33,676 nt of DNA, from NCBI GenBank assembly GCA_049999805.1, contig JBNGIO010006101.1:102684-136359 (forward strand), in the 5' to 3' direction. A model generated the notes under the pieces. That model saw nothing but the letters and a program-made list of their open reading frames with translations. It was not told the origin of the DNA and ran no database searches. Shown here in pieces: positions 1-33,676 of the stretch. Numbering within the stretch: position 1 is the first letter of the stretch; the number at the start of each line of letters is the position of its first letter. Origin of the DNA: Folioceros fuciformis. Taxonomy: Eukaryota. Position numbers and translations under genes: made by a program.

Positions 1-19
1 CTGTTTATAAACTGCGCAG

Positions 20-514
20 GACGCGGATATTTTGTGGTTGCGCGACCCTTTCCCGAGATTTTCCATGGAAGCCGATTTCCAGATTGCCTGTGATAAGTAT
101 AGCGGCACACCCACTGACGTGGCCAATTTGCCGAATGGAGGGTTTGTGTATGTCCGCTCCAACGAAAGAACACGGGACTTTTACAAATATTGGTACACTT
201 CCCGGCTCAAACATCCACATAAGCATGATCAAGACGTCTTCAATTACATTAAGGGGGATCAGACCTATCAGAAGATTGGTATCAAGGTGGAGTTCCTAGA
301 TACGCTTTACTTTGGAGGGTTTTGCGAGGTGAGCCAGGATTTGGAGAAAGTTTGCACTATGCATGCCAATTGCTGCACGGGCCTCCAGAGGAAACTGATG
401 GACCTAAGGTTAGTTCTCAAGGATTGGAGGCGTTTTACCCTCCTCACTCCTCTCCAAAGGACAATGCAGAGTGTACATTGGCAAGCTCCTCGAGAATGCA
501 AACTCTCGTTTTGA
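20..514 (+). CDS. Terminal exon of a nucleotide-diphospho-sugar transferase family protein (At4g15970-like); 5' part lies outside the window
   Basis: Acceptor tgcgcag ends at 19, then DADILWLRDPFPRF...DFQIACD...NGGFVYVRSNERT...HDQDVFN...FGGFCEVSQDLEKVCTMHANCC, motifs typical of this plant family including the DxD. TGA at 512-514. Confidence 0.9.
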   Translation, partial: DADILWLRDPFPRFSMEADFQIACDKYSGTPTDVANLPNGGFVYVRSNERTRDFYKYWYTSRLKHPHKHDQDVFNYIKGDQTYQKIGIKVEFLDTLYFGGFCEVSQDLEKVCTMHANCCTGLQRKLMDLRLVLKDWRRFTLLTPLQRTMQSVHWQAPRECKLSF

Positions 515-1397
515 GGACTCTGAGGATAGTCTGCCCTCAATAGACCCTTCGTAAACCTCTTGCATGGCCGGCGCAGCTCTGTATGGCGTGGAGACACGGG
601 GTCGGAATGCACCCCGCTGCAGTGCCAGAGATACGGACGGGCGACCTTGGGTTAACAATCCTTAAGGTAAGGAACATTCAAAGGTGAGGGCATTCCAAGG
701 TGAGGTGAGCGTAAGTTCCCAGCCTGTTACTCCTTGTGCGGCCAATTGACCTACCCTGTTCCTCTCCTTCCCTTTTTCCACAAAGTGTATACTGTTGTAC
801 ATCAATTGAGAATGTACACGCTCCATTTATATGTATGTACTTTATTTATCCGATGAGAAGTGTGTGACTCCATCCAAGTTGTGTTCAGCCGTTTGGGTGC
901 TTGATTTTTTTTACATTCTATCTTGTTGTGTAGTTGAATTGGTATGTGGAGATGGCTTTGTGGCCGTTGAAAAATGCCCTTATGATGTTGTTGGACTCTA
1001 CAATATTATATTATTTTTTTATATGTTTGTATAAAAATACTTCTAAATTTATGACATATAGACGAAGCTCTTAGGTAAGTCACACTATTTGTTGAAAGAA
1101 AGACCTTCTTGAAAGGCAAACCTCAAAGAACTGCCAATTAGAGCTTCAATTCTCTTTCAACCTCCTTCTCGTAGTAGGCTACTATGTTTAGAAGTTGACT
1201 TAGGGTCCGTAGGAACAAATTCTACTAATTTAAGTACCTTGTCGTCTCTCTAGTTTAAGTACCCTTAACTGGTGGATTTTTCCCCTTGTCCTCATAGTTG
1301 TTGACATAATCTGGGTTGTCCCCCTAGTTCACTTTCCTTAATTGGCTTGTCCCCTAATTTCCTTCCGTCATGGATTTTTCTGTCTACTTTTATAATA

Positions 1398-1487
1398 AAC
1401 TCTTCATAAAGCTTTGCCATAGTTCTCACGAAACTTTGCCACATACTCTATGAAGCTTTGCCATAGACTCCATGCAGCTTTGCCATT
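1398..1487. repeat. Degenerate tandem repeat, ~22-bp unit (actcyatgaagctttgccatag), about 4 copies
   Basis: The core ctttgcca recurs four times at ~22-nt spacing in an AT-rich intergenic region. Confidence 0.75.
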
Positions 1488-1592
1488 GATTAGGTCACGA
1501 TTTTGAGTCTTCCCTCCATAAGATTATCTAGTAACTCCAGCAAGATAAGACTCGCACTCGGGAAATGCGTTTGGGTTATTAGTCGACTCAAT

Positions 1593-2543
1593 TCAGCTGG
1601 GTTGGCTGAGGACCAACCTGGCGTTGGCGCCATCGTATAACAACCTTCCTTCACTCAGCAAGTCCCTACCAATGACAGCAACCTGAGGAAGGTCCGCGTA
1701 CCGGATGAGTAAGGATGGGAAGTGGCGTCCGCAGAAGGTGATCTCCATCCTGCTGACCAAGACCACCACGATGCCTCCCACAACTCGGATACCTCTGACG
1801 ACAGCGGCGTACTCGTCCCGGTATTCGCTATTGAGGAAGTGGAGCAGCAGAGACAGATCGAATGTGGTTTGGTTGCAGCCCGTGTCTGCCAGCACCGCAC
1901 TTTGATTGAACCACATTCTCGGGTCGCTCTTCCGGCCGAAGGACAGAGGCAGAACAGGCGCGAAGAACTTCCCGTTGGTTGCCATGAGCGCTTCCCCTGA
2001 CGACTCCAGCTCACTTCCGACTTTGAAGAAAATGCCGAAACCAGAGCCCGCCGGCTTGTCCTCAGCCACGTCCACATGGTGCTTTCCCGTGGGAACAACG
2101 ATTTGTCTGGAGACAAACACGAAATGCCCCTCGTGATTCATCCTCAACTCATCCTTGCTGCTTAAGTAGCGGCCGATGATGCTCGGAATTTCGTCATTCC
2201 CCATGCAAGCCACCACCCGGGCCAACTTCTGTAGCTTGGCCGCCACTTTGCTTTCAGGAACGTTGAAGGAGCGTTTCTGGAAAGGGAAAGGATGCTGCCG
2301 TAGAAGCTCCTGCTCTGCACCGCTTGACCTTCCCTCACTGTCTGCCCGTCCATCGACTCGGGTCCAATGAAGACAGGCCGAGGAATCATCAACAAGAGCC
2401 TTGCCCTTACCTTTGCCCTGACCCTTGCCCTTGCCTTGGCTCTTCCCCTTGCTAGTCCGCTGCGAAGCACTCGTGGCGCTCCCTCCAGCGCTTCCTGCGG
2501 CCGCTCCTGCAGCGCCATGACCGGCGCATTGTGAGTCTTTCAC
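1593..2543 (-). CDS. Intronless ORF: Gly/Ala/Lys low-complexity N-terminus plus C-terminal retropepsin-like (clan AA) aspartic protease domain; true start uncertain (GTG 2543, first in-frame ATG 2204)
   Basis: 316-codon open frame with APVLPLSF...VLADTGCNQTTF (DTG at 1878-1886), a flap-like IRVVGG, and AVIGRDLL...RLLYDG (GRD at 1662-1670). GKGK is encoded by ttgccc-type repeats at ~2398-2452. Confidence 0.7.
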   Translation of the reverse strand: MKDSQCAGHGAAGAAAGSAGGSATSASQRTSKGKSQGKGKGQGKGKGKALVDDSSACLHWTRVDGRADSEGRSSGAEQELLRQHPFPFQKRSFNVPESKVAAKLQKLARVVACMGNDEIPSIIGRYLSSKDELRMNHEGHFVFVSRQIVVPTGKHHVDVAEDKPAGSGFGIFFKVGSELESSGEALMATNGKFFAPVLPLSFGRKSDPRMWFNQSAVLADTGCNQTTFDLSLLLHFLNSEYRDEYAAVVRGIRVVGGIVVVLVSRMEITFCGRHFPSLLIRYADLPQVAVIGRDLLSEGRLLYDGANARLVLSQPS

Positions 2544-3111
2544 GTGCCTCGTCCTTTCCCTAGAGGGATTTCCAGGACAACAAAATATCCCCCCTCGTTC
2601 AGACCTTGTCTCCGAGATGTAGCCGCCTGTTCCTCCTGGTTTTCGTCATTGATCTGCATCCCATGCCATGGGAACCGTAAATCACAACCAGGATGTCATC
2701 TCGAATCGGGCAAAGCCAGCGTTCTATGCAGACCAATCTCAGCAGTGCAACGGCACGAGAGACAACCTTGATTGGCGTAGTAGGGCACAGTCTTTCCTCC
2801 ACCTGCAACTGCGGCTTTGACATAGCTTCCATCGCCTGTAACAGTGGCAGCAACAGGAAATCCATGGAGACGCTAGTTATTTTCGGCGGGATGGCTCTCA
2901 AGATACCTATGTTGCCACGGTCCCAGTCATGGCACCAGAAAAACTAGGTGAACCAAACGACTTGTCGAGCAGCATCGACATGAGCTTGAAGCTTCCAATT
3001 TTTTTGGAAGCCAAAAGAAGTTCTGCGGACGTTCCTTCAAGACATAGCGAAATTCTGATCGTGCTAAGTCGTCTCAAAAGGCAACAATACAAGAGTACAC
3101 AATATACATGC

Positions 3112-6100
3112 TCAGACGTGAAGAGCTTTATCAGTCTTGCTCGACTCCAATTTACTCAACATCTCAAGTGAGAAACAATCTTGGATCCTGTTACGCCTCA
3201 TTCGTTTGGCCTTCACCCATGCCGGCTCCTGCGCAAGCAAAGATTGTTGTTCGCCTTGTAAAGAGCACAAACATTTCGTCTCCTCTCCGGACTAAAAACA
3301 ATGTCGCAATCTGTGGACTTTACCTCTGGAACAAACCAAGAGAAACCAAACTTCGCGAGCAACAACAAATGCTCCATCACGAGAATCACTGCCAATCCTG
3401 GTTCGATCTTCCATCGTCCGACTTCATCGTACAGACATACTAGAAGTGCACAATTGGTGACGATTGCGACAACGCCAAGATGCTGCGCAATAAACAATGG
3501 TGAAGGCAGGCTCAGCGTTACGAGGTTATTGAAGGTGTTAGGCGGTTCGGAAACTCAAAACCACCGACCTGAAAAATATTTAGCCATGCACCGATGGAAG
3601 CTGCCGCATGGGGCACAGGCCGTCGCATAATAGCAAGCAACTTGAACGAATCGGATCTGATCTCCATGAGGTTGTTCTGGAAATACAGGAACAGAGAGCT
3701 CACACACCACGTGGCTGTTGAAGCCGCTAGACCAGAAAAGGACAATCCTACTATTGCGATGAAAGCTAGTAATAGAGCGTACAAGGAGTGCAAGAGCAGA
3801 AACAAGTGGGAACGCGCACGCAAACATAGTAACCATGCCGAACTGCAAAGCAAGCTCAAGGAAGTCTGCCAGCAGAAAAACGACCGGTTAGACACATGCA
3901 ACTAATGTCAGTGCATTGCAGAAGAACATCAATGACTCTCACCATCGAAAAGGCCATCCTCCCAGTCATCACAAATGCTTGCTGCATAGGGTGGCTTCAG
4001 GTATTCTTTGTGGAGTCGAGATGAGTAAAGTTTCTCACTTTTCTCTCCGGTTTCGTTCTTCTCGTCCTGCTCCGCCCTGGTTCACATGACATCATCACCT
4101 CAGTTTTCTCAGAACGCTAGTTGGAGTATTAGGTCGATGGGTAAGAGACTTAAAACCCGGATGCTGCCAGCCACATACTTGTAGGCCTTATACTGATTAT
4201 ACCGATACGAAAGGTATGGGATGAGGTTCTCCGAAACATTGTTGATCAGCTGCAAGGTGCAGGATGGCACAAATAATCATGTCACAAGCACAATGGAGAG
4301 ACAGATGGCAATCTCAGCAACCAATGCACATCGACATAACCACAGAGCTATAAACGAAATTGACCGCCGCCGGAAGCAATTTCAGTGAGAGATGTAGTGC
4401 CAAACACCTCGGAAACTATCAATCTTTCTGTCAGGATTCGACGCAGAACCTTGAAGTCTCTATGGAACAGAGCATGATAGAACAATCCGATATATGATTG
4501 CATGAAGTAGATTCCAAAAACCTGTCAATGTACAGAGGGACAACCACATGCGTGATCAGTTCAGCGAAACGCCGTCCACCAACATGGGCTAGCGAATGAA
4601 CAACCAGTGTGAACAAACCTTATATACAAGGCTGTCAGATTTTGCAGACTCTGTGGGATAACGTTGAGTTTTGGAGAGCTTCATCGCAACTTTGCCTCCG
4701 ATTCTTGTAAACAGTTGAATCGATAGAACATAAACAGCAGTAAGCGCATACCTACCATGACAGAAAAAAATTCAGAGACATGTAAGGGCTCATGAACAGA
4801 GGAAGGAAACGCCCACAAAGGTCTGCATTAAACCATGCATACACAGTCATGCCAGGTTAGTCCAGACCATATTGCATAAACCTTTTACCTCAATGCCTCA
4901 TAAGACGTGATCTTGCTGATGTGCGCATAAGTAAGTTCAAAAGGCAGCTGCAGACACAAGATCCCAGTTATCACAATGGCGTTGTTGCGAACACTCCTCA
5001 GCTGTTCCAGCCATTCATCCCTCTGGAGGAGTCTATTCTCAAGCTCGATAATACTTGACTCCACACGCTGATGCTCATTGAGCACTCCTTTCAGCAGTTT
5101 TTCTTTCTCCTGCTGGTTATAGTGTCTGCTCACAATGTGCTCACCGTAATCGGAGCTCATTCCCCACCTGCAAAGAAGAAATCAGTCATCAATGTTGCAG
5201 GCCAAATAGGTCATTATAGACATGCTTCTGAGTTACCTCGTCAAAAGCTCTGCATTTTTACGTTTCCAGAACTGCAGAAAGACCACTGCCCATATGACAA
5301 CAAATATTGAGAATAAAGATGGAACATATGGCTCCCAGAATCTGCAGCAATTTTGAACAACCGCACGTGGCTTGTTAGTCCACAGAGTCTGTACTCATCG
5401 TGCAAGCTGCACAATCATGTCAAAATTGGGTATCCCATAAACAGATTACATGCTACGGATGGAGCAAGATCTTACCCAAGATTTTTGAAGTAAAAGAACA
5501 GACCCAACATGGCAGGTAGGGCAAGCCATTGAGTGTACATCCCTAAGAAAGCAAAGTATATACCAATCTGCAAATGTCAGCCCAGGATAAGTGCCAGTCG
5601 CTCTGACCACTGTCTAGCACACTGAAATTAACTCCTCAACTCAGCTTCAGTTATTCACACATTACCTTCGCTCCGAGGTAGGTGTAAATTGCATCTATGG
5701 GCTGTGACGTGAGGCCCAACCAGTTGTATGACCAATTCTCAAGCAGCTCCTTCCGTTTGCTTTCATCTAGCGAAAGTGGTATATCACGTCAGATGACGGT
5801 AGTCTGAAATAGAATTTCAGCTCATATGACAATATAGACCTATGAAACCCATACCATGCAGAGGAAAAATCTCCTTGACAATATTGGCAGACTCTAGACG
5901 AGGTACCAAGGGCTCCCCTGGCTTGATGTCCAATACCACATCCCCGATTGATATCCGGGAACCAGATTCAAGCGCCTGTAAAGGCACATCAGATGCACTA
6001 ATACGTAAAGGAAGCACACTCATGGATCTTAAAGTTTTTGCCTCACTAGAAGAACTGCGCTGATGGCAATAGTGAGGTGTACACAATATCCTGCAATGAG

Positions 6101-6773
6101 AATTTCAGCATATCTTACAGCAGTGTGCAGTAGTGTGTCGTAACATTCATAACGCTCACTCCAGCTGAACAAGGAATTGTCATATGGCTGACGGACAAAG
6201 GCATCTTGATGCTCCCAGTCAAACACAGCATCCAGCCCTAGGCCAATCGCAATGAAGCCAGTGAGCGACCGCCTTCCACATGACAAAACAGATTAAGAAT
6301 CTCAAAGTAGAAGCCACTGTAGAGTCAGTAGAATACCGATGAAAGTGGGTTTTCTGATCTGTAGCCTTCCAGCCGTCTTTCCAATCACAGCAGGCGGGGC
6401 TGCAACCTATGCTTACATGAAGTCACCAGTTAACAACTTTCGCAATACAGACTTTGCTCACACCCAGGGTAGTCCTTCCAATTCAGGAAGCTGGATGCAT
6501 TCTAATTTAAAGTGAAGCATCACTAGACTCTTCTGCTAAATGCTCGTCTCTCTCGACCCGTACCTTGAGGAAGCAATCACTGTTCACTCCTTCAACCTTC
6601 TCCACAATCAACCCGTTGTACCGCAACAGTGACATGAGTAACTCGACGGGATCGGTTCCTTTCACTGACTTCGATTCCGGTGCCTGCGGCAGGTTGCACA
6701 CTATGGCAACCTCAAAGGACGGGCTCTCCGATTGCTGCCCACCATCTTCACTAGGATTGCTCCCCAAGGCCAT
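3112..6773 (-). CDS. Anoctamin/TMEM16-like protein (At1g73020-like), multi-exon
   Basis: ATG at 6773 (MALGSNPSE...FEVAIV). Exons give [63 protein letters not shown]...[27 protein letters not shown] and [20 protein letters not shown]. Last exon 3228-3112 EPAWVKAKR...ALHV*. GT-AG borders at the junctions checked. Confidence 0.92.
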
Positions 6774-7054
6774 AGAATGGTGAACTAAGCACCTGATAGG
6801 CAGTAGTGGGCGCGCCACTCAGAAACTGCTTCCAAGGCCTCTCCATGTTTCAACCAGGCACTTGGGCAAACGCGTCCACGATTTCCACCCTCAATGCACA
6901 CATAAAGAATGCTATACGGCCATGAGCCTCACCTAGTAGAAAGATTCCAAGGGATTCCTGCCCTGGTGCAACACAGATCTTCAATCCCGCAGCGTGCTCG
7001 TCAGGTCGGCTGACTTCGACAGCAAATCACCCAACAAACGCATCCCCTGCGTAC

Positions 7055-8005
7055 ATGGAACAGAAGCGGGTGAAACATTTGCAGACAAGAAAACTGATCA
7101 ACCCCAAGAATCGGACTCACCTGTGTCGCAGCCAGCGCTCCTGCACAGAAACGCTCGGGATCAAGCACAACATTACCCAACGCAGTGCGCGACGCCACGG
7201 ATGGTACACCATAGCTCAAGATGAAGCTGCCACCTACTACCTGTGCGCAGCGGCCAAGTGGTGGCCACGCCAGGTGTAATTCGGGACCCGATATAAATAT
7301 GTAATCTGGTCGTACAAATCCTGATAGAATAATCCCCTGATGAATCACCCCCGAACTTCCTTCAATTCGATAGGTGTACGTTCACCTCCACCCATTTCTG
7401 GGGCGTGGGCTGGTGGTCCTTACCATTGCGGGATCAAAGGCTTGTGGCCAAAATGCATGTTTGTCACAGGTTTATGCCTGCTTCCATGGATTAAGCTGTG
7501 TACCGGTCAGATTATTCTTATCGATATATACGGGAGTCCTCATTGATAAGCTTTCACTAGCGTGATGGCTCTGTCTAGCAGTCCCACCAGTACCTACCCC
7601 ATTACAGTAGTTCATCACCGTGCGAACTGCTGCTTCGGCTTCGATCTGCAGCTTAATGAGGTGATTGAAGATGTGGCATGGCTGACCCATGGAGGAGGCT
7701 ATTGTGAAAAAAAAGTTTTCGAGGAGCCTATCAAACCAGGAGCCGAGCTGATGATCTACAGGTGAACGTTGGTGCGTGCTTTGATTGAGCATGAGATGTT
7801 CGTACGATGAAAGCTGTGACCCATCCTTTGTCCTCCATGCTCTTGATTGCCGTAATTCTGCGGCAGAGCTGAGAACCCACAAATTGTCACCAGTCCTGAA
7901 GAGAAAATCATCAAGGATTCCCATGAAATGCGGCGCGCAGAACACATGAAAAGGAGGCAAGCAATACAGTCACTCCTTGTGATTACAGCACCAGCCAAAT
8001 CTTAA
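7055..8005 (+). CDS. Putative spliced gene of unknown function, divergent from the anoctamin gene; 5' structure unresolved
   Basis: Two phase-compatible exons: ~7651-7760 (ctgcag|LNEVIEDVAWLTHGGGYCEKKVFEEPIKPGAELMIYR|gtgaac) and ~7867-8005 (ggcag|AENPQIVTSPEEKIIKDSHEMRRAEHMKRRQAIQSLLVITAPAKS*). The upstream ORF MEQKRVKHLQ... ends at a cag|gtgtaa donor, but I could not join it cleanly to these exons. Confidence 0.35.
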
Positions 8006-8291
8006 ACTTTTGCAAGGTTGTGCTGTGTGCAAGGTTGTGTTGTATTGAGTCCGAACCCAGACTTTTCATGAGCGCCATCGTAATTGTGCGGGAACGGTTG
8101 GACCACAGCGTGGATCCTCGAGCTCTCTTTAGAAGCGCAATTCAGTACTGCTTTCCGGTTCCCAGTTAGATGCTGACTTGAATTTGTAAGGAGTCTTTTG
8201 TCCCTACGTGCTCGGTGGGAGGAAAGGCACTGCGCAGTCCTTGGGCCTCCGAATGGCAGAAGGGGAGCGAATTCGTCCTGTTGTCAACAAT

Positions 8292-8301
8292 NNNNNNNNN
8301 N
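8292..8301. other. Assembly gap (10 N)
   Basis: Run of ten n characters. Confidence 0.99.
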
Positions 8302-8436
8302 TTTGTTACCTCTTGTTTATCTCCCGGCCCTTGATGTGGAGAGATTAAGGGAAGACCGAACGAAGCTCTGAGTCATGGTCGAATTCAAACAGCAAAATCG
8401 ACGACATCCTCCCTAAAGTTCGATGTCGATGGCCGA

Positions 8437-8510
8437 TGGCCCATACAGGTCTCGAACCTGTGACCTTCGCGTTATTAGCACGACGCTCTAACCAACTGAG
8501 CTAATGGGCC
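8437..8510 (-). tRNA. trnI-AAU: tRNA-Ile (anticodon AAT), intronless, eukaryotic nuclear type
   Basis: Reverse complement GGCCCATTAGCTCAGTTGGTTAGAGCGTCGTGCTAATAACGCGAAGGTCACAGGTTCGAGACCTGTATGGGCCA shows acceptor stem GGCCCAT/ATGGGCC, D arm, anticodon loop CT-AAT-AA and T loop GTTCGAG. Confidence 0.97.
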
Positions 8511-8629
8511 AACTGACATAACAAGGAAAATTATGTATATTTTAATTCTCTTGACTGCAAAATCTACACACTCAAGAACAAATGAAAAAAAATCGTTGAA
8601 CTTCACAGTACAACCCTTGACGTAACATC

Positions 8630-9245
8630 CCGTGAGCCAGATGCCTCCACGTAGTTACCCAGTTTTTTTCCAAGCACCTATCACCTTGAGCCAAACTGCA
8701 GCCCCGGCAATTCAGGCAGTGCCAAAACTAGTGCCTTACGAACCAGGCAGGTAGGCAGATCACAGAAAATCTGTGACGCATGTGCAGTGCTCCACCGTGG
8801 AGTGACGCTGCGCCGTCATGCTCGTAGCTGCCAAGTACTCCCTCCCCTTCTTCACCGGAGCTGGATTTGATTTATGGCAAGCCATCAGAAAACTCTGAAC
8901 ATGGTGGCAAATTGCTGGATGGTGTCCTCTCTCATTCTCTGAACCAGGTCTGAGGCTGCTGCACTGTCCCTTTCTGAGGAGTATCCTGCGATAAACGAAA
9001 TCCAGGCCACTAGGTCTCTTTCAGGCAACAAACCAAAAACCTGGTGTGCATGAAGCACGCACCCAGACTTTTCATACACGTTCATCTAACTGCCAGCGTC
9101 AAGTACATGAGCTGCGAGCCCTTCCTCTTCAACCTGTGCATGCAGCTGTCTTCCGACATGCAAAGCTGCCTAATTTGCACATGTCTGCAGGAGGAACACA
9201 AATGTAACGGAACTGCATAAATCCGGGCTTCTTCTTGCATGACAC
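8630..9245 (-). pseudogene. PLS-class pentatricopeptide repeat (PPR) pseudogene fragment running into S2/E1-like motifs
   Basis: Minus strand reads MQEE...(frameshift)VTFVFLLQTCAN*AALHVGRQLHAQVEEEGLAAHVLDAGS*MNVYEKSGCVLHAHQVFGLLPERDLVAWISFIAGYS, then FLMACH...KKGREYL...TVEHCTCVTDFL*...AAVWLKVIGAWKK. These match L, S, P2, L2, S2 and E1 consensus patterns, with several stops and frameshifts. Confidence 0.85.
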
Positions 9246-9398
9246 AGCGAAGGGAAAGGGTTCCTTTCTGAAATGAAAGTATCTAAGGATACTTTGTTAT
9301 GAGGATCGGTGACTCATTTCTTCAAGGCTTAAATGATTGGCAGGTCCATTACCAGCAGCATCACTATCAAATGCATACTGCAAAATTGATCTACTACA

Positions 9399-10355
9399 TG
9401 AACTCTATCGTTCACTCTTCAATGACCCTTGAACTCTAACATTCACTCTTCAATGACCCCTCTCTACTCAAGTGGGAGCTGGGAGCTACATTGAACATTG
9501 GTCGACCCTTTTGATGAGATTGTGCTCAATGTGGAGAATCTATTATAAATAAAAATATGAAGAAAGAATGTGGAGAATCTATTGTAAATAAAAATATGAA
9601 GAAAGAATGATGGTATTAAGTGGTAGAATATTTTTCTTATTTTATGATGGTCTTAAGTGACGGAAATCCTATAATTATCTATCTAAGGAGCATGTTACCA
9701 CTCTCAAATTGTAATAAGTTTTGGTTTGCGAACGAACATGTTACCACACTCAAATTGTAATAAGTTTTGGTTTTATCTTGGTCATTGCATTATTGACTGC
9801 ACAATCTAGTCATTAGATTAAGCTTGTAGACCAGACTAGTGACTGTTGTTCTAGTTGTTTTCAACAAGAGATGCACCTCACTTTCCATACACCACCATGA
9901 GACCACAATTCTAATCACAAGGCTCAAGGACTGTAGACCAGACTAGTTAGTATTGTTCTTCTTATTTTCAACGAAAGATGCATATCACTTTCGAACATAG
10001 TGCCGATGATGAATAATACTTCACTACAAAGACCCCACCAGGAGCCCTGGGCTATGACATCACAAAGGCAAGGATTGAGGAGTAACATCAATTTGAGTTT
10101 AGGAGCTCAAGAATATGGAAACACTTGATTGTTTAGGAGCTCAAGAATATGGAGACACTTGATTGTTAGTTTCTGTAGGAGTTATGTGCTAGGAAGGTAC
10201 ACATTGATTCTGACCAGTGTATAGCGTTGTGCTCATCACCTAGCCATCTTCTTGAAGACGTCACAAGACCATGACCACTTGTTGGCGCCCTAACTACAAT
10301 CCACATATAGAAATTATTTGTTCCATAGGAGTTATAAGCTAGGAATGTACATACT
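9399..10355. repeat. Six separate two-copy direct repeats with periods 31, 39, 46, 107, 34 and 150 bp
   Basis: Copies start at 9399/9430, 9528/9567, 9691/9737, 9825/9932, 10097/10131 and 10176/10326. Confidence 0.85.
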
Positions 10356-10507
10356 CATTCGGACGGACCTTGTATGGTGTGTGCTTATTACGTAGCCCTC
10401 GTCCTGGATGACGTCATAAGAGCATGACCCCTTGCTGACGGCGTAACCACAATCCCACATATCGAAGGCACTAGATAAGTACCTAACGATAAATTATACA
10501 TATTTAT

Positions 10508-10532
10508 ATAATAATAATAATAATAATAATAA
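10508..10532. repeat. (TAA)n microsatellite
   Basis: About 8 units of taa. Confidence 0.9.
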
Positions 10533-10782
10533 ATTAAATATCTTTTTAATTTAAAAGAGATTTTGTTTTCTTCTATTCTAGAGGGAGAAGAGACATGGAC
10601 AGAAAAGAAAAACTGAGGACTAGCTCGCAAGTAGTACCCTCGGATTCGTAACATAACATTTTATGAATTGTTTACCTCTATTTTCTATGAATTAGATATG
10701 GTATCGAAGTAAATAAAATGTCAAGGATGGAAGCAGGTTGAACGTGCCGTCATTCCGCCGGATTGGAGACAGACTGTTTCCG

Positions 10783-13700
10783 ATGGCGCAGCCCTCCAAC
10801 GACGCTGAGCCCTTCACCCGCCGTCCTACTGCATCGACGCAAAGTCCTGCCAGCCGGTGAGCTGCCTGCAGTTTCTTTCATGTTCGGTGATTGGGTGGCT
10901 TTGTGCAATTCGTCCTACGCATTCCTCCAATTACGTGTGACTGTCTTCAGCAGCAGGACTCACATTTCTCTAGGTTAGAAGATGCATTTTTTTTTTGACA
11001 AGTAGAGATCATGATTGTGTGGAATTTCAGCCCGGAGACAGGGATCACCAGTAGTTTAATTGAGCGTGCTCAGGGAGCTCTTTACGTAGGGCCACCTCGC
11101 AGGACAATCGGTAATGACGACGCTATATTCGATCACAATAATCCGAAAATTAAGGAAGTGAGTGTCGTGACATGGCTGCAACTACTGTATGTCCGGCCAT
11201 GGTTTGCGGGAGGAGCACCGTAGTATGTGACGGGCTTATGTGACGGGTGTAAATGCAGGATATTCTGAAGATGATAACTCAGTATCTTCAGGATGAAGGC
11301 TATTTTGCTTCCATGATGATTGTCCAGGATGAAGCAAATGTGAAGATCAATGAACAGGTTCGGAATCGCTCACATTTCAAGCGCATCAAGGCTGCTATTC
11401 TTGGTACTTAACATCTATCTGTAGCCAGTGCAAGTTTTCGCCCAGCGCAGTACACAGTTGTTGGTGTTGTTGAAATTTGTCTGTGCTTGATGCTCCGTAG
11501 ATGGGGAATGGGCAGAGGTGGAGAAGATGGTTCAGAAGACTCCCCTGAAAGATCACAAGACTTTTTTGTACAACGTGTACAAGGAGCAGTTTCTAGAGCT
11601 CATTGATCAATTTGAGGGCCAGAAGGTGAGATGGCTTCTTGTCTAGGAACAGTTGCACTGCAACAAAGACAAATTTTCATCATGGTCCGTGAGCTGGATA
11701 GGCTGGCTAAACGTTCAATGGCAGGCGTTCTCCCTTCTTACGAAGAGGCTGAAGCCCTTGGAGCAAGTAGGGGCTCAAAATAATGACTTCAAGAATTTGT
11801 GCTATCTCTTGACCTGCAAGTGTATACAAGATGCACCTCTCAACTGGGAAGGTGTAGCAGCGTCAAGGTAATTCCTCCCATCCTTTCAGGTTGAGTAGTG
11901 ACATTGTAACCTGGCAAGGCCTGTTTAGCTGAACGTAGCTTGTTGTCTACGATGTTTCTCAGAGAGAAGCTGGTGGAGCAGTTCTCGTCCATGCTAGAGA
12001 TGGAGAATAGTGACTTTGAAGGTAGCGATTCTGGAGACGAATTGTGCAGTTTGTTTTTCTACATACTTGGAAGGAAAGTGAACTTTGCAGGCACTGGCAT
12101 TGTGTGCAGTGGCTAGACAAGAGATGCAGCAACATCGCTTGCTGCATATGTTGAAGCAGGCGGTGCGCTACCAGATTGAGTTCAGTAGATATCATCCAAA
12201 AGTCATCCCTAATGTTCCAACGTATGGACCTCGTTACCTTGGCTTCTAGTGCACCTCACAAGTAGCTTTTGAGTTGTTGCCAGAGTGCTCCTAGTTGATT
12301 TCTGAGTTGGAGCTTTGGAAATATTGATCAGCTTCTGCTTCTTGGCAGGGCCATTTTGTGGGGTCTAGCGGCATTCATCTGCCTGGTGCTGCTCTGTGCA
12401 CAGATTGCTGGAGGACTACTCATGCTTTATTCTGCCGAACGCCCACAAAACTACATTTAGAGGCCACCGGAGCAACGTGAAGTGCGTCTTTAATTGTGGC
12501 TTCTTGGTTGATGTCTGCTTTGCCTCCCATCTATCCAGTAACAGTTGCATCTTCTGATATGTTTACAATGAAATGACTGGCAGGTGCGTCGATTTTGTTG
12601 GAGAAGAGGGCTCAATGTTGGTGTCTGGCTCAAGGTGAGTGCTGTTTGTGCACCTAGCTTGGGCAATCCTGGAAGCCATGAATATGATTTAAGGTGGGCG
12701 TCTTTGCTTTACACTTGCGGCAGAATGTGCTTCACATTTTTGTTGTCTATTGTGCAAAGTGACAATACCCTCCAGCTGTGGGATGTGGAGAGTGGGAACC
12801 ATCTTCGTGTACTTGGCGATGGTGCTGGTGGCACGGGAAATGGGCACACATCTCGTGTCTGGGATGTAACATCCAATACCACTGGGGACTTGATTATTAG
12901 TGCCTCCGGGGACTCCACCATCAAGGTATCTGTACAGCCTCTCGCTATTCTCTTATCAGTTTGTCTCGTTCCGTATCAGCAGGGTGGCTTCTCCCGCTTT
13001 CCCCTGGTTCAGTCATGGGTACTAACCAGTTTGGAATGTCTGCAGCTTTGGAATCTTGGTGGAACAGCGAAATTCGCTTGTTCATCGACCCTTTTGGGCC
13101 ATGAGGGTGATGTGTACAGTGCAAAATTTCACCATTCCAATGTCAGCTTGTCCCATATGGCATTCACGTTTTTGTCACTGTTGAAGAATCAAATGCAACA
13201 TGGCCTCTGATTTAGTTGCTAATCCCTGCAGAACTTTGTTGTGACTGGAGGATACGACAAGACAGTGCGACTGTGGGACTTGCATTCAGGGACATTAGTC
13301 AGGACTTTCAGTGGACATAATTCAGCTGTGTCTCGCGTGATTTTCAATCCTTTGGGCAACCTTGTCATCAGTGGGTCGGTCCTTGTGTGCTGAAGTTCTT
13401 TTGACAGCTTCTTCTTAATCGAATTCCCCTTTTCACCTACTGATATTCAACGGTTTCAGTTCGAAGGACAGCACGATCAAATTCTGGGACGTAGTGAGTG
13501 GTGTTTGTATCAAAACATACAGCTCGCACCTTGGAGGTGACTGCAGGTCCCAATAATTCTCCCCGTGGGTTCTCGTCGATGGGCTTTACTGATTTTTTGT
13601 ACATGAAACTACAGAAGTAACTTCAGTTGAGATGAACAAAGCTGGAAGCCTTCTTCTGAGCGGCTCTAAGGACAACTCGAACCGTCTTTGGGATGTTCGG

Positions 13701-14272
13701 CTGGTCTGTTTCTGTACCCTGAAATGATACGAGAGGCTTGGCTCTGTTTGCTTACCACGTTCTGTGTGGAAATATTGCAGGCACGTCCAGTAAGAAGGTT
13801 TAAAGGTCACCAGAACACGAGTAAAAACTTTGTCCGAGCAAGTTTCGGACCTGATGAAGCCCTGATTGTTGGTGGATCGGAGGTGAAGTACTTGACCATA
13901 TTTTTCGGGCTCTTATCGGGCTCACCCTTCTCAGGCTTGGCATTAATCCGCCAGCTTCGGTATCTTGCAGGATGGCCTAGTCTTTATTTGGGATGCTGCT
14001 ACAGGTGACGTGTTGCAACGACTGGGCAGCAACAGCTCTCACAGTCATCAGGGTATTGCTTATCGAGCTGTCTGGAATCCGCGCCAGAGCTTATTGGCGA
14101 GGTTAGCAGTCTAGCTTGCAAAATTTGAAGTTGTTACCCTCACTCATTTTTTCAAGTCTGACATTTTCTTCACCATTTTGTCTGTCTATTCAGTTGCTCA
14201 CATGATTCAACAGTCAAGACCTGGTGGTTTGATGACAAGCAGCCTTGGAATCAAGACGACGATGACTTCTGA
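10783..14272 (+). CDS. LisH/CTLH-domain plus WD40-repeat protein (WDR26/WDR47/SMU1-like architecture), multi-exon
   Basis: ATG at 10783 (MAQPSND...). LisH-like DILKMITQYLQDEGYFASMMIVQDEA, CTLH-like IKAAILDGEWAEVEKM...YKEQFLELID, then RLLHMLKQAVRYQ. WD repeats GHRSNVKCVDF...SGSSDNTLQLWD, GHTSRVWDV...SASGDSTIK, GHEGDVYSAKF...TGGYDKTVRLWD, SGSKDNSNRLWD, GHQNTSKNFVRASF. Ends WWFDDKQPWNQDDDDF* (TGA 14270-14272). Confidence 0.9.
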
Positions 14273-14665
14273 GTGCCATGGCCTGTACCATGGGCTCCAA
14301 ATTTGAAGTCACTGTGTAGACTGTCTCTGCAAACTCTGCCTCCATTTCAATGCACCCGTGTTCGCTTTGCTAGGCAAGCATCTAGCACGTTCATCACGGA
14401 GACGTAGCCTCTGTGAGCATTAAACATGTTCTTTTACTCGTCTCACGCACGAAAGAACATCTGGCGGCCAGGGTTATCCTCCCAGGACAATACGATGATT
14501 CACATACATCCCTGGCCACGAATTCTATAACCCATGCTCTGATGGCACTTTCACCTCAAACAGATGAAAACCACATATTCAACTTGTGGCGCCATGGCCT
14601 AGCATTCCTAGCAGTCTCCTTCGTTGAATAATGTACAAACGACGGCCAAGGTGTTCCTGACGTCT

Positions 14666-15133
14666 TCAGTATTCATCGTAATGTATCCCTCCCAGTTTCC
14701 ACACAAGAAACACAGTCCCAAACATGACCAGAGAAATGCTCATAAACGAGACCACAAGAAAAATCGCTTCCTTGGAAACGGTGAACTTGAAAGCATCAGC
14801 CTGGATCTCCTCAGGCGTCCGCTTAGGCTCCTCAAAGATGTTGGACGGCACCAACGGCTGCCCGAATTTGGTAGTCCTGCCTTCCCGCTGGCTCTTCTTG
14901 AACGCATCCAAAACTCTGTTCCCCTGGTTAAACGGGCTCGAAGGCACAGCTGATTTCAACCTCTCAGCCGAAGGCGGCGACAACTTCCCTGGCGTAAACG
15001 GATCCTGCTGATCTTCCGATTTCTGCACTTCCGCGCGCACAAGCACTGACCTCGAGAGCATTCTGCCCCTTCCTTCCCGCGCCGGCAGAGCCAGCACGGT
15101 AGCCAGACGCGCCGCCGACGCCATTACGGCCAT
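14666..15133 (-). CDS. Single-exon uncharacterised protein with a putative chloroplast transit peptide and one C-terminal transmembrane helix
   Basis: MAVMASAARLATVLALPAREGRGRMLSRSVLVRA|E is Ala/Ser/Arg-rich with a VRA cleavage-like site. Hydrophobic AIFLVVSFMSISLVMFGTVFLVW is followed by KLGGIHYDEY*. Confidence 0.75.
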   Translation of the reverse strand: MAVMASAARLATVLALPAREGRGRMLSRSVLVRAEVQKSEDQQDPFTPGKLSPPSAERLKSAVPSSPFNQGNRVLDAFKKSQREGRTTKFGQPLVPSNIFEEPKRTPEEIQADAFKFTVSKEAIFLVVSFMSISLVMFGTVFLVWKLGGIHYDEY

Positions 15134-15572
15134 GCGTCTGATCCGTTTCACACCTCCGCCGAAACAGCCTCTGGTTTCGAAACGTAGGTTCCTGTCCCAC
15201 GTCCAGGAGGTCCGCAGAGCAGAACCCAGACGTTGAGACGTCTCGTGGTTAGAAAACCTTGCAAAACGGAAAACGTTTAACGCGGGAGCATGGCGAGGAC
15301 AACGTGTATGCTCGATGATGGACGAGTCCGAGCCCGAGCCGAGGACAGCCAGCAGATCCACCCGTCCAGCTGCTGCCTTCCTTTACGTCGGTCAGGCTCG
15401 GTCGGCTGATCTCGCTTGCTGTGCGCGCGCAGGCTTGCCCTCGGGTCCTGACTCGCTCTCGGCCCCGGTGACTCCATTGTCTTCTTTTCCGCCGGGCGGC
15501 AATTTCTCGATCTCCGAGGTGCCGGATCTGTCGACCCTTGCTGCCTGTGTTGCTGGATTGCACAATTAGCCG

Positions 15573-15574
<2 letters not shown>

Positions 15575-15610
<36 letters not shown>
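15575..15610. repeat. Poly(A) tract (36 nt) in the divergent promoter region
   Basis: Uninterrupted A run between two divergently oriented genes. Confidence 0.95.
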
Positions 15611-15611
<1 letters not shown>

Positions 15612-16209
15612 AGGCCCTGGATTCTGGGATCGGCGGGATGTGTTAGGATGTTGCTGGCGCTTGGGTAGGTGGCTTGTGTTCTTAGAATTGCCACAGGCAG
15701 GAGTTTGGGAAAGGTTGTGGGATGGCAATGTGCCAAGGTCGTCTGAACCCGTGCACCGCCAGCTGAATAGGTGATTGTTGTGCTGTTTTTGCTTGGTGAA
15801 AGTATGAGTCCGTGTTGTTCAAGAACCTAGGGTCGGGGGACGCGTAGCTGGAGCTGAGAAGGTGCTGGAACTGGAGCTTGAGGTTTAGATTGTCTGGATT
15901 TTCATCTCGTTAGGTGCTTACTTTTTTAGTCCATCCATGCCGCGCCGTCTGGTTCAAACTTGGGGACAACATGTGGAGTTATTCCGCTGTCAGGAAGTGC
16001 ATCTCATTTGCTGAACATTGGGAAGATTACCACAGATCTGATGCGGGACACACCGGCACATCGAGACAGGGCTTGGAACATAGTCACTCGCGGGCATCCC
16101 GGGAATTCTCTGCTATGCTTGGGACTTAGCGCTCTCATACCAAGGCGAATTTCTTGATCTCCAGCGTTGGGAACTCGTCTGCAGTCTACTCCTCCGAAAA
16201 GACACGAAC

Positions 16210-19008
16210 ATGAATGGGATGGTGGAATGCAAGGTGTGCGGGTCGAAGACAGTGCGACAGGTGTCTAAGGCTTATGATGCGCACCAAAACAATCCTGCAA
16301 AGCGGTTTCGCGCTCTCAATGTGTTGTTGGTGGTTGGAGACTGCATACTCATTGGCCTCCAGGTTCGGATCTGAACCAGTGGAGCTTCTTCTGTTTGTGC
16401 CCGAGTGCAACCTAGATTCAATTTCCTGAGACCCAGACTCGTACAGGAATACTCCATCTCCATCTGTCCAGTTCTTCCCCCGAGATGTTTGCCAGCTAGA
16501 ATACAATCGTCAACCATTCTTGCCAGCAACTGGTTGAACATTGTCTGGATGGGCTTGGCAGTTAATGAGTCGATGGTTGTGTCCATGTTCACGTCTCTTG
16601 CAGCCAATTCTCGTCTACATGTCAAAGGTTGATGGCAAGTTCTTGTTCAGCCCAGTGAGTGTCAATTTTTTGACAGAGCTGATGAAGATATTTTTCGCCA
16701 TAGTCATGATTCTGTTCCAGGTATTTATTCAACAACGTGTGTTGATTCAGCTTGCTGTGATCCTCATCTCCTATTTCAAGTTAAGTATTTTACAGTCTTC
16801 CCACAATAGTAGTCCTGGTCAACTTTATTCTTGACCTGTCTGGGCCTTGGGGCGATGGTTTGCAGGTGCGGAAACAAAGGCCTGGCGAGAAGTCTTTGAT
16901 AAACCCAGTTGTTGTCATCCAGGTTCGTCCTTGTTCTTTCTTGAGCCTCTGCTTACTTGAACTTACATTGCATCCTGCTGATATTATGGCTTCCACAGGC
17001 AGCAAGAGCCAACTATCTTCTAGCTGTTCCTGCCTGCTTATATGCTGTCAACAACTACCTGAAGTTTATTATGCAGGTAGGTAGGATAGGCCTTTCTCAT
17101 CACATTGTTTTGTTCTGAAAGACCGCATATTGCCCTGTATGGCGTTGATGTGAAGGATTTTCTGAGGAAATTGGTTTTGTGAATCCTGCAGCTATATTTC
17201 AACCCTGCAACGGTGAAAATGCTGAGCAATCTGAAGGTGAAATCATCAGATCCATGTCCCATTTTTCATCGTCCTCTTTACTTTTTGGATACAAGGATTT
17301 ATGTCCAATAGCCAACCTTGCAGGTTTTGATGATTGCTCTCCTCCTGAAATTGATGATGAAGCGACGATTCACCATTACTCAGGTTTCCAAACTTTTGGC
17401 TCAGTCAGGTTCTTTAAACTGCAAAGAGCTGTATTTCCTGGAACTGTCCTTCGTCGTGAACTACATGATTTCTTACTGAGCAAGGCATGTTTTCTATCAC
17501 AGTGGGAAGCCCTGGTGTTGTTGCTTATTGGAATCAGTGTCAATCAGCTTCATACAACTCCAACTGGGACAACCACTCTTGCAGTCCCTGTTGCATCTAT
17601 TGCTTACGTTTACACCTTGATCTTTGTAAGTTGTTCCTCAGATTATCTCCAAAGAACTTAAGGTCCTGCTGAGATCTTCCGTTTGGGTCACTTTCCTTGT
17701 GGCAATGTGGAGCGTTGATCACTCAGCATTCCTGAACCATTTTTCTGTCGGACTTCAAATTTCTTGGCAGGTCACAGTTCCTTCACTTGCATCAGTGTTT
17801 AACGAGTATGCTCTTAAGAGCCAGTACGAAACAAGTGTCTTCCTGCAGGTAATTTCTAGTCTTGATACACATTTCTATCCCTGAGTTGATTAATAATGTT
17901 GTGTCTCTCGATGTACCTTGACAAAGTTGCGTCACCACATATTTGGGATGTTGTTGATGGGAGCAGAGTCTTTTCCTATATATGTGGGGAGCATTCTTCA
18001 ACTTCTTAGCTCTAATCATAACAACCATCTACCATGGTTAGTTCTTGACATGCACCGATGGTTACGGTCAACATGCCGACGTTTGGAGGAAATTGTTTCT
18101 GTTCCAAGCACTCAAGAAATATTTATCACTAAGGTTTCCTCACATGTATTTGGCATTGCAGGAGGGGACGGTTTCAACATCCTTCAAGGGCATTCAAGGG
18201 CCACTTTTCTGCTTATTGTGAATAACGGAGCGCAAGGCGTCCTGTCCTCTTTCTTTTTCAAGTATGCAGGTAACTGCACACGTCTTTGATCCTTGAGATT
18301 CAAGCTCAGTCTTGTTCTGCCAAAGCTTTCAAGCAATCACTAGAAGCTCATGGATGGCCCTAGGGTATTTGTGATAGATACTTGCTGAGCTGTAGCAATT
18401 ATAGAAATCACGGGTGAATTCGTTCTTGCACAGATGCGATTTTGAAAAAGTACTCCTCAACCGTGGCAACAATATTCACGGGATTAGCGTCTGCAGCTTT
18501 ATTCGGGCATACCTTGACAATCAACTTTGTTTTAGGTGTCACTATTGTCTTCATCTCAATGCACCAGGTGAGGGTCCTATATGAAGATGCCCCGTGCCGA
18601 ATCATCACGCACATATTGTGAAGACGGTATCTCATAGCCGCCTCGTCTTTCGCAGTTTTTCTCAAGTTTGTCTAAAGGCAAGGGTGAACATGACGCAGAA
18701 ACGGAGTCACAGACAGGCTCTTTGATGAAGTATGCCTCACAGTCATTCACCTTCGCACAGTTGTGTTCTCAGTTTTGCTGTCTTTGACCTCCGTTCCCCT
18801 CTTCGCTTAGGTCGAAGGACTCGTCAACTTCGCTGGTGGACATGGCAGCCGGAGCCACACAGGATGTGAGTTTCTTATGCTTTCAGAATTTGGTGCGTTG
18901 CAGCTGGTATTGTAGCAAGAGTTGACAGCAGTTTGGCTGATTGCACTGCAGGCTAGTCATCAGTTGGTCAATCGAGACCGAGAGCGAGAACCACTACTAC
19001 CTAAATAG
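16210..19008 (+). CDS. CMP-sialic acid transporter-like nucleotide-sugar transporter (SLC35A family, At2g43240/At3g59360-like), multi-exon
   Basis: [13 protein letters not shown]...[102 protein letters not shown]...[31 protein letters not shown]. Ends REPLLPK* (TAG 19006-19008). Confidence 0.93.
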
Positions 19009-19453
19009 TTGAACTGAAGGCCACTGTACTTCCTGCAATTGTAAAGTAGTCTTGTACTGGTCTCTGTGTGAGCTGACCAATAAGCACACCAAGGGAGTGA
19101 AGGATAGGAATTTGTTGATATACGTACAAGCAACTACGTTGTAGTGGTTTGGACCTGCAACTTTTGTTGTCACTCAGTGTGTTTAGCCCAATGTGAGGGG
19201 CTAGCATTCTGCTTGAGGACTTTCGTCAGGAAGGCTGGTAGGATTTAGGTCACGACATTCTTGAGACACTTGTGTCCACGGGACACATTCCAACTCGAAC
19301 ACTTTCACTGGAAATTTTCCATCTACCACAACCTTTTTGGACTGTCACCGGATAACCGGCTTCGGTCGACCGGAGGGGTCGGTATTCCTGACTCTCACCT
19401 GAAGCGTCAAAGTACGCAGTGGCTCGACACACTCCTTCGCCCTCAGGCTTCCC

Positions 19454-19533
19454 TGTTGGAAGCATCCGTCGCGTAGCTTCTTGTTGGAAGAATCCGTCGC
19501 GTAGCTTCTTGTTGGAAGAATCCGTCGCGTAGC
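19454..19533. repeat. Tandem repeat, 28-bp unit (tgttggaagaatccgtcgcgtagcttct), about 3 copies
   Basis: Units start at 19454, 19482 and 19510 and are nearly identical. Confidence 0.92.
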
Positions 19534-19969
19534 GTCTTGGTGGGGAGAACGGGTGCCTCACACTTGTATAAGGTGCGCGTTCATATTTTCGTCCATTCCT
19601 GTGCAAATCACGTCAAGGCTCGCAATGTTTGCCAGATTCTCCATTCTTCGGTGAAAGTTCATTGCCCTCTGTTTGCAGAGAGAGCGCCCTTGCCGCACTG
19701 AGAAGAATTTAAACACATGTCGGAGGAGGAAATACCTGCTTACAGTCCCCCGGCAGAAGAAGAGGGATGTTCGGCGCCAGGACCTAACCAACCTCATCCT
19801 TGGGCTGTCGGACTGGACCGGATCGAGCACGGGAGAAGGCGACAACTCCTCTTCCAGTGGCCACTTTTCATGATAATCAGGGACACAGATTAACAAGCCA
19901 GCGCGCCGTGCGGCTGCCAGGCTTTCAATGGAAAGCGCGTGTTCCTCCTCTTCCAGCTCTTCCTCCAAC

Positions 19970-21032
19970 ATGCCTGATTCAAGTCAGAAATGCGAGGCGT
20001 CGAAGCATGTAGGTTTCCCATCCCCCGTTTCCTTTTGCAATTGGTTCTTGATCGCACAAAGCTGTGCGGTGACTGACAAAGGCCCTGTCCATTGCTGTGG
20101 ATCAGGCGGAATCCCGCATGTGCATGTGCACCCTGTGCACTTGCGGCCTTCACCACTGCCCGGTGAAGCACACTTCGTCCTTGATTCACTATTCCAAGGA
20201 TACCATGTCCGAGTACATCCACAAGTATCCCAAATGGCCTCTCCCGGAGCACAAGAAGATTAGGCCTAAGGAGAATCTCAAGAACGATGCTAAATTCGAT
20301 GGAACAACCACGTACTTCTCAGACTTCGACAAGAAGAAACTTCCGGAAAAGGTAACCTACAACAAATCGGGCCCCAGCCTGGAGTATAATATGCCTATGG
20401 GGCAGCACTACAAGGATCCCAATTCTGAGTACGTCGATCGGTACAAGAAACACGCTCTTCCTCCCAAGGTTATTCGCAGGCCTCCAGGTCCAGACCCCAA
20501 CACCGCTCCCTTTGATGACACTACCACCTATAGGAATGACTTCCCCAAGCACCCTAGCTGCGCTAGGGCGTTGATGCGGCCTCAGAACAATGAATACTTT
20601 ACGGGGGCCTTCGACGATCACACCACTTACAAAGTGGACTTCACGGACAAATCCAAGGGAATCAAGCCCGTGAGAAAAGGCCCAGTGCACCAGCTGGTGT
20701 CCTCCGGCCCCTTTTACGGTGTCACCACTCATCAGGCGGACTTCGGGCCCAAGGCTCTGGCTAAGCGAGCCACTCCTGTTATCTATGGGGCCAACGTCTT
20801 TATAGGCAAAGGGCCGTTCGATCCAGAAACAACTTACCACCACGATTACCAGAAATGGAATGTTCCGACGCGCGCCCCGATAAGAAAAGATTGTCTCCCA
20901 AAGAGCGATGCCAAGTTCGATGGTATGTCCATATACACCACCGACTACGTACACGTTCCTGTTATCAACCGATGCCCCGTGCTCTTGCGGCCTAAGCCTA
21001 ACGTCGTTGTCGGAGATCACATATGCTATTGA
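19970..21032 (+). CDS. SAXO: Stabilizer of axonemal microtubules (SAXO/FAM154, MAP6-related) protein; short first exon plus long second exon
   Basis: Exon 1 MPDSSQKCEASKH|gtaggt (an upstream ATG at 19928 is also possible), exon 2 from 20106. N-terminal CMCTLCTCGLHHCP motif and repeated Mn-like motifs FDGTTTYFSDF, FDDTTTYRNDF, FDDHTTYKVDF, FYGVTTHQADF, FDPETTYHHDY, FDGMSIYTTDY at ~34-aa spacing. Confidence 0.9.
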
Positions 21033-21643
21033 CGAGAGCGCACCTGGAGTGAGAGGAGGGTGGCCGCACAAGGTATGCTTGAAGCTTGTCACTAGAAAAC
21101 ACAGCATAAGCTTTTCCTTTGCAGAGACTCTGGTTATGGAGTGATTCGACATGCCTCTGAGAACTGGCCTTGCAAGTCTAGAGGGAGCTTCTGATGCCTT
21201 TTGACAGATTTCTACCTTTACGTGAAAAAGCAAGCCCACCTTCCCGATGATGTACCATACACCAGCCAGATCGCTTGCTTTTTGGTAGTCTGTTAATAGA
21301 CAACTTCATTTATCCCACCTTCCCGACCCACCCATGTACCGTACTTGACAAAGCCGTGGTCAAGTTCTTGGCACACTCTGACCACCAACCTAAACAAGAA
21401 ATGAGTGAAGAGGTTGGTGAACTAGAAGCGCAACAAGGACCAAATTGTAGGACAGACCACCAAACAAGAAAACCACGCAGTATGGAAACCAAGCTATTCG
21501 AGAAAACTATGTCAGGTGGCATATTTCAAATTAGACTCGACCCATAAACACAGAAATAATCATGCCAACCCCAGGGTCGACGGAGTTAACCAATCTAGCT
21601 CTTTACCATACTTGCTCGTGCAAGGGATTTGCCTTCAGCCTCG

Positions 21644-22520
21644 TCACTCAAACTTTTTGATGCGCGCAAGGTCACTCAGCATGCTCTCGATTTGGTTGTC
21701 ATCCAGTCTTCCCTTTTTCTGGAGAAAAGGATCACACGTTACTGCTTGAAGGTCTACAACATGGCAGGCAAAATCATAAGTCTAGGAGGCTTGCAGAACT
21801 TACTGCTATGGATGGCACCAACGCTTTAGCCTCCTCCACTGTTTCAGGACACAGGTTTCCAATCACTCCAACCTACAGTGTCGGTGACAGCAGTGTTACA
21901 TGCCCAGCATACCACTGAACGAAGTGTGACAACAGAATCCTCGTTTTAGACTCCTACCTCGAACTCAGTGAGCTGGTTTCTCACAAGAACTCTGTCAGCT
22001 CATTAAGGCAAGCAACACAACCATGCAACTGTCGCATGCCAGCCACGCAGAATGTCAAGGACGTCTATACAAGGCAGGATACTCTCTAACTTGCTTCACA
22101 GCGTCTGGATTCTGGTACCGGCTGAAGCGCTTGACATACTGCAAAGACTTCTCAAAAACCCTAGCGAACCACATAGCCCAGATACACAGTGTAGTTGTTA
22201 GCCACTGCCAAATTTCCCAACACCATAGCTGCTGCGTCTCGGAGAACCCTAGCCAAGGCCGTACATACTGCGAGACTTGCGACGAGGGATCCTCTGATAG
22301 CGCTTGAAGCTGCTCATACTTCCGCTGCAAGATAAGCGATACCTCCGCGTTCATTAGACATTTGGCCCTGTCAAAATCTGCGGCCACCTCCACGACTTAG
22401 CGAAAACAAGAACCTTAACACGTTGCAGAAACCGCCAGGCAGCGTGGCAGATAATTGACCAGGCCCCAGCTTCAGCTCACTGGCATCTTCGTCCACTGCT
22501 GCTGCCCCTAAAGCAGACAT
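21644..22520 (-). CDS. NRPB4: DNA-directed RNA polymerase II subunit 4 (RPB4), 6 exons
   Basis: MSALGAAAVDEDASELKLGP|DFDRAKCLMNAEVSLILQRKYEQLQ...QVSQ|VFEKSLQYVKRFSRYQNPDAVKQVRE|VLVRNQLTEFE|VGVIGNLCPETVEEAKALVPSI|...LDDNQIESMLSDLARIKKFE*. Confidence 0.95.
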
Positions 22521-23326
22521 CGGTTCCCCTTCTTCAATCACGAAACGATGGCAGCTCCAAGTCTGTTTTGAATCAAATTCCAAACCCGTTTCGAGTAGAA
22601 CGCCTGGAAATCCGAAAAGCTTACCCCTGTTCCTATGTTATCACTCGCACTTAACCTAGGTCTCGAGGTTTAACAGTCTTAAGCGAGGGTTTCTCCCATC
22701 CACCGAGAGAACTTACACCTGCCTGCCCCTACACTGCGCTCAACGGTTGATCTTATCGGCTCGGAATCTTTGCAAAGAGCATAAGACAACCCAGTGGATA
22801 ACTGGACGAAGCAGCGGATTTGGTTATCCCGTCGCAAATAGGTGAAGTCAAGAGCCTTACCCTTCTGCTTGATCCTATATCTCAACTATGTCATCGACAT
22901 CATCAGAGTACATATCAGGCAATTTGTGGATCTAAACGGCATTTATTGTACCAGTATTACCAAAGTGCTGAAGGCAAGAATACGACGTGAAAAGCCTAGA
23001 ACACCAAGATAGAGTTGTAGGCCTCCTAAGTACACTTCGGGGGAAAGTTCGTAGAAAGCAAGGATAGCGGATTCGGTACAAGTGAATGTGAACAACGTGC
23101 ATGTAGTGGCTTCCAGCCAAGGCTCGATTTCGATGAGGATCACAACTTGAGGCCATTTGTCACGGGTGCTCAATCTTGTAGTTCTGTTTGGAATAATGCA
23201 TGCCTTGTTGTGAGAAGAAAGTTACACCTCGGGGGTGAAGAATCGTATTAGCTTAATTCACAATGACTTTGATCGGACAACATAGGAGACTCAATTGCGA
23301 TTGGCATCTTCTGCAGCTATTCCCCC

Positions 23327-23409
23327 AAAGGATCAAGGAGATGCAAGGCCAGAGGACCAAGGAGAAACAAGGTCAGAGGACCACGGAGAAACAAGGTCAG
23401 AGGACCAAG
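23327..23409. repeat. Tandem repeat, 24-bp unit (agaggaccaaggagaaacaaggtc), about 3.5 copies
   Basis: Units start at 23327, 23351, 23375 and 23399. Confidence 0.9.
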
Positions 23410-23572
23410 CTTATAGAAACCTCGGGCAAAAGAGATACAAAACAATAGCCAAGCATATAGATGGACAACTGTTTGGCATTAAAGCCCCGGAGTGACGACA
23501 GTGTGTATATCTTAAAGATGGTCAACCGGTTTTCCGCAGGAGGACAAAGATGCTGAAGAACCAACAATTTCC

Positions 23573-24965
23573 TACTGATCGTCTGTCTCAACCGCATGAA
23601 GATCCTCTATCTTCTTGTTCTGAGGAGAAGAGGAGCGTAGCAAGGAGAAGATGCTGCAGAAGGACACAGCGGGTCTTTCTGGACAAAAGCTTGCACTCTA
23701 GCTCATCTGCGGTGCAACTCCTTGCCGTTGTCAGCCTGGTCAAATTCAGACAAGACCTCTTCTTGAAGACTTTTGACGTGTCTCCGTAGATTTTCTCTCC
23801 ACTCCTGATGAAAATGCCGTGAATCACGTCAAAGCCTGTGACACCAGTCTGGGTCACATTTCAAGGGACTGGCACCATCCAGATTGAGGTCACCTGGTTC
23901 TCTTCCAGCTGCTGTTTGAAATTCACGATCTCCTTGTCCCTGTTCCTAAGCGTGGTGGACAGCAGAAAAGATGGAGAAAAGCATGGCCATCCGGAGGAGA
24001 TTGTGGCCTTTGCTTCTCATCCTCTCCCAAATAGATAAAGCGGGTGCAGCAACCTTGTAGTACGAGCTAATACGTGTACGTTCTACAACATTGCGAGGCC
24101 CCCAACCAGAAGGCTCACCTGGCTCGGGGATGTCTTGGCTGGTCATACTGGATTGCTTCTGTTTCTGGTTGAGCAACAAACGTCTAAATTTAGACTGCGT
24201 ACGGAAGAAGGAGCAAGCTTGCTTGTAAACCTGGTGGTGGTCAGATGCAAACAGTCCGGTGACTGCACAATATGCATCTCACAGCAGCGTTGAGGTGGAG
24301 GAGCAGAACCTCCAAGAGACGATGAAGAGATTCCGCTATATGCGCATTCGAACTCTCGATTCATCTCATTCCAGATAAGGGCGATGGTCGTGTTTACTAA
24401 GCACAGCACAAGCAGCAATGCCAGCTTGACAGTCTCGATAACAAACTGAAGTCAGCTTCAGGTTATGCGTGACCTGGCCTTGGGTAGCTCCAACCTGGCA
24501 CCAAGTTCTACCCCCAAGGCCAGGACAGTTGGTGACCAGTGCACTGGAATTCCCTGAGCTTGGTGCTGGTTCCGGACTTACCAAGAACTCGAAGTAGGTC
24601 TTCCCTACATGAGTTCCAGCCATGGCCTAGCACTTACAGCTGGACCTGATTGCCCTCGGTTCCGCAAGGGCAACTGGAACAGGAACATTGCGAGAGGAGC
24701 CGTAGGGTCCAAGATGGATGCGATTGCAGCGGAGAAGGGTTTCGTTGCCGTTCCTTGGAGCGATAGCGAGCTGTATATTTGGAACCTCAGCTTCCCATGC
24801 TTTAAATCTCTCGACAAGCTCTTTGCTTTGCTCGTGGTTCATCAGGAAGAAGCTTTTCTCCGTTTGCTATCTCAGCGGCCTCGAAAGAGCCTCTTCCGGC
24901 GTCTCTTCAGCCATAAGTGCTGCTAGCTCAAGCACGATTTTAGCCCGGGATTTTGCAGCTTCTCT
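23573..24965 (-). pseudogene. Spliced gene or pseudogene with a C-terminal coiled coil; 5' part unresolved and apparently disrupted
   Basis: Phase-compatible GT-AG exons give EDLLRVL|VNTTIALIWNEMNREFECAYSGISSSSLG|ETEAIQYDQPRHPRAR|NRDKEIVNFKQQLEENQ|EWRENLRRHVKSLQEE|NKKIEDLHAVETDDQ*. An upstream exon-like segment EAAKSRAKIVLELAALMAEETPEEALSRPLR*QTEKSFF has an in-frame TAG. Confidence 0.4.
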
Positions 24966-27900
24966 ACGACATGGTCATAGATCTAGACAGGTCCTCCTGC
25001 TGCCCCCCTCTCAAGCTGAACAATTTTGTAAGACATTCCTGGTGCTACAGACAGTTTCAATCACGAGGAACAAAATTCTTCTTTTCTCCGTCTCCCCCTA
25101 CTGTAGCACGTGAGCAGCTGGATGCAAGATCAACTGGCGAAAAAGTGCCAAGCACCATTCAGTTATAGATCAAACGTACACAGATAAAAGGTCCATGGAA
25201 TTCACAAACAAATCCAAGGAAATCGAGCCTATCAAGAAGATCCCGGAACAACAGGCCTCTTGACTTCTTTCGTGCCACAACTGTGATGTATGGTTCCAAC
25301 GTCTCCATCGGCAGAGGGCCTTGTACGATCCAGCAAAAAGGTAGGCCAGATATGAGATGTTCCAGCGGCAGAGCAACAAGAGAGATGATCTTCCCAACAA
25401 CAGGTTGATGCATATGTCTACACCACCCACTACATGGACATGCACAGTCGAGTGATTGGCCGATGCCGCGTACCGACTCAAGCCGAAGTAGGTGTCGGAG
25501 ATCCCATCTCCTGCTGATGAGAGTGCACCCGTAGGGCTAGGAGCCGCAGAACACAGCGCATGCTTAGGCAGGGTCAGACAAAGCATTCCCTCTCTTGCTA
25601 CGCTCCTCTTCACTGTTCCCTGTTAGCCTGGGACTGAACTAGTCCTCTCCACGCACCTTAGACACCTCTCAGCAGATCGGTATCCTGGAAAGACGATCCA
25701 CATCCCCGACGCAGACGTTGCTCAACCTTGCAGATAACTTGCATGTTACGTCAAATATACGACTTAAATCACCCATCTTCCCGACCACGTAACATTCTCC
25801 TAACAGCGATAGTCACGATTCCTGCTCTATTTTTGAGAAATCAAACAAGAAGTATAAACAAGACCACGAAACAAGACATGGATTCGGGGCTGGCCTACAG
25901 CACCACATGGAAAGCAAGCTCGTCGATGAAAACTATACCAGGAAGCATTGGCATATGGACAAAAAAATACAATGACCAGCTTCCCGTGGTCCATGGATTG
26001 ACAATCTCCAGCACAGCATGTAAACTACGCCCTTCCAGACAAGTCTATAAGCAAGCATATCAGCAGCTACGGACAAACAGAACCGTTTGCCATGGTCGCT
26101 AGAGTCAATCTCGATCTCGCCGGACAATATTTGCCGGTTGCAAGCTTGGCCTTCAATCTATTGACTTGTTACGGAGGGTCAGGTCAGCAAGCATCGCCTC
26201 CACTTCGTTGTCATCTACTCCTTCCTTCCCCTTAACACCAGAACACTCATACGCTCGAAGGTCTACACCATGGCAAGCACAATCCACAGCTCACGGAGGT
26301 TGGCACCCTTACCTCCACAGATGCAACTTACGCTTCAGCCTCCTCCAACGTTTCAGGACACCGGCTCCCGATCCGCCAACCTCAAGTGTTGGCAGCCGCA
26401 GGCAGCACTAAACAGCAGTACTACACCACGATCCGCCAGTTCTGGCTCCTGCCTGCCCCGAATTCACTGAGCTGGTTCCTCACCTTCCTCGCTTCACAGC
26501 GCCTGGACTCTTGGTACCAGCTACTGTGCTCGACATGTTGCAAAAGCATTCACACAGACCATCAAAGATACTACACAAGCTACACCCCGCCGGCAGTCCT
26601 AGAATCGCAAGCAGGTCAGGCAAAACCCTAGCCGAAGCCACACGCACATGCCAGTTCCCACGAGAGGTCATCTGACAGCGCTCCACAAGAAAAAGCATCT
26701 TCTTCCCCTAGTGCTGCCCATAACGCGGCCATGATCCCCTCCATCCTCACCAAGTCACCAGCCCTGACACCTCGCCAGCTCCAAGCTTGCCTTCAATCCA
26801 GACAAACACGAGGCCGAAAAATCGAGCATCACGCGTCTCGCTGGCGACAGTATCTCCAGATGTCCCTTCCGAAATCTCGTCACATGATTATTATTAACTC
26901 ATCTAACCGCCTGGATCACCTCACTTCACAAGACGGTGCGCAAATTAGTTGGCAGAAGATATCGCGCGAATTATCTGACCAAATCCCGAAGATCTGAAGC
27001 AACGCCTTTGTGCGCGTATACAGGTAAACTAGTAACAAGAACTAGTCGGGCAGGTAAGATCGCGACCAGGTAACTGCCGGAAAGGTGTGACGTCGTATTA
27101 CAGTCCGGTGCAGCGTCATCGGATTCCTGTCACGCCCATTTGCAAGCCAAACAGCTATGGCGGGTCATGTCGTCAACGATTCTTCCGCGTTTCTATCCCA
27201 ACGGACATCCTCAACGCCTACCCAGACATTGGATCCCCCACCAGCAGCCAATTGGGTTTGGGAATCTGCACAGCCCACAAGTTACAACCCCACCGTCCCA
27301 TCTCCATCCTCGCCCGCGCTTCTTTCCCGATTCTTTCAACCCCACACTGATGTCAGGCACTGCTGCTTCGCGGAATCTGACACCCATTTGTTTTCATGGC
27401 TCTTTTGCTCTCCCCGGGACGGGACCCTCATCCGACACAGATCTGGCAGAGTGGCAAAGCTTTTTTTTGTAAAACCAAGCCATGCATACGAGCGTCACCG
27501 ACAGGCGACAAGGGAGGAGACAACGAATCGCCCACTGAGATCAATCCATATATACACATACATGCATGAGATCAAAGAAAACGCGTTCGATTCGCGATTC
27601 TGTCCTGCACTCCCACGGCTCCCTGCCGGCCGTTTTGTGTAACCACGCGGCGCCGAGTGATTGGGAGCCGGAAACGTCCCCCGGAAGGTAACGGACCGTT
27701 GAGGCCACGGCCTGTCCGAATAGGCGTCAATTTTATCGTGTTCCGTTACACGTGACGGCGGACTCGGTAAAGTATGTGTGCATGTTATGTATGTAGCCGT
27801 TCAGTGGGTACCGTGCAGGAATGATGGGCGGCTGTGGGCATGGCATATTCGTCGATTTGAAATTCCGGATAATGGGCTTACTCACCTAATTACGGCCGAC

Positions 27901-29625
27901 GGGGCGGCCTTACCTCAGAGCGTAATCGCAGCGTATGTATGTTTGTATGTATGTATTTATGCGGGTGCGGTGCATACAGTAGATTTCGAGACAATACAGT
28001 GGGAAAGCGACGGGCAGTCGAGGGCTCGACTGCCCGTCAGGCGTCCGCTTCCGGCTCCTGCTCCGGCTCGGCCCGAACCTGGCGTCTCTGCTGTCGGTCT
28101 GTCCCTTCTGCTGTTCTTTCTCCCTCCGCCAGCTCCAGCAGCCATGGCGCTGCTGCTGCCCCTGCCGCCAGCCTCCTGCATTGTGCTGGAACGCTGATAC
28201 CCGGACCTTCAGTCGCTGCCCGGCTCGTCTTCACGGGCTGCGAGGGCTGGCATTTGCGGCTTCTGAAGGGATCGGGGCATTCTAGGAGGAGCAGGAGGGT
28301 GGATGTGGAGCTCGAGGCGGAGGAGGAAGGAGGAGGAACAAGACTAAATCGCTTCCTGCTGCGGCAGACAAGGTCAGGCGCTTTCTTCCCCGACTTTGCG
28401 CTGTATTTCACCGTGTCGTGTGCCGGGTCGCCTCTTCCTGCTCTGTTTCCGTCCCCCGGGAAGCAGGACAATTCGTGCTCCTGTACGCCGCAATGGGAGG
28501 GCCTTCTGTCGCTCCCATGGTCTAGGTTTTTGCTGCTGTGTAGCTGTGTGCGGGGAAGGGAGGAAATGCGGGGCTCGTCTCCCAGCTTCTCGTGCCTCTG
28601 CGCTGCTGCTTCGCACAAATTTTGGATGGTACGAAGTCTGTGTCAGATGTTGGGAGAGGAATTCTGTGTGGCGTAGCGTCTTTCCCGCTCGGTGTTCGGC
28701 ACTCTTGAAGCGCTGGGGACAGTGGCTCGGGGAGCCTGCGTCGTCTGGCTGCTCCCAATTTGCATTTGCATCCATTCTTTCTGGTGTTCTGCCTTGTGTG
28801 CGGAACCATCGGGTGTTGCGTCGCTGTGGTTTATCTTGCCTTTTCCCTGGCCCTCCACGGAGAGCACATTTGGTTTTTAGAGGACGTCTGGGCGTGAAAT
28901 ACTGCTCGACCAGGGTGGGGGAGGTGCGTGGATGCGGCCGATCGGTCTCCCGTCCTCCTCGTATTCTCCTGTCGGGACTGGTGGCGGAGGTGGAGGAAAA
29001 TCTTTCCCCGAATCTGCGTCTGGTCTCGTAGCGTCTTAGTTCTTTCCTTGGGGTCCAGTTGAGTCCTCTTTTCTTTCCTGCGATTTTGCTGGACCGGGGT
29101 GGCCTCATTGGAGTTTTGCAATGCAGGCTGCGCAACTCCGTCTCCAGCAAGCTCGCCGCTGTGTTTGGACGTCACTCGGATCAGTGAAGGTTACGTGCCG
29201 CTTCCGCTTTCTGAAAAACGGTGAATTGATAGCTGCGCGCTCTTCACTGAGCTGGCTCCGTCCTACCCCCTGACTCGGGAAAGCAGGTCGTGTAGACAAT
29301 AAGGTTGCTTCAAGAAGGAGCCTCTGGGGTGGGCACATTGGTAGCTTCGGGTACTTGCGCCGGCTCTTACAGAAATGGTGACTTGCCGTCGCCTAGTGAC
29401 CCTGTGGTGAGATCGGCAGTCAGGTAGAGAGTGCTCGTGCAGATGGCATGAGACCAGAAGCCGACGGCAAGGTGACGCCCCGATGTCACGAGCGGCTAAC
29501 GAGTCTCCGTTTCCTGAAGCACAACTTCTTAGCAGATTCTACCTGATGAATATGCGTTTCCGATAATTCTCTTGGAAACGCCGGAGGAGGCGACTTGGGT
29601 CCAGGTGTATGTTGAGCTCGTCAGG

Positions 29626-32040
29626 ATGGTCTCCAAAAGCAAACTGAACAAGGATCTGTCCCAGAAGACCTCTGTGCTTGGTCTTAAATTATGGGTCCTT
29701 ATCGGCATTGGTGTGGGTGCTCTCATCGTGGTGATGCTTTGTGTTCTCGCAATCTGGCTAACTTGTCGGAAGAGGGCGAGGAGCACCCATGAAAATCTGC
29801 CTTCCCTTATGATACCGAATGACTCCAAGGAGATCAAGGAAGTCAAAATTGACAGAGTAGGGAACACTTACTTGCCGCCTCCTGATGGCGTTTTATTGCC
29901 AATCAATGAAACTTCAGGAGAGAAGGATTCCACAGAGAAGGTGGTGGTTCATGTCGGGGCAGGAGACCCCAAAATTGTGGCTCACAAACATCAGACGGAA
30001 CCCAGTAAAGGAAATGTCCAGAGAAAGTATCCAGACGTCACCGCCGAGAAAGTGTTACTGATACAGCGGGATGCATCTGAAATTGGGATGTCCGAGAGTG
30101 GAGCCCCAGACATCCAATCTGAGGCTGAAATTCGTAGCACAGCAGCATCGTCAAGGGTGCCAAGTGCTGGTTCTTATGACGGAGATCGGCATGGTTTATT
30201 GGCATCGGATGCGGGCAAATCCTCCTTCCAGGGTGTTGAGACGTCATCTATAGGCTCACCTGCTGATGCAGCTCAGCTGGGTTGGGGAAGCTGGTACTCG
30301 TATGGTGAGCTGGAACTTGCTACTGATGCGTTCTCAGAAGTGAATGTTCTTGGCGAAGGTGGATATGGCATTGTTTTCAAAGGCCACTTGCAGGACGGGA
30401 CTCTTGTAGCTGTGAAGAATTTATTGAACAACAAGTAAGATGGTTTGACCTGATTGACTCATGACTTTTGCACGCCCTGCTGCTGTTGCTAAGGGAACAA
30501 CCGTAGTCGATTTCTCGTTTCCTGTTAGGGTATGCAAGTGCATTTACCCCTTCTCGGTTCTGCTTGGCTGCCCCAGAGGACAGGCGGAGAAAGAGTTTCG
30601 TGTAGAGGTCGAGGCCATAGGCCGAGTTCGGCATAAGAACTTAGTGCGCTTGCTCGGTTACTGTGTAGAAGGAGTTCAAAGGTATGAGTCCGCGGATTCG
30701 TTATTTCTGCAGGACACAAATGTTTGCTGGAGTGAGCGGATCAGGTCAATGTCATCACTCATTCGTTTCCATTTCCTTACACGACGGTACTCACCCCTTC
30801 TCAGGATGCTTGTGTATGAGTACGTGGACAATGGCAACCTGGAACAGTGGCTTCATGGTTCTCTGTCATTGACAAATCCCCTCAGCTGGGAGTCTCGCAT
30901 GAAGATTGTGTTGGGAACTGCCAAAGGGTGGGTGCATCTTAACTGTTCAATCCCAGGTCTTGTGATGTTGCTGTCATAATCCTCCAATTCACTCCAAGAT
31001 CTTGCCTTTCGTAGGTTGACTTATCTACATGAGGCATTGGAGCCTAAGGTTGTTCACCGGGATATTAAGTCGAGCAACATACTGGTTGACAACGAATGGA
31101 ATGCCAAAGTATCTGATTTTGGGCTAGCAAAACTTCTAGGCTCTGGGAAGAGTCATGTGACCACGCGGGTGATGGGAACCTTTGGGTATGTATGGTACTC
31201 AAGTGTCTGGGTCTTTTAACTCTGGTCCATGATTAGTGAAGATGATCGTCAAGTGTTTATCGCATGCAGGTACGTGGCTCCGGAGTATGCCAACACAGGC
31301 TTGCTCAACGAGAGAAGTGATGTGTACAGCTTTGGAGTCCTCCTCATGGAGGTTATAACTGGTAGAGATCCTGTGGACTATGGACGAGCTTCTGGAGAGG
31401 TAACGACACCTGGAATTATATCTCTTCCTGCCGTTGTTGGAGGTTGTGGCCCTGGACTTCGGTAGACACTGATGTTGGCCATTTGGTCCGCAGGTGAACT
31501 TGGTGGACTGGTTGAAGTTGATGGTGGGAACCAGACGCTCAGAGGACGTAGCGGATCCTAAAATGCCTGTGAAGCCTTCGTCTCGTGCTTTGAAGCGAGC
31601 GTTGCTAGTCGCCCTGCGCTGTGTGGATCCTGATGCCACGAAGAGGCCAAAGATGGGGCATGTTGTACACATGCTAGAAGCAGAGGAGTTTCCTTTTCGT
31701 GACGTAAGATAGGTTCCTCTGGTTGTTATTGTTGGCGTTACATGTGTCGGCATGCTTCAAAGTCTCCGTTGTTCCCCTGACCTACAGACCCACCTAAGTG
31801 CATCTAAGTTATGCTTTGAGATCTATATTCTCAACTCGAGTCTCACTGGTGCCACAGGATAGGAGAGTTAACCGAGATGCGAACCGGGCAAAGCGTGAGA
31901 GCACTCAAAGCCAGGAGAAAATTCTGCAGCGGCTATCCAAGGAAGCAGCCAAGGCCGCAGAGCAGGACGACAGCGACACGTCAATTGACAGTCCAAGTGC
32001 TATCGGCTTCATGAGAAAGTGGAGAAAACAGGACGGATAG
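29626..32040 (+). CDS. Receptor-like Ser/Thr kinase with N-terminal membrane anchor (RLCK-V, At1g01540-like), multi-exon
   Basis: [35 protein letters not shown] transmembrane segment, [98 protein letters not shown] at 32038-32040. Confidence 0.95.
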
Positions 32041-33676
32041 ATAGCAACAGCCAAAGATGAATAGGGTATTACCACTATATCCGATCTGACCGTATCAACT
32101 CTCCTTTTGAATCTGGGTGCTGATGAAGGTTCATGTGGAGAGACGGGTGAAGTAGAGAATTCATTTCAGGAGTAGCATAGGTAGGTGGTGTATATGTAGT
32201 ACGTAAGATGGAAAATGTCCCCTGTAACTTTCTCAATAAACTTGGTGCAAGCTATCCCGCCTTACTATTTCTGGCAGTCCAGTCAGTGCCTGGCCTGTAG
32301 TGTCAGTCTGGAGGCTTGTGGTGACGCATGAAGTTGGTAGGAGTCTGACGGGATTACGTAGCTTTGTACTAAGTTCAGAAGTGCGGCGAGTAATATCTTG
32401 CAGGTGTGTACAGTAAGGCACCGGGACCTGTCTGCAACATGTGAGTCTGGACAGGTACGTCAGAAGAGGATGAAGGCCCAAGCTGTAGTTGTACTGTACT
32501 GGAAGCAACGTCTTCTGGGAGCACATGACTGTGCACAGATCAGTTGGCTGTTGGACAACGGATACATGAAACTCCAAAAGGTTCACACTGCACTGGGAAG
32601 GAGCCCAATGCCGTTCATGGGCAACGCCTCTGATTGGTCAGTGCGAACACTTTCACTGTTACGGTTGGCGAGGTTTGGCTGTCACGCCCAACGCGTCTAC
32701 TTTCACCTGCTGCACTAGGGACATGCCCTCCGCTCTCCACCGAGGGCAGGAAACGGAGATCGCCGCAAACTTTCCTGCCTTGTTCCAGGTGACAACAGCG
32801 GGTAGAACGTTGCAACGGAACAGTGGGGAGACGGGAGTTCTTGGTGGAGGAGACCAATCCATGTTTACTTGTCGGTGTCGGCGATACAAGAAGGTAACAC
32901 CAAGCAGGAATCTACTGCACCGTGCATCCTCTGTACATGTATTTGCATACTGATACACACCCACAAGTGAAAGATATGATGGATTGTGGCAGCGATGAGT
33001 GGTATTGGGTCTGCGATCATGTGGTGATCAATCCATGCATGTCAGGAACAGTACTGACGGTGAGACTCGATCGATTCCCACAAATGAAGAAAGATTTGGA
33101 TATCTTCCAGCCCGGGACAACAACTTTGTACTGCAACCTGCACGTAGGGTTGCGCTATGAGAGGGAGCCATCTCCGGGCTATCCCGGCTCCATACACCAG
33201 CTCTCTAATAATGCTCCACAGCGAGTGGAGCAAGAGTGTGCATGATAGAGGAGGCGAGTAGGGGCTGTGACTTTTTCTCTTCCCTCTCTCACGGGTGGTT
33301 TCCATTTTGCAGGCCCAAGGACTGTCAGCTTCAAACCCGGGTCTTCCCATCATTCGCTCCCGCCTCCAGAAGTAAGTCTGGAGGAGCGTGATGACACCTG
33401 CAGGCGGAGCAGTAGGTACTGTACATTCTATCTCCTCTCTACCCCAGAATAAGCTCTGTACACAGTCTGTGGCCTGTACGTGTCGCATTTCCGCCTTGCT
33501 GCCTTCGCCCACGTTCCCTTTCCTCCTTTCGTCGCAGAGGATCCATCATCCCACGTAGCCGGCGCCTGCGTTCCGTCCTTAAGCCCTCCCAGCTCGTCAC
33601 TGCCCACAGGTTGCCGCCGCTGCATGGCATGCCCTCTCCAACATCGCACCATGCTACTCACCCTAACGAACCCAGG

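Follow-up and report, generated by a model that had tools for sequence, protein, structure and literature searches.

An intronless open frame in the genome of the plant Folioceros fuciformis contains, in residues 84–316, what appears to be a complete copy of a small two-domain protein family, in which an N-terminal domain of about 105 residues would be followed by a retropepsin-like domain of about 125 residues. This family most probably belongs to giant viruses (Nucleocytoviricota), and the plant copy would be a solitary captured viral gene, flanked by two host genes in convergent orientation. It is fairly probable that this gene was taken up from a giant virus and is now a transcribed relic, untranslated or weakly translated, which has not yet decayed.

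The open frame and its protein family

The window, that is, the whole stretch of 33,676 nucleotides analysed, carries the frame on its minus strand. The domains, motifs, upstream extension, stop codons, ATG and intron given below are on this strand too, and two tandem repeats have no strand assigned. The intronless frame of 316 codons plus stop described in the original prediction is present at 1593..2543 (its first codon is GTG under table 11), inside a stop-to-stop span of 350 codons at 1593..2645, and the strings quoted there are all found in the translation, for instance APVLPLSF at residues 195–202 and LLYDG at residues 301–305. The conserved unit, residues 84–316 (1596..2294), is the sole part with relatives. 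A full HMMER scan of 1,835,955,588 representative proteins returned 25 of them at E ≤ 1e-3 (best 3.7e-38), all unnamed, of 77–249 aa and aligned only to codons 83–309 of the query, so that, judged by sequence, the frame is better than chance. A profile search gave 16 matches, all unnamed environmental proteins, and no relatives from retroelements were found. Plant- or other eukaryote-named proteins are absent from both sets, and named prokaryotic relatives amounted to zero at E ≤ 1e-3 among the 1.84 billion representatives and to zero at E ≤ 1 in the profile search; family members other than the plant copy derive from environmental assemblies. The frame alone matched only EBNA2_Core in Pfam (E 0.091, on its low-complexity part) and no protease family at E ≤ 10, gave five rows at E ≤ 10 against the PDB in phmmer, none of them a protease, and in a word-index search yielded no hit at E ≤ 0.01 from 7999 scored candidates. 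In IMG/VR no member was confirmed, the four scans (with two alignments, P0009 and P0001) giving 15, 45, 3 and 2 pattern stretches.

A profile built from 30 members matched the EIAV protease at E 6.5e-4, and nearly all of the 60 rows listed were retroviral proteases or DDI1. Pfam matches at E ≤ 1 were obtained with gag-asp_proteas for 13 of the 30 members, with RVP for 12 and with Asp_protease_2 for nine, the best E value being 5.4e-4; the relation to these three is at the level of clan or fold, and is not membership of an existing Pfam family. No relative exceeds 274 aa, and all are stand-alone proteins with their own N-terminal domain and a conserved C-terminus. This N-terminal domain (residues 84–190; 1974..2294), modelled as three helices and short strands, had been taken for an unknown middle domain gained in the plant, but is the family's own conserved N-terminal domain, found in all full-length relatives.

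Within the family, the window copy is the most divergent. It keeps the fewest family-conserved residues (0.54 versus 0.63–0.80 in 15 other rows), the C-terminal FTRH ending of the family is replaced in it by LSQPS, and it forms the longest branch of a tree with midpoint root only (1.71 versus a median of 0.76), its composition being deviant as well. It groups with six rows (clade A, support 100/99) that come from short Logan contigs. The homologous length of 233 codons is fully open, and GC3 and GC2 over these codons are 0.70 and 0.41, versus a GC of 0.46 in introns; both this GC3 and the GC1/GC2/GC3 pattern are what a coding sequence typically shows.

Upstream of the conserved unit, the frame stays open through a non-homologous extension (2295..2645) whose GC by codon position, 0.62/0.65/0.51, shows no coding pattern, and which includes a 12-nt tandem repeat (2396..2443), the source of the GKGKGQGKGKGK run. 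The proposal that the protease had been fused to a new basic Gly/Lys-rich N-terminus is not supported, as this stretch has neither relatives nor a coding GC pattern nor an ATG; it is probably an untranslated leader and not an N-terminal domain. A TGA at 2646..2648 closes the frame upstream, 5 nt past the only splice acceptor observed (2653). The first in-frame ATG is codon 114 (2202..2204), and it is preceded, downstream of that acceptor, by five out-of-frame ATGs at 2649, 2529, 2518, 2389 and 2353. According to the structure model, a start at Met114 would cut off the first helix of the N-terminal domain. In the reading preferred here, the frame is structurally intact and transcribed, and its translation is probably poor or absent.

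Fold and predicted dimer of the retropepsin-like domain

Modelling and a Foldseek comparison, suggested along with the original prediction, were carried out on residues 84–316, and the AF2 model (pLDDT 89.4, pTM 0.86) has a retropepsin fold in its C-terminal half, residues 191–316 (1596..1973; model residues 108–233). Foldseek retrieved 172 PDB chains at E ≤ 1e-3, the best 50 of them all lentiviral proteases, and VIA gave the C-terminal domain a Z of 7.9 to foamy-virus and EIAV proteases (rmsd 3.1–3.3, with 91–100 residues aligned). The catalytic-type Asp-Thr-Gly, D220 T221 G222 (1878..1886), reads DTGC in the window copy, and its D220 and G222 are invariant in the family alignment. VVGG, residues 254–257 (1773..1784), is aligned with the flap Gly-Gly of the EIAV and HIV proteases, and VIGRDLL, residues 290–296 (1656..1676), corresponds to the hydrophobic-hydrophobic-Gly-Arg-Asp motif of retropepsins. 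Fold, profile and motifs therefore all back the single-lobe retropepsin-like domain, with one DTG and one IGRD, that had been predicted, and the single lobe of the model sets it apart, as had also been claimed, from two-lobed pepsins. The N-terminal domain alone has no clear solved look-alike: its best VIA Z is 4.2, with no chain at Z ≥ 5, Foldseek found no chain at E ≤ 1e-3 and 27 at E ≤ 10, and a language-model atlas gave no usable match to residues 84–190; no fold was assigned to the domain, which does not amount to evidence of a new one.

The predicted symmetric dimer scored 0.71 against 0.00 for the best control, a score that may reflect memory of solved retropepsin dimers. Among proteins of known structure, 21 of 30 same-chain pairs attain this mark, whereas none of 23 single chains does. 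The dimer runs had at least 92% of their contacts in common, with a partner pLDDT of at least 78, and the closest contact joins T138 to T138 (model numbering) of the two DTG loops. If the protein is made, it would pair through these loops and the end strands into a symmetric dimer, in which two Asp220 residues may build one active site under the Gly-Gly flaps, as in retroviral proteases. This mechanism is proposed from the fold, the motifs and the dimer prediction.

Retroviral proteases (the retropepsins of EIAV, HIV-1, SIV and foamy virus) form family A2 of MEROPS. The plant protein resembles them in its single-lobe fold (Foldseek E 4.5e-5, TM to target 0.53–0.72; VIA Z 7.8–7.9), in the alignment of DTG, Gly-Gly flap and hydrophobic-hydrophobic-GRD, and in the predicted dimerization through the DTG loops. 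Unlike them, the members of this family are not cut from a Gag-Pol polyprotein and have their own conserved N-terminal domain of 105 aa, and the likeness in sequence is marginal, the window copy having no match to a Pfam protease family. Retropepsin-like structure is also shared with Rickettsia APRc (5c9b) and Pseudomonas PA0462/RloA2 (9g59), with VIA Z of 6.8–7.0, and the architecture is reminiscent of bacterial retropepsin-like or DUF5678 plus Asp_protease_2 proteins, which are stand-alone or two-domain proteins of about 140–290 aa with such a domain at their C-terminus. However, no sequence relation to the bacterial forms was detected, and the searches brought up no member of the family in any prokaryotic record. 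DDI1 is likewise a cellular, non-polyprotein retropepsin-like dimer (the profile reaches yeast DDI1 at E 0.22, and Toxoplasma Ddi1 has a VIA Z of 6.7), but the match is not significant and the N-terminal domain is different. The earlier distinction from DDI1 holds, since UBL and UBA domains are absent both from the window copy and from the 25 families most matched by the 30 members, and the N-terminal domain has no ubiquitin-like match.

Genomic setting and the probable link to giant viruses

The neighbours are intron-rich, as had been stated. Run X2 is taken as RNA solely on account of the spliced joints in its contigs; 15 of these joints, GT..AG or CT..AC, are listed and five more exist besides, and both DNA runs are without them. 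One X2 contig spans 1490–2508 without any joint. In DNA contigs from two runs, and in an RNA-type contig of a second sample, the frame is present with no differences and joined to both neighbours; the RNA-type contigs covering it derive from a sample other than that of the assembly. The frame is flanked by a Nucleotid_trans gene (exon 11–514) and an anoctamin-like gene; the remaining frames of the window are of host type (Nucleotid_trans, Anoctamin, WD40, SAXO1-2 and kinase). An intron at 2654..2766 (CT..AC on the plus strand), spliced out in an X2 contig, connects the last coding exon of the anoctamin-like gene (2767–3227) to the exon that leads to the protease frame. As the stop codon of the anoctamin-like coding sequence is at 3112..3114, the protease frame lies downstream of this stop, on the same transcribed stretch. 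Transcription of the plant copy would thus be continuous with the last anoctamin-like exon, in contigs that give neither strand nor proof of a single RNA spanning that exon and the protease frame. On the other side, the two transcribed regions converge, and a 22-nt tandem repeat (1406..1485) separates their 3' ends.

The giant-virus affinity of the family is deduced from metagenome contig L001, which encodes the member P0007 with 100% identity; P0007 belongs to the other clade of the family and is the one relative whose genomic context was read. It lies 585 bp from a gene for a MutS with the I-III-V-HNH arrangement. MutS7 proteins occur also in bacteria, and the best prokaryotic relatives of this MutS in 185,579 prokaryotic species genomes are only 31–34% identical; among the 120 best matches listed from metagenome proteins, identities run from 30% up to 75%. 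MutS7 is defined by domains I, III and V plus HNH, as described in PMC3166940, and is presented in PMC6163669 as the protein distinctive of Mimiviridae. L001 is dense, with 36% GC (range 0.32–0.41), and Pfam gave no match for 11 of the 18 ORFs scanned; the contig also encodes three HET ORFs, a Hint ORF, a 300-aa ATP-dependent ligase and a GH5 cellulase, and its 19 kb contain no capsid, PolB or other hallmark gene. By its gene content, the contig looks like a Mimiviridae genome. A giant-virus family is considered most likely because P0007 has a MutS7-type neighbour on this dense and AT-rich contig, whose content is Mimiviridae-like. Two more members have a longest contig equal in length to that of MutS relatives (69,007 and 66,491 bp) and may therefore share contigs with them; another member, P0022, is encoded on a contig of 1,020,498 bp. 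The Mimiviridae early-promoter-like octamer AAAATTGA was rejected as a virus sign, because its seven occurrences in L001 against 2.85 expected, a number reached in 6 of 200 shuffles, are too weak.

Giant-virus genes have a precedent in plants. NCLDV-like ORFs of Physcomitrella patens and Selaginella moellendorffii are described as transcriptionally inactive, methylated clusters of up to 16 ORFs (PMC4083422, Maumus et al. 2014), in an article whose main text does not contain the words protease, peptidase or MutS. The present case is similar in that a gene of giant-virus affinity is found in a plant-type genome with flagellated cells, as suggested by the SAXO1-2 gene in the window. It differs in being a single gene inside a gene-rich, transcribed stretch, and the window contains no further virus-like ORFs beside the protease frame, such as those of GEVEs.

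Origin and present state of the plant copy

The original prediction spoke of a horizontally acquired or domesticated protease. Acquisition is retained as the likeliest origin, given that no annotated plant relatives exist, while domestication is not the preferred state: the plant copy is more likely an undecayed relic with little or no translation than a working plant protease. It is only the missing start that suggests a relic, since the open frame and the GC3 and GC2 values fit selection or a very recent arrival. A domesticated gene, working as a homodimeric aspartic protease and translated from Met114, from a non-AUG codon at about residue 80 or from an unseen exon, is the alternative to be taken most seriously, unlikely as it seems. 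The frame is intact over its homologous length with DTG, GG and IGRD kept, its GC3 is far from the intron value, RNA-type contigs from another sample cover it, and it preserves 0.54 of the conserved columns versus 0.22 of the variable ones, all of which speaks for a working gene. The upstream TGA, the out-of-frame ATGs, the truncation that a Met114 start would cause, the altered C-terminus, the lowest conservation score of the 16 rows and the absence of plant relatives from the protein searches speak against it. In a more elaborate and distinctly improbable version, the family, seen here for the first time, would be an undescribed one of giant-virus proteases, with a new N-terminal domain joined to the retropepsin domain and a place beside MutS7 in Mimiviridae-like genomes. 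A plant lineage with flagellated sperm would have captured one copy and domesticated it as an expressed gene with unconventional translation, either by a non-AUG start or by reinitiation in the 3' region of the anoctamin-like mRNA.

The direction of transfer could also be the reverse: giant viruses would have taken over an old eukaryotic gene family, from plants or algae, and the copy in the window would be the host's own, inherited vertically. Giant viruses often carry host-derived genes, and the six clade A rows nearest to the plant copy may have a source other than a virus; yet this reading is quite improbable, considering that all 25 HMMER and 16 profile matches are unnamed and environmental, and that the plant copy is intronless among many-intron neighbours, has no start codon and stands as the tree's most derived row. 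Even less credit is given to acquisition from prokaryotes, which had been suggested on the basis of a resemblance to small prokaryotic predicted aspartyl proteases; the bacterial proteins in question combine DUF5678 with Asp_protease_2 or RVP. The ten best Pfam-carrying matches in the language-model atlas have a family or clan in common, and the atlas rows listed are 83–100% bacterial clusters of 141–288 aa with DUF5678, Asp_protease_2 or RVP; in addition, PA0462 (Z 7.0) and Rickettsia APRc (Z 6.8) are within 1 Z unit of the retroviral structures in VIA. However, the atlas scores (0.80–0.89) fall short of the 0.9 mark and are no more than leads, the N-terminal domain has no usable match there, DUF5678 (PF18929) is matched by none of the 30 members at E ≤ 1, no prokaryote-named protein occurs among the HMMER or profile matches, and the only relative with genomic context sits on a Mimiviridae-like contig. 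Finally, a fragment derived from the protease of a retrovirus, a caulimovirid or an LTR retrotransposon would explain the retroviral fold and motifs, and badnavirus and caulimovirus polyproteins are among the BFVD matches (E 5e-5 to 5e-4). This origin is extremely improbable and close to refuted: the relatives are short stand-alone proteins with an N-terminal domain and conserved C-terminus of their own, and the flanks consist of spliced host genes without any gag, reverse transcriptase or integrase frame, in agreement with what had been noted before. In addition, tblastn found no second copy of the protein in the window, and no flanking long, direct or inverted repeats suggesting transposon insertion were found, just short pairs at chance level.

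Retropepsin-like proteases are already known from retroelements, DDI1 and some bacteria. In a literature search judged by titles and abstract openings, no paper linked a stand-alone two-domain retropepsin to giant viruses. If the virus link is false, the frame is still a clean case in which deep profile searching, together with structure prediction, resolves an orphan-looking sequence. If the link is true, the family would be a new candidate for an enzyme that Mimiviridae-like viruses use in processing or in attacking the host, and its captured copy in this plant would add a transcribed single gene to the few giant-virus footprints in land-plant-type genomes, described so far as silent clusters (PMC4083422).

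The protease frame and its conserved unit

The original prediction placed a 316-codon frame on the minus strand at 1593..2543, and this frame is present, with GTG as its first codon (table 11) and a stop-to-stop extent of 350 codons (1593..2645). The motifs it quoted were all located, namely APVLPLSF at residues 195–202, DTG at 220–222 (bases 1878–1886), VVGG at 254–257, VIGRDLL at 290–296 and LLYDG at 301–305. Searched with the frame's own sequence, Pfam gave a sole match (E 0.091) on the low-complexity part, the PDB sequence search matched no protease, and a word-index search scored 7999 candidates, none at E≤0.01. A full HMMER pass over 1,835,955,588 representative proteins recovered 25 relatives at E≤1e-3, including 11 at E≤1e-10, the best being P0001 (E 3.7e-38, 34% identity). 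These relatives are 77–249 aa long. Since all 25 align to query residues 83–309 only, and the full-length ones begin a few residues upstream of the plant motif HPFPF (residue 84), the alignments indicate that residues 84–316 form the conserved unit of a rare, unnamed family. Most full-length relatives end in FTRH, in place of which the window copy carries LSQPS. The ten clusters looked up hold 1–4 members each, drawn from Logan, ENA and JGI, with NCBI occurring once, and their sole annotation is 'hypothetical protein'. A profile search added 9 members, full-length or partial, and none of its matches has a precomputed Pfam domain or an informative name. One family member, P0022, is recorded on a 1,020,498-bp ENA contig, which may be either a cellular chromosome or a very large viral genome.

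The retropepsin reading is borne out at the level of fold and motif. The 30-row family profile matched EIAV protease (E 6.5e-4) in an alignment that extends from DTG to IGRD and includes the GG flap. Retroviral proteases and DDI1 account for nearly all of the 60 profile matches listed, apart from two OmpA-family chains, SDS3 and a clumping factor. Single members scanned against Pfam at E≤1 matched gag-asp_proteas (13/30), RVP (12/30) and Asp_protease_2 (9/30), the lowest E among them being 5.4e-4. At this threshold the window copy matched none of the three and, judged by sequence, would not belong to an existing Pfam family. An AlphaFold2 model of residues 84–316 (pLDDT 89.4, pTM 0.86) retrieved 172 PDB chains by Foldseek at E≤1e-3, of which the best 50 are all HIV, SIV or EIAV proteases (TM to target 0.53–0.72), and the predicted fold matched 35 viral models in BFVD at E≤1e-3. 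In VIA-align, against 48,161 chains, foamy-virus, EIAV, HIV and RSV proteases rank first over model residues 108–233, with Z 7.9–7.2, values below 8 that on their own can reflect a common arrangement. The cellular look-alikes follow by at most 1 Z unit (bacterial PA0462 7.0, Rickettsia APRc 6.8, Ddi1 6.7). The retropepsin call rests on the agreement of VIA-align, Foldseek, the motifs and the sequence profile.

Two copies are predicted to pair symmetrically, with a score of 0.71 against 0.00 for the best control. Among proteins of solved structure, 21 of 30 same-chain pairs attain this mark, compared with 0 of 23 single chains. Contacts agree between runs to at least 92% (pLDDT ≥78), and the predicted interface consists of the DTG loops (model residues 135–141) and residues 213–224, although retropepsin dimers are already solved and the predictor may be reproducing them. 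The putative enzyme would thus be a symmetric dimer in which two Asp220 share a single active site, and the GG flaps would close over its cleft. Readings as a pepsin or as DDI1 were excluded.

What had been taken for a newly fused 'unknown middle domain' is instead the family's own N-terminal domain, because residues 84–190 are conserved across the family. Folded alone, this segment (pLDDT 88.3) forms three helices and short strands. No solved chain reached Z 5 in VIA (best 4.2), and Foldseek returned no chain at E≤1e-3.

Transcription and the missing start of the window copy

Two contigs of the DNA set X1 cover 290–2152 and 2136–8000, one of the DNA set X3 covers 125–1949, and one of the RNA-type set X2, from another sample and study, covers 1490–2508, all with 0 differences. 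The frame is solidly linked to the host. Among the X2 joints listed, at least 15 have GT..AG or CT..AC ends (5 further joints were found), they are absent from every DNA contig, and arithmetic on the depth table leaves the intron stretch 2671–2766 without X2 coverage; X2 behaves as RNA. Its joints define the last anoctamin-like coding exon (2767–3227, minus strand) and an intron (2654–2766, minus strand) linking it to an exon that begins at 2653. The anoctamin-like stop, a minus-strand TGA at 3112–3114 (spliced joints, Pfam Anoctamin), lies about 345 nt upstream of this intron, which therefore falls in the 3′ untranslated part of the transcript. Introns in that position usually mark an mRNA for nonsense-mediated decay. 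Alternatively, a second transcript may start inside the last anoctamin coding exon.

The RNA-type contigs cover the frame and show no usable start. All three frames entering the exon at 2653 reach stops by 2540, the protease frame being closed by a minus-strand TGA at 2646–2648. Downstream of 2653, the ATGs at 2649, 2529, 2518, 2389 and 2353 lie outside the protease frame; an in-frame ATG first occurs at codon 114 (2204), where a start would delete the first helix of the N-domain in the model. The supposed new basic Gly/Lys-rich N-terminus proved to be a 12-nt tandem repeat at 2396–2443, with GC by codon position of 0.62/0.65/0.51; the homologous part is coding-like (0.56/0.41/0.70). The anoctamin coding sequence has a GC3 of 0.52 and the introns a GC of 0.46. 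In a leave-one-out count of 16 rows, from which five near-duplicates and all rows shorter than 200 aa were omitted, the window copy matches the consensus at 43/80 conserved columns (0.54), the lowest value against 0.63–0.80 in the other rows, while its match at variable columns (0.22) is ordinary. The window copy is therefore structurally whole, transcribed and coding-like, without a usable start and with somewhat more erosion than is seen in any relative.

Exactly between the 3′ ends of the two convergent transcribed regions, at 1406–1485, a 22-nt tandem repeat (ATGAAGCTTTGCCATAG-like) is present in three to four copies, and the RNA contigs break there. Elsewhere, a second intronless frame (20073–21032, plus strand, 319 codons, GC3 0.65) with repeated FDGTTTY-like motifs matches Pfam SAXO1-2, stabilizer of axonemal microtubules (E 9.4e-11), which implies an organism with flagellated cells. 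A tRNA-Ile(AAT) sits between protein-coding genes at 8435–8511 on the minus strand (Rfam 68.3 bits, ARAGORN). A minus-strand frame at about 15250–15820, in a region of 55% GC, passes through 11 Phe codons (a poly-T/A tract) and probably reflects a simple repeat within untranslated or promoter sequence.

Genomic setting of the relatives and origin of the window copy

The genomic context of the family was read from one relative, P0007, over 19.2 kb of the 20,974-bp metagenome contig L001, which is densely coding (32–41% GC), with Pfam matches in 7 of 18 ORFs scanned. P0007 (10001–10711, plus strand) lies 585 bp from a divergent gene (6608–9415, minus strand) encoding a 935-aa protein with MutS domains I, III and V (IV weakly) and a C-terminal HNH. 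The combination MutS I-III-V-HNH defines MutS7 (PMC3166940), described as the sole protein unique to all sequenced Mimiviridae and found also in epsilonproteobacteria and octocoral mitochondria (PMC6163669). The contig further carries three consecutive HET (heterokaryon incompatibility) domain ORFs (1179–6341), a Hint-module ORF apart from them (15726–16112), a 300-aa ATP-dependent ligase and a GH5 cellulase; capsid and PolB genes were absent from the 19.2 kb. Scanning 185,579 prokaryotic species genomes with a MutS alignment gave 264 pattern matches, 217 of them confirmed, and the best 80 of these, mostly Campylobacterota and Patescibacteria, are 31–34% identical to the L001 protein; metagenome proteins reach 75% among the matches listed. 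On this contrast, L001 is very probably a Mimiviridae-like virus contig. The longest contig is 69,007 bp for both family member P0008 and MutS relative P0064, and 66,491 bp for both P0159 and P0047, which hints that P0008 and P0159 each sit on the same contig as a MutS7 relative, and the neighbourhood may be a conserved linkage. Against a viral reading, four scans of IMG/VR found no family member.

In a maximum-likelihood tree of the 21 of 30 alignment rows with at least 200 aa (midpoint root only), the window copy groups with P0001–P0005 and P0026 (support 100/99), and P0007 and the long ENA contigs fall in the other clade. Its end branch is the longest (1.71 vs a median of 0.76) and its composition deviant. 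Its relatives in this clade are FYMINK-rich like the virus-side rows (0.31–0.47 vs 0.23 in the window copy). These relatives come from unattributed sources, so nesting within viruses is a candidate placement rather than a demonstrated one. Transfer from host to virus is given a smaller weight. So is a bacterial origin: a language-model atlas puts the whole frame nearest to bacterial DUF5678/Asp_protease clusters, but at 0.80–0.89, under its 0.9 mark, and no sequence search confirmed the relation, so that the prokaryotic source first proposed is unsupported. The retroelement reading was excluded, yet a small residual weight is left on a retroelement fragment. That this start-less copy is a working domesticated plant gene seems unlikely.

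Of the sources considered, a giant-virus gene family has the best support, which comes from one contig and indirect links. Plant precedent exists in the NCLDV-like ORFs of Physcomitrella and Selaginella, which differ in being silent and clustered; the main text describing them (PMC4083422) contains no 'protease', 'peptidase' or 'MutS', and its supplements might list such a gene. On balance, the window copy is somewhat more plausibly than otherwise a giant-virus gene that was captured, is transcribed within the 3′ portion of the anoctamin-like transcript and is probably translated poorly or not at all.
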